Source of the DNA: an uncultured delta proteobacterium
GTDB taxonomy: Bacteria > Desulfobacterota > Binatia > Binatales > Binataceae
Assembly (NCBI GenBank): GCA_963808235.1
Contig: CAWEEQ010000004.1
Location: forward strand, 3,616,001-3,680,000
Direction: 5' to 3'
Length of the DNA stretch: 64,000 bases
The translations under genes were made by a program, and so were the position numbers. The notes under the pieces are model-generated. The model did no database searches. It saw only the letters and a list, made by a program, of their open reading frames with translations, and was not told where the DNA came from. This document shows, piece after piece, positions 1 to 64,000 of this stretch; the first letter of the stretch is position 1, and the number at the start of each line of letters is the position of its first letter.

Positions 1-6
1 CTTTCA

Positions 7-1068
7 TCAACTTAGAAAGTGTACCGCGATTGCGACGTTGCTCACTACGAATGAGGCTGGGATTAGCCATCTGGAGTATCTGCGGATGCGCAGGCCGAGG
101 TCGCGGCGCTGCTCGATGCGATGGGTTACGTGGACGATCATAAGCTCGACGACCGCGATGAAGACGTAGATGTAGCACTCCAGAAAGAACGCATCGATGT
201 AGGTCAGGTAGGGGAGACGCGGCATCGTCGCGGAGATTGCGAATGCGAACGCGATGACGGTCAGAATGGTGGTGACCGCGACCTGGATCTGGTTGGAGAG
301 ATCGTTCGCCTCGATCCAGAACACCGCCCATGAGAGGAACACCATCAGCAGCAGGGGCAGAAACACCTTCCATACGTAGAAGCTCGAGCGGCGCTCGACG
401 GAGATCGCGAACCTCGCCTCGGGGACGGTGAGGCCGCCGTAGGTCGGGGCCGTGCCTACTTGCGGTTTGACCGTGGTCAGATGCCACTGCGCTAGCGACG
501 AGTAGCTCTCGAACTCGCTCGCCGTCCAGGTCGCATTATCGGCGCGAGTGAACCTGGTCCGGGGTCCATCGACGAGGAAGGGATGAATGATGATTACCAG
601 AGATTGGCGATCGAACGGGAAGCGTCTAAGCGCGAATCGCGACGACATCGCGACCTTGCATCGTTCGGCGTAGTTCACGGTGCCATTGGGAGAGACTCGA
701 ATCGAGATATCCGCACGCTGGCGCGGCGATGCAGCGTTGATCATCTCGAGCTGCGGAATCCAGATCTGCCCGAGCGCGTAGTTTCGCTCATGGTCGTCGG
801 GACCGGCGGGCGTGAACGCGAGGCGCGGATCGATCCAGTGTGCGAACAAGTACGCGTCCATCTGGAACTGCTCGCTCACTTCGTCGATCGACGCGATATT
901 CACAATGTGCAGGGCAATCGCGATATCGAGCGGCTGGCCATGGTACGGAGGCGGCTGCAAGATCGGATCGGTTGCGATTCCCATCGGCGCGGCCTGGCCC
1001 GCGACACACCACAACATCACGCTCGCGACGGCCACCGTCGCCACGAGCGCCCGCCCGATTCGTATCAT
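7..1068 (-). CDS. Pentameric ligand-gated ion channel (GLIC/ELIC-like, Pro-loop receptor)
   Basis: Signal peptide; IWIPQLEMIN, FPFDRQ Pro-loop, pre-M1 ERR, M1 VFLPLLLMVFLSWAVFWI, M2-M3 loop MPRLPYLT; four C-terminal TM helices. Confidence 0.92.
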   Translation of the reverse strand: MIRIGRALVATVAVASVMLWCVAGQAAPMGIATDPILQPPPYHGQPLDIAIALHIVNIASIDEVSEQFQMDAYLFAHWIDPRLAFTPAGPDDHERNYALGQIWIPQLEMINAASPRQRADISIRVSPNGTVNYAERCKVAMSSRFALRRFPFDRQSLVIIIHPFLVDGPRTRFTRADNATWTASEFESYSSLAQWHLTTVKPQVGTAPTYGGLTVPEARFAISVERRSSFYVWKVFLPLLLMVFLSWAVFWIEANDLSNQIQVAVTTILTVIAFAFAISATMPRLPYLTYIDAFFLECYIYVFIAVVELMIVHVTHRIEQRRDLGLRIRRYSRWLIPASFVVSNVAIAVHFLS

Positions 1069-1087
1069 CCCCGCCTAATCCTCCTCC

Positions 1088-2653
<1,566 letters not shown>

Positions 2654-2913
2654 CTATATTTGTAGCGGCCGGGATTCCCGGGCCTTCTCCTCCGAGTCGT
2701 ATACTTTGCAATCTGTCTGTTTTGACCATCATTATTCTAACCCTGCGCGAACGTCGTGGCAGCGCCAATAGCCGCTCTACACACTACCCCCGCGCGCCCT
2801 TTTCAGAGCCGCCCTGTCGATATAGGTTATGGCGCGTGCTCTCGACAATAGGGCACAAAAGTATCAGGAAAGAGAATGAGGACTAGATTTTCTAGCGAGG
2901 CTTAACACCTACC

Positions 2914-3273
2914 ATGCCCTGGACAATTACCCGTCTCTGCATCGATTGCATCGACACCGGATGCGTCAGCGTTTGTCCGGTCGACTGCATCTACGAATAC
3001 ATTGGAACGGACAAGGAAAAATTCCCCAACCAGCTCTATATAGATCCGGACGAGTGTATCGATTGCGGCGCCTGCGAGCCCGAGTGCCCGTGGCAGGCGA
3101 TTTTCGAGGAGCCGGCGGTGCCCGACGTCCTGAAGGACGACATCGCGCTGAACCACGCGATCCTCGAGATCAAGGATCAGTTCAAGGTGATGCCGTTCAA
3201 AAAGGTCGAGCATCCGACCGCCGACCAGGTTGCCGCGAACAAGAAGAAGTGGGGAGTCGATCCGAATAGCTGA
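2914..3273 (+). CDS. Dicluster (FdxA-like 7Fe/8Fe) ferredoxin
   Basis: [19 protein letters not shown] and [19 protein letters not shown]. Confidence 0.92.
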
Positions 3274-3301
3274 CCGCTCCGTCCTACTGAAATCGCGAAC
3301 G

Positions 3302-3907
3302 ATGATACGTCTGTACGACTACCTGCCGTCGGGCAATGGCTACAAGGTTCGCCTGCTCCTGACCCAGCTTGGGACTCCATTCGAGCGGGTCGAACTGGAC
3401 ATCCTGAAGGGCGAGACGCGCACGGCGGAGTTTCTGCGCAAATATCCCAACGGACGAATTCCCGCCGTAGAGCTCGACGATGGCAGGCTGCTCTTCGAGT
3501 CGAATGCGATCATCATGTACTTCGCGGAGGGGACGGCGTTTCTGTCCGCGGATCGTTTCGAGCGGGCCGAGACTCTGCAGTGGCTATTCTTCGAGCAGTA
3601 TAGCCACGAGCCGTATATCGCGAGCGTCCGCTTTCTCGTGATGCATCCGCAGGTGCAGGACGAGCGCCGGCAGATTCTCGACATGATGCGGCGGCGGGGG
3701 TATGACGCGCTCGGGGTGATGGAGGGACATCTGAAGTCGCGCGAGTGGTTCGTCGGCACGCGCTATTCGGTCGCGGACATCGCGCTCTATGCGTACACGA
3801 ACGTGGCCGAAGAAGGCGGCTTCGACTTGTCGGGATATCCAGCGACTCGGGCGTGGCTCGATCGCGTCAAATCACAGCCTCGCCACATTCCAATCACGCA
3901 AGGTTGA
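3302..3907 (+). CDS. Glutathione S-transferase family protein
   Basis: SGNGYKVRL, PNGRIPAV, LFESNAII, SVADIALYAY; start placed at ATG 3302. Confidence 0.92.
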   Translation: MIRLYDYLPSGNGYKVRLLLTQLGTPFERVELDILKGETRTAEFLRKYPNGRIPAVELDDGRLLFESNAIIMYFAEGTAFLSADRFERAETLQWLFFEQYSHEPYIASVRFLVMHPQVQDERRQILDMMRRRGYDALGVMEGHLKSREWFVGTRYSVADIALYAYTNVAEEGGFDLSGYPATRAWLDRVKSQPRHIPITQG

Positions 3908-4136
3908 GCCGTCCACTCCTTTCAAGGAAGATTCGGCCGAGTGGGGCCAGCTCGACGAGCATCTCGGCGCCGTCTATGTGGCGTCGAATTACGAAGCCGT
4001 GCTCGTTAGCATCTTCCCAGACTGTGAGCCTCGGGCATGAGGTGCGCCAGGCGTCCATGACCTCGGAATACGGGCGCGGTCGCGCCGCTATCCATTCGAG
4101 AAAATCCAGGACCAGAGGGGTGAGCGTGTCGGTCAT
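3894..4136 (-). CDS. Small conserved-looking hypothetical protein (possible winged helix)
   Basis: 80 aa with normal composition; LEWIAARPRPYSEVMDAWRTSCPRLTVWEDA resembles small proteobacterial hypotheticals. Confidence 0.65.
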   Translation of the reverse strand: MTDTLTPLVLDFLEWIAARPRPYSEVMDAWRTSCPRLTVWEDANEHGFVIRRHIDGAEMLVELAPLGRIFLERSGRLNLA

Positions 4137-4137
4137 C

Positions 4138-4197
4138 GTCTTAAGCGCCCGTGTCTTGAGCGCCCGTGTCTTAAGCGCCCACGTCTTAAGCGCCTGC
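4138..4197. repeat. 4x 15-bp tandem repeat
   Basis: gtcttaagcgcccgt gtcttgagcgcccgt gtcttaagcgcccac gtcttaagcgcctgc. Confidence 0.9.
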
Positions 4198-4249
4198 TCT
4201 TGCGATGCTAGCCCGGTCCCGGCTTTGGCGCCAACGATTGGCCGCTTTG

Positions 4250-4684
4250 CTATTGCGTGATGACCATCGCGGCGGTGCGGGTGAGCGGGATGCTGACCGA
4301 GGAGACCAACTGTGTCAGCGGCGGAAAGTTATAGCTGACGACGACGGTAACCACGCTTCCGGGTTTGTTGTTGGGCGCCCAGGTCGTGGTCACGGTCAAC
4401 AGACTCGTGTTCAGGACGCCGACGGCTAGACCGTTGACGTAATTCTGAACATCGGTCGTCGACGCGGGATGTGTCGCGGTGGTTCCGTGTACGGTCGCAT
4501 AGCGAACGGCCTGCTGGGCGCTGTAGCACACCCAGTCGTAGGAATAGAGCGCGAGGGCGAAGTTCATGATCGCGAAAAACAGCATCAGGCACGGCGTGAG
4601 CACCAGCGCAAACTCGGCCATCGCCTGTCCGCGATTGCGGCCGCGCCGAAGTGCGGACGAACGCAATGTACGATTCGGATCCAT
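4250..4684 (-). CDS. TadE/TadF-like pseudopilin
   Basis: Prepilin motif RGQAMAEFAL followed by a hydrophobic helix; AQQAVRYA. Confidence 0.88.
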   Translation of the reverse strand: MDPNRTLRSSALRRGRNRGQAMAEFALVLTPCLMLFFAIMNFALALYSYDWVCYSAQQAVRYATVHGTTATHPASTTDVQNYVNGLAVGVLNTSLLTVTTTWAPNNKPGSVVTVVVSYNFPPLTQLVSSVSIPLTRTAAMVITQ

Positions 4685-4689
4685 ACTGA

Positions 4690-5148
4690 CTACTGCACAA
4701 CCCGCATGGTGGCTTTTCCCGGCACCGACATCGCCGGCAGGGCGCCCATGAAATTGATCAGCGGAGAGTACGGGGCCGCCGTGATCACTTGCGTGTACAC
4801 CAATCGATGACTGCCGGCGCAGTCGGTCGCGAGGCAGGTCGACGCGGTCCCATCGGAGCATACGCAGAAGTGGCTGGCGGTCGCCGTCATGGAGGTAAGA
4901 TTGGGCGCGTTGTTAGACGCCGCCAGCTGCATCCCGGTATTGTCGTTTGCGGTGGTAAGGTTCTGCGCACCGTACTGAACGCCGGCTCGCGCCGCGTTGC
5001 CGACCGAAATCGCGATGTAGTACGCGCGCCCGGTCTCCACAACGACCAGGAACATCATCAGCATCAGCGGCATGCTGAGCGCGAGCTCCACCGCCGCCTG
5101 CCCTCGCGACCGTCGCACAATCCGCCCGCCATGTGCGATCGTACTCAT
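4690..5148 (-). CDS. TadE-like pseudopilin
   Basis: RGQAAVELALSMPLMLMM, NAARAGVQYG, Cys-rich C-terminus. Confidence 0.9.
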   Translation of the reverse strand: MSTIAHGGRIVRRSRGQAAVELALSMPLMLMMFLVVVETGRAYYIAISVGNAARAGVQYGAQNLTTANDNTGMQLAASNNAPNLTSMTATASHFCVCSDGTASTCLATDCAGSHRLVYTQVITAAPYSPLINFMGALPAMSVPGKATMRVVQ

Positions 5149-6446
5149 TCAACCAGCACGGTTCCCTTTATCGGCGAGCCGCCGGCAAGCGAGGAATAGT
5201 TGGTGCCGAGCGTCGAATTGCCGCTGACGCTGACCTTATCAGCGACCACAATGCTGTAGCCGTTGACGCTGCTGTTGCCGCCGTAGGTTAGGGTGGTCGT
5301 CGGGAAGTAGAGCGCGCCATCGTAGGTCGATCCCGCGTTCCCGCCCACCGTCGCGCCCGCGGTGCCAAGGGGAGTCGCTCGATCCTGAAAAAACAAAATT
5401 CCCGTCAGCGGTCCCGAAGTCGGCGCGCTGAAATTCGCGTTCAGATTTCCGGTCATCGAGAGTGGCTGGTAGCCGCCGGTTCCAGTGGTGTTGTAAAACG
5501 TCACCCCGGTCCCGTTCATATTGGCGTTGCCATTTACACTGAACCCGCCGCCGGCGAGCACGTAGGTTCCCGGGTTGAAGTGCAGCCACGTATTGCCGTG
5601 GAGCGTGATGCCCCCGCAATAGGTGCCCGGATAAAGCTGGTAGTAACTGCTGCTGCTGCCGGTGTTCCCGGTAAAAGAAAGCGAAGTGAAGTTGCACGTT
5701 CCGACGGTGGGCGCCTGCAGATAGGCGAGCGGATCGGACGCCGCAATTACTCCGGTCTTAGGCGCCGGAGTAAAGCTGCCGGCGGGGCCGCTGAAACCGC
5801 CCACCACTCCGATCATCGGCGCCGTGATTGTGCCGCTTCCGCTGACGGTGAGGCCGGTAGAGGAACTCGAATCGACCAGCAGACCGCAACCGCTGCTCAC
5901 GACCGCGCTGCCGCTGACCGTCATCGCGCCCGTCGCGCCCGGGTCCATCACATAGATGCAGTTGGGGCCGTTGCCGTTGGACGCGACCGCGCGCGCCGAT
6001 ACGGTGATCGAAGTGATTCCGAGCACGCGCAGAAAATACGTCGGCTCGGGCTTCGACACGATCGCCTCGACATCCGTAGAGTTCGACGTATTCGGTCCTG
6101 TGCTCGGAGGATTGTTGATAGCCACGCTGACGCTGGCCTGGCCGTTGGTGTACCCGTTGCTGGCCGCGTCAGCCTTTCCCGCCACGACCTGATCGCCGTA
6201 GTTCAATTCCTCGGCGGCGGCCATCGCGGCGCTGTCCGCCGCGGTCTGCATCAGGTTCCTCTGATCCTGCATAAAGCCGACGTCAGTGACCACGGCAACC
6301 ATGCCCATGATCGCGATCAGCGCGACGCAGATCAGTATCACCACCTGGCCGCTTGGGCTTGCGGTCATGGTCATCCGCAAGCTCATCAGGTTGTTGGACA
6401 GGTGGCGCACCCGGTGGCGCGGCGCGGCTGGAACTATGTTCATCAT
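5145..6446 (-). CDS. TadG-like Flp pilus protein with G/S/T-rich C-terminal adhesin-like region
   Basis: SGQVVILI + TM + DVG; MQTAADSAAMAAA; PGTYCGG and NPGTYVL beta-helix-like repeats. Confidence 0.85.
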   Translation of the reverse strand: MMNIVPAAPRHRVRHLSNNLMSLRMTMTASPSGQVVILICVALIAIMGMVAVVTDVGFMQDQRNLMQTAADSAAMAAAEELNYGDQVVAGKADAASNGYTNGQASVSVAINNPPSTGPNTSNSTDVEAIVSKPEPTYFLRVLGITSITVSARAVASNGNGPNCIYVMDPGATGAMTVSGSAVVSSGCGLLVDSSSSTGLTVSGSGTITAPMIGVVGGFSGPAGSFTPAPKTGVIAASDPLAYLQAPTVGTCNFTSLSFTGNTGSSSSYYQLYPGTYCGGITLHGNTWLHFNPGTYVLAGGGFSVNGNANMNGTGVTFYNTTGTGGYQPLSMTGNLNANFSAPTSGPLTGILFFQDRATPLGTAGATVGGNAGSTYDGALYFPTTTLTYGGNSSVNGYSIVVADKVSVSGNSTLGTNYSSLAGGSPIKGTVLVE

Positions 6447-6649
6447 TTAGCGATCACTCCAGCTTGAGGAGCACCGCCCGTGCCATCGAATTAGTCGTAT
6501 CGCCGCAACACGACGATCAACCCGGTGTCCCAAGGCGACAGCCAGACTGTCCGGTTATGACTCTGCCGATGACATCAATACCCCGGGTCGCTGAAATACC
6601 CGGCGCAATGTCGAAAAAGGTTTGACGATGTCGTTGGTTCGATGCCCGG

Positions 6650-7186
6650 CTATGCTACTTCCTCTATTGCCGCCATCAAAGAGCGCAGGTCGAAAGGACC
6701 GTCGTGACGCACCCCGTTAATGAAGAAGGTCGGTGTGCCGTTGACTCCGCTGCGCACCCCGCTGCGAAAATCTGCGCGCACGCGCTCGGCGTATAGATGC
6801 TCGCCCATCTCGCGAACGAATCTGGGCACGTCGAGGCCGAGCGCGCCCGCATACTGCACCAGGTCTGGCGCATCGAGGGCGTCCTGATTTTCGTAGAGCA
6901 GGTCGTGCATCTCCCAGAACTTGCCCTGCGCGCCTGCCGCCTCGGCCGCCTCGGCGGCGTTTTCGGCGTGGGGATGCGACTCGTTTAGCGGGAAGTTTCG
7001 AAAGACTAGGCGCATCTGATCGCCGAGCCGTTTCTGGAGGGCCTTGACTATCGGATAGGCTTCGCCGCAAAAGGGACACTCGTAGTCGCCGTATTCGACC
7101 AGCGTCACGGGAGCCTTCGACGGCCCATCGGCGTGATCGTTCGCGCCGACCGGCGGTTTCAACTTCGCGGTCGCAGTTGGAGTCAT
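6650..7186 (-). CDS. DsbA-family thioredoxin-fold protein (no signal peptide)
   Basis: EYGDYECPFCG, FRNFPL, GKFWEMHD, GVNGTPTFFING; start at ATG 7186. Confidence 0.92.
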   Translation of the reverse strand: MTPTATAKLKPPVGANDHADGPSKAPVTLVEYGDYECPFCGEAYPIVKALQKRLGDQMRLVFRNFPLNESHPHAENAAEAAEAAGAQGKFWEMHDLLYENQDALDAPDLVQYAGALGLDVPRFVREMGEHLYAERVRADFRSGVRSGVNGTPTFFINGVRHDGPFDLRSLMAAIEEVA

Positions 7187-7197
7187 GCGGTCACCTG

Positions 7198-7692
7198 TTA
7201 CTTCGCGCCGAGCGCTTCCAGAGCCGTCAAGATACCATCGGCGCCGGGATTGACGCCGACCGGTGAGAGATAGCTCCAGGCAATCGTTCCCTTTGGATCG
7301 ATCACGAAGAGCGCCCGCTCGGTGACGCCCTCTCGTTCCCGATAAGCGCCGTAGAGCCGCGCGACGGCTCCCTTGGGCTCGAAATCGGAAAGTAACGGGA
7401 AGTGCAACTTCCGCTCGCTGGCGAACGCGGCGTGGCACCAGGAGCCATCGACCGATATCCCGACGATCGCCGCCTTGAAGGCGTGGAACTCCGACAGCAC
7501 CTCATTGTATAGCGCCATCTGATCGCCGCACACGGGACTCCAGTCAGCCGGGTAGAAAGCGATGATCAGTGGAGATCCTTTAAAATCGGACAAAGAGACA
7601 ATTTGGTCCGGAGTGCTATGCAGCGCGAAATCAGGGGCCGGAGTGCCGGGCGCGAGTATCTTGTTTGCGTTTGCTTTTTCGCTGGTTGCCAT
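7198..7692 (-). CDS. Peroxiredoxin (AhpC/TSA family)
   Basis: APDFAL, FYPADWSPVC, GISVD, FPLLSDF, ERALFVID; GGAGG RBS upstream of ATG 7692. Confidence 0.9.
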   Translation of the reverse strand: MATSEKANANKILAPGTPAPDFALHSTPDQIVSLSDFKGSPLIIAFYPADWSPVCGDQMALYNEVLSEFHAFKAAIVGISVDGSWCHAAFASERKLHFPLLSDFEPKGAVARLYGAYREREGVTERALFVIDPKGTIAWSYLSPVGVNPGADGILTALEALGAK

Positions 7693-7804
7693 GATGGTGG
7701 ACCCTCCTACTTTCTCTGGTGGCAGGCGCAAAGTGGTTCGCGGAACTTTTAACTTTGTAACTAACTCTTAAACGAAGCGTGCGGGAGTGTTCGATCTCGT
7801 CTGA

Positions 7805-7922
7805 CGATCGTAACCCGGCCGGCGCTGTTATGACAAATCGGTTTCGAGCGCCCGGGCGGTGCAAACCAGTCATCGTGATTTGCTCACCAGATAGTCGTTA
7901 GCGGCTACCGGGTTAACGATCG
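7805..7922. other. Candidate structured RNA or degenerate miniature element (closing stem plus three inner hairpins)
   Basis: cgatcgtaacccgg (7805-7818) pairs with ccgggttaacgatcg (7908-7922); internal hairpins visible. Confidence 0.4.
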
Positions 7923-8266
7923 CGTGACTATGCTCATTAGAAATCGCATCGTCGCAGCTAATCCTGATCGGCGGAGCTAATAATACTTATGTTCGCGATC
8001 AGCAGCGATCAAAGGTTATTGACGGTGGCCTCAGCGCAACAGAACCTGCCAAAGCGCTGACAATTGCTTGATTGGCCTCAGGTTCATTGATCCCGGCAGG
8101 TTGATGGGGCCAATTCGAGTATTAGCAGAGATTATGTTGAAAGGAGCGGAACCATGAACTCGCGGTAATCAGAAGGAAATACATTTGACGACTTACATCA
8201 ACCTGCCCTAATGTCAAAATTGTCACGGACGCGGCAAATTCGCCCGTTCTTTATTTGGAGGCTCGT

Positions 8267-9583
8267 ATGCGAATGCAGAAAAAGATGTCGTCATGGGTTA
8301 CGACGACCATGGTGGCCCTGGCGCTGCTCGCAATTGGGGCGTTCAGCTCTCCAGGGTACGCGCAGGTTAAACCCGGTGATTTCATTACGCCGGATAACGC
8401 AACCAAGGTTAAGGATTTGGTGGGTCCGGGCGTCTACTACAAGGTCGAGCGCGGCATGTCGATGAAGATCGTGCCGACCCAGCGGGTCGATTGGCCGCCG
8501 CCGTACAAGGATGCGACGGAAAAATATTCGGCGCAGGTCCGTCTGTCGCAAGACAAACGCTCGATCGTCGGCTTCGTCGCGGGTCAGCCGTTTCCTTTGA
8601 TTGACGCCAACGATCCCGATGTCGCGGTCAAGGTCATCTGGAACAACGTGTTCCGGCCGATTACTTCCGACGACTACGATCTGCGCTACTACGACTGCGA
8701 TTCTGAATACGAGAAGAAGGGTCCGCAGACCGGTCAAATCGAGTATTTCCAGATCGGCCACTACGCCGGTTACGATCTCGTAGGCCGCACCGAAGTCGAG
8801 CCGCTTCCTACCGACCCCGACTTCAAGACCACCGGCCGTTACTGGCTGTTCGCGTTGTACCCGCTGCTTGCTCCGCAGGAAATTCGCGGAACCGGATTCA
8901 TCCGATGGCGCTACGCCGATCCGAAACGCGGAGACGATATCTGGAGCCTGGGCGCCGGCGCGCGCCGTATCCGCCGCGTCAACGAGTCGATCATGAGCTC
9001 GTCGACCACCGCGGGTGGAACCTCGGCGCACGCATGGGATCCCGATCATTACTCGGGCTTCAATCCCAAGACTGAGCAGTATCTCTACAAATTCCTCGGC
9101 GAGAAGAACATGCTCGCGACTATCCACGCCGAGCATTCACCTGAGTCACGATGTCCGACTGACGGCGGCTCCAGCGCATGCCCCGAAGCATGGGAGATGC
9201 GCCACATGTACATCGTCGAGGCGGTTCCCGATCGCTCGCGCATCAACGCGCTTGATTCCCGCACCGTCATTTTCATGGACAGTGAAATGTGGTTCGAGCC
9301 ATACATCGACACCTACGATCGTGCCGGCCATCTCTTCCGCGCGCATATCTACTGGCTGGCCACTCGCGATCGGCCGGTGCCCGATGCGAAGGTCGCGATC
9401 TATCCGTTTAAGCGCTCTTTCGTCGTAGGCGCGGTCTCGACCGACGTGCAATCCGGCCTGGCGACGATGTGCTATCTGCCGGGAATGGAAACCCCGGAGC
9501 GTGAGTGCTGGTACATCAACATGGGCGCGGTGGATCGGAGCTTCTTCACCACCGACGCGATGTTCCGGGCAGCATCGTTCTAG
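8267..9583 (+). CDS. DUF1329-family exported protein
   Basis: Signal peptide; VKPGDFITPDNA, YKDATEKY, GQPFP, DPDVAVKVIWN, RRIRR; GGAGG RBS. Confidence 0.8.
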   Translation: MRMQKKMSSWVTTTMVALALLAIGAFSSPGYAQVKPGDFITPDNATKVKDLVGPGVYYKVERGMSMKIVPTQRVDWPPPYKDATEKYSAQVRLSQDKRSIVGFVAGQPFPLIDANDPDVAVKVIWNNVFRPITSDDYDLRYYDCDSEYEKKGPQTGQIEYFQIGHYAGYDLVGRTEVEPLPTDPDFKTTGRYWLFALYPLLAPQEIRGTGFIRWRYADPKRGDDIWSLGAGARRIRRVNESIMSSSTTAGGTSAHAWDPDHYSGFNPKTEQYLYKFLGEKNMLATIHAEHSPESRCPTDGGSSACPEAWEMRHMYIVEAVPDRSRINALDSRTVIFMDSEMWFEPYIDTYDRAGHLFRAHIYWLATRDRPVPDAKVAIYPFKRSFVVGAVSTDVQSGLATMCYLPGMETPERECWYINMGAVDRSFFTTDAMFRAASF

Positions 9584-9612
9584 CGAATCGACTCAAGCGA
9601 CAACTCGTAAAC

Positions 9613-9650
9613 AACGGGCGCGGTCATCAGATCGCGCCCGTTTCTTATTC
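9613..9650 (+). terminator. Intrinsic terminator between convergent genes
   Basis: aacgggcgcggtc-atca-gatcgcgcccgtt followed by a T-rich tail. Confidence 0.7.
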
Positions 9651-9675
9651 TGTCGTCGCTGCGAGGGAAAATCGA

Positions 9676-10608
9676 CTACACAATTCGCTTCTGGCCGTGC
9701 TTGAATCCGCCCTGCTCGCCGATCGCGTCGTCCTTGCGCTCGGGCTGATGCTCGCGCTCGCGACGACGTCCGCGGCCCTGCCCCTGGCCCAGAGCCTTGG
9801 CTTGCGGTTGCTGCGACTGCGATTGTGCCGGCTGATTTCCCCGTTCGCGGCGCGCGCCGGCGTCGACCGGCACAATTTCGATCGAGCGGAGGAATCCTTC
9901 GCCTGACGAGCGAGTGGCGATCATCGGATCATCCTTCAATGCCAGATGCACGACGCGGCGATCGCGGGGCGGCATCGGATCGAGTCGCACGGCGTGATGC
10001 TCACGTTTGGCGCGCTCGCCGACCGACAGCGCCATGCGATGCAACTGCTGGCGTCGGCGCGAGCGATACGATTCAGTCTCGAGCGAAATCGGCGCCGCAT
10101 CCTTGATTCTGCGCGCCAGGATCCGGTTCACGATGTACTCGAGAGCATCGAGGGTCTGCCCATGGCGCCCGATAAGAATTCCCGAACCGTCGCCCCTGAT
10201 TTCCAGCTCGACTGATTCCGCGTCGATCTCTATTTGCCGGACCTCGGCCCGCTCGCCCATCTTTTCGAGGATCTGTTTCAGGATCACAGTTGCCTCGCGG
10301 CGCTGCTCTTCCTGGTCGGCACTCTTGCGACCAGCTCCGCTCCCGTCGTCCGGAGTCGCGTCCGCCCGCTTCGGCGCGGCCGTCTTATCGGCGGTTCCCG
10401 CGCCTTCATCGCGACTCGCGGCATGCGCGGATTTTCGCGTGACTCGCACTCGTGCCTGGCGCGAGCCCAGTCCGAGCACGCCTGCGCGCGGAGTCGCAAG
10501 CACTTCGACGATCACCTGGTCCTCGCGCACCGAAAGCTGCTCGAGGGCTTCCCTTGTCGCCTCTTCTACCGAAGCGGCCTCTATTTCTATCGAGTCCATA
10601 TTGCTCAT
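9676..10608 (-). CDS. jag: Jag/EloR (KhpB) RNA-binding protein
   Basis: Jag_N domain, KH LIGRHGQTLDALEY, R3H RDRRVVH; located after yidC. Confidence 0.93.
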   Translation of the reverse strand: MSNMDSIEIEAASVEEATREALEQLSVREDQVIVEVLATPRAGVLGLGSRQARVRVTRKSAHAASRDEGAGTADKTAAPKRADATPDDGSGAGRKSADQEEQRREATVILKQILEKMGERAEVRQIEIDAESVELEIRGDGSGILIGRHGQTLDALEYIVNRILARRIKDAAPISLETESYRSRRRQQLHRMALSVGERAKREHHAVRLDPMPPRDRRVVHLALKDDPMIATRSSGEGFLRSIEIVPVDAGARRERGNQPAQSQSQQPQAKALGQGQGRGRRREREHQPERKDDAIGEQGGFKHGQKRIV

Positions 10609-12332
10609 GTAGCCGGAGTGTACTGTTGGAATTCGCGGTTGAGAAAATATTGCTGGATCACGCCCAGGATGTTCGACGAAAAATAATATAGCGCGAGGCC
10701 GGCGGGAAAATTAATCAGCATGATCGTGAAAATCAGCGGCGTCAGCATCATCATCTTTTGTTGATTCGGATCGGGCGAGGTCGGAGTCATCAGCTGCTGC
10801 ACGAAACTGCTCGCGCCCATCAGCAGGACCAGCACCGGCAGCCCGTGACAATGCACCAGCGGCAACTGCGGCAGCCCGGGAATATGCAGGCAGTCCGGAG
10901 TCGAGAGATCGTTGATCCAGCCGAGGAACGGCGCATGCCGGAGCTCGACCGAATTCAGCAGCGCTTCGTAGAGGCCGATAAATATCGGCAACTGCAGCGC
11001 GGTGGGGGCGCATCCGCCGAGCGGGTTGACGTGATTGCGCTTGTACAGATCGACCATCTCTTTCTGGAGCTGTTCGTTGTTGTCCTTGTATTTCTCGCGC
11101 AGCCGTTCCATCTGCGGCTGCAGGCGCTGCATCTTCATCATCGAGCGCTGGCTTTTGATCGAGATCGGCAGGAACACGATCCGGATCGAAACCGTCAGCA
11201 GGATAATATCCCATCCATAGTTGGGCGCGATGTAGTGAAATAGCTTGAGCGTGCGCAGAAAAATAAGCGCCAGGATTCCGGCCCAGCCGAAATCTATCGC
11301 CTTGTGCAGCGACGGGTTGACGGCTTCCAGAGCCTCCAGCAGCTTCGGCCCCATGTAGATTTGACTGTGGACCCTGGTCGCGGCGTCGAACAACACCCGC
11401 GCCACCGCTTCGCTCCCCGTGTACGCCATCGTCAACTCGCCGCGGGTCGGCGTCTCGGGCAGAAACACGGACAAGAAATAGCGGTCGCCAAATCCGGCGT
11501 AAGTTATCGTGCCCGCAACCGGCGCGACGCCCTTCTCGAGTTTCTTCTGAACCTCCGTGATTACCTTGTCGTTCACATCGGCCTGCACCTCAGGAATATC
11601 GTAATATCCCTGATGCGCCGTGAGCGGCTGGCTCATCGAAACGCCGAGCGCCTGCAACTTTGGCCCGCCCGTCACCTCAACGTCCATCGCGAACACGTAG
11701 CTGCTCTTCTTGAGTGTAAACTTCTTTGTGATCGTCGCGCCGTCGGCAGTCTGGGCGGTGAAGGCCAGCGTCGAGTCGTTACCCGGAGCGAGCGTGATTC
11801 GCGGCGGCGCGGTCGTGGTGTAGTCGAGCTGACCGTCGTCGAGGACTTCGCCCTCGCGCGTCATCACCGCGCCGAGCGGCAGATGCCCATCGGGAGAAAC
11901 CTGGATCATCTCGTAAGGCGGGCTGTCTTTTGCCGCCGCCTGCCGATAGTTCCTGAGCTGAAAACTTTTCAGCCGCGCGCCGCGGGTGGTGAATACCGCG
12001 ACATAAAAATCCGAATCGACTTCGATCGTTCGTTCCGCGCCACCGGCATGCGCTGCCGCGAGCGCCGTCGATTGCGCTCCACTGGGTGGACCCGCGCCCT
12101 CAGCGCTCGCGCCGGGCGAAGCTGCCCCGGCCGCATTCGTAACCGCTCCTGAAGCCACAGCGCCGGGCGCATTGCCGAGCGCTTGGGCCTGATTGGCCTT
12201 CGCCTCCCTGGCCTGCTGGGCAGCTTGCTGCTCGGTCGGCGGCGGATAAAATCTTTTCAGCACGAGTTCCTGATAGGCGACTATCAGTACTATCGAGAGG
12301 ATTACCGCGACCAGAACTCGACTCGAATCCAA
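10605..12332 (-). CDS. yidC: Membrane protein insertase YidC
   Basis: YMGPK, IDFGW, NYGWDII, LQPQMERLREKY, NPLGGC, PAGLALYY. Confidence 0.97.
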   Translation of the reverse strand: MDSSRVLVAVILSIVLIVAYQELVLKRFYPPPTEQQAAQQAREAKANQAQALGNAPGAVASGAVTNAAGAASPGASAEGAGPPSGAQSTALAAAHAGGAERTIEVDSDFYVAVFTTRGARLKSFQLRNYRQAAAKDSPPYEMIQVSPDGHLPLGAVMTREGEVLDDGQLDYTTTAPPRITLAPGNDSTLAFTAQTADGATITKKFTLKKSSYVFAMDVEVTGGPKLQALGVSMSQPLTAHQGYYDIPEVQADVNDKVITEVQKKLEKGVAPVAGTITYAGFGDRYFLSVFLPETPTRGELTMAYTGSEAVARVLFDAATRVHSQIYMGPKLLEALEAVNPSLHKAIDFGWAGILALIFLRTLKLFHYIAPNYGWDIILLTVSIRIVFLPISIKSQRSMMKMQRLQPQMERLREKYKDNNEQLQKEMVDLYKRNHVNPLGGCAPTALQLPIFIGLYEALLNSVELRHAPFLGWINDLSTPDCLHIPGLPQLPLVHCHGLPVLVLLMGASSFVQQLMTPTSPDPNQQKMMMLTPLIFTIMLINFPAGLALYYFSSNILGVIQQYFLNREFQQYTPAT

Positions 12333-12344
12333 AGAATTAAATCC

Positions 12345-12620
12345 TTATCTCTGCCGCGCACGGACTGGATCGTAACCATGCCCGCCGATCGGATTGCATC
12401 GCGCGATTCGCCACATCGCCATCGCGCCGCCGCGGACTACCCCATATTCGGCAATCGCGTCGCGTGCGTATTCGGAGCAACTTGGCTCGAAGCGGCACGC
12501 GGGCCCGTTGATCGCACGGACTAAGGGCGAGATCGCGGCACGATAAATCGCGACCGCGCCGATCGCGGCGAATCGCGGCACCACTTTCACCCGGTCGATT
12601 GTATGAGCAAGCGTCATCAA
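12345..12620 (-). CDS. yidD: Membrane protein insertion efficiency factor YidD
   Basis: CRFEPSCSEY, RIARCNP, GGHGYDPV. Confidence 0.95.
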   Translation of the reverse strand: MMTLAHTIDRVKVVPRFAAIGAVAIYRAAISPLVRAINGPACRFEPSCSEYARDAIAEYGVVRGGAMAMWRIARCNPIGGHGYDPVRARQR

Positions 12621-13003
12621 TTGCGCCCGGCGACTTTGGCCCCGATTCGGCCGCTCAGATTCCGCGCTGCCGCGGTAAGTTCATTGTCGATCGCCGGCGA
12701 TGCGAGCATACCTGCGCCGGGGCGTGCGATCACTACTATCGAAGTACCTGAGGGCAGCTTATCGCGGATGGCGCGGCGGAAAATTTCGCGAACCCGCCGC
12801 TTGACGCGGTTTCGGACCACCGCGATACCGATTCGGCGCGAAACGGTGACCCCCAGCCGCGAGCGGCCCGGATGGTCGTCGAGATTGCCTGCGTAGAACA
12901 CGAAGTGGGAGCTCTGGAAACGCAGTCCGACGCGCTGGAGACGGATAAACTCACTCCTTCGATGCAGCCGGTCGGCTGCCCCGAAGCTCAATTGCGCGCG
13001 CAC
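12617..13003 (-). CDS. rnpA: Ribonuclease P protein component
   Basis: RLGVTVSRRIGIAVVRNRVKRRVRE (RNR motif). Confidence 0.95.
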   Translation of the reverse strand: MRAQLSFGAADRLHRRSEFIRLQRVGLRFQSSHFVFYAGNLDDHPGRSRLGVTVSRRIGIAVVRNRVKRRVREIFRRAIRDKLPSGTSIVVIARPGAGMLASPAIDNELTAAARNLSGRIGAKVAGRN

Positions 13004-13009
13004 GTGAGG

Positions 13010-13168
13010 TTAGCCCGGCTGCTTGGGCGGAATCGAGATGGCGAGCCGGGCGCGACCCTTCGCGCGCCGGCGCTTGAGCACCTTGCGGCCGCCTGGCGTG
13101 GCCATCCGCGCCAGGAATCCATGGGTTCGTTTGCGTCGGCGGTTGTGAGGTTGGTAGGTCCTTTTCAT
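13010..13168 (-). CDS. rpmH: 50S ribosomal protein L34 (not in ORF track)
   Basis: Manual translation [52 protein letters not shown]. Confidence 0.97.
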
Positions 13169-13353
13169 TGCTAGTGGCTCGCGGCCAAGGTCACTCGTGG
13201 TTTGTATTCAGACCGCATCGGTCTGTTGTAGGCCGGGTGCCTGATCGATCATTGTACAGACCCCGAACACGCAATCGAACCATACCAGACGCCGTTGAGC
13301 AAGTGCTCGACCGCGCGCGAAAGCCGGGCTTATATGACACGAGTTGATATCGC

Positions 13354-14172
13354 ATGATGAAATCATCGCCAACCAAAGCAACCGCGCGCAGACGCAACTC
13401 GCCTCCAAAGCGGCTGTCGCCGCGTCCATTCCCGATTCTCGAGTTCGATCCCGCGCCGATCGCGATCATCGAGCCGCGACGGGTGCACAAGGCGATCGAT
13501 GCTCCCCGTCACTGCGTGCTGTGCTTCTTCCAGGACGTGATCGACGACCTGGTCCGCAACGGTGCACGCGAGATTCATAGCGAACGATGGGAGACCGGTA
13601 ATCATCCGGTCTACGAGCTTGAATTCAATGGGCGGCGGCTAGCCGTTTTGCATCCGCGAGTCGGCGCTGCGGTTTCGGCGGCGATGCTCGAGATGATGAT
13701 CGCGTTCGGCTCGCGCAAATTCATCGCATGCGGCGGCGCGGGAGTGCTCGACTCGAAGATCGGGGTCGGACATATCGTGGTACCGAGCGCTGCGATTCGC
13801 GACGAAGGAACCTCGTATCACTACCTGGCGCCGGCACGCGAGGTCGCGCCGCATCCGCGCGCGCTCGCCGCAATCGAGAAAACCCTCCGGCGCAACGGCC
13901 ACGATTATATCGTCGCGAAGACCTGGACCACTGACGCGATCTTTCGCGAGACTCGGGCCCGGATGAATGCGCGCAAGCGCGAAGGATGCCTGACGGTCGA
14001 GATGGAAGCGGCGGCATTCTTCGCGGTCGCGAAGTTCCGGCGCGTGCAATTCGGCCAGATCCTATATGGCGGCGACGATCTGAGCGGCGAGTGGGACCCT
14101 CGCAACTGGAGTCGTCATCAGATCCGCGAGCGGCTGTTCACGCTGTCCGCGGAAGCGTGCCTCAGCATGTGA
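13354..14172 (+). CDS. Nucleoside phosphorylase (PNP/UDP family)
   Basis: ACGGAG, RDEGTSYHY, TWTTDAIFRET, VEMEAAA. Confidence 0.9.
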   Translation: MMKSSPTKATARRRNSPPKRLSPRPFPILEFDPAPIAIIEPRRVHKAIDAPRHCVLCFFQDVIDDLVRNGAREIHSERWETGNHPVYELEFNGRRLAVLHPRVGAAVSAAMLEMMIAFGSRKFIACGGAGVLDSKIGVGHIVVPSAAIRDEGTSYHYLAPAREVAPHPRALAAIEKTLRRNGHDYIVAKTWTTDAIFRETRARMNARKREGCLTVEMEAAAFFAVAKFRRVQFGQILYGGDDLSGEWDPRNWSRHQIRERLFTLSAEACLSM

Positions 14173-14175
14173 GGT

Positions 14176-15249
14176 TCAGTGCGTGGCGCCTCGGGTCACG
14201 ACCAGGATTCGGAAGGTGCCGGGAACCGGCTTGGGCCGTTGCCCCGGGGCGAAGGTTCCTGAAGAGGTCATCGGCGGCAGGATCAGATCGGAGGTGGGCA
14301 GATAAATCGTTCCGCTATTGTGATCGAGCGCCATCGTGCGCGCGCCAATCTGGGTCTTTACCGTCTCGGCCAGCTCGAATTTATCCGGGGACACTTCGCG
14401 AACCACGGTGAGAGTTCCGTCGCCGCAGCTCGCAAACACGATTCCGTCGTTGAATGCGGTCGCGTCGACGAACGCGCCGATCGGGAAGTCTGCGACAATC
14501 TTTCCGTCGTCGGCATTCATGACGATTAGTTTGCCATTGCGGCATCCGATGAATAGGCGGCGCGATGCGGGGTCCATCGACATCCCGGTCGGATGCTTTC
14601 CCGGGCCGAGCGGCCAGCGAGCGATCACTTTCATCGCATGCGTGTCGACCACCGCCACTTCGTCCTTATCGGCGATGTTCACGAACACGCGGCCCTTGCC
14701 GTCGGCGACCGCGAACTCGGGTGAGCCGCCGAGATCGACGGTCGCAGATGCCTTTCCGCTCTTGGGGTCCACGTCCGGTGCGATCGCAACCATCTGATGC
14801 GCGTCGCCGCACATCACCAGCACTTGCTTGCTCGCGGGATCGTAGATGATGCCGTCGGCATCCTCAGCCGCGGGGACTTTGCCCAGGGTCGCACCGGTGT
14901 TCAGGTCGAATACGACCACCGCGGCGCCCTTGCCGTCGCTGATGAACCCGCGGCCCAAATCTGGGACCAGCGCCACGCCATGAGCACGGCCGGTATCGGG
15001 AATGTCGTGGACTGTCTGGCCCGTCGACGCGTCGATGATCATCGTATGAGTGCTGCGAGTGACGTAGAGCAGACGGCCCGCCGCGTCGAGGGTCGCGTAG
15101 TCCCATCCTCCGTCGCCGCCGACTTTCAGGGTCTTGGTGAGCGCGTAGGTTTGATCGGTCGCGGGCGCCGCAGCCGCAATCTCAATCGCGCTGAGACCGG
15201 CGGACAAAACGATCACGAGGAACAGAATTCGTGCGCCGACGTTTTTCAC
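14176..15249 (-). CDS. YncE/YVTN-family secreted beta-propeller
   Basis: Signal peptide; GGDGGWDY, AHGVAL, PEFAVADGKG, GARTMALD. Confidence 0.85.
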   Translation of the reverse strand: MKNVGARILFLVIVLSAGLSAIEIAAAAPATDQTYALTKTLKVGGDGGWDYATLDAAGRLLYVTRSTHTMIIDASTGQTVHDIPDTGRAHGVALVPDLGRGFISDGKGAAVVVFDLNTGATLGKVPAAEDADGIIYDPASKQVLVMCGDAHQMVAIAPDVDPKSGKASATVDLGGSPEFAVADGKGRVFVNIADKDEVAVVDTHAMKVIARWPLGPGKHPTGMSMDPASRRLFIGCRNGKLIVMNADDGKIVADFPIGAFVDATAFNDGIVFASCGDGTLTVVREVSPDKFELAETVKTQIGARTMALDHNSGTIYLPTSDLILPPMTSSGTFAPGQRPKPVPGTFRILVVTRGATH

Positions 15250-16455
15250 TTAATTCGCCAGAATGATCCCGAACGGCTGGCCGTTGGTTCCACCGCTGTT
15301 GGTCGCAACCGTACCGACGAAACAGGGAGGACCCGGGGCACCGGCACAGGTCGGATCCAGCGAGAACTGGCTTACCGTTCCCCCACCAAAATTGGTGGTG
15401 TAGAGAAACGCATTCTGCGGATCGACGACCAGCCCAGTCGGCATATTCACGTCGCCGGGAGTCGTTCCGAAATCGACCGGTAGCGACAGAATACCCGGGT
15501 GTGTAACCAGGAACGACCACATCGTCGAGGTGCCTTGGTTCGCAGTGAAAATAAAATTGTTCGGGCTGACTGTCGAAAATCCGATTCCGAACGGCATCTC
15601 GCCGCCGGCAGTCCCCGGCACAGTGGTGCCGAACGATAGGGTGCCCGCGCTTACTGCCAACACCCCCACTTCTGCGAAAGTGCTGTCGGTCACGTAGATA
15701 AAGGTTCCGCTGGGATCGAGCGCGATGAAGCCCGGAGCGCCGCCAGCAGAGCCGATATCAAAAACCGAATTTATCTTGGTGAGCACGCCGGTCGATGTGT
15801 TGATGCTGAACGAATAGACCAGTCCCGTTTTTTGGTCCGCGACGAAAACGAACGAGCCGGTCGAATCGACCGCGATTCCGAACGGATTCACGAGTCCGAC
15901 GATTGGATGCTTAACCTGGGTAAGCTGGCCGGTGCTGGTATTGATCGAATAGCTCGTGACGGTGCCGTTCGCGAATCCTGTCACGAACAAAAACGTCCCG
16001 GCCGGGTTGATCGCGATTTCATCGGGGCCGCTGTTTTTTCCGTTGCTGATCGAGACCGGCGGCGCGAGAGCACCGGTGCCCGGATTCACCGTGTACTCGT
16101 AGATGTTGTCGTCGGCCTTGTTGGCGACATATAGAAAGTTCCCACTGGACTGGAATGCGAGGCCCTTGGGCCCACTCTTTGCGCCCGCCGCGGTAATCGC
16201 GGTGCGCTTGAGAACGCCGGTCGACGTATTGCGCGTGAATGAGGCAATGCTCCCAGTCTTGAAGTTGCTGACGAAGGCGAGCGCACCGCTTCCGGTCGAG
16301 GTCGCGGTCGGAGAGGCTGAATCGTTGGCCAGCGTCAGCAGTCCCGGAGTTCCGCACGAGACCGTGATCGTGGCTGCAATCAGGATTAGCGCCGGAACCA
16401 GCGGGATCAAGTTTCTGAATATGGTTCGGCTATGTAGCCGGCTGTCCTGATCCAT
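15250..16455 (-). CDS. Lactonase-like 7-bladed beta-propeller, exported
   Basis: Repeated P-x-G-x-F-L/V-Y/F-V blades and INTSTG repeats; hydrophobic N-terminus with possible lipobox Cys; start uncertain. Confidence 0.8.
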   Translation of the reverse strand: MDQDSRLHSRTIFRNLIPLVPALILIAATITVSCGTPGLLTLANDSASPTATSTGSGALAFVSNFKTGSIASFTRNTSTGVLKRTAITAAGAKSGPKGLAFQSSGNFLYVANKADDNIYEYTVNPGTGALAPPVSISNGKNSGPDEIAINPAGTFLFVTGFANGTVTSYSINTSTGQLTQVKHPIVGLVNPFGIAVDSTGSFVFVADQKTGLVYSFSINTSTGVLTKINSVFDIGSAGGAPGFIALDPSGTFIYVTDSTFAEVGVLAVSAGTLSFGTTVPGTAGGEMPFGIGFSTVSPNNFIFTANQGTSTMWSFLVTHPGILSLPVDFGTTPGDVNMPTGLVVDPQNAFLYTTNFGGGTVSQFSLDPTCAGAPGPPCFVGTVATNSGGTNGQPFGIILAN

Positions 16456-16627
16456 CTGTCGCGAGTACCCCCGATACTGACTCCGCCCCGATCTTGAACC
16501 TTTAGACAATCCCGCAATCGCGATCGATTACAAGAGCATCGTGCACGAAGAAAGGCGATGACAGAAGATCTCATCGATGATTCGCCGGACTTGACATCGC
16601 ACCACCTTCGGGCGGAGACCCACTTTA

Positions 16628-17122
16628 GTGAACGCGAAGGATTCCACGATCGTAGTACGTCGCGCGAGCGATCCGGATGCGGAAGAAGTCGCGACCGTTT
16701 ATATCGCATCGCGGCGCGGCGCCGTCGCGTACCTGCCGACCGTCGGCACGGACGCGGAGATTCGCACGTGGGTAATCGATCATATGGTCAAGGAAACTGA
16801 GACGTGGGTCGCGGAGACGGGCGGGCGAATCGCCGCGGTGATGGTGCTCGAGGGCGACATGGTCGATCAGCTTTACGTGACCCCCGGTAGTCAACAACGC
16901 GGTGTCGGCGACCGTCTGCTCGCGCATGCCAAGCATCTGCGGCCTGCCGGCCTTCGGCTTCATACGTTCCAGAGGAACACTCCGGCGCGGCGGTTTTACG
17001 AGCAGCGCGGATTCGTTGCGATCAAATTCACCGACGGCGCGACCAATATGGAGCGCGAACCCGACGTTCTTTACGAATGGATGCCCGAAAGCGCAACTAA
17101 TTCGAAGGAGTCAGCGCGATGA
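16628..17122 (+). CDS. GNAT acetyltransferase
   Basis: QLYVTPGSQQRGVGDRLL, NTPARRFYEQRGF. Confidence 0.9.
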   Translation: MNAKDSTIVVRRASDPDAEEVATVYIASRRGAVAYLPTVGTDAEIRTWVIDHMVKETETWVAETGGRIAAVMVLEGDMVDQLYVTPGSQQRGVGDRLLAHAKHLRPAGLRLHTFQRNTPARRFYEQRGFVAIKFTDGATNMEREPDVLYEWMPESATNSKESAR

Positions 17123-18096
17123 ACAAGATTGATCTCGAGAAAGTGCCCCGCTTCTCGGAACTTCCCGTCAAAGCAGACAAGCCCAAGGAATCGTCGTGGG
17201 GCGTGTTTGGCGACGACGACGAACTCGGATGCCTCAACTTCCTGAGTCCGGAAGGCGTCGTCGAAGCGGCGCGCCTGGTGCGCAAGGGGCATGTTTTTCG
17301 ACTCGATACAAAAATCAATTACGCGAAGCCGCCGCTGTTCGCGCGGCAGCCGGCAAAACACAACATCATGAGCTTCGAGCGCTTCGGCCTGCTCGGTTTC
17401 GACGACTCGCTCGACAGCTACAACACCCAGGAAGGGAGCCAGTGGGACGGCCTCGCCCACGTCGGCAGCCCGCGCTACAAAGCGTTTTACAACGGTGTGA
17501 AATCGAGCGAGATCAAGGACGGTCCCGACGGCCGCCTCAGCATCCACAAGTGGGCCAACAAATTTGTCGGTCGCGCGGTGCTGCTCGACGCATTCAGATA
17601 TCGGATGTCGCACGGCCGCACGATCGATCCGCTCAAGTCGGAAAAATACAGCCTCGACGATTTGAAAGAGACGGCGGTCGCGCAGGGCGTCGAGCTGAGG
17701 CCGGGCACGATTTTGCTGATACGCACGGGATGGATGCAGGCGTATCTCGCGGCGTCGGCGGCGGACAAGGCGGCGATGGCGCCGCTTGAGGGTCTGAAGG
17801 CGTGCGGGATCGACGACAGCCGCGCGATGGTCGAGTGGTTTTGGGATCATCGGATTGCGGCGGTCGGCACCGATTGTCCGGCGGTCGAGCCGTGGCCGTG
17901 GGATTTCAAGAATGAAGGCGCGCTGCACTATCGCACGCTGTGCCTGCTCGGTCTGCCGATCGGTGAGCAGTTCAATCTCGACGAACTCGCAGCCGATTGC
18001 GCCGCCGACAAGCGCTACGAATTCATGCTGGTGTCGGTGCCGATAAACCTGGAGGGCGGAATCGCGTCGCCACCCAACGCGGTCGCGATCAAGTAG
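17119..18096 (+). CDS. Cyclase-family (kynurenine formamidase-like) metal hydrolase
   Basis: WGVFGDDDELGCLN, QEGSQWDGLAH, LIRTGW, PIGEQFNL, SPPNAVAIK. Confidence 0.88.
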   Translation: MNKIDLEKVPRFSELPVKADKPKESSWGVFGDDDELGCLNFLSPEGVVEAARLVRKGHVFRLDTKINYAKPPLFARQPAKHNIMSFERFGLLGFDDSLDSYNTQEGSQWDGLAHVGSPRYKAFYNGVKSSEIKDGPDGRLSIHKWANKFVGRAVLLDAFRYRMSHGRTIDPLKSEKYSLDDLKETAVAQGVELRPGTILLIRTGWMQAYLAASAADKAAMAPLEGLKACGIDDSRAMVEWFWDHRIAAVGTDCPAVEPWPWDFKNEGALHYRTLCLLGLPIGEQFNLDELAADCAADKRYEFMLVSVPINLEGGIASPPNAVAIK

Positions 18097-18111
18097 GCGC
18101 GAATCAGTTCT

Positions 18112-18730
18112 TCACCGGGCCGAGCGCGCGGTTACTGCGATTGCGATTCGGACTGCGTTTTCCATCGTCGCTAGCGGCATGCTGGGTTGGCTGCGGTGGC
18201 GGCCGGCCTGGCGCGCCTCGTAGGGCAGATGGATAAAGCCGACCGGGATGGTGGGCTTGCGGCGGAGACAATGCAGCGCCGCGTACATCAGTGCGTTGCA
18301 TGCATAAGCGCCGGCGGTCAGCGAGATGCTCGCCGGGAATGTCCTTGCGATCGAGCTCGCGGATGATGCGGCTTAGCGGCAATCGCGAGAAGTAGGCGTC
18401 GGGTCCACCGCGCACGACTGCTGCGAGTCCCGGGTCGCCGCGTTTGGCCAGCGCGCCGCGCTCGTCGGCGAGATTGATCGCGATGCGCTCCAGCGAGATC
18501 GCCGGCCTGCCGCCCGCCTCGCCCAGTCCGATCACTGCGCGCGGCCGGTAGCGCACGATTGCGCCGGTAATTCGCCGCGCCGCCTTGGCGCATCCAACCG
18601 GCACCCGCACCGACTTTATCTGCATCCCGCCGATGAGTTCGCCGTCGAGGCTGCGCGCGATTTCCCACGACGGATTGATCTGTTCGCCGCGAAACGGTTC
18701 GAAACCAGTAAGGATCAGAATTGGTGGCAT
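18112..18730 (-). CDS. pcp: Pyroglutamyl-peptidase I, frameshifted near 18336
   Basis: LTGFEPF, NPSW, ERIAIN, AYFSRLP; after removing one base the frame continues SLTAGAYACN...GFIHLPY. Confidence 0.85.
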
Positions 18731-19578
18731 CAGGGATGAAACGTCTTGCGGCGCGGATGCTCTCTTGGCAGGTCGTCGCGATTGCCCCATTCGGCCCACG
18801 ACCCGAAGTAGTTCCTGACGTTCGGATAGCCCGCGGCCTTGAGCGCGATGTATGCGTGCGCGGCGCGGTATCCGCCCTGGCAATACGGCACAATCTCGGC
18901 GGCGGGATCGAGCCCGAGCGCCTCGTATTGCGCCCGCAGCTCGTCCGCGGATTTAACCGTGCCGTCGGCGGCCTGCGCCTCACTCCAGTCCTGATGGATC
19001 GCGCCGGGGATTGCGCCGCCATGTTTCGCGCGGACGCGTTCGCTGTAGTACTCGGCGTCGCTGCGCACGTCGAAGATCTGCACGTCGTGGTTGCCGATAC
19101 GTTCGAGCAGATGCGTGTACGAGGCGAGAGTTTCTGCGCGCGGCTTGAACTTGAAATCGGTGGGCGCGAATCTATCGACTTTGGCGGTCAGCTTTTCGCC
19201 GCTCGCCTTGAGTCCGCCGTCGAGCATCCGCGCTTTCGGATGTCCCGCGTATTCGAGCGCCCACGCCCCGCGCGCCGCGCGCATCCCGGAAGCATCTTCA
19301 TAGAACACTACGGTTTCGCGACCGCTGATTCCAAGTGCCGAGAATATCCATTGGAGCTGCGCGCCGAACTCCGCGACGCCGCGCTCGGAGGTATCGGTGT
19401 GATGAAACGGAAACGGATCGAAATGGCGCGCGTCTTTAAGATGACCGGCCCAGAACTCCTTGGCGGGGCGCGTATCGATCAGGACCAGGCCCGGGTCACG
19501 CCGATGCGCGCGGAGCCATCGCGAATCAACCAACATCTTCGATTTGCTGTGGGAGAGGCCGCTTTTCCCGCTCTTCAA
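18730..19578 (-). CDS. Tandem-domain rhodanese / sulfurtransferase
   Basis: IDTRP..GHL, LDGGL, DVRSDAEY, YCQGGYRA, YFGSWAEW; TTG start after GGAGG. Confidence 0.9.
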   Translation of the reverse strand: MKSGKSGLSHSKSKMLVDSRWLRAHRRDPGLVLIDTRPAKEFWAGHLKDARHFDPFPFHHTDTSERGVAEFGAQLQWIFSALGISGRETVVFYEDASGMRAARGAWALEYAGHPKARMLDGGLKASGEKLTAKVDRFAPTDFKFKPRAETLASYTHLLERIGNHDVQIFDVRSDAEYYSERVRAKHGGAIPGAIHQDWSEAQAADGTVKSADELRAQYEALGLDPAAEIVPYCQGGYRAAHAYIALKAAGYPNVRNYFGSWAEWGNRDDLPREHPRRKTFHP

Positions 19579-19627
19579 GTCACCTCCGCAATTCTTTCCG
19601 AACACCTGACCCGCAATATGCGGATCT

Positions 19628-20710
19628 CTATCGATCGATCCCGACCGCATCACCAATAGAACGAAATCCGTCGCGATGGAGCAAGTCGGCGAGTCCGGAC
19701 TTGATTTTGCCGACCAGCGCCGGACCCTCGTAGACAAGGCCCGTGTACAGCTCGACGAGCGAGGCGCCGGCACGAATATGCAGCCACGCATCCTCGGCGC
19801 TCGCGACTCCGCCGACGCCGATGATCGGGAGTTGTCCGCGGGTGTGAGTAAAGATGTCGCGGATCAGCTCGCGCGCGCGAGTCTTGAGTGGCGGCCCGCT
19901 GAGTCCGCCGGGGTGCATCGAGGATACGCCCACGGCGGCTCGTGCAATGGTTGTGTTGCAGGCCACGATTCCATCGAGCTTCAGCTCGCGCGCGGTATCG
20001 CAGATGTGAAACAGATCGTTGCGTTCCAGATCCGGCGCAACCTTCAGCAAAATCGGGGTCCGCTCCACCGCTTCGGCGGCGCTCTCGCGCATCGCGTCGA
20101 AAATCTCGCGCATTTTCTCCGGCGACTGCCAGTTGCGAAGCCCCGGGGTATTCGGCGAGCTCACGTTGATCACCACAAAGTCCGCAAGCGCGCCTGCCCT
20201 CGCCATCAACGATGCGTAGTCCGCGGCGACATGATCCGGCGCCGTGTCCTTGTTCGGACCGAAGTTGAGCCCGAGGCGAATCTTGGTCCGGTTTTTTCGA
20301 AGCCGCTCGATTCGCCGCGCAAACGCTTCCATGCCTGCGCTCGGGAAACCAAGGTTGTTGATCAGCGCGCGCCGCTCGCGGACGCGCCAGATGCGCGGCA
20401 GTTCATTTCCCGGCTGGGGCAGCGGGGTAACCGTTCCAAGCTCGGCAAATCCGAATCCAAGCGTCTGCCATCCACCGACCGCAACGGCGTCCTTGTCCAT
20501 CCCAGCCGCAAGGCCGATGGGATTGGAAAAACTCATCCCCCACAGCTTGACGCCGAGCTCGGGCGGATCCTTGCTTGAAACCGCCGGCACCGCCGAGAGC
20601 ATCGCGAGCGTCATGCGATGCGCCGTTTCAGCGTCGAGGCCAAACAGGTACGGCCGGAGCATCCAGCGGTAGACTGCATCAAGGGTCGAAACAGGTCTGA
20701 TTAGCGGCAC
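19628..20710 (-). CDS. pyrD: Quinone-dependent dihydroorotate dehydrogenase
   Basis: NPIGLAAGMDK, GTVTPLPQPGN, NVSSPNTPGLR, GGLSG, IIGVGG, LYTG; exact start uncertain. Confidence 0.93.
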   Translation of the reverse strand: MPLIRPVSTLDAVYRWMLRPYLFGLDAETAHRMTLAMLSAVPAVSSKDPPELGVKLWGMSFSNPIGLAAGMDKDAVAVGGWQTLGFGFAELGTVTPLPQPGNELPRIWRVRERRALINNLGFPSAGMEAFARRIERLRKNRTKIRLGLNFGPNKDTAPDHVAADYASLMARAGALADFVVINVSSPNTPGLRNWQSPEKMREIFDAMRESAAEAVERTPILLKVAPDLERNDLFHICDTARELKLDGIVACNTTIARAAVGVSSMHPGGLSGPPLKTRARELIRDIFTHTRGQLPIIGVGGVASAEDAWLHIRAGASLVELYTGLVYEGPALVGKIKSGLADLLHRDGFRSIGDAVGIDR

Positions 20711-20867
20711 TGCACAGGCAATCTTGCAGTGCGGCAGGTGTGGCGCAAACGCGCGGGTGTGGATGGAAGAGAGGCGGACCTGATGCAGTGGGGCCGCGGC
20801 TTGGAATAAGATTGACTCAGGGACTTGGCTCAAGACAGAGCGAATCTCCGGGAGCGTCGAGGAACGA

Positions 20868-21695
20868 GTGGACAACCAGGCAAAGATGCAGGTGAAGTTG
20901 ATCGACTATGCTCAGCAGCCGCTGGAGAAGCTCTACGCGGCGTTTCGCACCTGTTATTCCTCCGACACGCCGATCGAAGTCTGGGAGAAGATCCGGTCGG
21001 AGAAGATCACCCACGAAAAAATCCGCGACTTCATCACCGAGCGGCTGAAGACCGGGCACGCGTCGCCGCTGGAGCAGATCGTTTTCTGGTTCGGGATCGC
21101 AAACGTGTCGCGTTCGCTGTCGCATCAGTTCGTGCGCCATCGGATCGGAATCAGTTTCGAGCAGCAGAGTCAGCGTTACGTGAAATTCAAGCAGGACAAG
21201 CTCGCGTTCGTGCTGCCGGACTCGTGGGCGCGGGCCGGGCTCGAAGATGAATTTTCGGAACTGCTCGCGAAGACGTCGGAACTGTATGCGCGGGCGCTCA
21301 AGGCAGGGATTCCCGCCGAGGATGCGCGCTTCGTACTGCCCAACGCCGCGCCGACGAATTTTCACGTGATGGTGAATTTCGCCGAGATGCTGCACATCTG
21401 CGATCTCCGTCTGTGCCTGCGCGCGCAATGGGAAATTCGCCGGATGGTCGCGATGATGCGCGCGGAAATCCGCCGTGCGCTCCCGGAAATCGCGGTCTTC
21501 CTGCAACCAAAATGCGGCGAAAACCGGATGGGCTACTGCGACGAATCACTCGACGAATACAAAAAATGCCCGCTCAGCAAGGCGCGCCCGCATAAGTCGA
21601 GCCTGTTCGAGCTCTACGAGAAATTCGGCACCCGCAAGGCGCAGGCGCTGGGCGAGGCCGAGTACCGCGCGGTCGAGGAAGTCGAGCAACTGTAG
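20868..21695 (+). CDS. thyX: FAD-dependent thymidylate synthase
   Basis: GHASPLE, SHQFVRHRIGISFEQQSQRY, EDARFVLP, AQWEIR. Confidence 0.95.
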   Translation: MDNQAKMQVKLIDYAQQPLEKLYAAFRTCYSSDTPIEVWEKIRSEKITHEKIRDFITERLKTGHASPLEQIVFWFGIANVSRSLSHQFVRHRIGISFEQQSQRYVKFKQDKLAFVLPDSWARAGLEDEFSELLAKTSELYARALKAGIPAEDARFVLPNAAPTNFHVMVNFAEMLHICDLRLCLRAQWEIRRMVAMMRAEIRRALPEIAVFLQPKCGENRMGYCDESLDEYKKCPLSKARPHKSSLFELYEKFGTRKAQALGEAEYRAVEEVEQL

Positions 21696-21707
21696 TCTTC
21701 CGCAAAC

Positions 21708-22109
21708 GTGAGTGACGATTCCCAATCGGCGACGATCGACGACGCGATCGCCGCCTTCAACCGCAGCGAATATTTCGAAGCAGCGGAGATGTTCGAGCTT
21801 GCCGCGCGCGCGGGCGACGGCGAGTTGAAGGATCTCGCCGTCGCACTCAATCGGATTGCCGCCGCGCTTCATCTCCGTTTCGAGCGCGGCGGCCGGCAAT
21901 CGTCGATCAACCTGCTCTCCCAGGCGATGCTCTCCCTCGACGACATGAGACCCAGCCGCGGCGGCATCAACGTCGAGCGTCTATACGCTGAACTCGCCGC
22001 CTACACCGAAGAGATGCGCGCGAGTCCACGCGCCGAGCGTGACGGCCTGAAGCATCGCGCGCGGATGTTCCTCGAACGGCGGCGGGCCCCAAAAATCAAC
22101 CTGCGATAA
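21708..22109 (+). CDS. Helical hypothetical protein, DUF309-like
   Basis: FNRSEYFEAAEMFE resembles the DUF309 FN..YFEAHE motif but lacks the His. Confidence 0.6.
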   Translation: MSDDSQSATIDDAIAAFNRSEYFEAAEMFELAARAGDGELKDLAVALNRIAAALHLRFERGGRQSSINLLSQAMLSLDDMRPSRGGINVERLYAELAAYTEEMRASPRAERDGLKHRARMFLERRRAPKINLR

Positions 22110-22144
22110 GCAGGAATCGTGCGCATGCCGTGTGTATCCAGGCA

Positions 22145-22173
22145 TTGCCGAGTGCGTAAAAAGTGTGTATTGT
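22145..22173 (+). promoter_or_regulatory. Sigma70 promoter of hicAB with overlapping GTGTGTAT-like repeats
   Basis: TTGCCG-N17-TATTGT with upstream TG. Confidence 0.55.
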
Positions 22174-22187
22174 GATGAAGGCCGGCG

Positions 22188-22376
22188 ATGAATAGCCGGG
22201 ACGTGATTAAGGAACTGAAGAAGGATGGCTGGTACGAGGTCCATCAGGTCGGCAGCCACAAACAGTTTAAGCACCCCACTAAAAAAGGCCGTGTTACGGT
22301 ACCATACCCGAGCAGGGATATACCGCTCGGAACTCTCAAGAGCATCGAAAAACAAGCCGGGTTCAAACTGAGCTGA
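22188..22376 (+). CDS. hicA: HicA toxin
   Basis: DGW..GSHKQFKHP..GRVTVP..GTLKSIEKQAG. Confidence 0.93.
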   Translation: MNSRDVIKELKKDGWYEVHQVGSHKQFKHPTKKGRVTVPYPSRDIPLGTLKSIEKQAGFKLS

Positions 22377-22399
22377 TGCGGCCCGCAAAGGACCGAGAC

Positions 22400-22852
22400 A
22401 TGGACTACATTGCGTATCTACATAAGGATCAGGATTCGGATTTCGGCGTCAGCTTCCCGGACTTTCCAGGTTGCGTAAGCGCCGGCAAGACGCTCGAGCA
22501 AGCGCGCCGGATGGCGGCTGAAGCTCTGGCGATGCATATCGCGGGCATCATCGAAGATGGTGAAGTCGTGCCAGCGCCTTCAAACCTGGACGACTTGAAA
22601 AACGATCCGAACATGAAGGATGCCGTGGCAGTTCTGATCAGCGTCGAACCGCCAGCGGAAAAAACCGTGCGTATCAATATCACCGCGCGCGAAAGCCAGC
22701 TCGAAGCTATCGACCATCTGGCTAACAAGGCCGGTCTGACGCGTTCCGCCTTTATGGTGCAGTCCTCTCTGAACCGCTTCGGACCGAATGGATCGAAGAC
22801 GCGCCGCCGCGCAGTCTCAAGACGATCGCCCCCGGCCAGGGCGAGAAAGTAG
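22400..22852 (+). CDS. hicB: HicB antitoxin with RHH domain
   Basis: FGVSFPDFPGCVSAG, AAEAL, VRINIT, TRSAF. Confidence 0.93.
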   Translation: MDYIAYLHKDQDSDFGVSFPDFPGCVSAGKTLEQARRMAAEALAMHIAGIIEDGEVVPAPSNLDDLKNDPNMKDAVAVLISVEPPAEKTVRINITARESQLEAIDHLANKAGLTRSAFMVQSSLNRFGPNGSKTRRRAVSRRSPPARARK

Positions 22853-23725
22853 ATGCCCCTCACACAGGAACAGATCTCCGACGGCCTCAAGCGCGCGCGC
22901 TACATCACCAACGAGCGCGTCCAGACGGCGATCTTTCTTGCGCTGGCGCTTGAGAAGCCGCTCTTGATCGAGGGTCCCGCGGGCTCGGGCAAAACCGAGG
23001 TCGCGAAAGTGCTCGCCGAAATCCTGCACACCGATCTGATCCGTCTCCAATGTTACGAGGGCCTAGACGAGGCGCGCGCGCTCTACGAATGGAACTATCA
23101 GAAACAATTGTTGCGGATGCAGGCCGACGAGCAGCAGGGGCTCCGCTGGGAAGAATTGAGCGAGCATATCTTTTCGCGCGACTACCTGCTCGAGCGCCCG
23201 CTGCTGAAGGCGATAACCGCGCCGCGCCGAATCGTGTTGCTGATCGACGAGATCGACAAGGCCGACGAAGAGTTCGAGGCTTTTCTGCTCGAATTGCTTT
23301 CGGACTTCCAGATTAGCGTGCCCGAGCTCGGAACCTTGAAAGCCCGCGAGCGGCCGGCTGTGATCCTGACGTCGAATCGCGCGCGCGAACTGTCGGAGGC
23401 GCTGCGTCGCCGATGCCTGCATTTGTTCATCGACTTTCCCGGTATCGAGCAGGAACGAAAAATAATCGAGCTCAAGGTGCCCGAACTGGACGCCAAGCTC
23501 GCGGCCGAAGCGGCGCGCTTTGTCGGCGCGATTAGAAAACTCGGACTACGCAAGCCGCCTTCGATCGCCGAGACGCTCGACTGGGCGCGGGCGCTGATGC
23601 GGCTCGGTGTGCGCGAACTCGACACCGACGCGGTTCGCGCCGCACTCGGCGTATTGCTCAAGCACGAGGACGATCGCGCCAAGGTCGAGTCGAAAGCCTC
23701 GACGCTGGCGCCGCGCGCGCGTTGA
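22853..23725 (+). CDS. MoxR-family AAA+ ATPase (CoxD-like)
   Basis: EGPAGSGKTE, LQCYEGLD, LIDEIDKADEEFEA, ALRRRC. Confidence 0.93.
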   Translation: MPLTQEQISDGLKRARYITNERVQTAIFLALALEKPLLIEGPAGSGKTEVAKVLAEILHTDLIRLQCYEGLDEARALYEWNYQKQLLRMQADEQQGLRWEELSEHIFSRDYLLERPLLKAITAPRRIVLLIDEIDKADEEFEAFLLELLSDFQISVPELGTLKARERPAVILTSNRARELSEALRRRCLHLFIDFPGIEQERKIIELKVPELDAKLAAEAARFVGAIRKLGLRKPPSIAETLDWARALMRLGVRELDTDAVRAALGVLLKHEDDRAKVESKASTLAPRAR

Positions 23726-23757
23726 GTCACGATCAGATGAATCTTGCCGGTAATTAG

Positions 23758-25029
23758 ATGGCTGCGCTTCGCGAGCAGCTGGTTAGTTTCATCGCCGGGC
23801 TGCGCTCGGCCGGGGTCAGAGTCTCGGTCGCGGAATCGATCGACGCGATGAACGCGGTCGCGGCGGCCGGAATCGAGCGGGTCCGCATGCGCGAGGCGCT
23901 CGCGGCGGCGTTGATCAAGGACGAAGCCGACCGCGGTATTTTTGACGAATCGTTCAGCCACTTTTTCGGCGCGCCAGCACGCGAGCGCGGCGAGCATCCG
24001 GACAATCGAGGCGCTCAGGTCTCGGCTGCGAGCGGTCGCGGCCGCCCCGGCGAAAATCCGACGACGCGCGACGACCCACCGCCGCGGAAATCCGAGCAGC
24101 CGCGCGACGGTGCCGCCTCGGATCCCAAGGATTCTCAGGCGCAGTCGGTAAAGAAAATTCCGTCGGCAGGTCGCAAGGAGCCAGCACCGAATTCAGAACA
24201 GGTCGAGGGCGCAAAGCAAGCCGGCGCCGAGCGAGAGCGCGATCATCACGAGCGTGGCGAAGCGGAACCCCGCGCGGAGTCGGAAGCTTCTCGAATCGAG
24301 GCGGCGCGGATTGCGCGAGTCCATGCAATCGGGCGGATGCCGTTCGAGAAGTTTTCCGACCTCGACTACGATGAAGCGCGCGAAGCTCTCGCGCCGCTTG
24401 TCCGGCGCTTCCGAATTCGACTGGGCAGGCGGCTGGCGCTGGCGCGGAGCGGCAGAATCGATTTTCGGCGTACGATCCGCGCGGGCCTGCAACGCGGCGG
24501 CGTGTTTGTCGATCTCAACTTCCGTGCGCGCCGGCCGCGCCATGTCGATCTCGTGATCCTTGCCGACGTCTCGGGATCGGTCCGCTATGCCGCGCAGCTC
24601 ATGCTCGAATTAGTCGCCGGCGCGTCGGGATGCTTTCGCCGGGTCAGCAGCTTCGTTTTCGTGGATCATCTGGCCGAAGCCTCCTTCGAGGAGCGCCATC
24701 TGGTCATGATGCCGGCGCTCGACTTGTACGCGCGCTCAGACTTCGGCCGCGTGCTCGGCGAGCTATGGGCGCGGCGATCGGGATTGCTCACGCGTGCGAC
24801 CATCGTGGTGATCATGGGCGACGGGCGTAACAATCGTCTTCCGGCGCGCGCCGACCTGGTCCGCGAAATTGCGCGAACCTGCCGCGCCGTGGTTTGGCTC
24901 AACCCGGAAGATCCGGAGCGATGGGGCACCGGCGACAGCGCGATCAAACAGTACGCACGGGAAGTGAACGCGCTGGTACCGTCGCGCAATCTACGCGAGC
25001 TTCAGGCGGCGCTGGTGAGAATCGCGTGA
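23758..25029 (+). CDS. VWA-domain CoxE-like protein
   Basis: IDFRRTIR, MIDAS DVSGS, GDGRNN, WLNPE, WGTGDS. Confidence 0.9.
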   Translation: MAALREQLVSFIAGLRSAGVRVSVAESIDAMNAVAAAGIERVRMREALAAALIKDEADRGIFDESFSHFFGAPARERGEHPDNRGAQVSAASGRGRPGENPTTRDDPPPRKSEQPRDGAASDPKDSQAQSVKKIPSAGRKEPAPNSEQVEGAKQAGAERERDHHERGEAEPRAESEASRIEAARIARVHAIGRMPFEKFSDLDYDEAREALAPLVRRFRIRLGRRLALARSGRIDFRRTIRAGLQRGGVFVDLNFRARRPRHVDLVILADVSGSVRYAAQLMLELVAGASGCFRRVSSFVFVDHLAEASFEERHLVMMPALDLYARSDFGRVLGELWARRSGLLTRATIVVIMGDGRNNRLPARADLVREIARTCRAVVWLNPEDPERWGTGDSAIKQYAREVNALVPSRNLRELQAALVRIA

Positions 25030-25044
25030 GTGGCGCTCAGAATC

Positions 25045-26559
25045 CTAAATTTCCTCGATGTCGAATAGCTCGCGCATTTTCGCAAGCAGCCATCGATGCG
25101 GACCGCCTTTGCCGTTGAACGAATCGCCGGCCGACATCTTTGCGAGTCGATCCTCGTTGCGCGCGGCGATGATATCGCCGATTGCGGAGGCTGCGGCGGG
25201 ATGCTCCTTGAACAGACGCGTAAAGCCCTCGCGATCCATCTCGATGACTTCGACGTCGCTTATCGCGCGTACGCTCAAGGTGCGCGGTTCGCCGGTCATC
25301 AGCGCCATCTCGCCGGTGAAGTCTCCGCGCACGTAGTTGGCGATATGGCGGTTTTGGCCGTCAGCGGTGTGCCCGAAGAGTTCGGCGGTTCCGCTGCGGA
25401 AGATGAACATCGAATCGCCTTGTTCGCCCTGGCGGATCAGCAACTCGCCGGCGCCGAACTGGCGGACGGCGACACTGGGGACCAGCACCCGAAGCTCCTC
25501 GTCATTGAGGCCGCGCAGCCAATCAACCTGGCGCAAGTCGCCCATCAGCTCGCGCTCGAACGCGACATCTGCACGTGCTTCTTCGTCGCGGCCCGCGTCG
25601 CGCACATGAACCGTGCGAGTCGGAAATGGAATCTCGATTGAATGGCGTCTGAGCGCGTACCACAGGCTTGACGCGACCCGATCGCGCACGTACTCGACCA
25701 CGCCGTAGTCCGAGAGCCAATACCTGATCCGATATTGAATCGAGAAATCGCCGTAATCCCACGCGAAAACTTCCGGCGAGGGAGTGTGCAATATCTGCGG
25801 CACGTCGCGCAGAAGGGTGAGCACGACCTCGCGCACGTGATTGGGCGGCACACCGTAGCTGAGTCCGATCACGATCTCCTCGCGCACGGCGCCGGTCGCG
25901 TAGTTGAACAGCACGTCCTTCGCGATCACGGAGTTGGGTATCTCGAGCCGCTCGTTGGCGCGAGTCACTATCGTCGTTGCGCGCCATGCGATTCCCTTGA
26001 CCTGGCCGACGTGCTGTCCGCTCCGGATCCAGTCGCCGGGCTCGAACGGATGACCCATCGAGAGCGAAAGCCCGCTGAAGACGTTGCCCAGCGTCTCCTG
26101 CAAAGCGAAGCCGAGTACCGCGGCGGCCACAGTGGTAGTGGTGAGGATCGAGACCGGAGACACGCCAAAATCCGTGTACAGCACAGCCATCAGCACCGCG
26201 AACCAGAGCCCGAGCATCAACAGCTCTTTGCCGATGGTGGAGAAATGAACCTTGCCGCGGCGCGCTAACGCATCGACAAACTCGAGCACGAACCGGATCA
26301 CGCCGAACAGAAAAAGCACGAACGCCGCGACCGCGACCTTATCGCCGATCGCGGAATTGGGAAGAAAGCGCGAACCCGAGTCAATCAGCACGCTGCCCGC
26401 GAGCAGGAGGAAGGTGGTGGAGGTTACCGGGCGCTTGCGCCGGCGCACCGCGAATGCGCCGAGCAGAGCGGCGATCACCAGTATGGTTTCGGTAAAATCG
26501 CGGAGCTCGCGATGCAGCCCGTTCAATCCGAGCACGTTTTGAAGCGGGGTCGGCGCCAT
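25045..26559 (-). CDS. MscS-family channel with C-terminal cyclic-nucleotide-binding domain
   Basis: GFALQETLGNVFSG, IPNS, IEIPFP; cNMP domain GEMALMTGEPRTLSVRA. Confidence 0.92.
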   Translation of the reverse strand: MAPTPLQNVLGLNGLHRELRDFTETILVIAALLGAFAVRRRKRPVTSTTFLLLAGSVLIDSGSRFLPNSAIGDKVAVAAFVLFLFGVIRFVLEFVDALARRGKVHFSTIGKELLMLGLWFAVLMAVLYTDFGVSPVSILTTTTVAAAVLGFALQETLGNVFSGLSLSMGHPFEPGDWIRSGQHVGQVKGIAWRATTIVTRANERLEIPNSVIAKDVLFNYATGAVREEIVIGLSYGVPPNHVREVVLTLLRDVPQILHTPSPEVFAWDYGDFSIQYRIRYWLSDYGVVEYVRDRVASSLWYALRRHSIEIPFPTRTVHVRDAGRDEEARADVAFERELMGDLRQVDWLRGLNDEELRVLVPSVAVRQFGAGELLIRQGEQGDSMFIFRSGTAELFGHTADGQNRHIANYVRGDFTGEMALMTGEPRTLSVRAISDVEVIEMDREGFTRLFKEHPAAASAIGDIIAARNEDRLAKMSAGDSFNGKGGPHRWLLAKMRELFDIEEI

Positions 26560-26562
26560 CTC

Positions 26563-27792
26563 TTAGATTCCTGCGGCCTCCGCGATTTCGTCAAGCAGCT
26601 TCGCTGCGTCGAAATACTCGACCGCTATCTCGCGTGCCGCCCGCGCGTGGCGCGGATAGTCGGCGTTGATTGCGCGAATTGCATCTACCGCCTGGTCCGG
26701 CGTATCGAAGCCGAGCAATCCTTCGCCGGTGGGAATAAACTTTTCGAAACCGGTCCGCTGCGTGACGACCGGACGCCCGGCTGCCAAATAGCACACGGTG
26801 CGATCGCTGAACCATCCCGTACGCGGCCGCACGTAGATATCTTTGGCCACGGTGAATTCACCGCGCGATCGGCTGACGTAGTCGCGGTAGTCATCAACGT
26901 CGAGCGACATAGGAACCGCCGGGGTGATGCTGAAGCCGCCGGCAACTGCGCGGTCATAATCGGGTCCGGAAGTCAGGTTGGTCGCGAGCTCGATCGGTTG
27001 TCCCGCGCGAGCAGCCACCTCGAGCGCGTCGCGGAAATTCACGTGCTTGGACCAGTAGTAGGTCTTGCCCGCGATTTCCATGTCGCTGCCGTTATTCTGC
27101 CAGGTACCGACAGTAGTGAACGAACGCGGCTCGACGGGCCCGACGCCCGGATGCCACTCCTCGAGGTTCACCGGCGGCCGCGTAGGATGCCAGTCGAGGT
27201 CGGCCGCGGGAAGCAGGCAATCGGGCGCTCCGATATTGTAGCAGTAAGTAAAAAACAGCTTGTGAGATTTCGCAAACTCCAGCGCGGTGGGAATCTTGCG
27301 CGAAACTTCGAGCTGCAGTACGCCCGGATCGGTCTCGAGGTAAATGAGGCATCGGTTCTGCTCATGCTCGGCACGCGGCTCAGTCGCGCCGCAAAGATTC
27401 ACGATCGCGTCGGCATCGCGAAACAGTTCCATGCATCGCTCGCGCGACATGCCGACGTACTCCTCGCGCACCGAATCGAGGAACGCCCAGCGCCCGCCGA
27501 AGCCGTAGCGATCGAGCACGCCGCCCAGCACTTTCAGATTGCGCGAAGGATCGCTCGTGGTGCTTTCGATAGTCGGATCGTAGACGTGGGCGCGGTGATC
27601 CTCGACGTAGTAAACGTCCAGGCCGAGCTGTCTGAACCCGACGAGATGGTGAATCAATTGCCAGATCACTCCAGCAAAGGGGTATCGTGCCGCCAGATGC
27701 AGTACGACGATTTTGCCCTTGCGCTTGCCCTTCACCTTTTGCGCGACGATCTTAGCGCGCGCTCCGGCAACATTATAGGTGGCCGCGGCCAC
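26563..27792 (-). CDS. Hypothetical glycosyltransferase-like (GT-B) protein
   Basis: GFRQLGLDVYYVED N-terminus; WFSDRTVCYLAAGRPVVTQRTGF C-terminal GT-B-like motif. Confidence 0.65.
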   Translation of the reverse strand: MAAATYNVAGARAKIVAQKVKGKRKGKIVVLHLAARYPFAGVIWQLIHHLVGFRQLGLDVYYVEDHRAHVYDPTIESTTSDPSRNLKVLGGVLDRYGFGGRWAFLDSVREEYVGMSRERCMELFRDADAIVNLCGATEPRAEHEQNRCLIYLETDPGVLQLEVSRKIPTALEFAKSHKLFFTYCYNIGAPDCLLPAADLDWHPTRPPVNLEEWHPGVGPVEPRSFTTVGTWQNNGSDMEIAGKTYYWSKHVNFRDALEVAARAGQPIELATNLTSGPDYDRAVAGGFSITPAVPMSLDVDDYRDYVSRSRGEFTVAKDIYVRPRTGWFSDRTVCYLAAGRPVVTQRTGFEKFIPTGEGLLGFDTPDQAVDAIRAINADYPRHARAAREIAVEYFDAAKLLDEIAEAAGI

Positions 27793-28411
27793 CGGCGGCT
27801 ATCCGCGCCAGGTCGTCATGCAGCTTCGTTAGCGCCACTCGCCGCTGGCTGATTTTCGCCTCTTCCTCGTCGCCGAGTTCGCCCACAAAGCGATTGCGTT
27901 CGGGCATAAAAAGGACCGCGCGGTATGGAAATCCCGCCCGGATTTGCGGATGGGCACGCTCGGCGATCACACCTTCGATCGTAGCCTCGGCGATACGCTC
28001 GCGGACTTGGCCGCCGGCGTCGTCGTAAATCAATGCGGTCGCGGCGCGAAGCCTCGCGCTACGCCGCCCTGCCGGAACGTCCTTCATCCGGCGGATCACC
28101 TCGTCGACCAGGGCCTGATCGGAATCGTCGCCGCCTGAGTTGAGCCATCGATGCGATCTGACGCCGGGCTCGCCGCCCAGCGCGTCGATCTCGAGTCCGC
28201 CGTCGTCAGCGAGCGTCGCAGTGCCCGCGCGCTCAAAATAAAAACGCGCTTTGATAAGCGCGTTCTCCGCGAAGGTCGCGCCCGATTCCTCCGGCGCGTC
28301 GGTTATTCCAATCTCGGCGAGCGAGACAAGTTCCAGCGCGAGATCGCGCAGCAGCAAACGATACTCGGAGAGTTTCGCCGGATTGGTCGTCGCGATAAGG
28401 AGGCGCTTCAT
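27773..28411 (-). CDS. HAM1/RdgB non-canonical purine NTP pyrophosphatase (variant motifs)
   Basis: IATTNPAK, EESGATFAENALIKA, ADDGGLEIDALGGEPGVRS. Confidence 0.88.
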   Translation of the reverse strand: MKRLLIATTNPAKLSEYRLLLRDLALELVSLAEIGITDAPEESGATFAENALIKARFYFERAGTATLADDGGLEIDALGGEPGVRSHRWLNSGGDDSDQALVDEVIRRMKDVPAGRRSARLRAATALIYDDAGGQVRERIAEATIEGVIAERAHPQIRAGFPYRAVLFMPERNRFVGELGDEEEAKISQRRVALTKLHDDLARIAAGGRGHL

Positions 28412-28458
28412 TGCTTCCGCCTGAATTTGGCGTGGATTGATGCGCCCGTCATGCCGGC

Positions 28459-29172
28459 TCAGAATTTCTCTTTGAAGGGACGTACTTCGAGTTCCATAGT
28501 CCACGCACTCGGATCCTGATGCGCGAGATGCCAGTACGTCTCTGCGATCGCCTCAGGCTTGAGAAAGTCGGCGTCCTTCAGACTGGGCTTTAGTCCACGC
28601 GCTCCGGGGATGTCGATGCTGCCATCCACGTTGATCCACGCCACGTGGATACCTTTCGGACCAAGATCGCGCGCAAGTGATTGCGCCAAGCCGCGCATCG
28701 CGAACTTCGCGGGCCCAAATGACACTGACTTCGGCCCAGCCTTCACGCCGGCGGTCGCCCCGGTGAAGAGCATCGTGCCGCGACCGCGAGCAATCATCCC
28801 GGGCGCGACCTCTTTCGCCACGACAAACGCACCGAACGCGTTGACCCGCCAGTCCGCTTCGTACTGCTCGGGCGTAACCTCGGTGATAGATCCGAAGGTG
28901 CCGGTGCCGGCGTTGTAGAGAAGCACTTCAGGCTCGCCGAGCTCTTTGCGAATGGCGCGAAACGCTTCGGCGATCTGCGCCCGATCGCTGATATCGCAAG
29001 TGAGATCCAGCACAGTAGATCCGCTGCTCCGGATCTCGCCGGCAAGTGCTTTCAGATAGTTCGCATTACGCGCGAGCATCGCGACCGGGTAGGCCGCGGC
29101 GAAGCGGCGGACGAGCGCCGCGCCGAGCCCAGGACCAACTCCAATAACGACCGCAACAGGCTGGTTCGACAT
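28459..29172 (-). CDS. SDR oxidoreductase
   Basis: GVGPGLG, YNAG, FTGATAG, AKFAMRGLAQSLAR, GIHVAW. Confidence 0.92.
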   Translation of the reverse strand: MSNQPVAVVIGVGPGLGAALVRRFAAAYPVAMLARNANYLKALAGEIRSSGSTVLDLTCDISDRAQIAEAFRAIRKELGEPEVLLYNAGTGTFGSITEVTPEQYEADWRVNAFGAFVVAKEVAPGMIARGRGTMLFTGATAGVKAGPKSVSFGPAKFAMRGLAQSLARDLGPKGIHVAWINVDGSIDIPGARGLKPSLKDADFLKPEAIAETYWHLAHQDPSAWTMELEVRPFKEKF

Positions 29173-29478
29173 ATTTTGCCTTCCTGCAAAAGTCTCGCAA
29201 CGATTATCTCATACTCGGCTGGACTGGTCGCGTCGATTTCAACCTGATGCACATCGACGCCCGCTTCATCCTGCGCTTTCAGGCGCTCGAGCGCTCCGCC
29301 CCTTTCCGTCTTCCTCACGAAGCAAGCAGCATGTAGACCTTCACACAGCGACACGTTTATTTTCATCATCCTGACGCAGCGAACGACGCGAGCGGAAGGA
29401 ACTGGCTTCTGGCCTCCGGACGGTGGCGCGCACGCGCCGCCGGTACCGGTTCTGAAATCGCGAAGCGGCCCGTTGCTG

Positions 29479-30687
29479 CTAGAGCAGTTTTTCGACCGCC
29501 TCTCGAAGCGAGCGGTCTGACCAATCGACGCCGCCGGCGCAGTCCCAGATTATCTTGCCCTTCCGATCGATAATGAAATTCGCCGGTATGCCTCGGACAT
29601 CGTAGGAGCCGCTCACACGATTGTCGGCATCGAGTAAAACTGGAAACTCGTAGTCGTTCTTTCGAACAAAAGGAAGCACAGAATCGGAGGGCTGATCGAT
29701 GTTGATCGTCAGCACCATAAAATCGTTACGGCTTTTGAGATTTTTGTAGAGGTTTTGTAACTTTGGCAACTCTCCGCGACAGGCGCCGCACCAGGTGGCC
29801 CAGAAGGTCAGCAGGACGACCTTTCCGCGCATCGCCGAGAGAGAAACCGGCGCGCCGCCCAAGTCGGCCAGATCAAACTCGCCGGCCGGCTCGCCCGCGT
29901 GCGTCGCACTTCCCGGGAACATACGCATCAGCGAAAGCGCCCCGGCCAATTCATCATTTCCATTTCTACTGTCCGCCCGCTCGGGCGCCCGCTTCGACGG
30001 TAGCTCAGCCGTGGGCGATGCCACCCCACTGGCGCGCGACGTCTCAGGCCTAGGTCGTGGCAACGCCGTTCTGATCTCTCCTCGTTTCGCGATCGCGATG
30101 GGAAGCGCTACAGGAGCCGCGCTGCGCTCCACCGATCCCGTGCGAGGCAACGGATGAATCTGTGATGGCGGCAAGGGAACCGCCTCTGCAAGAATCAATC
30201 GGTTCTGCTCATGATACAGCAAGTAAGCGAGGTACTGAGCAGAGCCGAATCCGATCACGAGCATCAGCAGGGCGAGTTCGAATGCCGCGCGGCTCGGGAG
30301 AATCTTTCGTCGTGCTTGCGGCTCGGGAACCGCATCAGCCGCGTTCCCAATCACCGCCGGATTTGCCAAAACGAAACGCGCACCTCCGAACAACAGTTCA
30401 TCGCCGAATTTGACTGCTCTTCGGTTATAGACTCGGCGCCCATTTACGAATGTGCCGTTGGTAGAAACCAGATCGCTCAATTCGAAGTGACCGTCTTTCT
30501 GCACCAGCATCGCGTGATGCTGTGAAACCGTTGGCTCACCGACTACGAAGTCATTGTCTTGGCCGCTGCCAATCGAAACGGTTGATTTAAGAACGCGCAA
30601 TTCCAGCGGCTCACCCGGTCGCGGCTTGATAACCATCAGCCGCGCGGTCGCCACTTCTGGCTGTTTCGATTTGCGTTTTCCGAACAT
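29479..30687 (-). CDS. FHA domain - TM - TlpA/ResA-like thioredoxin fusion
   Basis: FHA IGS..VSQHHA..STNGTFVNG; single TM; FWATWCGACRGELP, YDVRGIPANFIID. Confidence 0.85.
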   Translation of the reverse strand: MFGKRKSKQPEVATARLMVIKPRPGEPLELRVLKSTVSIGSGQDNDFVVGEPTVSQHHAMLVQKDGHFELSDLVSTNGTFVNGRRVYNRRAVKFGDELLFGGARFVLANPAVIGNAADAVPEPQARRKILPSRAAFELALLMLVIGFGSAQYLAYLLYHEQNRLILAEAVPLPPSQIHPLPRTGSVERSAAPVALPIAIAKRGEIRTALPRPRPETSRASGVASPTAELPSKRAPERADSRNGNDELAGALSLMRMFPGSATHAGEPAGEFDLADLGGAPVSLSAMRGKVVLLTFWATWCGACRGELPKLQNLYKNLKSRNDFMVLTINIDQPSDSVLPFVRKNDYEFPVLLDADNRVSGSYDVRGIPANFIIDRKGKIIWDCAGGVDWSDRSLREAVEKLL

Positions 30688-30704
30688 CGGTGAAGTGGCG
30701 GTCT

Positions 30705-31262
30705 CTAGGGTGAATGGCCTGCCGGTTTCGTGATCGTCGAGACCACGTGTTCTCTGGTGCTCCGGTAGTTCAGGTACGATAGATACTGCATGGCCGCGAA
30801 ACCGATTACGGAAGCCAGGATGACGAACTCGGAAGCGGTGCGGAGCGAAAATGCTGACCTCTTGCGTGGTGGTGGTGGCGGGCGATCCTCTCGATAACTC
30901 ACCGCAAGTGCTGTCTGTCGGAACACAAATTTAGCGCCGCCAAAACGAATCTCCTGTCCATCGGCGAGCGAAGCTGGTTTGTCGGTGATGCGAGCATTTC
31001 CCACAAAAGTACCGTTGCTCGAATTTGTGTCGACCAATTCCCATCGACGCCTGCGACGTTTCAAGATCGCATGCTGTCGGGAAACGGTGGGATCCCGCAC
31101 AACGAGATCATTAGAATCGCCGCTGCCAATCGATGACTGGGGTTTCAGCAGAGTGAACTCGCGCGACCGCGCATCGACGGGATTAATCGCCAACAAGCGA
31201 CCGACCGTATGCTTTCGGAGTCGTAACACCGTTGCCCCCGCCCGACTGCCTGGGTTGCGCAC
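30705..31262 (-). CDS. FHA domain protein with C-terminal TM
   Basis: IGSGDSNDLVVRDPTVSRQHA, NSSNGTFVG; start uncertain. Confidence 0.82.
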   Translation of the reverse strand: MRNPGSRAGATVLRLRKHTVGRLLAINPVDARSREFTLLKPQSSIGSGDSNDLVVRDPTVSRQHAILKRRRRRWELVDTNSSNGTFVGNARITDKPASLADGQEIRFGGAKFVFRQTALAVSYREDRPPPPPRKRSAFSLRTASEFVILASVIGFAAMQYLSYLNYRSTREHVVSTITKPAGHSP

Positions 31263-31401
31263 CAGGAGTCGCTCGCGATCACTACCAGTTACCGACGCGG
31301 AGAAAAAGACCTCGCACTAGGTCTGTGCAACTATCGCTAGACTGTCCGGATCGCGAAGCGGGTGATCTGCTACTCTCGTCGCAAGCGCGCGCATCCAAAC
31401 G

Positions 31402-31572
31402 GCGCCACAGCGCGCCGCGGTGGTGCTCTCCCTCATCGCTGGCGTGCAGGTGATGCGGCAAATATTTGGCCTGGCGGCCTTGGCCGAGGCCGAGCCCACG
31501 ACGCTGGTGAAAATCCTCGAGCCGGTGTTTCAGCAGCTCGTCAAAGGCGAGCGCCCACGCGGCTGGTTCTGA
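31402..31572 (+). pseudogene. C-terminal remnant of a TetR-family regulator
   Basis: Reads APQRAAVVLSLIAGVQVMRQIFGLAALAEAEPTTLVKILEPVFQQLVKGERPRGWF*; no HTH part seen upstream. Confidence 0.55.
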
Positions 31573-31578
31573 GACGCC

Positions 31579-32760
31579 TTAAGTACGTTTGGGTTGGTAC
31601 GTGATCTTGAGCGACGCGCGCTCGCGATTCTCTTCGAGTGCTAACTCGATCAACCGATCGATAAGCTGCGGCAGCTTGAGCCCCGACGCCTCCCAGAGCT
31701 TCGGATACATGCTGATCGCGGTGAAGCCGGGAATCGTGTTCACTTCGTTCACGTAAGTTTCTTTGAGATCGCGACTCGCGAGAAAATCGACCCGCGCCAT
31801 CCCTCGCAGCGACAACGCCTTGAACGCCGCCACCGCCATCGCGCGCAATTTCTTCGCTTTGGCGGCGGGCAGCTCGGCGGGAATTTTTGTCTTCGAGCCG
31901 CCGGGATCCACATATTTCGACTCGTAGCTGTAAAACTCATGCCCGCCGGTAACCACGACTTCGCCCAGCACCGACGCCTCCGGACGATCGTTGCCGAGCA
32001 CCGCGCATTCGAACTCTCGGCCCTCGCATGACGCTTCGACCAGCGCCTTGCGATCGTATTGAAAAGCGTCATCTAGTGCGGCGTTCAGATCGGCACGACG
32101 CTTCACCTTGCTGATTCCAATCGACGAGCCGAGCGCGTTTGGTTTCACGAAAACCGGATAGCCCAGTTTGCTCGCGAGCCGCGAAGCGTGTGTAGGTGAC
32201 TCACGATAGTCGGCTCGATCGATCGAGAAATAGCGTACCACCGCGACGCCCGCATCGCGCAGCAGCCGTTTCTGCGCGTCCTTGTCCATCCCGAGCGCCG
32301 AGCCGAGCACGCCCGCTCCCACGTAAGCGAGTCCGGCCAGCTCGAGCAGTCCCTGCACCGTGCCGTCCTCGCCGTAGGTGCCGTGCAAAACCGGAAAGAC
32401 CACGTCGAGCGCGCCGCGAATCGCATTGCGATCAAGATTGTCGTCCCGCATCGCGACGTCACGCGCGCCGTCGGCAGAGTGCGTCGATACCAACGATTGA
32501 CTGTCCGGATGCGGCAGCAGAGTGACTTGCGTGCCGCTCGAGGTGAGCGCCGCAAGATGAGGTGTCTTCTCAGCCAGCACCTTGAGCGCGTCGTGCTCGA
32601 GATACCAGCGGCCGTCGCGCCCGATCCCGATAGGAACGATCTCGTACCGGCTCGGATCCATCGCCGACATCACGGTCAGCGCCGAGCGGAGCGAAATTTC
32701 ATGCTCGCCGGAGCGTCCTCCGAAAAGGACGCCGACTCTGATTCGTTTTCCCTGGGCCAT
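31579..32760 (-). CDS. ddl: D-alanine--D-alanine ligase
   Basis: [43 protein letters not shown]. Confidence 0.97.
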
Positions 32761-32912
32761 CTTCGATCGCCGCGCAGCGCATCACGCGCGACAGCGAAGA
32801 TTCTGACACGGCGCACCCGCCCGTTCGAGCACTGCTTGCGATATCGCCTCTCCCCCCACTCCGCGGCGACAAACGGAGCCGCTCAGGCCATTGGGTGCAG
32901 GGGTCACCCCTG

Positions 32913-34364
32913 CTACTGCCGATAGTTGGGCGCTTCCTTGGTGATGAAAACGTCGTGCACGTGGCTCTCACGCATGCCTGCGTCGCTGACTTTGACAAAG
33001 CGGGCGCGCCGGCGAAGCTCGGCGAGATTCGACGCGCCGATATAGCCCATCCCGGATTGCAGACCGCCGACCAGTTGCTCGATGTTCGAGGCGAGTGAGC
33101 CGCGATGCGGTACGCGCCCTTCGATTCCCTCCGGCACATGCTTGCCCTCGGTGGCAATCTGCCCGTAACGATCGCTGGTGCGCTCGTTCATCGCTCCGAT
33201 CGAACCCATCCCGCGGTACAGCTTGTAGGTGCGCCCCTGGTAGAGAATCGTCTCGCCGGGACTCTCCTCGGTGCCTGCGAACAGCGAGCCGATCATTACG
33301 CTGGTCGCTCCCGCCGCGAGCGCCTTGGTGATGTCGCCCGAGAAGCGGATTCCTCCGTCTGCGATCACCGGAATATTGCGCGGCTCCGCGACCGCGATCG
33401 TATCGAGTATCGCGGTGATCTGCGGCACTCCGACTCCGGAGACGACTCGGGTCGTGCATATAGAGCCGGGGCCCATGCCGACTCTGAGCGCGTCGGCGCC
33501 GGCGTCGCACAGTGCTTTCGCGCCTTCGCTGGTCGCGACGTTTCCCGCGATCACTTCGAGTTCTGGAAATTCGCTCTTGGTCGATTTGATCGCATCGATC
33601 ACGTTGCGCGTATGCCCATGCGCGGTGTCGATGCAAATCACGTCGACTCCCGCGCGCTTGAGCGCCGCAACCCGTGCCTCGCGCTCCGGTCCGACTCCGA
33701 CCGCCGCGCCGACTCTGAGCCGCCCCATCCGATCCTTGCTCGCGTGCGGATTCCGAATCGCCTTGTCCATATCCTTGACCGTAATAAGCCCGCGCAGCCG
33801 GTTCTGATCGTCGACCAGCGGCAGCTTTTCAATCCGATGCGCCTGCAGAAGCTCCTTGGCGTGTTCGAGGTCGATGCCCGGGCGCGCCGTGATCACCTTG
33901 CTGGTCATCACGTCGCGCACTTGCTTGTCGAGGCGGCGCTCGAAACGAAGGTCGCGATTGGTCAGGATTCCGACCAGGCGGCCCTCAGACACGACCGGCA
34001 GTCCGGAAATTCGGAACCGTTCCATCACCGCGACCGCCTCGCCGATTTTCTGCTCGGGACTCACGGTGATCGGATCGACAATCATTCCGGTTTCGTACTT
34101 CTTGACGGTCTCGACTTCGGCGGCCTGTTCTTCGATCGAGAGGTTGCGATGCACGAGTCCGATCCCGCCCATCTGCGCGATTGCGATCGCGACGCGCGAT
34201 TCGGTGACGGTATCCATCGGGCTCGAGACGAGCGGAATATGCAGGCGGATTTTGGGCGTGAGAACGGTCGCGACGTCGCAATTCGCCGGCAGCAGGTCGG
34301 ACGACTGCGGAATCAAGAGCACGTCATCGAAAGTCAATGCTTCGCGAAGCTCCTGATGCGCCAT
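32913..34364 (-). CDS. guaB: IMP dehydrogenase with CBS domains
   Basis: [35 protein letters not shown]; AAGGAGG RBS before ATG 34364. Confidence 0.97.
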
Positions 34365-34384
34365 GATGTAAACCCTCCTTGGGT

Positions 34385-34416
34385 AAAAAAAGAGCCCGCG
34401 GATTTCCCGCGGGCTC
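34385..34416 (-). terminator. Intrinsic terminator inside the guaB leader
   Basis: GAGCCCGCGG-GAAAT-CCGCGGGCTC followed by T7, a few nt upstream of the guaB RBS. Confidence 0.85.
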
Positions 34417-34426
34417 AAGTCGGCCT

Positions 34427-34465
34427 TCAGTTTTTGTACGCAGTCCGTTTGATCAGATGCGCCAT
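34427..34465 (-). CDS. Putative leader peptide [12 protein letters not shown] (leaderless uORF)
   Basis: 13-codon ORF whose ATG lies 5 nt after the -10 hexamer and whose stop lies 10 nt before the terminator stem. Confidence 0.55.
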
Positions 34466-34470
34466 ATCGG

Positions 34471-34499
34471 AATCTAGCAAGCGCCGAGGTCGCAATCAA
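34471..34499 (-). promoter_or_regulatory. Sigma70 promoter for the guaB leader
   Basis: TTGATT-N17-TAGATT with extended TGn. Confidence 0.7.
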
Positions 34500-34791
34500 T
34501 ACGGGATGCGCCGCCTTGCCGAAAATTGCGATTTTTGAGCGGATTATGCGCCTTGCCGACACTTGCCACGCGTGCGGCAGAGCGCGGAAATTGATAGGTC
34601 GATTTTCCCGCGGACTGTAAAATCGGACCGAGAGGTTGCTCAGGGACAGACCGTTGCGGGGCGGAGTTTGCGCGGCGAAGAAATCAGCATTGTTCAACAC
34701 AGATATTATTCTATCGCGGCGGTCGGACAACGGTTGTCCGGATGGTACGAGTGCTTTTCCTCTGATTGACTGCCTGATAGCGTTCCACGCG

Positions 34792-36087
34792 ATGCCGCAA
34801 GTTCTCTGTGCGCGATGTAAGCGTGACTACCTTGACCAGTACGATTCCTGTCCGTGGTGCGGGCTGCGACGCGACAAGCCGCCCGCCGCCACTGCGCCGA
34901 TAGCACCATCCTCGGGACTATCGAAGACTGCCTCCGCGCCGACTGCCTCCGCACCGATTGCCGCTGCGCAGGTATCGAAGCCGGTTTCCGCGCCGACCGC
35001 TGCTGCGCAAGTATCGGCTCCGCAGGCGGCTTTGGGAGAAAGCTTAACGCTGGGTCGGGTTCTGATGACGGTCGCGGTTGGCTGGGGTCTTATTGGGATC
35101 GCCAACGTAGTTGAGGTGTACGTAAAGTCGAGTTCCGCTGCGATGCGATCGCTCGGATTTTTCTTCGGCGTCTTGTTCTTTCTCTTTCCGAGTCTCGCCT
35201 TCTTTGCGTGGGGCGCGAGCCGAAATTCGAGGATCAGAAGTTCAACTCCGTGGGTATCACAGGCAGGGACGCCCGCGCCGCTGGACGAAATGCCGGTCTG
35301 GCAACTCGGTTGGTACGCGATGAAGATGCCATTCGAGAAGATTGCGATCTTTCTCCGGATGGCGATTGTTCCGCTCGCCATCTCGATCGCGTTGTCGCTT
35401 CCGAGTGTCTTCCTTCACCGGTCGCCCGCAGCCGCGGTAGCGAACGTCGCGCAGCGGAGCGGCGTGGGATCGATCGTGCTCATCGTTATCGCGCTCGCGG
35501 TGAACCTGGTTATCCAAATCCCGTTCCAGGTGGGATGGCTGCGTTTCGTTGTTCTGGGTGATTCGAGCGCAAGAGGACGCGGGTATTTTCGATTCGACGA
35601 AACAGAGAAGCGTTATTTGGGATACGTGATGCTGCTCCTGGCCGCTTTTCTTCCGGCCGGATTGAGCCTGGTATGGTTCCACAGGTTTCCACAAGGGTCT
35701 GCCGGGTCCGCGGGGGCTGCGCTGGTCTTTCTTGGACTGCTCTGTTTGACCGCGATGACTTTGGCGCGGCTGGTCTTTGTGCTCCCGGAGGTCGCGACTG
35801 GCCGCTTCGAGAGTATTTTCGTCTCGTGGCAGCGGACCGGCAGCATCGGACTGCGCCTGTTATGCGTAGTCGCGACCGCGGCCCTGCCGTTGCTGATGGC
35901 AAGCGCAGTCCTGCTCGAGTTTGGGACGGCGAACGGATTCGTCACGCGAATCGGCGCCATGGCGGGAAGCGTTTTTCTGGACTATGCGGGCCGAGCGGCC
36001 TTTCTCGCAGCGGTGGCTATCGCATATCGAGATTGGGGAATCGAAGTGAACGGGGCGGACCGCGCAACCGCAGCTACGGTCGCCTGA
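34792..36087 (+). CDS. Multi-TM hypothetical protein with N-terminal zinc ribbon and Ala/Pro repeat linker
   Basis: CARC...CPWC, TASAP/AAAQVS repeats, about 8 hydrophobic segments. Confidence 0.65.
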
Positions 36088-36136
36088 AACCGTTTTTTCG
36101 TTGTCCGTTGTCTCCTACAAACCGGAGTCCTTTTCG

Positions 36137-36763
36137 CTATTCGCCATTACATGATTCCGAGTGCGGGCCGGAGAAATCGACCGCCACTCTTTCGTCGTTC
36201 TCCAGTGACAAGTCCACGGTCCGGACGGCAGGATTGAACCGAACAAGAACATCGAAGGGGCTCGTCTGCCCGGCCAGTATGGTGTCGTAGTCGGGGTCAC
36301 CACCGCCTGATGAAACAAACTTTCCGTCGGCCGTTTTTAGAGTCACCAGGATCCGCAGCCCTTTGACTGATGCACTGGAAGCATTCTTCAGCTCGCCGCG
36401 GATATGCGCAAAGTTGCCGATGCTCTCGATCGTGCAATTCCAGGAACTGATTACAAAGTCTTTGCCGTTGCTGTTCGCGTTGGAAACTTCCTTGCCGGTG
36501 CTGCTCTCGCTCGGTGCTGAACTCTCCGCTTCAGGCTGAGGCGAGGTATTCGCCGACGATAGTTCGGTCGCATTTCGAGGCGCGAGTATCAGCAGGCACA
36601 CGAACAGAACTGCGAAGATCGATCCGATGTAGGTCGCGGCGCGCTGCCATGGCACCTTCATGTACTCGGGCATCACGCCTGGACGCGGACGGCCGCATTG
36701 AGGGCAGCATTCGGCGCCTTCCTCAAGTCGATGCGCACAGACTGGGCAGATTAGGTCCGCCAT
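36137..36763 (-). CDS. Zinc-ribbon - TM - Ig-like (FxLYD-like) protein
   Basis: CPVC..CPQC, TM, IRGELKN, LKTADGKFV, AGQTSPF. Confidence 0.7.
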   Translation of the reverse strand: MADLICPVCAHRLEEGAECCPQCGRPRPGVMPEYMKVPWQRAATYIGSIFAVLFVCLLILAPRNATELSSANTSPQPEAESSAPSESSTGKEVSNANSNGKDFVISSWNCTIESIGNFAHIRGELKNASSASVKGLRILVTLKTADGKFVSSGGGDPDYDTILAGQTSPFDVLVRFNPAVRTVDLSLENDERVAVDFSGPHSESCNGE

Positions 36764-36924
36764 CGTTTTAGAATCAGATCTCTCCTCGCGGAGCATGATA
36801 ACTGACGGTGCGCGATCGATCATCAGCTTGATAAACGATCTTGCGGTTAATCGTTATGGACCGAGGTCGAGAAGGGCGTAGATTTATTCCGCGTCAGGAT
36901 CAGCTCAAAGAAAGGGGAAACAGG

Positions 36925-37479
36925 TTGATCGAGTCTGAGAGTTTCCGCTCGCTGGTTAAACCGCAGGCCACCGTTCACCGGATTATCCGGCTGTTGTTCA
37001 TCGCCGCAGTCCCGATGTATGTCTGCATGGCTTACGTAGTGCTTGCGCAGAATACGCCCGGAGTCAGGGCTCCCTCATCGAACCCTCTTACAATTCCTTT
37101 CGTCATTCTTTCCGTGCTGGGCGCGGTGCTGGCCCCGTATATGCCCCGCGTATTGTTGCCGGATTCGCGGCTCCGGCAATTGCTCAACAGGCCGCCTGAT
37201 CAGCAAGTCACGTCCGGCATCTCGCCCGACGAACAACGCATGCTCGCGCTGCTTCCGAACTTCTTTGCCGTCTTTCTCGTGCGTCTGGCGTTTAATGAAT
37301 CGATCGCGCTGTACGGCTTTATGCTGGCTCTCTTTTCCAAGTCCTTCGTCGAAATTCTGCCATTTGCAATCGTTTCGGTTGCGCTCAACTTGATGGTGCC
37401 TTTGCCGTTGGATTCAATGCGGCAGCGGACTGCGGGTCTTGGCCTTCAAGAGGTCGGCATGCCGACACAGCCGCGATGA
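36925..37479 (+). CDS. Hypothetical 4-TM membrane protein
   Basis: Hydrophobic helices, LAFNESIALYG; TTG start after AGGGG. Confidence 0.65.
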   Translation: MIESESFRSLVKPQATVHRIIRLLFIAAVPMYVCMAYVVLAQNTPGVRAPSSNPLTIPFVILSVLGAVLAPYMPRVLLPDSRLRQLLNRPPDQQVTSGISPDEQRMLALLPNFFAVFLVRLAFNESIALYGFMLALFSKSFVEILPFAIVSVALNLMVPLPLDSMRQRTAGLGLQEVGMPTQPR

Positions 37480-37499
37480 GCCATCTCCTCCTGCCGCGC

Positions 37500-37696
37500 G
37501 TTTACCTGCCGGACCAGTGGGCAAAAGCGATTTGATGATCATCGAGCACAAAAGCCGCGATTTGGAGCTGCTGCTGTTTTATCGAGACAGTCCCAAGCAA
37601 TATGCGGATTCGGGATTTCGCTATGTCGGTAAAGTCGATTACTTGGATCACAAGGCGGGGCATCCCACCAGTTTCACTCTGCGACTGAAGGGGTAG
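37500..37696 (+). pseudogene. Fragment resembling a DUF3427/SRA-like DNA-recognition domain of restriction enzymes
   Basis: DLMIIEH...LELLLFYR....GFRYVGKVDY...PTSFTLR; no credible start. Confidence 0.4.
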
Positions 37697-37750
37697 TTTT
37701 CACCGGACCTGACTCGCTGCTCACTTCGCTCTGCGTGGAAATCAGTTCGA

Positions 37751-38566
37751 ATGACACTATTTGAATCGCCTTCACAATTTCGGGAGAAGGCTGCCATCTT
37801 TAGAATTTTTGAGATGTTGCCGCTTCAAGCTCCACTGGCTGAAGGGCACATCTTCCGTTGGTTTGCGCTAAATATTCCGATGGATTTGGGTACCGGTGGG
37901 AGCTTCACAAGCGATATCGACGTAATCGCCTGCTTGCGTCCTCTTCCGAAGTCCGTTCGCGCACGTTCCCCGTACTCTCCTCACTCCGATGGAAACATTT
38001 ACAAGACGTGGGAAGTAAAAGTGAGCCTCTTGTGCAAGGACGGAACGGCACGTTCGCTGAAATCCGGGAAGACCGCAGGCACGATCAAGCAGCTACGAGC
38101 ATATAGAAAGTTTGGGGCCTCTGATGTTTCTCTTTTCGACGTGTACATTTGTGAGGCGGGTTTTATGGATCGTAATTCTTTTCCCCCGAATCCGGTCCGA
38201 CGGGCAATCTTTGCGAAGGTTCCGGATCTAAAAAATAATGGCTTTGGTTATCAGATTCTTCCGTTCGAACACGATAAGGATGGAGATGTAAACGTCGGTC
38301 TAAAGATGTTTCGCATTCCAACTTGGTACGGTTCGCCATCCAGCAATTTTAAGCTCCTTCCCGCGATCCAGACCGCACCGGTCGATGGTTTCGCCCGATT
38401 GATTGAGCGCCTGAATGAATGCTACGAGCGTGCGGTAAAGCGGATGACGAAGGGCCAGGGGTTCGTCTGTGTCGTCTTCTGCCGTTCTTGCCGTCAACTG
38501 AGTCTGCAGCCAATGAGAGATGCAAGCTTGTGCGGGATGTGCGGCGAGGATCTCCGACTCCAGTGA
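37751..38566 (+). CDS. Putative PD-(D/E)xK nuclease with C-terminal zinc ribbon
   Basis: SDIDV...WEVK...KQLRAY; CRSC/CGMC; visibly lower GC than neighbours. Confidence 0.6.
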   Translation: MTLFESPSQFREKAAIFRIFEMLPLQAPLAEGHIFRWFALNIPMDLGTGGSFTSDIDVIACLRPLPKSVRARSPYSPHSDGNIYKTWEVKVSLLCKDGTARSLKSGKTAGTIKQLRAYRKFGASDVSLFDVYICEAGFMDRNSFPPNPVRRAIFAKVPDLKNNGFGYQILPFEHDKDGDVNVGLKMFRIPTWYGSPSSNFKLLPAIQTAPVDGFARLIERLNECYERAVKRMTKGQGFVCVVFCRSCRQLSLQPMRDASLCGMCGEDLRLQ

Positions 38567-38691
38567 ACCTGCAGCCAAGTGCCAGGTCTTGCGCAGCGTC
38601 TGCCATGGAGGGTGCAACACGCGTGCAGCGAAAACTCTTAGCGGCCTAGCCTCGGTGTCTACGGAATCGGAGCAAGCTCTGCCCGTTATCA

Positions 38692-38729
38692 GGAGAGGCT
38701 GACGCGAGTCTTAGAGCGGCGGGTGAGGG
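38692..38729 (-). repeat. REP-like dispersed repeat, inverted copy
   Basis: Reverse complement ccctcacccgccgctctaagactcgcgtcagcctctcc matches the 40815 copy. Confidence 0.75.
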
Positions 38730-38964
38730 ATCGCGTTCCACATAGGGTTCTTGGGCAGCGGATCGGAATGTGCGGGGCATCAGACAATCGCGCCGCAAAG
38801 GTCCCCCACCCTAACCCTCCCCCGGCAAACGTGGGAGGGAAACAATCATACGACATCTTAGCTTGGGGGAAACAGAATCACGCGCTCGGGCGAGGGAAGC
38901 AGAGTCGCGCGACATCTTAATTCGGGCGAGGTCAAAACAGATCAAATTGGGCGAGGTAGCTAGT

Positions 38965-39750
38965 TCACTTGCCGGACCAGGTGGGTTTGCGTTTTTGGAG
39001 GAAGGCGGAGATGCCTTCCTGGGCGTCTCTTGTTGTTGCGTTCTGGCTCATCACTTCTTTGGTGTATTCGTAGGCCTGCTCTTGCTCGAGTTCGATTTGC
39101 TTGTAGAAGGCTTGTTTGCCGATTCCTATTATCAGCGGGCTTGCTTCTACTATTTGCATCGCCAGGGCGTGAGTCTCGGCGACCAGGTCGGCATCGGCAA
39201 CGACGCGGTTTACCAGGCCCCATTCGGATGCCAGTTGCGCGTTGATTGGGCGGCCGGTCAGGAGCATTTCCATCGCGTGTTTGCGGCCGACGGCGCGGGT
39301 CAGCGCGACCATCGGGGTTGAGCAGAAGAGGCCGATGCGGACGCCGGGGGTGGCGAAGGTGGCGCTCTCGGACGCGACTACGAGATCGCAGGTGGCGGCG
39401 AGTTGGCATCCGGCGGCGGTTGCGATCGCATGCACGCGGGCGATCACCGGTTGCGGGATTTGCTGGATCGTGAGCATCAGCTGGGCGCATAGATCGAATT
39501 CGTAACGGTAGAACTTGAGGTCGCGGCCGGACAGCTCGCTGAGATCGTGGCCGGCTGAAAATGCGGGACCGTTACCGGCGATGATCACGGCGCGCGCGTC
39601 GGCGCGTTTTCCGGTTTCGGTGAGGGCGGCGACCAGTTCCGCCATCATGTCGGTTGAGAGGGCGTTGCGTTTCTCGGGGCGGTTCATCGTGAGAGTGACG
39701 AGGCCGGCGTTTTCTTCGACGATTAGATTTTTGTGATTTTCGGTTGGCAT
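38965..39750 (-). CDS. Enoyl-CoA hydratase (ECHDC3-like)
   Basis: NRPEKRNAL, FSAGHDL, ATAAGCQLAATCD, TPGVRIGLFCSTP. Confidence 0.92.
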   Translation of the reverse strand: MPTENHKNLIVEENAGLVTLTMNRPEKRNALSTDMMAELVAALTETGKRADARAVIIAGNGPAFSAGHDLSELSGRDLKFYRYEFDLCAQLMLTIQQIPQPVIARVHAIATAAGCQLAATCDLVVASESATFATPGVRIGLFCSTPMVALTRAVGRKHAMEMLLTGRPINAQLASEWGLVNRVVADADLVAETHALAMQIVEASPLIIGIGKQAFYKQIELEQEQAYEYTKEVMSQNATTRDAQEGISAFLQKRKPTWSGK

Positions 39751-39861
39751 GGTGTTCACCTGTGCGGAGCGACAAAAGTTTTCGCGGGACCGCATATTCG
39801 GAGCAGCTCGGCTGCGCAGGCCCCAAGCGAAGTAGTGGTGCCGTGCGCCGAGAAAAATCCG

Positions 39862-39888
39862 GGATTCTTCGCTTCGCTCAGAATGACA
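39862..39888 (-). repeat. GTCATTCTGAGCGAAGCGAAGAATC-type REP/MITE-like repeat
   Basis: Plus strand gattcttcgcttcgctcagaatgaca; a degenerate relative lies near 29366-29405. Confidence 0.6.
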
Positions 39889-39916
39889 CAAAAAGGAGCG
39901 CGCGCGTCAGAGGCTC

Positions 39917-40744
39917 TCAGCGGTCGGGATCGTTCTTCCATTCTTCGGGGTAGAGGAGGAGCAAGTCCTGGCCCAGGGCGCGGACGAGGAAGCGTTGGGT
40001 TTCGTTGATTGCGCGCTCGAGGGCGCGGCCGCCGATTAGCCAATGGCCGCGGCCGGCGATTTTCGCGATTTTTGCGCCGATTGATTCGGCGAACTTTGTC
40101 GTCTGGTCGAAGGGAGCGAAGATGTCGGACTCGCCGGCGACGATCAGGCGGGGGGCGGATTTCTCCGGCGGGGCGAGATCGATCGCGCCGTTGATAATGT
40201 CGGAGGCGACGCGGCCCGAATCGGGAAGCATCGATTTGATCAGGCCGTCGCGCGTGAAGGGATCGGAATCGGCGATCAGCTCGAAGAGAATCCTGCCGCG
40301 CGGGGGTTTGATCTCGCGGCCGCGCATAATCGCGAGCCGATTTGCGAATCCGGCAATCAGCGGAGTCCGAAAGCCGGGAATCAGCGGCGCGTATGCGACC
40401 GACGCCTTGACTCGCGGATGCGCCGATAATTTCAGCGCGACCAATCCGCCGACGCCGTGTCCGAGGACGACTGCGTCACGGCCCAGCGCGTCGATCGCTT
40501 CGCTCGCGAGCGCGACCAGATCGGCGAACTGAAGGTTGGCGAGCGGAGGCGTCGCGCCCATCCCGAATGCGGCGCGGAGATCAGGCACATAGACTTCCCA
40601 TCCTATGGACCCGAGATATCCGAGCACGATCGCGAGGTGGCGCGGGGTGGTGAAGAGTTCGGGGAGGAGAATTATCGGCGCGGCGAATTTGATTGGCTCG
40701 GGGCGCTCGCAAGTTGTGGGGAAGCGGCCGAGCTCGATGTCCAT
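39917..40744 (-). CDS. Alpha/beta-hydrolase-fold protein lacking the nucleophile Ser
   Basis: GWEVYVPDLR, VLGHGVGGLVA, AGESD, GRGHW. Confidence 0.8.
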   Translation of the reverse strand: MDIELGRFPTTCERPEPIKFAAPIILLPELFTTPRHLAIVLGYLGSIGWEVYVPDLRAAFGMGATPPLANLQFADLVALASEAIDALGRDAVVLGHGVGGLVALKLSAHPRVKASVAYAPLIPGFRTPLIAGFANRLAIMRGREIKPPRGRILFELIADSDPFTRDGLIKSMLPDSGRVASDIINGAIDLAPPEKSAPRLIVAGESDIFAPFDQTTKFAESIGAKIAKIAGRGHWLIGGRALERAINETQRFLVRALGQDLLLLYPEEWKNDPDR

Positions 40745-40814
40745 GGTGAGGTTGAGCTTAGCGAAAGTTATCGGTGATGTGGATTCGGTGGCGTGCGGAG
40801 AATTTTGATGTGGA

Positions 40815-40867
40815 CCCTCACCCGCCGCTCAAGGTCTCGCGTCGACCTCTCCCTGTCAGGGAGAGGC
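40815..40867 (+). repeat. REP-like dispersed repeat
   Basis: ccctcacccgccgctc...gtcgacctctccctgtcagggagaggc, ending in a palindrome. Confidence 0.8.
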
Positions 40868-40973
40868 GATTCACACGAAATGCGGGCGCGGATTCCAGTT
40901 GCTTAAAGAGCTCGCTCGCGTCTAGCATCCGCGGCACCCGCGATCTCACCGTATGTGCATCTTGGAGGAGTCG

Positions 40974-41714
40974 ATGAACGAATTGGCAGCCTTTCGAGCC
41001 GCCCTGCTTGGCGCGGCTTTGATCCTTGTTCCCGCCACGGCCAGCTACGCCAAGGCACCCTTTCCCGGTGCGAAATGTGTTTCGACTTCGGGCACAACGA
41101 CCAACCCGGGACCGGATGGCAGCGAATGCTCGGCGGACTCCGATGGCAGTAAGGGCTCAAAGGCTGTTGCAAAGGCAACTGGCAATGGCGCCGACGCGCA
41201 AGCGTCCGTCACTGTCGGTGGCCTGGCCAAGTCGACCGCATTGGACGGTTCCGCCGCGGACACCGAAGCGGACGGGACGGGCTCGGCAATCTCTCACGCA
41301 ACCGGCGCCGGATCGTTTGCCGATTCCAATATTTCCGAGAGCGGCATCGGAATAAGTACGGCTAGTTCCGGCGGTGACTCCGGCGCCAACGCCAGGAGCA
41401 ACTGCAAATCCACTGCGACCGCTTCCAACAATGGAACGTCCATCAATGGATGCTTTCGACCTGGATCAGTGTCAGAAAGCAGCGCCGACGGCGGAACGGC
41501 TGGAACCTCATCCGAAGGAAACAACTGTAGAACCAAGGCGACCTCGTCCGGAGACGGCTCTGACGCGGAAGCCACCTGCATCAACAAGAACACGAAGGTG
41601 ATCGCAGTGGCCACCGGCGGCGGCATCGCGATGGGCTTCGACTATCAAGCGCCCGTCTGCACGCCCAACGGCGGCACCGCGATGGTGAAAAGCCCGATGG
41701 GAAACTGTCCCTGA
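40974..41714 (+). CDS. Secreted Gly/Ser/Ala/Thr-rich repeat protein with paired Cys
   Basis: GGAGGAG RBS, signal peptide, recurring A-x-A-T/S-G-x-G-S/A-x-A units. Confidence 0.8.
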   Translation: MNELAAFRAALLGAALILVPATASYAKAPFPGAKCVSTSGTTTNPGPDGSECSADSDGSKGSKAVAKATGNGADAQASVTVGGLAKSTALDGSAADTEADGTGSAISHATGAGSFADSNISESGIGISTASSGGDSGANARSNCKSTATASNNGTSINGCFRPGSVSESSADGGTAGTSSEGNNCRTKATSSGDGSDAEATCINKNTKVIAVATGGGIAMGFDYQAPVCTPNGGTAMVKSPMGNCP

Positions 41715-41760
41715 GGTTCCACAGATTCGGCTTCTGCGCGAATTCAGCTCGCGTCGCGCG

Positions 41761-41809
41761 CCCTCACCCGACGCTTCGCGTCGACCTCTCCCTGTCAGGG
41801 CGAGGCTAT
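41761..41809 (+). repeat. REP-like dispersed repeat
   Basis: ccctcacccgacgcttcgcgtcgacctctccctgtcagggcgaggctat; the last 17 nt recur at 44246-44262. Confidence 0.8.
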
Positions 41810-41820
41810 TCGGAGCGTCG

Positions 41821-42042
41821 TCATCCGTGACTCTTTGGCATCCATCCCATATCGAACCACACAAGGGTCGAAATCATAAAGATGGTAGTCAGGATTAGGC
41901 AACGGAGCAGGATCGACCGAAACCACTCCGCAATCCGGCGCGGACGACCATGATAGTAGGGGAATCGGCTGATGCTCTCGAAGACGACCGCGAGCACGTA
42001 AACGATTACGAACATTTTAACAAAAGTGCCTAACGTCATCAT
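41821..42042 (-). CDS. Small 2-TM hypothetical protein
   Basis: 73 aa with two hydrophobic helices; directly downstream of the oxidoreductase. Confidence 0.45.
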   Translation of the reverse strand: MMTLGTFVKMFVIVYVLAVVFESISRFPYYHGRPRRIAEWFRSILLRCLILTTIFMISTLVWFDMGWMPKSHG

Positions 42043-42052
42043 CGACCTGCTG

Positions 42053-43319
42053 TCAGGCGGGGCGGGAGGCGGTCGCCATCAGGCGGGCGAATTTGAATGA
42101 GGGGAATTTGCCGCGCGGGGTTACCATTTGCGCGAAGCGGATCATTTCGTCGGCGGCCCATCGCTCGCGGTTGGCGGCGCGATGCGCGGCGCGGGTGCTC
42201 TTGTCGAGGGCGAGTACTCGCGAGACCTTCACGCTTGCGTTGTAGAACTGCAGCAGTTCCGCGTCGCGGCGCTCGGTGTAATTGGCGAGTGTGGCGGCTG
42301 GGATCGCGTTGCCGGTTGCAGCTCGAGAACCAATTCGGCGCGAGGTCGGCGACGATCGCCGCGCTCATCAGGGCGAGCGAATGGCCCTGGCCGAAGAGCG
42401 GATCGACGTGCAGGCCGGCGTCGCCGAGCAGGAGCGCGCCTGTGGTCACGGGATCGCGATAAGTGTTCTGAAGTAGTCCCGATGAAAATACTTTGCCTAC
42501 CATCGTTGCGCCCTCGAGCATCTTGCCGACTGCGAAGGAGCGATCGAGATAGCGGCGCAGATTGGACGGCAGGTCAGTGCGAAAGGAATGCATCTCGGCG
42601 GCGTCGAATGCGGTCGCGGCCACGGTGAGTCCGTTCTCGCATCGACAGACCAGATTGCCTTCGCCGCTCGGCCCGGATTCGAATTCAGTGACGACTTCGT
42701 CGCCGAGGCGCGCGCGATCGACGCCTTCGAAGTATGCGTAGTAATAGGCGCGCGAGCAGGGGACGTCGATCCGCGCGAATGCGCCGGTTCGATCCGATGC
42801 GAGCTGCGCGACCGAACTGCGCATCCCGTCGGCGCCGATCGTCAGCGGTGCGTGGAACTCGTGTGCGCCGAGTGCATCTTCGCCGCGGATGCCGACGATG
42901 GCGCCATTTTCGATTACAAGATCGGTGAGTCGGAAGCGCTCGCGAAAGGAAACGTTTTCGAAACTTCGGGCCGCGTCGATCATCGCGGAGTCCATCAGCA
43001 CGCGGCCGAGGCATAGTCCGCGATGGTCGGCGTCAGCATGCACGAGATCGCCGCCGTAATCGAAGTCCGGACCGATCGAGCGCATCCGGGCGAAGCGCAC
43101 ACCGCCGAGCCGCTCGAGCGTGTCGAGCACGCCCATCTTCGCGAGCACCATCGTTCCACCGCCGAGGACGATATGCGTCGAGAGGCGGTCGGATGGGAAC
43201 TGATCTTTGTCGACGAGCAGGACGCGGCGGCCGTCGCGGGCGAGAAAAATCGCGGCGGCGCTTCCGGCGACGCGCGCGCCGACGATTATCGCGTCGAAAG
43301 TTTTTGCTCGGTCGGGCAT
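42053..43319 (-). CDS. FAD-dependent oxidoreductase (geranylgeranyl reductase/FixC-like), frameshifted near 42320
   Basis: IVGARVAGS, IGADGMRS, LLGDAGLHVDPLFGQG; shifted frame continues ATLANYTERRDAELLQFY. Confidence 0.85.
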
Positions 43320-43390
43320 AGAGGCCGAAGTTCTCGGAGCATCGAAAACGCTATCACGCGGCGCCGGTGAGGGCGCAAGTGAGCGCGCCA

Positions 43391-43424
43391 GAAAGGAAAG
43401 AGCCCCCTCTTTCGAGGGGGCTCT
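43391..43424 (-). terminator. Intrinsic terminator
   Basis: AGAGCCCCCTC-GAAA-GAGGGGGCTCT followed by TTCCTTTC. Confidence 0.8.
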
Positions 43425-43530
43425 CCCGTGTTGCGAGGCCATTTTGCGCCTCGGCTTAATTCCAGCAGCAGATCCTGGCAGCCTTAGCCAGCCTCCGGGG
43501 TATTAGCCCGAAGGTAAACTCGTTAAGTGG

Positions 43531-43635
43531 TTACTTCTTTTTGGTCTTCTTCGCCGCTTTCTTCTTCTTCATATTGCTCTTTCTCATAGGTTTGGACTTG
43601 GTGGCCTTTTTGGCCCTTCGCTTCTTTACTGGCAT
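43531..43635 (-). CDS. 34-aa Lys/Arg-rich peptide (histone-tail/protamine-like), not in ORF track
   Basis: MPVKKRRAKKATKSKPMRKSNMKKKKAAKKTKKK*; GGAGG RBS at 43641-43645. Confidence 0.8.
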   Translation of the reverse strand: MPVKKRRAKKATKSKPMRKSNMKKKKAAKKTKKK

Positions 43636-43716
43636 AGGTACCTCCGCTTCCTAGGCTGCTGCTGGACAAGCTCCCTTTCTAATAAGTGAGGATCGGTTCC
43701 CCACGAGTTCGAGGCG

Positions 43717-43745
43717 ACTATATAAATATGTTATTCGCAGATCAA
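43717..43745 (-). promoter_or_regulatory. Sigma70 promoter for the Lys-rich peptide transcript
   Basis: TTGATC-N17-TATAGT with an AT-rich region upstream. Confidence 0.75.
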
Positions 43746-43872
43746 GGCCTTGCAGTGAGATTTATAAACAAATTTTAAAGTCGGAAAAATAGAATTAGAT
43801 CAGACCGTTTCCAGTCTTTAGAATATCGTTCACAATTAGATGCCTTGAAAGATCACCGGTGCTTGAATTACG

Positions 43873-44190
43873 ATGGCCCGGATGACGAGGTTAAGCTTTT
43901 TAATCCGCCGGGAATGGCTCAGCCTAATCTTCGCCGGCGTGCTCGTGATGCTGCTATTAAGCGCGCTGATGGGCAGGCTGGGCCCGCGCGACCTGATCGC
44001 GCTCCAACAGCATCGCGCGGCGCTGGAGGCTCGGCGCGGCGGGCTTGAGGCCGAAAACGCCTCGTTCAGAACAGAGATTCAGAAGCTTCGTTCAGACGAT
44101 CGTTATCTCGAACGGCTGATTCGGCGCGAGCTTGGATATGCGCGGGCGGACGAGCTGGTTTACAAGTTCAGCGACGATAATCAGCGCTGA
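43873..44190 (+). CDS. Septum formation initiator (FtsB/DivIC family)
   Basis: TM, coiled coil, DDRYLERLIRRELGYARADELVY. Confidence 0.85.
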   Translation: MARMTRLSFLIRREWLSLIFAGVLVMLLLSALMGRLGPRDLIALQQHRAALEARRGGLEAENASFRTEIQKLRSDDRYLERLIRRELGYARADELVYKFSDDNQR

Positions 44191-44262
44191 CGTCACACAA
44201 AAATTTCCTATTCGCAAAAATCTGTTGCGCGCGCTCTGCTGTAAATGTCAGGGCGAGGCTAT

Positions 44263-45597
44263 CTAGAAAATCGCCTTTCCGATCAGGCGATAGTCGCGGG
44301 CCTGGCGCTCGAGGTCGTCGCGGAAATCGGGATGCGCGATCGAGATCAGCGCGCGTGCCCGTTCGGGTACCGACTTGCCTTTGAGGTTCACGATTCCGTA
44401 CTCGGTCACGACGTACATCACGTCGGTGCGCGGGGTGGTGATGATATTGCATTCGTCGATACGGGCGACGATGCGGCTCGCGCGGTGCGTATCGCGCTCG
44501 TAGGTCGACGCAAGGCAGATGAATGACTTGCCCTCGCGCGCGGCGTATGCCCCGCGCACGAACTGCAGTTGTCCGCCGGTGCCGCTGATTTGCCGGATGC
44601 CGGCCGACTCGGAGCACGCTTGCCCGGTGAGATCGATTTGCGCGGCGTTGCAGATCGAAATGACGCGATCGTTTTGCATGATGTGATTCGGCAGATTGGT
44701 GTAGTCGACCGGGCCAGCGAAGCACGCTGCGTTGCGATCGAGAAAGTCGTACATCCGTTTCGAGCCCGCCGCGAAGGTGTACGCCATCTGGTAACGGTTG
44801 GTCTGTTTGTGCGCGCCGGTCACTTTGCCGGCCTCGAAGAGGGTGACGAGCGAGTCGACGAACATCTCGGTATGCACGCCGAGATCTTTTATCGGCGAGG
44901 TCGCGAGCAACTCGCAGACCGCATTGGGCATCGCGCCGATTCCAATCTGGATGCATGCGCCGCTCGGGATTTCAGGCGCGATCAGCTCGGCGACTTTCTG
45001 GTCGACAGGATTCGCGGGCGGATTTTTCAACTCCGGCATCGCGGTTCCGCCGCCCTCGAGAACTCCATGCACATCGCCGATATGCACCGCGTTCTCGATT
45101 CCGAAAACGTAGGGCATCGCAGGGTCGGTCTCGACGATCACGGTCTTGGCCTTCTCGGTGATCGCCTTGTGATAGGTGACGGCGGGGCCGAAATTAAAAA
45201 ATCCGTGCGGGTCCATCGGCGCGGTCTTGAGCACCGCTACATCGACGTCGACAAAGCGGCGGTAGTAGTCGGGCGCCTCACCGAAGTTCATCGGGATGTG
45301 ATGGGCGAGATCGCGATCGTGCATCTTTCGATCGAGTCCGGAGAAGTACCAAGACATATAGACGAGATGACGCGACTCGGGATCGGCGTCGACCGCGGCG
45401 CGCGGGCGCATCGCGAGGCATCCGCGGATTTTCACGCGCTCGAGCCGCGCGACTTGCCCGGCGAGAGCGCGATCGAACAGGTCGGGCTGTCCAAGGCCGA
45501 ATCCGTACTCGACCCAATCGCCTGACTTCACCTTGGCCGCGGCCGCGTCGGCGCTCAGCAGCTTGCGCTTAAGTTCGCCATCGAAAGATGTCTGCAT
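44263..45597 (-). CDS. Acetyl-CoA hydrolase/transferase (4-hydroxybutyrate CoA-transferase-like)
   Basis: IQIGIGAMP, LGVHTEM, ISGTGGQLQF, VVTEYG, IAHPDFR. Confidence 0.92.
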   Translation of the reverse strand: MQTSFDGELKRKLLSADAAAAKVKSGDWVEYGFGLGQPDLFDRALAGQVARLERVKIRGCLAMRPRAAVDADPESRHLVYMSWYFSGLDRKMHDRDLAHHIPMNFGEAPDYYRRFVDVDVAVLKTAPMDPHGFFNFGPAVTYHKAITEKAKTVIVETDPAMPYVFGIENAVHIGDVHGVLEGGGTAMPELKNPPANPVDQKVAELIAPEIPSGACIQIGIGAMPNAVCELLATSPIKDLGVHTEMFVDSLVTLFEAGKVTGAHKQTNRYQMAYTFAAGSKRMYDFLDRNAACFAGPVDYTNLPNHIMQNDRVISICNAAQIDLTGQACSESAGIRQISGTGGQLQFVRGAYAAREGKSFICLASTYERDTHRASRIVARIDECNIITTPRTDVMYVVTEYGIVNLKGKSVPERARALISIAHPDFRDDLERQARDYRLIGKAIF

Positions 45598-45829
45598 CTG
45601 GATAATTCCTTAACCGCCGGGGCCGGCCCCGGCATCAATTTCACGAAAAAAGATATCAGAATTCCCGAAACCTGACGCAGGTCAGCCGGGGCCATTGCGC
45701 CGCGTCCAAGACAGGAGAATACGCGTTCAGGCAAGTTACAATTTGTTTTGCGGGGTATTGAAGCGCTTGAGTCATAAGCCGACAGTGGATTGTGTTTTCA
45801 ACCTTTCAAGGTCGGTGAAGGGAGAGACG

Positions 45830-46258
45830 ATGAACGCGTTACGAGGCTTCGTACTGGCACTGCATATCTTCGGCGCGATTTTCTGGATGGGCGGGCTATT
45901 GATGATCGCGAGCCTGCTGGCGCGGGTGCCGGACGAAGTGGGACTTCCGAGGGAGCGCTTTCTGGGCGCGGCACGCGGACTATTTGAAGTAGGCACCAAT
46001 GTCGGCGCGGCAGTAACGCTGCTTTTCGGAATCATTCTGATCGTGATGGAGCCGGAGCTGTGGCATCAGGGATGGTTGGCGGCCAAGCTGTTGCTGGTCG
46101 CGGTGCTGCTGTTTTATCACGTCCGGTTTTATCGGCGGATCATGTTCCTGGAGAACAACCCGAGCCATTCGTCGCGGCGCGAGTTCCAGGTTATTCACGG
46201 GATGGTGAGCCTGCTGCTGTTCGCGATTCTGCTCCTCGCCGTGATGAAACCGTTCTAG
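45830..46258 (+). CDS. CopD/HemJ-family membrane protein
   Basis: LALHIFGAIFWMGGL, GWLAAKL, AVMKPF. Confidence 0.8.
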   Translation: MNALRGFVLALHIFGAIFWMGGLLMIASLLARVPDEVGLPRERFLGAARGLFEVGTNVGAAVTLLFGIILIVMEPELWHQGWLAAKLLLVAVLLFYHVRFYRRIMFLENNPSHSSRREFQVIHGMVSLLLFAILLLAVMKPF

Positions 46259-46295
46259 GGCCTCTCCCCGTCAGCAGGGAGAGGCTGGAAGCGGA

Positions 46296-48486
46296 TCATT
46301 TTCCTTTTCCTTTCAGCGGAATCATCTGAGTCCCATGTACCGTATCGTCAAGAATCGTGACTGCATCGGTCTGCAGACCCTTTGCGATCGGTTGAAATCC
46401 CATCTTGAGCTTGCATGTTTTCTTTGGGAGCAACTGGGGGCCGCAGGTCGAGGAGAAGAACCCGAATATCTGCGGGTTGGTCTGCGGCACCGTAATTGAA
46501 AAGAAAGTTATCGGCGGTCCCGAGGTGGCGGTATTCAGGAGCGTGACTGTTACCTTCGGCGACGAATGGCCAACCTTCACCCCGTGGAAATTTACCGATG
46601 TCGGCGTGATTTTGAGTACGTCGGGATTGGGAGTCGGTGTCGAGGTTGGCGTCTGCGTCGGCGTCACAGTTGGGGTCGGAGTCGCGCCTGAAATGGCCAC
46701 GGTCACGTCCACGGATGCGGACTCGATACCGTTTGCGACCACGACCAGGGTGCTCGCGCCGAGCTCGATGCCGCCCGGCACGTCGAATTCAGTGGAGACC
46801 GTCGCATTGCCGGTCGCGACCGCCATGGTGCTGTGATTGTGCGTGCGGGCATAGAAGACGTGCCCGGTGCCATTGTTGGTGATTCGCACCAATGGATAGT
46901 TGGTGGCGCCCTGGTAATCGTCTCCGTAGCTGACCGCTTGCGACAGGCCGTTGAACTGCGTGCCGCTGATAGGATTGTTCGTGCCGCCCGGGCTTATCGT
47001 GGATGGGAAAGTGGCGATAGTCGGCGCCCATGCCGCGTTCGGACTTCCTGAAGGCGTGTAGATTTCGATATCAGTTGACGAATCGTCGGTGCGAAGAATC
47101 TGTCCAGTCGGGAGTACCAGCAAACGCTCAACAAACGACGGGAGTTCTGACGCGGTCGCCGGCGCATTCACCCGAGTCAGGTTGGTTCCATCGAACTCGA
47201 AGTACTCGGTCGGCGTGATCCATCCGCAATTGGCGTCGATCGGACTAGCTGCAAGAAGCACGTTGCCGTCGGGAAGCAGCGCCGCCGGAGCATCGGCCAT
47301 CGCCAATTGTTCTATCGTGCCGGGAGAGACGCAAGCATCGAAATCCGAAATAGTCGGAAAGCTGGGACCGCTGGCCCAGGTGCCTGCGCCGACATTGTAG
47401 ACGTCGTTGAAGCCGGTACCGCCGGCGGCAAAGACGGTGCCGTCAGGACGCAATATCGCTGGTCCTATTTCAAAATACTGGGTTCCCCCTTTGCTGAGGA
47501 GAACAAGCGGGATCCGGTGCCGTTCCTGCGCTGCTCCATGCCTTCGTGGAGGAATTGTAAGTAAGGGCTGGAGTATGGACATTGTCATTCGAGTTCCAAA
47601 CCTCGAGGGTCAGAACGGTGCCGTTAGGCAGCAACTCCCATCCTTCCTCGTCATTGATGGTGTCGGCGGACTTGCCGGTGGGAGTGAAGGGACTATTGAA
47701 GGTCGGAGGATTGGTGCTGGTATTTAATGTTGCGAGATCGACTGTGCTGTTGCCTGAGTTGGCGGGATTGAACGGCCTTGCGATCATGAAGGTTCCGTTC
47801 GGCAGAACAACGGACTGCGCGTCGCCGATCTGTTTCCATCCGGTCGGCGCAGAAATGCAGGTCCAACTGTTTGCGACCGGATCATAGATGGCGCCCTGAT
47901 CGGTCCAGACCTCAGAGCCACTGTTCGGGACATAATGGTAGTCGTAATTGTATTCGCCGCCGATCATGACGAACCGGCCGTCGGGCAGCACTGCCGAGCC
48001 GTAGTAAAGGGGAGAATAAACCGTGTCCGCCGACTCGCCCGTATAACCGTTGGGGCAATCTGACGGCGCCGACACCTCGGTCCAGGTTCCATTGATATAA
48101 CTGCCGGTATTGTCGGGGGTAAGAGTCCACCAGGCGACGTTGGTCATGGTGCCATCCTGGACCAGAACTCTGCCGTCGGTCAGCAGGAATACGCCGGCGG
48201 GATCGAATGACGGCGTATTATTCAATGGCGTCCAGGTCCCGGACGTTATTGTTGGAGGTTCCGTCAGTGCGGACGCGGAAGCCGCGCGCGGGATCGGGCT
48301 CCGCGAATGACGCAACGGGCCCCCTGGAGTCATCGCGGGCCGCGGCGGAGGGGGAAGCTCGTCTATCGAGCCACCTGGCGACGAGGCCATGGGTGCGCTC
48401 AGAATGGTAATGCCGAGCAGTCCCGATACGATCGCGAATAAAATCGCGAGCGCAGCAATTCGCCTCTTAGCACGCGCTACATTCAT
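46296..48486 (-). CDS. Secreted kelch-like beta-propeller with PT linker and C-terminal Ig-like domain, frameshifted near 47510
   Basis: LLTDGRVLV, VLPDGRFVMIGGEY, DEEGWELLPNG, YGDDYQGATNYPLVRI, TPTPT linker; the two ORFs join by removing one C. Confidence 0.8.
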
Positions 48487-48699
48487 GTACCAAAATCTCC
48501 CCCGAGTGCATCGAATCTCAGTAGTGTGGCATAGCCAAATTAACCAATAAAGCGATCTCGCACCATTCCAGCACTAAAATCGACTTCCATTGGGTAATTG
48601 GGTGAAATAAGCAGCACTGACTGCTTATATGGGGCCTACGTACACCGGTCAAATGCGACCGGGATGGGAGGACGGTCGGCGGTCAGGAACCCTGGCGCC

Positions 48700-49477
48700 T
48701 CAGAAGTGATCTTTGAGCTGGCGGGTCTTCGCGAAGATGGCGACCGGATCGTCGCCGACGCCGGGATCGCGCTTTTTCAGATTGGCGCGCAGCTCGGCGC
48801 TGTCGGTTCTGAGAAACGGATTGGTCTTTTTCTCATCGCCAATCGTGGACGGCACGGTGAACTTGCCGGCGGCTCGTGTCTTCACGCTCCACTCATGTCT
48901 GGCTTTCAGAGCCTGGTTGCCGGGCTCGAGGCTGAGCGCAAAGCGGAGATTTTTTTCAGTGTATTCGTGCCCGCAATAGACTTGGGTATTTTCCGGCAGC
49001 GACGCGAGTTTTTTCAGCGACGCGACCATCGTGGCGGCGTTGCCCTCGAACACTCGGCCGCATCCGCCGATGAACATCGTGTCGCCAGTGAAGACGGCGC
49101 TCGAGCGTGGGAAAATAATAAGCGACGTGGCCGTTGGTATGCGCCGGGATTCCGATCACGCGGCCCTCGAGCGCGCCGATTCGGACCTGCTCTCCGTCGG
49201 CGACGGGATTGGTCAAGGCGGGAATCCGGCCGCCCTCGGCGCGGGCGCCATAGATTTTTATGCCGGGAATTTTTGCCGCGATGTCCTCGTTGCCGCCGGA
49301 GTGATCGCCGTGCCAGTGCGTAGTCAGCACAGCGACGATTTTTGCGCCGTGAGATTTGGCCGCTGCGATGACCGCGTCGGCCTCGGCGCAATCGACGACG
49401 CCGCACTCTTTGGAGGCGTCGTCGATGATGAGATAGGCGTAGTTGTCGGATAGCTGCGGTACGGTGATTATTGCCAT
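48700..49477 (-). CDS. gloB: Hydroxyacylglutathione hydrolase (glyoxalase II), frameshifted near 49102
   Basis: DNYAY, THWHGDHSGGN, AHTNGH; shifted frame FTGDTMFIGGCGRVFEG, YCGHEYT, TNPFLR. Confidence 0.9.
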
Positions 49478-49504
49478 CGCGATACTCCTTTCAGGATGCT
49501 CGCG

Positions 49505-50278
49505 TCACAAGCCGACGATGTTGTAGCCGACGTCCACGTATATCGTCTGGCCGGTGACGCCGCTGGACAAGTCGCTCAGAATCGCGGCGGCCATGGTGCC
49601 GACTTCCTCGGTCTTGATACCGCGGCGCATCGGCGAGCGCGCCTCGACTTCGTGCGCCATGCTGTGAAAATCGCGAATCGCCGACGAGGAGAGGGTTCGC
49701 GCAGGGCCGGCGCTGATCGCATTGACGCGGATATTCTTGCTCCCCAGATCGATCGACAGGTAGCGCACGCAGGCTTCCAGAGCCGCCTTGGCGATACCCA
49801 TCATGTTGTAGTTGGGAATCGCGCGAACCGCCCCGAGATAGCTGAGGGTCAGGATCGAGCCTCCGCCGCGCGCTTCCATCAGGGGCTCCGCGGCGCGCGC
49901 GAGCGCGACCAGCGAGTAGGCGCTTATCTCCATCGACTTCGCAAAGTTGGCGCGGCTCACGGTCAGAAATCGATCGCGGAGATCCTCGCGCTCGGCGAAT
50001 GCGACCGCATGGACGAGCAGATCGAGTCCGCCCCATTTTTCCTTGAGCTTCGAAAACACCGACTCGATCTGCGCGTCGTTGGTCACGTCGAGCTCGCCGA
50101 TTACCGAGGCCTCGATTTGCGCGGCGAGCGGACGGACGCGTTTTTCCAGTATCTCGCCCTGGTAAGTGAACGCCAGCTCCGCGCCCTCGGCCGCGAGCGC
50201 CTGCGCGATAGACCATGCGAGGCTCTTCTCGTTTGCGACGCCGACTACCAGCGCCCGCTTGCCCGCTAAGATACCCAT
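49505..50278 (-). CDS. fabI: Enoyl-ACP reductase
   Basis: GVANEKSLAW, ISAYSL, YNMMGIAKAALE, NAISAGP. Confidence 0.96.
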   Translation of the reverse strand: MGILAGKRALVVGVANEKSLAWSIAQALAAEGAELAFTYQGEILEKRVRPLAAQIEASVIGELDVTNDAQIESVFSKLKEKWGGLDLLVHAVAFAEREDLRDRFLTVSRANFAKSMEISAYSLVALARAAEPLMEARGGGSILTLSYLGAVRAIPNYNMMGIAKAALEACVRYLSIDLGSKNIRVNAISAGPARTLSSSAIRDFHSMAHEVEARSPMRRGIKTEEVGTMAAAILSDLSSGVTGQTIYVDVGYNIVGL

Positions 50279-50308
50279 GCGAATTATTTTCCTGGTTGAC
50301 TTGTGGAA

Positions 50309-51082
50309 TCAGATCTCGATCTTCATCCCGTCGAAGCCCATCTCGATGGCGATTTCGTTCTCGCGGCTCAGCACTTCGCGTCCAAGATGCGTCAGCACCA
50401 TCCGCCCTACTTTAAATTTATCACGATTGGCGGCGAGCAGCGGATAATTGAGATGGAAGTTCAGTTGCGCGCTTTCATAGTAGGTGCATTCGCACAGGAA
50501 CAGGTCGGCGCCGTCGCTGAGCTTTACCAGCTCGTCGTTCCATCCCGAGTCGCCGGAGAAGACAATCGACTTGACTCCGAGGTTGACCCGAAGCGAAAGC
50601 GAAATGTCAGGCTTGGTGTGCGGACTTCGAATCGCGCGGACCTGGAATTTGCCGAGTCGCGCCGATTTGCCGGGCTCGAGCACAACGAATTTCAGCTTGT
50701 GTTTTATTTTTGCGAGATCGAAGTGCGGAAACATCAGGCGCACCAACTGCCAGGTCCGCTCCTCGAGCTTGGCGGGCCCCGCAATCGTGAGCACCTTCTT
50801 GCGCCGCGTCTCCCACATATAATCGAGGATCAGAAATCCCAGGCCGGCGAAATGATCGCCATGAAGATGACTGATCAGCAGGAGATCGAAACTGTCGGTC
50901 GGGATGCGGTTGCCCTTCAGCGCCTGGAGCAGGCCGGGACCAGCTTCCATCAGGATGCGGCCGCCGGGTGCGTCGATCAGGTAACCGGCTTGCGCCCGTC
51001 CGTAACTCGCGAACGCATCGCCGGTGCCCAACAGGGTCACGGTAACGGGCGCACCGTTCGATGCAGTGCGATTCGGATTCAT
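50309..51082 (-). CDS. MBL-fold metallohydrolase (RNase Z/BN-like)
   Basis: LGTGDAF, SHLHGDH, FSGDS, ECT, LTHL. Confidence 0.88.
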   Translation of the reverse strand: MNPNRTASNGAPVTVTLLGTGDAFASYGRAQAGYLIDAPGGRILMEAGPGLLQALKGNRIPTDSFDLLLISHLHGDHFAGLGFLILDYMWETRRKKVLTIAGPAKLEERTWQLVRLMFPHFDLAKIKHKLKFVVLEPGKSARLGKFQVRAIRSPHTKPDISLSLRVNLGVKSIVFSGDSGWNDELVKLSDGADLFLCECTYYESAQLNFHLNYPLLAANRDKFKVGRMVLTHLGREVLSRENEIAIEMGFDGMKIEI

Positions 51083-51138
51083 TGCGGCGGCCTATGCTAA
51101 TATCATCGGCTCAAGCGCGCAAACCGGAGCTGAATTAG

Positions 51139-52095
51139 ATGAAGCAAGTAAAGATTGGCGTTGGATTTGGGCTTTGGCGGCTTGGGATGCCCGCGGCGGA
51201 GACTATCGCGCACGTAGCGGAGCGAGCCGAGGATTGGGGGCTCGATTCGTTCTGGCTGTCGGATCATCTGCTCGCGCCGTCGCCGGAACTCGACGTGGTG
51301 GCGACGCTCGCGCTGCTCGCCTCGCGCACCAAGCGGATGAAGCTCGGGCCGAGCGTGCTGCTGCTCAACTTGCGGCATCCGCTGATGGTTGCGAAATCAT
51401 TCGCGTCGCTCGATTACATGTCGGGCGGGCGGATGGTGATGGCGGTCGGCACGGGCGCGAATCTCGCCGACTATGCGGCGTGCGGGATTCCGACCGAGGC
51501 ACGCGGCCGCCGGCTCGACGAAGGAATCGAGGTGCTGCGCACGGTTTGGAAAACCTCGAAGGCAAGTTTCCACGGAAAGTTTTTCAATTTCGATAACGTC
51601 ACGATCGATCCGCGTCCGGCGCCGCGCACCAACAACGACTCGGGCACCATGGATATCTGGGTCGGCGGACGCTCCGACGCGGCGCTCAAACGCGCGGCGC
51701 GGCTGGCCGATGGCTTTTTCGCATCGTTCCAGACGCCGGAAGAATTCGGCGTCAGCATGGCGAAGATCCGCGACTATGCGGCGGGCTATGGGCGGGCGAA
51801 CGCGCGAATCGAATCGGGACTGATTCTTCTGTGCAGAATCGCGAAGTCGCGCGAGGATGCGCTCGAGGAGATGCGCCCGATGCTGGCGGCGATGGGCACT
51901 GGCGCGGAGGCATACCTGGCGCGCACGGTTTATGGATCGCCCGACGACGTTCGCGAGCGGCTCGGCGAATATGTTGCGAAGGGACTCGACAAGTTTGTGC
52001 TGTGGCCAATCGCTGCGCCGGAGGCATGGCCGAAGCAAGTTGAACTGGTCGGCCGCGAGATCGCGTCGCATTACTTCGACGCGCGTGCGGCCTGA
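51139..52095 (+). CDS. LLM-class (luciferase-like) flavin/F420-dependent oxidoreductase
   Basis: WLSDH, ASLDYMSGGR, RLDEGIEVL, IWVGG, RAARLADG. Confidence 0.9.
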   Translation: MKQVKIGVGFGLWRLGMPAAETIAHVAERAEDWGLDSFWLSDHLLAPSPELDVVATLALLASRTKRMKLGPSVLLLNLRHPLMVAKSFASLDYMSGGRMVMAVGTGANLADYAACGIPTEARGRRLDEGIEVLRTVWKTSKASFHGKFFNFDNVTIDPRPAPRTNNDSGTMDIWVGGRSDAALKRAARLADGFFASFQTPEEFGVSMAKIRDYAAGYGRANARIESGLILLCRIAKSREDALEEMRPMLAAMGTGAEAYLARTVYGSPDDVRERLGEYVAKGLDKFVLWPIAAPEAWPKQVELVGREIASHYFDARAA

Positions 52096-52102
52096 ACTCT
52101 CT

Positions 52103-52663
52103 GTGCGCGCAGCACTCGCGCTCATCGTGGCGAGCGTCGCGCTGGCCGGATGCGCAAAGCCGGTGCCGGCGACTCGGGCGCCGCGAATCTACGCGAGCGC
52201 AGAGGAAGTCGAGCTCAACTTCCGGAGCCGCACTTTCGTTCTTGGCGACGACGACAAAATCGCCGAGGTCCGCCCGCTCAACTGGCCCAAAGACAAGTTC
52301 ATCAAGCTGCCCTTCTGGTTCGGGGTCAATATCCTGGTGCCGGGTGTGATGGCGCCGAAGGAAGGCGATTTTTACGTCATCAGCGAGGCGACTCTCGACA
52401 AGCCGCTCGACGCGCCGGGCGAATGGATGATCGACGCGGGCAGCACGCTGGTCAAGCAGGAGACGGTGCTGGTGACGACGCGCACGCAATATCTGTCCAC
52501 CGGAAAAATCCTGCCGACTATTGTTCAGTACATGGGCAAGCGCGAGTTCAAACGCTCCGACGGCAAGCCCGTGCAGATTCCGGTCTTGCGCGAGGTGTCG
52601 TTGCCGATGAAGTGGACGCTCGGCGGAAGAATCCCCGCGAGCTACGCGCGATACCGGGTATGA
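52103..52663 (+). CDS. Hypothetical lipoprotein (paralog A)
   Basis: GTG start, lipobox LAGC; similar to the next gene. Confidence 0.75.
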   Translation: MRAALALIVASVALAGCAKPVPATRAPRIYASAEEVELNFRSRTFVLGDDDKIAEVRPLNWPKDKFIKLPFWFGVNILVPGVMAPKEGDFYVISEATLDKPLDAPGEWMIDAGSTLVKQETVLVTTRTQYLSTGKILPTIVQYMGKREFKRSDGKPVQIPVLREVSLPMKWTLGGRIPASYARYRV

Positions 52664-53337
52664 TTCGCGGACGCAAAACGATCGGCGCGGGCGCATCACT
52701 CGCGCTTGCGCTCGCGGCGTCAATTCTGATCGCCGGATGCAGGCCGGACTCAGCGCTGGACTTCGGGCCGGTCGGCGAAATCTCCACGCCGCCCGAGGAT
52801 CCGCTGAGCCGCGATATTCTCCGCGATTTCGCGGGCAAGCAATTCGATCTTGGCGACAACGATCACGAGGCGCATGTCAGCCTGAAGGATTGGCCGCCGG
52901 GGCATCGCATCGTCCTGCCCTTCTGGCTCGGCGTGAACCCACTGTACTCCAGCTTTCTGCGCCCCAAGGTCGGACATATATATGTGATGAGCGAATCGAC
53001 GCTGGTCCGCCCGCTCGGCAACAACGAGTACCTGATTCGCGCGGGCTCGAAACTGTTCAAGAGCGACACGGTTTTCGAGGGGAGATCAACGCGATACGTG
53101 GGCATCGGCGCAATGCTCCCGACGGTAGTCCGCTTCGTCGGCACCCGAGTGATCACGGTGCCGCGCGACGCGCCATCAACCGGAACGATCACGGAGAAGG
53201 TGCCGGTACTGCGTGAAGTGTCGCTGCCAATGCATACCGCCGAGGAACTCCACGGCTACGCGAAGTTTGAAGTGATCGGCGCTGCGGCGCCGAATCGATC
53301 ATCGAAATCGTCCAGGACTCGATCCGGGACTCGATGA
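52660..53337 (+). CDS. Hypothetical lipoprotein (paralog B)
   Basis: ATGA overlap, lipobox IAGC; similar to the previous gene. Confidence 0.75.
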   Translation: MIRGRKTIGAGASLALALAASILIAGCRPDSALDFGPVGEISTPPEDPLSRDILRDFAGKQFDLGDNDHEAHVSLKDWPPGHRIVLPFWLGVNPLYSSFLRPKVGHIYVMSESTLVRPLGNNEYLIRAGSKLFKSDTVFEGRSTRYVGIGAMLPTVVRFVGTRVITVPRDAPSTGTITEKVPVLREVSLPMHTAEELHGYAKFEVIGAAAPNRSSKSSRTRSGTR

Positions 53338-53338
53338 A

Positions 53339-55339
53339 CTAAGAGTCTTCTGACTCTTGCAGAGTTGCGGTTTGGAGAAGGTCGGCGGGGACGTCTTCGA
53401 GGAAGCGGGAGACGCGGCCCATCACGAAGCCGAAGCTGCGGTCGAACATATATATGGGATACGAGAGGTAGAGTTCGTCGCGGGCGCGAGTGCTCGCGAC
53501 GTACATCAGGCGGCGCTCTTCTTCGAGTTCGTCGTCGCCGACGCTTTGCGGGCCGGGGAAGCGTCCGTCGGCGGCCCAGATCAGGAACACCACTTTCCAC
53601 TCGAGACCCTTGGCGGAGTGAATCGTGCTGAGCGTCAGGTACTCGTCGTCGGGGCCGGTGGCGAGCACGCCGTCGAGCGAGTCGCTGGGCGGCTCGAGCG
53701 CCATGTCGGAGAGCATCGCGTCGAGACTTTTGTAGCGCTCGGTGATGTTCTGGAAATGCTCGAGGTCGCGCTCGCGCTTGGGAAAGTCGTCGGGGTACGC
53801 CTCGCGCATCACGGGGATGTAGTATTCGAGCGTCATCGCGATTTGCTCGGCGGGGCGTTTTTCACCGCTGCGCAAATCCTTCAGCAACGCGGCGAGCCGC
53901 TTGAAGCCGGACTCGGCGCCGCCGCGAGCAGTGCCGCCGAGCTTTGCGATCGCGTCGGCAGGATCGTCGGATGCTACGAGCGCCTCGATCGTTCGCTCGG
54001 CGGTGCGATGCCCAATTCCCTTCATCAGCATCAGCACGCGCAGCCATGAGACCGCGTCACTGGGATTCGCGATGACGCGCAGATGCGCGAGCACGTCCTT
54101 GATGTGTGCGGTCTCGATAAACTTGAATCCGCCGCGCTTGATGAACGGGATGTCGCGGCGCTGGAGCTCGAGTTCGAGATCGAAAGAGTGAAAGCTCGAG
54201 CGGAACAGCACCGCGATCTCGGCGAGCTCGACGCCCTCTTCGCGAAGCTCCAGGATGCGTTGCGCGACGAAGCGCGATTGCATGTGCTCATCCTGGGCGC
54301 GCACCAGCACGGGGCGAAAGCCGCCTTCGCGCTGGGTGAACAGGGCCTTGGTGTACTTTTCGCCGGCGCGCGAAATCAGGTCGTTGGCGACGTCGAGGAT
54401 GCCTTGAAGCGAGCGGTAATTTTCCTCGAGCTTGACGATACGTGCGCCGGGGAAAATTGTCGGGAAGTCCATGATGTTGCGGAAGTTGGCGCCGCGAAAC
54501 GAATAGATCGACTGCGCATCGTCGCCGACCGCCATCACGTTGCTATGGCTCGAACCGAGCAGCCGCACCAGGTCGGCCTGGATCAGGTTGGTGTCCTGGT
54601 ACTCGTCGATCATGATGTAGCGATACGTGTCGGAGATCCGGCGGCGCACATTCTCGTGCTGTTCGAGCAGTTCCGCGAGCCGGTAGAGCAGGTCGTCGTA
54701 ATCGAGCAGGCCGCGCTCGCGTTTGTAGCTCTCGTAATTCTTCGCGAGATCCAGAAGCTCGGTCTGATGCTCGCCGAGATGCGGAAAATCCAGCTCGATT
54801 TCCTCTTCAAGCGGGCGGCGCTTGTTGCGCGCCATGCTGATTGCTTCTGCGATAGTGCTCTTCTTGGGGAAGCGGCGCTCGCGCGACCCGAGGCCCATCC
54901 GGGTCCGCAGCAGATTGACGACGTCTTCCATGTCGGAACGATCGAGGATGGTGAAGTTGGGCTTGAGGCCCATCGGAGCGCCCATCCGGCGCAGCACATT
55001 ATTTGCGAAGGAATGAAACGTGCCGCCCGCGACCGCGCCGGCGCGATCGCCGACCAGTTGCTCGGCGCGCCGGAGCATCTCCTGCGCCGCGCGTCGCGTG
55101 AAGGTAAGCAGGAGAATTGCGCCCGGCGGCACGCCACTCTCGATCAGGCGCGCGACTCGATAGATCAGCGTGCGCGTCTTGCCCGAGCCCGCGCCGGCGA
55201 CGACCAGCAGCGGTCCGTCGCGATGCGTCACCGCGTCGAGCTGCGCGGGATTCAGCAAGTCCGCGTACTTGATCTTGAAGTTGCGCTCGTCGGCGGGCGA
55301 CGCCGGCTTTTCGCGCAGATAGATTACCTTGTCGGCCAC
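53339..55339 (-). CDS. UvrD/Rep/PcrA-family SF1 DNA helicase
   Basis: AGAGSGKT, DEYQD, VGDDAQSIY, LEENYRS, TIHSAKGLEW, EERRLMYVA. Confidence 0.95.
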   Translation of the reverse strand: MADKVIYLREKPASPADERNFKIKYADLLNPAQLDAVTHRDGPLLVVAGAGSGKTRTLIYRVARLIESGVPPGAILLLTFTRRAAQEMLRRAEQLVGDRAGAVAGGTFHSFANNVLRRMGAPMGLKPNFTILDRSDMEDVVNLLRTRMGLGSRERRFPKKSTIAEAISMARNKRRPLEEEIELDFPHLGEHQTELLDLAKNYESYKRERGLLDYDDLLYRLAELLEQHENVRRRISDTYRYIMIDEYQDTNLIQADLVRLLGSSHSNVMAVGDDAQSIYSFRGANFRNIMDFPTIFPGARIVKLEENYRSLQGILDVANDLISRAGEKYTKALFTQREGGFRPVLVRAQDEHMQSRFVAQRILELREEGVELAEIAVLFRSSFHSFDLELELQRRDIPFIKRGGFKFIETAHIKDVLAHLRVIANPSDAVSWLRVLMLMKGIGHRTAERTIEALVASDDPADAIAKLGGTARGGAESGFKRLAALLKDLRSGEKRPAEQIAMTLEYYIPVMREAYPDDFPKRERDLEHFQNITERYKSLDAMLSDMALEPPSDSLDGVLATGPDDEYLTLSTIHSAKGLEWKVVFLIWAADGRFPGPQSVGDDELEEERRLMYVASTRARDELYLSYPIYMFDRSFGFVMGRVSRFLEDVPADLLQTATLQESEDS

Positions 55340-55384
55340 GTCGAGCGGATCTTACCACGTCGCGCGCCGCGAAATTAACCAAGG

Positions 55385-55421
55385 AGAAAGAAGCCCGAAA
55401 CCCTTTCTCGGGTTTCGGACT
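55385..55421 (-). terminator. Intrinsic terminator after the Tyr-rich lipoprotein
   Basis: CCGAAACCC-GAGAAA-GGGTTTCGG followed by a pyrimidine tail. Confidence 0.65.
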
Positions 55422-55466
55422 TGGTGTCGGGGAAAGGTGTGCGCCGCGCGCGGTCAGGGCACGACG

Positions 55467-55892
55467 TTAGTTTTTCTCAGAGCGACCTGACGGCTCGGAA
55501 TCTTTGCGCGAATAGGTGTTGCGATCGACGCTCGAGTGCTCGGCGCGCGTGTCCGCGTGATTGGTGACTACTGCCTCATGCTGGTCGGCATGCCGATCGC
55601 GATTTTCATCGACGCGTACTCCATTCCGATATCCCGAATTATACGCATTCCCATATCGATATCCTGAATTATACGAATTCCCATAATTTTGCGGATACGA
55701 ATAACCACTACTGTAGCCACTGTAAGGATAGGAACTTCCGTAGCTGTTATAGCTGCTATTGTAACCGCTGTTGTAGCCGTAAGGGTCGCCAGAATAACCT
55801 GAGCCACCGCCGCCAAAACAACCTGCGGCCAGCGTCGCAGTCAGTATTCCGCCCAACACCATCGTGAGTCTTCGAGAGATAATCGTTTTCAT
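55467..55892 (-). CDS. Lipoprotein with Tyr/Ser/Gly/Asn low-complexity region
   Basis: Lipobox AAGC; 30-bp tandem duplication at 55627-55686 (YGN[S/A]YNSGYR). Confidence 0.75.
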   Translation of the reverse strand: MKTIISRRLTMVLGGILTATLAAGCFGGGGSGYSGDPYGYNSGYNSSYNSYGSSYPYSGYSSGYSYPQNYGNSYNSGYRYGNAYNSGYRNGVRVDENRDRHADQHEAVVTNHADTRAEHSSVDRNTYSRKDSEPSGRSEKN

Positions 55893-56277
55893 AGCGTCCG
55901 TTGAGGAGCCTCACTCAGAGCCTTTCCTTTTGCGATTCGGATTGGTCTAGCGGAACGTGGTCAAAGGCGAGTGGAAGGGCCACTGTCGGGCTGGATCAAA
56001 GTTGACCTCCGCTCATTTTCGGAAGTCTAACAACTCGGAGTATATTTCAAGTATATGAAAGAAGTCAAAAGCAGACTGCGCCAATTAGTTAATGAGTATA
56101 TAGTCCAAATGTACAATACTCGGCACAATAGCTACTCATTTTGTTTAAGTGTTGACTAGTCGGAACCTGGCAAACGTAAGGTTTGGTTATTTCAGGAACG
56201 ATCGACCGCGAACCGCATACATGATCTCCGACCAGCAGTGATAACGTGACTCGTGAAGGGTACTGCAAGGAGAATCT

Positions 56278-56427
56278 ATGTTGTTACTGATTATCTTACT
56301 GGTTCTGCTGTTTGGTGGTGGCGGTGGCTACTACGGTTACAGAAGCTACGGTTTTGGCGGCGGACTCGCGCCAATCCTGATTGTAATCCTGGTCGTCTTC
56401 CTGCTCGTGGGCAGAGGCGGTCTCTGA
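56278..56427 (+). CDS. DUF3309-like small membrane protein (not in ORF track)
   Basis: AAGGAG RBS; MLLLIILLVLLFGGGGGYYGYRSYGFGGGLAPILIVILVVFLLVGRGGL*. Confidence 0.8.
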   Translation: MLLLIILLVLLFGGGGGYYGYRSYGFGGGLAPILIVILVVFLLVGRGGL

Positions 56428-56430
56428 GCC

Positions 56431-58218
56431 TTATTTGAGCCCGAGCTTCTTGACCCGGGTACTTAGCGTGCTCGGTTTGATTCCGAGCAACTCCGCGGCG
56501 CCGCTGTGTCCATAGATTCTGCCGCCGCTACGTTTCAGAGCGGCAACCATGTTGTCCCGCGCCTGGCGTCTCATTTCCTTATCCGGGATCACCTCAGACT
56601 CTTCCGATGATGTAGATTCATGGGCGGGTGCGGACGATCGTGGCTGGTTGGACGGGCTTGATTCATTGCGTCCCGGAATATCCAACCGAAGCGACCCTGA
56701 ACGCGACGCGATCACGGCCCGCTCGATCACGTTTTGCAGTTCACGGACGTTTCCCGGCCAATCGTAGTTCTGTAGTTGCCGGAGCTGGCTCGCCGAGAGG
56801 CGCAGGCCCGATCGATTGAACCGCTTGGATGCCGCCTTGAGAAAATGCGTCGCGAGCACTGGGATGTCGTCCGCGCGCTCGCGCAATGGAGGTACCTCGA
56901 TCGGGAAAACGCTCAGCCGGTAGTAAAGGTCCTCACGAAATCGGCGCTCGCGGACCAGACTTTTGAGGTCGCGATTAGTCGCGGCAATGATGCGCACGTT
57001 GACCCGCCGCGTGCGGTTATCGCCGACCGCCTCAAATTCGCCGTCCTGCAGAACCCGGAGCAGCTTGGGCTGCATCGCCGGTGGCAAATCGCCTATCTCA
57101 TCAAGAAAAAGTGTGCCGCCGTCGGCAAGCTGAAAGCGGCCGATACGATCTGCCGAGGCTCCCGTGAACGCTCCCTTGAGGTGGCCGAAAAACTCACTCT
57201 CAAACAGCTCGCGAGGAATTGCGGTGCAATTGATCTTAACGATTGGACGATCGCGGCGCGGGCTGCTTTCATGAATTGCGCGGGCCACCAGTTCCTTGCC
57301 GACTCCAGTCTCGCCAAGGATCAGTACACTCGCATCGGTGAGAGCGACCGTTTCGATTTGCTCCAGAACGCGATGCAATCCGGCGCTGGCGCCCAAAAGT
57401 TTAAGGTTGCCCGAAGCCTCTCTTACTTCCTGGCGCAGGTAGGCGTTCTCCGACTCGAGCCGTTGACGGAGTTTGGTTACTTCCCCCAGCGCGTTTCTAA
57501 GCTGCTCGTTAACCGCGGTGAGTTCGCCGGTCCGCTCGATGACGCGCCGCTCAAGAACCTCATTCAGCCGCTTTATCTCTGACTTCGCCTGCCTGAGCTC
57601 AGGAGTCTCGAGAACCTCCCAGAGCCCGTTGCGTCTCGCCACCATGAGTTGATGCGTACGGGCGACATCCAGGACTTCGGCAGCGCCGCAGGCCGCTACC
57701 GGGTAGCTACATATGCAAGTCATGGCCAGGTTAGCGATGGACTCGTCGAGTTTCCTTTCGTAGTCGTTGAAGTCCTTCCAGTCTTTTTTCTTCAGCCAGA
57801 CTGTACCGCCGGTCACTCGCATTCCGCAGTAGCCACGGCTTAGTGCGTCGCTGAGTTTCTCGTTCCAACCTCTTATGACCCTATCGAGATCTTTGGGACC
57901 GCCTCCGAGGTACCATGCGCGGTCCGAAACGATTTCCATGCTTCGATCGGCGAAGTGGCGCTCGAGGTCGGGCGTAGCCTGCCGCAACGCCTCGATGGCT
58001 TCCTGCTCGGTGACATCGGAAACCACCCAAAAGCAGAACTCCTTACTTTTCAACCCGGCTTTGAAATAGGGGACCAACGTTTCGAGAAGGTCCTCTTTGG
58101 TGTCATAGAAGTGACAGAGGTGCGTCCCCCAGGGCATGGCACCGACGACATCGATTCCAGAATCTCTCAGCTCCGATTCCATTGCGGTCTCGTGCGACCT
58201 CTGGACCTCTGCGACCAT
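56431..58218 (-). CDS. MEDS-domain sigma54-dependent activator
   Basis: [20 protein letters not shown]; [30 protein letters not shown], Fis HTH. Confidence 0.92.
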
Positions 58219-58311
58219 AACCTCATTGTCTCACGGTCTCACGCATCTGGCATCGAGCTAACTTAGTCTGGTGTCCTCGCATCGGTCCAGGCATAGACGC
58301 ACCATCAGATG

Positions 58312-58363
58312 CGCAACGGAATATCGCTGCGAGTTTGGATGACGCAACGGAACTTCGTCGCGA
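58312..58363 (+). promoter_or_regulatory. Tandem upstream activator-like sites
   Basis: cgcaacggaatatcgctgcga and cgcaacggaacttcgtcgcga, 31 bp apart, each an imperfect palindrome. Confidence 0.6.
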
Positions 58364-58425
58364 TGCTAAATATATACAAGCTGTAGTATATTTAGTTTAG
58401 ACGAAGTTTTATTATCTTAATGACG

Positions 58426-58441
58426 TGGCACGGACCGTGCT
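58426..58441 (+). promoter_or_regulatory. Sigma54 -24/-12 promoter
   Basis: TGGCACGGACCGTGCT (GG-N10-GC), downstream of an AT-rich tract. Confidence 0.75.
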
Positions 58442-58534
58442 CCGATTCTGATGACGGTCACGCCACAGTAGTTGCTTTCCCTCTGAAAATTTTTAATCCG
58501 GGATGCGCCGCAAGGAGTACGAACCGCAGCCGAG

Positions 58535-58813
58535 ATGTCCAGGAAGAACAATGGTATTCACAAGCGTGAGCAGAGCGAATCGACTTATTTCGAGATCGAT
58601 CGATCCACCGTGGCCCGTGACCTGAAGAACCTCAGAAGTGCAATCGAGGATGGTGCGAAACAGATCGAGATGGTAGCTGCCGAGCGAGTATTTGATCAGT
58701 CACTTTCTCAAGCGCTCGTGCAGAAAGCGCGCGAGTTGCACCTGGTCGCAAGAGATTTGAACGGGCTCCTACGTTTGGTCGAACGCGCTCGCATGCCGAA
58801 GAGGTCGAAGTGA
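58535..58813 (+). CDS. Small helical hypothetical protein, probably sigma54-controlled
   Basis: 92 aa, amphipathic helical pattern; follows the sigma54 promoter. Confidence 0.55.
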   Translation: MSRKNNGIHKREQSESTYFEIDRSTVARDLKNLRSAIEDGAKQIEMVAAERVFDQSLSQALVQKARELHLVARDLNGLLRLVERARMPKRSK

Positions 58814-58889
58814 CCCGAGCCATGAGGAACTGGAAACGCACGCGGGCGCCATCTCTGACGCCCGCGTGGATCAATGCTTGCGATTCCGG

Positions 58890-59921
58890 CTACTGGAGCT
58901 GAATCTGCGCGATTTGCGCGGTCTCCTTCTGCACCACCTCGGCCGGAAGCGGCGCGTATTTCAGATCCGGCGCGTACTTCTGACCGTCGGTAAGCGCCCA
59001 ATGCAGGAACTTTACGATCTGCTCGCCGGTCTCCTTGTTGGTCTGCTTCTGATAAACGAGCAGCCAGGTGAATGATGAGATCGGATACGCATCGGCGCCC
59101 GGCGCGTCCGTGATCGACACGCGGAAGTCGGCCGGCATGTTCCCCGCCGCCGACGCGGCCGCCGCCGTCACTCCTCCCAGGTTCGCCTCCACCCAGTTGC
59201 CAGCCTTGTTCTGGATCGTGGCATACGGGATGTGATTGTTGAGCGCGTAGATCAGCTCGACGTATCCGATCGCGCCGGGAGTTTGCTGTATCAGCGCCGT
59301 CACGCCCTCGTTGCCTTTGCCGCCGAGACCCGCCGGCCACTTGACCGAAGTTCCCTTACCCACGTCCGACGCCCAGCCGGGGCTGACCTTGGACAAGTAG
59401 TCGACGAAAATATATGTCGTGCCGCTGCCGTCCGAGCGATGGCATACCACGATGTCGGTGGAAGGGATCGTAGCGCCGGGATTGAGCTCTTTGATCTTAT
59501 CGTCATCCCACTTGGTAATCTTGCCCATGAAGATGTCGGCGATCACCGGTCCGGTCAGGCGCAGCGTACCGGTGAAGCCCGGCAGATTGTAGGCGACCAC
59601 GTCCGCGCCCATCACCGAGGGGAAGTGGAGAATCTTCGCGGGTGCATCGGAGAGCTGCTGATCGGTCAGCGGCGCATCGCTCGCGCCTACGTCGACGGTG
59701 CGATTCGAGAGCATCCGGATTCCGCCGCCCGAGCCGATCGATTGGTAGTTGAATTTGATCCCCGGATTTTCCTTCGCGTAAACGTCAAACCACTTCGAGT
59801 AAATCGGGTAAGGGAAGGTCGCGCCGGCGCCGTTTATCAACTGATCGGCGAAACCGGAGCGGCCGATTCCTGCGACCGCCAGCGTGATTAGCAGTGCCGT
59901 GATAATTCGTCGCTTGTGCAT
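58890..59921 (-). CDS. pstS: Phosphate ABC transporter substrate-binding protein
   Basis: GAGATFPYP, YQSIGSGGG, HRSDGSGTT, GKGNEGV, YPISSFTW. Confidence 0.96.
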   Translation of the reverse strand: MHKRRIITALLITLAVAGIGRSGFADQLINGAGATFPYPIYSKWFDVYAKENPGIKFNYQSIGSGGGIRMLSNRTVDVGASDAPLTDQQLSDAPAKILHFPSVMGADVVAYNLPGFTGTLRLTGPVIADIFMGKITKWDDDKIKELNPGATIPSTDIVVCHRSDGSGTTYIFVDYLSKVSPGWASDVGKGTSVKWPAGLGGKGNEGVTALIQQTPGAIGYVELIYALNNHIPYATIQNKAGNWVEANLGGVTAAAASAAGNMPADFRVSITDAPGADAYPISSFTWLLVYQKQTNKETGEQIVKFLHWALTDGQKYAPDLKYAPLPAEVVQKETAQIAQIQLQ

Positions 59922-60137
59922 TTTCTTGAATTCCCCTCGAAGCTAGCCGTTAGCATTCCAACGCAGCACCCCGGATGCCGCATGCTGGAAGCTATGCATC
60001 CAAGATTAACGGAGGATGAACCCGCCGTGTCTGCGGTTTGAATTCCCACTGGGTTGAATTTCACGATTCAATGATAGCCGCGCCGACGTTTGCTTTTTTC
60101 CGCTTTTATCAGTGAAGCTGGCGGCAGAATTGATGCG

Positions 60138-62457
60138 ATGACCCGGGCACTTGACGATATAAACGTGGTCGAATTCGACGCCCACCTGGGCGGCGCGTAC
60201 GCCGCGATGCTGCTGGCGGAAAACGGCGCGCGCACAATCAAGGTTGAAGCGCGTGGAGGCTCGCCACTTCGCGGCACTCCACATTTCCACGTACTGAACC
60301 GATCGAAGCGGGTGCTCCAACTCGATCTCGACGTGAGCGCGTCGGTTACGCCGGTCACGGAACTGCTCCAATGGGCCGACGTGGTGATCACCGGCTTCAC
60401 GCCCGGCCGGCTCGCGAATTTGCACCTCGACTACGAATCGATTCGGCGCATCAATCCGCGCGCGATTGCACTCAGCATGCCTCCGCTCGGCAGCCGCGGA
60501 CCCGACGCCGACTTTGCGGCGAACGACGAGCTGGTCGCGGCACGGAGCGGAATCACCGGCAGCCAATGGGCTCGCAGCGGCGATCCGGTGGCGCTCGTGT
60601 TCCCCGCGGCGAGTTATTCGGCGGGCGTGATGGGCGCGAGTGCAGCCACTGCGGCCGTCGTTGCGCGCGGCGCCGACGGCGTTGGCCAGGCGCTCGAGGT
60701 CTCGCTGCTTGCGGGCGCGTTCTCTTTGCAGACCGGCGGAATTCTGCGCCACGAAAAGATGACCAGCCTCTATCATGGTCCGCAGGATCCGCTCGGTCCA
60801 ATTCCCTGCTATCGCCTGTTCGAGGCGGCCGACGGCAAATTTCTCTTCGTCGCGTGCGGCAACTCCACCTTCTGGGGCAAGTTTACGATCGCGATCGACC
60901 GTCCCGATCTGGTCGCCGACCCCCGCTTCGAGAACGCGCCGTGGGGTATCGCGGCCGAACACTGGCAACCGCTCAAAGACATCATCGAGCCGATCATTCG
61001 CACACGACCGCGCGAAGAATGGCTTCAGCATCCTGCGCGAGGCCGACGTTCCATGCGCACCCGTGATGACTCGCCACGAGTTCATCGAGCACGCGCAGGT
61101 CCGCGCGCTCGGGATGCGCCGGGAAATCGACGATCCTGCGCTCGGCCGCACCATCCAGATGGGACTGCCCGTATTTCTCAATGACACGCCCGGCGAAATC
61201 GTCGGGCCCGCGCCCGCCCCCGGCGATGATCGCGCGGCGCTGGAATGGCTCCGCGAAGCGAAGCGTGACAACCCGCAACTATCGAAGGCAACGCACAAAA
61301 CGCGGCCTCCTCTTGACGGCGTGACGGTGCTCGACTTCGCGAGCTACATCGCGGGTTCCTACGGTCCGATGATTCTCGCTCAACTCGGCGCCAAGGTCAT
61401 AAAAATCGAAAGCCTCGAAGGCGATTCGTTTCGTCATTTCGGTTTCGGCTTCCTCGGCTGGAATCAGGGCAAGCGCGGCCTTTCGCTCAATCTCGCGAGT
61501 CCCGAGGGGCGCGAAATCATCCACGGCCTCGCAGACAAGGCCGACATCGTGGTGGAAAATCTTCGTCCCGGCCGGATGCGTAAATTCGGCTTCGACTACG
61601 AGAGCCTGGCCGCGCGCAACCCGCGCATCATCTATATGTCGGTCAACGCGTTCGGAAATCGCGGACCTGAGCACAATCAGCCGGGCTTCGACCCTCTGCT
61701 GCAGGCGCGGTCCGGCGTGATGGCGGCGCAGGGCGGCCATCATGGACATCCTGTGTACCTGACCTGCGCGATCTGCGATTACGGCGCCGCGATGCTCTCC
61801 GCGCTCGGATGCGTGCTCGCTCTTCGCGCGCGCCAACTCACCGGCCGTGGCCAGTTCTGCGAGACCTCGCTGCTGCAATCCGCGATGGCGTTTCAGGCCG
61901 GCGAGTTCATCTTCTATGCGGGTCGCCCGGACCTGGAAGACAGCACGGCCGAAAACCGGGGACGCTCGGCAGTGTCGCGCGCATACAAGTGCCGCGATAG
62001 TCAGTGGCTATTCATTTCATTAGCCAGTGATTCTCAATGGAACGCACTCCGGACAATATTTCCAGAAATCCCGAATACCACATGGACGACGGCTGCGACG
62101 GAATCTAACGAAGGCGCGCTCGCCGCGACACTCGCAGAAACATTCGCGAAACTCGATCGCGCCAACGCGCTTGCGGCACTCAACCAGGCACGCGTTCCCG
62201 CCACTCAAGTGAATCACTTCCGCGACCTGTTCGAAGACTCGCAGGTGCTGGCCAACGATCTAATCGCGGAACTGCCGCATTCCGACTGGGGCAACGTGAA
62301 ACAAACAGGGATGCTGATGAAGTTCTCCGCGACGCCCGGCACGATCGAGCGCTCCGGCCCTCGACTCGGCGAGCACACCGATGAAATCCTCCGCGAGTAC
62401 CTTGGCTACCGGCCCGACAAAATCGCCGCGCTGCGCGCCGCCGGTATCATCAAGTAG
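60138..62457 (+). CDS. Double-domain CoA-transferase III (CaiB/BaiF), frameshifted near 61026
   Basis: Two units (LNRSKR..WADVV; VLDFASYIAGS..NQGKR..VENLRPG..PRLGEHT); the ORFs join by removing one base. Confidence 0.88.
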
Positions 62458-62463
62458 TCGGCG

Positions 62464-63015
62464 ATGGATCCCGAGGCGGCCGCCGTCATCACCCCGCATC
62501 TGCTGGTGCGCGAGGAGCTGCTCTGGTGCGGACGCCCGCATGATACGATCGCGCTGCGATGGCGCGCAGGCGCGATTACTCTGGTTGGAATCGCCGCACT
62601 GACGATGCGTTCCTTGCCGCTCGATTCCAGTCTCGCAGAGCGTGCTGACACCAATTCAGTTCTGTTGATGCTGCTGGTTCCCGTTCTGGTCGCGGAAGCG
62701 ATCGTCTTCCATACTTATCTGTCGAAGACGTTTTACGGCGTCACCAATCAACGCGTGATCATCGTGTCAGGTTTGAGAGAGCTGGAAATGGTCGGCGTCC
62801 TGCTGGATCGCCTCAACACTACGCAACTCCGCGCGCGGCGCATCCTCCGTCACATTGAATTGAGCATACCGACGGAGCGAACCACGTTTCTTCCATTCAC
62901 AAACCCTTCAGTGCGGCCGAATTGGACCGGAAGCGAATGTTATCGGCTGCTCGGGCTTGAAGACGCACGCCGCGTGTGCGACTTGATATTGGAATCTGCG
63001 CACAAACTGGATTAG
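62464..63015 (+). CDS. Membrane protein with bacterial PH-like domain
   Basis: EELLWCGRP, two TMs, TFYGVTNQRVIIVSG. Confidence 0.7.
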   Translation: MDPEAAAVITPHLLVREELLWCGRPHDTIALRWRAGAITLVGIAALTMRSLPLDSSLAERADTNSVLLMLLVPVLVAEAIVFHTYLSKTFYGVTNQRVIIVSGLRELEMVGVLLDRLNTTQLRARRILRHIELSIPTERTTFLPFTNPSVRPNWTGSECYRLLGLEDARRVCDLILESAHKLD

Positions 63016-63034
63016 TCGAATCGGAGACAAACCT

Positions 63035-63250
63035 ATGCCACTAGTCACTCACGAAACCGTCAAGCAGGTGTTGCGCGATCTCTACGGCTACGAGATCTCG
63101 GACTCCGACGCACATTCGATCGCGCACAGCGCGGGCGCGATGCTCGCCCTGGCCGGCCATCTCAGCTCGATTGGCCTAAGCGGCATCGAACCTCCTTTCG
63201 GGTACCAAGTCCTCACCTCAGAAGCGACGCGGCTGAACCGGGCCAAGTAG
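63035..63250 (+). CDS. Small protein, possible GatC/AtzG-like amidase partner
   Basis: GGAG RBS; 71 aa with EPPF motif; directly upstream of the amidase. Confidence 0.6.
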   Translation: MPLVTHETVKQVLRDLYGYEISDSDAHSIAHSAGAMLALAGHLSSIGLSGIEPPFGYQVLTSEATRLNRAK

Positions 63251-63298
63251 TAATATCGACACTAGTAACACCCTATACTTACTTCGAGGAACACTACT

Positions 63299-64000
63299 AT
63301 GTCGGTACTCTCCGAAGAGCTACTCACTTTCGACGTTGCGACCCTTTCCGCCAAGCTCCAGGCGCGCGATATCTCTCCGGTCGAGCTGACCGAAGCCTAC
63401 CTCGCCCGGATCGAACGCACCGACTCATCTCTTCGCGCTTACATCACGGTCACAGACGCACTCGCACGCAAAACTGCGAAAAAGGCCGAGGCGGAAATTA
63501 CCGCCGGGAAATGGCGCGGGCCGTTTCATGGCATTCCGATCGCGCTCAAGGATCTCGTTTACACGAAAAAGATCCGCACTACCGGCGGCTCGAAAATTCT
63601 CGCCGACTTTATGCCGGATTACGACGCGACCGTGTGGAGTCGGCTGGCCCGCGCCGGAGCGGTGCTGCTCGGCAAGCTCAACCTGCACGAGTTCGCATAC
63701 GGGATCACATCGTCGAATCCACACTGGGGAAGCGTCCGCAATCCCTACGCGCTCGATCGAATTCCGGGCGGCTCGAGTGGCGGCTCGGCCGCCGCGATAG
63801 TTGCGCGCAGCGCCGCCGCCACGATCGGCACCGACACCGGCGGTTCGATCCGCATTCCGGCGGCGCTCTGCGGATGCGTCGGCTTGAAACCCACTTGGAG
63901 CCGGGTCAGCCGCTACGGCGTATTGCCGCTCGCCTACACGCTCGATCACGTCGGCCCAATCACTCGCACCGTGCGCGACGCCGCAATGATGCTGCAAGTG
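63299..64000 (+). CDS. Amidase-signature enzyme, truncated by the window end
   Basis: Manual translation: HGIPIALKD, GKLNLHEFA, PGGSSGGS, GTDTGGSIRIPA, GLKPT. Confidence 0.93.
   Translation, partial: MSVLSEELLTFDVATLSAKLQARDISPVELTEAYLARIERTDSSLRAYITVTDALARKTAKKAEAEITAGKWRGPFHGIPIALKDLVYTKKIRTTGGSKILADFMPDYDATVWSRLARAGAVLLGKLNLHEFAYGITSSNPHWGSVRNPYALDRIPGGSSGGSAAAIVARSAAATIGTDTGGSIRIPAALCGCVGLKPTWSRVSRYGVLPLAYTLDHVGPITRTVRDAAMMLQV

What the first reader, a model, noticed from the sequence alone, without database searches (positions are those of the whole stretch)
43391..43745. Stand-alone structured transcript encoding a 34-aa polybasic peptide enclosed by crossing long-range pairings
Seen on the minus strand: a near-consensus promoter, a ~75-nt 5' UTR, GGAGG, an ORF with 16 Lys + 3 Arg and no acidic residues, a ~110-nt 3' UTR and a terminator. 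The 5'-end GAACTCGT (43710-43703) can pair with ACGAGTTT (43523-43516) just after the stop. The UTR segment TCCAGCAGCAG (43666-43656) pairs perfectly with CTGCTGCTGGA (43471-43461), extending imperfectly up to the SD. The order A-B-ORF-A'-B' makes these helices pseudoknotted or mutually exclusive. A C-UUCG-G hairpin and a GAGGC/GCCTC hairpin lie in the 3' UTR. Inference: a dual-function RNA or translationally gated mRNA (5'-3' pairing as in type I toxin mRNAs) producing a protamine/histone-tail-like peptide, or a Lys-codon-sensing RNA. Standard gene callers would miss it. It is divergent from the ftsB-like cell-division gene.
Basis: partly seen in the sequence, partly recalled or inferred. Interest (0 to 1): 0.8.

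Follow-up and report, generated by a model that had tools for sequence, protein, structure and literature searches.

The report
Structured mRNA for lysine-rich micropeptide
This is a real, abundantly transcribed ~320-nt gene found across an uncultured bacterial class (Binatia): its two untranslated ends pair to close the RNA around a tiny, very lysine-rich protein, and neither the RNA nor the protein is in the standard family databases.

Summary
A sigma-70-like promoter (43745-43717), GGAGG, a 34-aa ORF (43635-43531, 16 K + 3 R, no D/E) and a terminator make a ~320-nt minus-strand unit.

- **Distribution.** The unit is in 142 of 165 genomes of the family (record titles name Binataceae). A collinear version occurs in at least 10 more families of the class. 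It is nearly always divergent from ftsB or eno-ftsB.
- **Coding.** The ORF is really coding. Codon-position entropy is 0.51/0.65/1.10, indels are in frame, and 86 of 90 ORFs are intact.
- **Helix B.** It is 90% paired, and 12 of its 16 pairs show compensatory changes.
- **Helix A.** There is therefore no pseudoknot.
- **RBS pairing.** A further conserved pairing joins the SD/AUG region to the 3'UTR (86.8% paired against 30-42% in controls).
- **Expression.** Metatranscriptome contigs from four studies cover only the unit, not its flanks.
- **Databases.** There is no Rfam, Pfam, NCBIfam or PDB match.

Best reading: a closed-loop, stabilised and translationally gated small mRNA for a Lys/Ala/Pro-rich polyanion-binding micropeptide. 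The peptide's target (nucleoid, ribosome or RNA) is inferred, not shown.

The parts
43760..43779 (-). AT-rich block TTTAAAATTTGTTTATAAAT upstream of the -35 (UP-element-like, or a regulator site)
   Evidence: Nearly invariant in the family alignments. In the own genome the motif, with up to 2 mismatches, occurs only 3 times. Two of these lie in this intergenic region in inverted orientation. It is therefore not a generic UP consensus of the genome.
43717..43745 (-). Promoter: -35 TTGATC, 17-nt spacer containing a conserved ATAAC, -10 TATAGT
   Evidence: Promoter scan. The -35, ATAAC and TATAAT/TATAGT are conserved across 69 non-redundant family loci. The TSS near 43710 is inferred from spacing only.
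43686..43704 (-). P1, the 5'-terminal hairpin (GTGGGGA / TCCTCAC)
   Evidence: All 7 pairs show compensatory changes, but only 58.7% of cells pair in the MAFFT alignment, which is poorly aligned at this end. Mean pair probability is about 0.3.
43656..43671 (-). Helix B, 5' arm (GCTTGTCCAGCAGCAG) in the 5'UTR
   Evidence: Pairs with 43471-43454. Of 16 pairs, 90.0% of cells are paired and 12 pairs have changes on both sides. RNAalifold predicts it. Mean pair probability is about 0.8 from independent folding of 49 sequences. The 11-nt perfect core was found by the repeat finder.
43641..43645 (-). Shine-Dalgarno GGAGG
   Evidence: Read from the sequence. Conserved 5-8 nt before the ATG in the relatives.
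43629..43642 (-). RBS segment that can pair with the 3'UTR: GGTACCT (43642-43636) and GCCAG (43633-43629, the G of AUG plus CCAG)
   Evidence: 12 pairs with 43483-43477 and 43491-43487. 86.8% of cells are paired against 30-42% when slid by 1-3 columns. Covariation is slight because the sequence is conserved. Mean pair probability is about 0.53. The Pro-2 codon is CCA in 73 of 74 Pro-coding sequences, a synonymous-site constraint.
43531..43635 (-). ORF, 34 aa plus stop: MPVKKRRAKKATKSKPMRKSNMKKKKAAKKTKKK
   Evidence: ORF list. Codon-position entropy is 0.51/0.65/1.10 over 77 distinct coding sequences. Indels are in frame. The ORF is intact in 86 of 90 loci. Profile hits occur in 43 of 49 family genomes, one per genome.
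43603..43615 (-). P3, a small hairpin inside the ORF (GGCC-AAAAA-GGCC)
   Evidence: A local hairpin with z < -1.5 is present in 33 of 49 relatives, with different stem sequences. It is absent from some clades.
43492..43514 (-). P4, a 3'UTR hairpin (CCTTCGGG / CCCGGAGG).
   Evidence: 88.6% of cells paired; 6 of 7 pairs have compensatory changes.
43477..43491 (-). 3'UTR anti-RBS segment: CTGGC (43491-43487) and GGCTGCC (43483-43477). Alternatively it forms a local hairpin P5 (CTGGC/GCCAG).
   Evidence: Pairing with the RBS is covered. The local P5 alternative is 82.8% paired with no compensatory change. The two pairings are mutually exclusive.
43454..43471 (-). Helix B, 3' arm (CTGCTGCTGGAATTAAGC)
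   Evidence: See the 5' arm.
43434..43453 (-).
   Evidence: 91.3% of cells paired; 2 pairs with compensatory changes. It is missing in three species that also carry a frameshifted ORF.
43391..43426 (-). Intrinsic terminator (GGAGAGCCCCCTC / GAGGGGGCTCTTTC plus a T-rich tail)
   Evidence: Terminator scan and the 11-nt perfect inverted repeat. 95.9% of cells are paired and 5 of 8 pairs have compensatory changes. One metatranscriptome contig ends at 43402.
43873..44190 (+). Divergent ftsB-like gene (DivIC/FtsB family). This is genomic context, not part of the transcript.
   Evidence: Pfam PF04977 at 2e-13. It lies upstream and on the opposite strand in 88 of 90 loci.

Best explanation
It is a small, strongly transcribed, monocistronic mRNA of about 320 nt, conserved through the class Binatia. 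It encodes a 21-37 aa micropeptide made almost only of Lys, Ala, Pro, Ser and Thr.

**How the RNA is built**
- The RNA is a closed loop: a 5'-terminal hairpin, a 13-16 bp helix between the 5'UTR and the 3'UTR that encloses the ORF, 3'UTR hairpins, and an intrinsic terminator.
- In Binataceae, including this window, the 3' half of the SD, the spacer and the start codon can also pair with a 3'UTR segment just inside that helix. This pairing competes with a local 3'UTR hairpin.
- In the sister family f9 the SD instead often pairs with a local upstream CUUCC/CUCC.

**Shown here**
- The transcript exists as a discrete RNA.
- The ORF is under protein-level selection.
- The closing helix is maintained by compensatory changes.
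- The RBS pairing potential is conserved.

**Inferred**
- The closing helix and the end hairpins stabilise the mRNA against RNases, as in B. subtilis hbs.
- The RBS pairing limits or gates translation, as in S. aureus icaR.
- The peptide acts as an abundant polycation that binds a polyanion. By composition this is most likely the nucleoid, in the manner of H1-tail or PAKKA-repeat proteins, or else ribosomal or other RNA.
For: **Anatomy.**

**Distribution**
- 34 of 36 other genomes of the genus match at 76-92% identity.
- 142 of 165 genomes and 23 of 30 genera of the family match.
- There is one peptide-profile hit per genome in 43 of 49 family genomes.

**Coding**
- Codon-position entropy is 0.51/0.65/1.10. 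Invariant Lys columns mix AAA and AAG.
- Indels are in frame.
- 86 of 90 ORFs are intact.

**Structure**
- The whole model is 86.3% paired against 38-55% when slid. 32 of 48 pairs have compensatory changes, and 0 of 500 shuffles reach the observed values.
- Helix B is 90% paired, with 12 of 16 pairs compensatory.
- Pair probabilities from independent folding are about 0.8 for helix B and about 0.53 for the RBS helix.
- The RBS helix is 86.8% paired against 30-42% in controls.

**Class-wide homologues with the same architecture**
- The f9 element matches in 23 of 25 f9 genomes.
- The closing helix lies in the MFE of 14 of 16 non-Binataceae transcripts, using a different sequence: CUCGCCUGAG with CUCAGGCGAG.
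- The peptides are collinear.
- A divergent poly-Lys ORF with an SD lies within 6 kb upstream of ftsB in 22 of 40 genomes of 14 other families.
- The exact KAKKKAPAKKK coding motif occurs once per genome in 45 of 401 class genomes, with 0 hits to the reversed control.

**Expression**
- 23 RNA runs from 18 studies hold part of the stretch.
- In 4 runs laid on the window, contigs of 42-277 nt cover only 43402-43688. Word depth reaches 937, and the flanks have none.

**Lys specificity**
- The 86 peptides are 45.6% Lys and 6.2% Arg. The genome's 1235 long ORFs are 3.1% Lys and 8.0% Arg.

**Mechanistic precedents (abstracts read)**
- hbs: a 14-bp 5'/3'-UTR interaction modulating RNase Y cleavage, PMC5737220.
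- icaR: a 3'UTR pairing with the SD region, PMC3868564.
Against: - There is no experimental TSS, 3' end, ribosome footprint or peptide detection.
- The RNA evidence is assembled contigs from relatives, not raw reads of this organism. Contigs cannot show strand, ends or level. The less conserved flanks could have failed the 82% likeness cut.
- The RBS helix shows almost no covariation: 4 pairs, 7 cells. Its conservation could reflect translation-initiation or N-terminal codon constraints instead.
- The competing local hairpin P5 fits the sequences about as well, at 82.8% paired.
- In family f9 the SD is occluded in a different way, so 3'UTR-RBS pairing is not a class-wide feature.
- Three species (G116, G119, G120) share a 1-nt deletion that truncates the peptide to 18 aa, yet they keep the promoter, helix B and terminator. 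This hints that the RNA may matter on its own.
- Nothing tested here says what the peptide binds. There is no Pfam, NCBIfam or PDB similarity.
Confidence: 0.55

Rival explanations
1. The peptide is an unannotated ribosomal protein of the bS22/eL41/mS38 kind. It would be a roughly 30-aa polybasic helix buried in an rRNA pocket, and the structured mRNA would serve autogenous or growth-rate control.
For: - The size (21-37 aa) and charge (about 52% K+R over the 86 family peptides; 56% in the window peptide) match the description of bS22 in PMC10618245. [quoted passage not shown]
- The promoter is strong and followed by a GC-rich stretch.
- There is one copy per genome.
- No canonical bS22 (PF08213) is found in the own genome, while the control rings in Corynebacterium glutamicum.
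- A conserved central Pro could give a bent helix. This is inference.
Against: - There is no match to PF08213 or any NCBIfam model at E <= 10 for 38 peptides.
- No PDB chain, ribosomal or other, matches at E <= 10 with two profiles and one peptide. The only hit was a zinc finger at E = 0.71.
- The composition is Lys/Ala/Pro with almost no Arg or hydrophobic residues. As I recall them, known bS22/eL41 sequences are Arg-rich with Leu/Met/Ile; their sequences were not seen here, because supplements are closed.
- Length and the N-terminal half vary a lot for a buried ribosomal protein.
Confidence: 0.15
2. The RNA itself is the main effector, making this a dual-function or regulatory RNA. It would be an abundant rod-like RNA whose purine-rich (AAG)n interior and conserved loops titrate an RNA-binding protein such as Hfq, or base-pair with targets. 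The peptide would be secondary.
For: - Within the genus the UTRs are more conserved than the ORF.
- There are synonymous-site constraints: CCA in 73 of 74 Pro codons, TCC in 72 of 77 Ser codons, and AAA in 67 of 72 Lys codons at one position.
- Three species keep the RNA scaffold with a truncated ORF.
- Abundance is high in small metatranscriptomes.
- No 6S RNA (RF00013) is found in the own genome.
- (AAG)n fits the A-R-N motif of the Hfq distal face. This is recalled, not tested.
Against: - There is a clear protein-level signature: third-position variability, in-frame indels, and a conserved start, SD and stop.
- The peptide core is conserved across families whose UTR sequences differ.
- No target or partner was tested.
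- No Rfam family matches. The best hit, BjrC68, scores 22.3 bits against a gathering score of 39 and lies mostly on the terminator.
Confidence: 0.12
3. It is a Lys-sensing leader peptide or attenuator that controls the downstream gene through the terminator.
For: 19 of 34 codons are Lys or Arg, and a strong terminator follows on the same strand as the next gene.
Against: - The downstream FAD-dependent oxidoreductase is present in only 46 of 90 loci.
- In other families the downstream genes differ again.
- The peptide has invariant non-Lys residues.
- No antiterminator alternative to the terminator appears in the consensus fold.
- Metatranscriptome contigs stop at the terminator.
Confidence: 0.03
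4. It is a type I toxin-antitoxin-like locus, with a toxic small peptide whose mRNA is locked by 5'-3' pairing.
For: There is long-range 5'-3' pairing and RBS occlusion.
Against: - The peptide has no hydrophobic or transmembrane segment.
- The gene is single-copy with fixed synteny across a class.
- The promoter is strong and the RNA is abundant.
- No antisense promoter was noted in the scan.
Confidence: 0.03

Closest known systems
B. subtilis hbs mRNA (5'/3'-UTR interaction; PMC5737220, abstract read)
   Same: Both are highly expressed short mRNAs for a small basic nucleic-acid-binding protein. Both have a roughly 14-bp long-range 5'UTR-3'UTR helix and a strong SD. Here the helix has 13-16 bp with covariation.
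   Different: HBsu is a folded 92-aa HU protein (recalled), whereas this peptide is 21-37 aa and low-complexity. Protection from RNase Y/J1 is shown for hbs and only inferred here. The phyla are unrelated and there is no sequence similarity.
S. aureus icaR mRNA (3'UTR pairs with the SD region; PMC3868564, abstract read)
   Same: A 3'UTR segment is complementary to the ribosome-binding region of the same mRNA. Here 12 pairs cover the SD 3' half, the spacer and the AUG.
   Different: icaR encodes a repressor and has a 3'UTR longer than 100 nt. Its pairing is shown to block initiation and to create an RNase III site. Here the pairing is only a conserved potential. It sits inside an additional closing helix and is restricted to Binataceae.
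Type I toxin mRNAs with 5'-3' fold-back (hok and similar; recalled, not read)
   Same: Both have a long-range 5'-3' interaction that keeps the RBS closed in the full-length RNA.
   Different: There is no hydrophobic toxin and no antisense RNA was seen. The gene is single-copy and inherited like a core gene.
bS22 / eL41 / mS38 ribosomal micro-proteins (PMC10618245, passages read)
   Same: Both are about 30 aa with more than 50% basic residues, are missed by annotation, and have an abundant transcript.
   Different: There is no HMM or PDB similarity. This peptide is rich in Lys/Ala/Pro, not in Arg and hydrophobic residues.
Lys/Ala/Pro low-complexity DNA-binding tails (PAKKA repeats of mycobacterial Ku; MDP1/HupB tails; histone H1 C-terminal domain). 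PMC3553676, PMC5974015 and PMC10810275 were seen only as the search listing with the start of each abstract.
   Same: The composition and short motifs are alike: KKKAPAKKKAAKKKK. Lys is strongly preferred over Arg in a GC-rich genome.
   Different: Those are tails of larger folded proteins, whereas this is a free-standing micropeptide with its own structured mRNA. There is no Pfam HC2 hit. The nearest named ESM-Atlas cluster (HC2 in 20% of members) scores only 0.79.

Membership tests
Any Rfam 15 family (including 6S and tmRNA) | Covariance-model score at or above the family's gathering threshold | tested here: not met
   The best hit is BjrC68 at 22.3 bits against a gathering score of 39. There is no 6S or tmRNA hit at E <= 10 in 42800-44400. 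RF00013 finds nothing in the whole own genome. The f9 homologue also has no hit.
bS22 (Pfam PF08213 COX24_C) | HMM match to the family profile | tested here: not met
   0 of 38 peptides match at E <= 10. There is no six-frame hit in the own genome at E <= 1, while the control is positive in Corynebacterium glutamicum.
bS22 (Pfam PF08213 COX24_C) | About 30 aa, more than 50% K/R, encoded by a small unannotated ORF | tested here: met
   The window peptide is 34 aa with 56% K+R. Only 10 matches exist in 1.84 billion representative proteins.
bS22 (Pfam PF08213 COX24_C) | Bound in the 16S h2/h27/h44/h45 pocket | not testable with these tools
   This needs a ribosome structure or proteomics from a Binatia enrichment.
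Type I toxin-antitoxin mRNA | Small hydrophobic, membrane-active toxin | tested here: not met
   The peptide has no hydrophobic stretch, and 19 of its 34 residues are K or R.
Type I toxin-antitoxin mRNA | Long-range 5'-3' pairing that occludes the RBS | tested here: met
   Helix B and the RBS/3'UTR pairing.
Type I toxin-antitoxin mRNA | Overlapping or adjacent antisense RNA antitoxin | tested here: inconclusive
   The only plus-strand promoter-like site in 43200-44000 is the one before ftsB. No stranded reads were available.
Amino-acid attenuator leader peptide | A conserved downstream co-oriented operon under the terminator's control | tested here: not met
   The downstream FAD oxidoreductase is present in 46 of 90 loci.
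Amino-acid attenuator leader peptide | Alternative antiterminator pairing overlapping the terminator | tested here: inconclusive
   None appears in the RNAalifold consensus or in mean pair probabilities of 0.25 or more. No dedicated search was made.
mRNAs with a functional 5'UTR-3'UTR interaction (hbs/icaR type) | Intramolecular helix between the 5'UTR and the 3'UTR, conserved among relatives | tested here: met
   16 pairs, 90% paired, 12 with compensatory changes. An analogous helix with a different sequence is in the MFE of 14 of 16 transcripts from other families.
mRNAs with a functional 5'UTR-3'UTR interaction (hbs/icaR type) | The interaction changes RNase cleavage or translation initiation | not testable with these tools
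   This needs reporter, toeprint or half-life assays.
H1-like / PAKKA-type polycationic DNA-binding low-complexity sequences | Lys/Ala/Pro-dominated composition with KKxAPAKK-type motifs | tested here: met
   Peptides from other families carry KAKKKAPAKKK. The family peptides are 45.6% Lys and 6.2% Arg.
H1-like / PAKKA-type polycationic DNA-binding low-complexity sequences | DNA binding or compaction | not testable with these tools
   This needs EMSA or compaction assays with the synthetic peptide.

The most novel reading that the evidence does not exclude
This is a previously undescribed class-wide gene type in which RNA and peptide are both effectors. It would be one of the most abundant non-rRNA transcripts of Binatia cells. 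Its closed, rod-like RNA with a purine-rich interior would act as a regulator or sponge. Its Lys-only micropeptide would be a new free-standing nucleoid or ribosome component, co-controlled with the divergent eno-ftsB cell-division operon.
Probability: 0.15. Interest if true: 0.8.

Novelty: new variant of a known kind. Interest (0 to 1): 0.55.

Why it matters
Binatia (Binatota) are widespread, uncultured soil and sediment bacteria, and nothing is known of their post-transcriptional biology.

This locus offers three things:
- A conserved micropeptide family that annotation pipelines miss.
- A rare natural series of bacterial 5'UTR-3'UTR closing helices with clear covariation. Only a handful of such mRNAs (hbs, icaR) have been studied.
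- A candidate abundant polycation whose target could bear on nucleoid or ribosome organisation in a whole class.

Soil and peat metatranscriptome assemblies from several studies contain it, so it is also a practical expression marker for these organisms. If the peptide turns out to be a ribosomal or nucleoid component, it would extend the list of lineage-specific micro-proteins found only by structure or by chance.

Tried and rejected
**Helix A and the pseudoknot.** Counted on 49 sequences and rejected.

**Database searches that found nothing**
- Rfam E-value scans of the window region and of the f9 homologue.
- RF00013 in the own genome.
- Pfam and NCBIfam on the peptide and on 38 relatives at E <= 10. 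The only result was DUF3020 for 1 of 38 at E = 0.1.
- PDB sequence searches with profiles A1 and A3 and with one peptide. The only result was a zinc finger at E = 0.71.
- ESM Atlas: only unnamed 'hypothetical protein' clusters, with recognition 1475, below the useful range.

**Searches with limited reach**
- The profile search of 1.84 billion representatives returned 10 proteins at E <= 1e-3. All were the same peptide or upstream-extended calls of it. The query is short and low in complexity, so this does not show absence elsewhere.
- The mixed profile A3 was insensitive: 35 of 301 genomes, and only 24 of 49 in the family that certainly has the peptide. I therefore did not use it for distribution.

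**Other negative or unusable results**
- The idea that the AT-rich block is the genome's general UP element is rejected. The motif occurs only 3 times in the genome, and 2 of these are at this locus.
- A CsrA-type GGA loop in P5 is rejected by eye. The GGA is AGA in many relatives.
- RNAduplex on 230-nt flanks gave uninformative whole-length duplexes. It was replaced by MFE checks.
- An APC-corrected mutual-information scan was dominated by phylogenetic signal and added no new helix.
- A covariance model of the whole RNA was not built.
- In the laid runs, the lack of cover on the flanks is only a weak hint, because these are contigs of relatives laid at an 82% likeness cut.

**Literature**
- The search 'Binatota' OR 'small RNA' was badly posed and useless.
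- 'Binatota' AND 'metatranscriptom' gave 18 papers, 15 of them listed. None is about small RNAs or small proteins, judging by title and abstract.
- The six-term search returned, among its 10 listed papers, none containing Binatia or Binatota.
- 'lysine-rich' + 'small protein' + 'ribosome-associated' + 'bacteria' gave 7 papers, 6 listed, none relevant.
- I therefore found no prior description, but these searches are narrow.
- Supplements are closed. The bS22 sequences in the supplement of PMC10618245 could not be compared.

**Corrections**
- A recount gives 22 of 40 and f8 2 of 9.
- The same notebook entry describes the f9 5'UTR as ~80-100 nt; one search shows roughly 115 nt between the -10 and the ATG, so the 5'UTR is about 76-100 nt only after subtracting the TSS offset used.
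Full report
**What is in the window.**
- On the minus strand there is an AT-rich block at 43779-43760.
- The promoter follows at 43745-43717: -35 TTGATC, a 17-nt spacer, -10 TATAGT.
- The 5'UTR is about 75 nt and starts with a hairpin, GTGGGGA/TCCTCAC, at 43704-43686.
- GGAGG lies at 43645-43641.
- The ORF at 43635-43531 encodes MPVKKRRAKKATKSKPMRKSNMKKKKAAKKTKKK.
- The 3'UTR has about 105 nt before the terminator. The terminator has an 11-nt perfect stem and spans 43426-43396.
- The whole RNA folds better than shuffles: -117.9 kcal/mol, z = -3.74, 0 of 100 shuffles as good.

**Known families.**
- The Rfam E-value scan of 42800-44400 gave only sub-threshold hits. The best was BjrC68 at 22.3 bits against a gathering score of 39, lying on the terminator region.
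- 6S RNA (RF00013) is found nowhere in the own genome, which is 93% complete.
- The peptive has no Pfam or NCBIfam hit. Neither do 38 relatives at E <= 10, apart from one DUF3020 hit at E = 0.1.
- No PDB chain matches.

**Taxon and distribution.**
- An exact-pattern scan of species-representative genomes returned many chance hits in unrelated taxa. It also returned a set of records titled Candidatus Binataceae, Binatus, Binatia or 'uncultured delta proteobacterium' MAGs. The organism therefore belongs to Binataceae (Binatota).
- The DNA of the unit matches 34 of 36 other genomes of the genus at 76-92% identity.
- It matches 142 of 165 genomes and 23 of 30 genera of the family, and 82 of 96 among genomes that are at least 90% complete and at most 5% contaminated.
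- A peptide profile (A1) hits once per genome in 43 of 49 family genomes. It hits 0 of 252 genomes in the other 19 families.
- I fetched 90 loci. A profile of the genus alignment recovers the full-length unit, promoter included, in all 90. These loci were chosen from BLAST hits, so that result is expected.
- Transcript length is held at 292-323 nt.

**It codes.**
- Within the genus the UTRs are nearly invariant, while the ORF varies through in-frame indels and synonymous changes.
- Over 77 distinct coding sequences, mean entropy by codon position is 0.51, 0.65 and 1.10. Invariant Lys columns mix AAA and AAG.
- The ORF is intact in 86 of 90 loci. One locus has an extra A in a homopolymer.
- Three species of one genus (G116, G119, G120) share a 1-nt deletion that stops the frame after 18 aa. 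The C-terminal part stays open in another frame, and these three also lack hairpin P6.
- Some synonymous sites are frozen, which points to RNA-level constraint as well: Pro-2 is CCA in 73 of 74 Pro-coding sequences, Ser is TCC in 72 of 77, and one Lys is AAA in 67 of 72.

**Structure.** The tests used a 49-sequence alignment with less than 90% identity between rows (A2).
- Counting a manual model of 48 pairs gives 86.3% of cells paired, against 38-55% when slid. 32 pairs have changes on both sides, and 0 of 500 shuffles reach any of the five measures.
- Helix B (43671-43656 with 43471-43454) is 90.0% paired, and 12 of its 16 pairs are compensatory. For example, one pair is U-A in 23 sequences, C-G in 18 and U-G in 5.
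- Helix A is 41.8% paired against 25-46% for slid versions. 21 of 500 shuffles reach the observed percentage paired, and 37 of 500 reach the covariation score. It is not conserved, so the crossing topology falls.
- I noticed a further nested pairing. GG of the SD plus the spacer (43642-43636) pairs with GGCTGCC (43483-43477). The G of AUG plus CCAG (43633-43629) pairs with CTGGC (43491-43487).
  - It is 86.8% paired against 30-42% when slid, but has little covariation.
  - It excludes the local hairpin CTGGC/GCCAG, which is 82.8% paired with no covariation.
- Independent partition-function folding of the 49 sequences gives mean pair probabilities of about 0.8 for helix B and about 0.53 for the RBS pairing. 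The local hairpin stays below 0.25.
- A small hairpin inside the ORF is present in 33 of 49 sequences with varied stems.

**Context.**
- The ftsB-like gene (PF04977) lies upstream and divergent in 88 of 90 loci.
- The downstream FAD oxidoreductase is present in only 46 of 90 loci. This speaks against a leader or attenuator role.

**Expression.**
- 23 RNA runs from 18 studies hold 5-12% of the sampled words of a 601-nt stretch around the unit.
- I laid 4 of the 24 listed runs, from soil, freshwater and peat and from four studies. Their assembled contigs (42-277 nt long, 82% to over 99% alike) lie only between 43402 and 43688. Nothing lies on 43300-43383 or 43699-43900. Word depths reach 937 in X1 and 152 in X17.
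- One contig begins exactly at 43402, in the terminator.
- These are contigs, mostly of relatives. They show that a discrete RNA of this kind is present in RNA libraries. They do not show ends, strand or level.

**Beyond the family.**
- I searched the class for FtsB, which is found in 66 of 81 genomes. Scanning 900 nt upstream of ftsB revealed divergent poly-Lys ORFs in all four loci of family f9.
- The f9 unit has the same plan:
  - an AT-rich block, -35 CTTGAC and -10 TATACT;
  - a 5'UTR of about 80-100 nt;
  - a closing helix of a different sequence, UUCUCGCCUGAGA with UCUCAGGCGAGAA;
  - AGGAGG, often in a local hairpin with an upstream CUUCC;
  - a 21-30 aa ORF, a 3'UTR of about 120 nt with a GC hairpin, and a terminator.
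- Its DNA matches 23 of 25 f9 genomes. Its SD-plus-ORF part matches genomes in many other families. 27 of the 30 fetched loci carry an SD-preceded poly-Lys ORF.
- The closing helix lies in the MFE of 14 of 16 non-Binataceae transcripts. Three further loci were not folded because my -10 pattern failed on them.
- The peptides of other families align collinearly with the Binataceae ones: M-[AP]-[AV]-KKK, a variable stretch, KSK[AP]K[KL]K, then KKKA-x-KKKK.
- In 6 kb upstream of ftsB in 40 genomes of 14 further families, 22 have such a divergent ORF, and 18 of those carry the core KKKAPAKK.
  - Found: f10 7 of 7, f13 3 of 3, f2 3 of 3, f6 2 of 2, f11 2 of 3, f8 2 of 9, f5 1 of 1, f7 1 of 1, f18 1 of 1.
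  - Not found: f3 0 of 4, f14 0 of 3, f15 0 of 1, f17 0 of 1.
  - f16 has one, but on the same strand as ftsB.
- The exact coding pattern for KAKKKAPAKKK occurs once per genome in 45 of 401 class genomes, with varied third positions and 0 hits to the reversed control.
- The gene is therefore at least 11 families wide (f1, f2, f5, f6, f7, f8, f9, f10, f11, f13, f18). In those 22 loci the ORF start lies about 0.35-4.1 kb from the ftsB-end of the fetched stretch, most often about 1.7-1.8 kb. Very long open frames run into ftsB in several families, which suggests that eno lies between. I did not check that.

**What the peptide is like.**
- The 86 Binataceae peptides are 45.6% Lys and 6.2% Arg. The genome's 1235 long ORFs are 3.1% Lys and 8.0% Arg.
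- Lys, and not simply positive charge, is therefore selected. This holds in a genome of 60% G+C.
- The rest of the peptide is Ala, Pro, Ser and Thr.
- That is the make-up of H1-like tails and of PAKKA repeats that modulate DNA binding in mycobacterial proteins (search listing with abstract starts only).
- It is less like bS22/eL41. Those share the size, charge, lack of annotation and abundant transcript (PMC10618245, passages). They gave no HMM or PDB similarity here.

**Mechanism, as far as it can be argued.**
- Shown: a discrete RNA, a translated-type ORF, a closing helix kept by compensation, and a conserved RBS-3'UTR complementarity.
- Inferred:
  - The 5' hairpin, closing helix and terminator make a nuclease-resistant closed mRNA, as in hbs (PMC5737220).
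  - The RBS pairing tunes translation or couples it to RNA fate, as in icaR (PMC3868564).
  - The peptide is an abundant polycation for the nucleoid or for RNA and ribosomes.
- The three species with a truncated ORF but an intact scaffold, together with the frozen synonymous sites, keep an RNA-level function alive as a minority reading.

**Limits.**
- There were no raw reads and no covariance model of the full RNA.
- Supplements of papers are closed.
- Tallies include some unpublished genomes, which are listed in Tried and rejected.

Noticed in passing
window 43780-43882 (plus strand, before ftsB): The ftsB side of the intergenic region has its own conserved blocks. A second copy of the TTTAGAAT-type motif sits at about 43817 in inverted orientation to the one at 43779-43760. 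Conserved GTTCAG..CATAAG and CTTGAA blocks follow. A promoter-like site, TTGAAA-18-TACGAT at 43845-43874, has a -10 that overlaps the listed ATG at 43873. FtsB may therefore start at the ATG at 43882 on a leaderless or very short-leader mRNA, and the paired motifs may be sites for one regulator of both promoters.
   Followed up: partly
L088, L089, L090 (G116, G119, G120; same genus as L045-L047): These three share a 1-nt deletion that truncates the peptide to 18 aa. The C-terminal MKKKKAAKKKKR part stays open in the +2 frame behind an internal ATG, and hairpin P6 is deleted. The promoter, helix B and terminator are kept. This could be a split gene, a decaying gene or an RNA-only function.
   Followed up: partly
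own genome G000 (whole): No match to the 6S RNA model RF00013 at E <= 0.001 in a 93%-complete genome. The control rang in 5 of 14 reference genomes.
   Followed up: no
window 43588-43596 (AAGTCCAAA, codons K-S-K of the ORF): This stretch is almost frozen at synonymous positions across the family: TCC in 72 of 77 sequences and AAA in 67 of 72. It is unpaired in all models. No partner was found.
   Followed up: no
window 42039-43442 (minus strand): The listed 467-aa ORF of the FAD-dependent oxidoreductase begins inside the terminator/P6 region of the small RNA. Homology starts only at about residue 45, so the true start is probably the Met near 43319. Its last ~90 residues are Arg/Pro-rich with no family match beyond about residue 380, which looks like an out-of-frame tail from a frameshift or an assembly error.
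   Followed up: no
window 40953-41714 (plus strand): A 253-aa ORF with a signal-peptide-like N-terminus and a long Ser/Gly/Thr/Ala/Asp-rich low-complexity body containing several Cys. It was not examined.
   Followed up: no
window 43396-43403 and 43576-43583: An 8-nt perfect complementarity joins the 3' half of the terminator (GCTCTTTC on the RNA) and AGAAAGAGC inside the ORF. It is probably chance. Its conservation was not checked.
   Followed up: no
L261-L285 (family f9 homologues): The 3'UTRs of the f9 units carry an almost invariant GCUAGGCACGUA motif. Their 5'UTRs begin with G-rich GUGG repeats. The SD is often closed by a local CUUCC..GGAGG hairpin instead of by the 3'UTR.
   Followed up: partly
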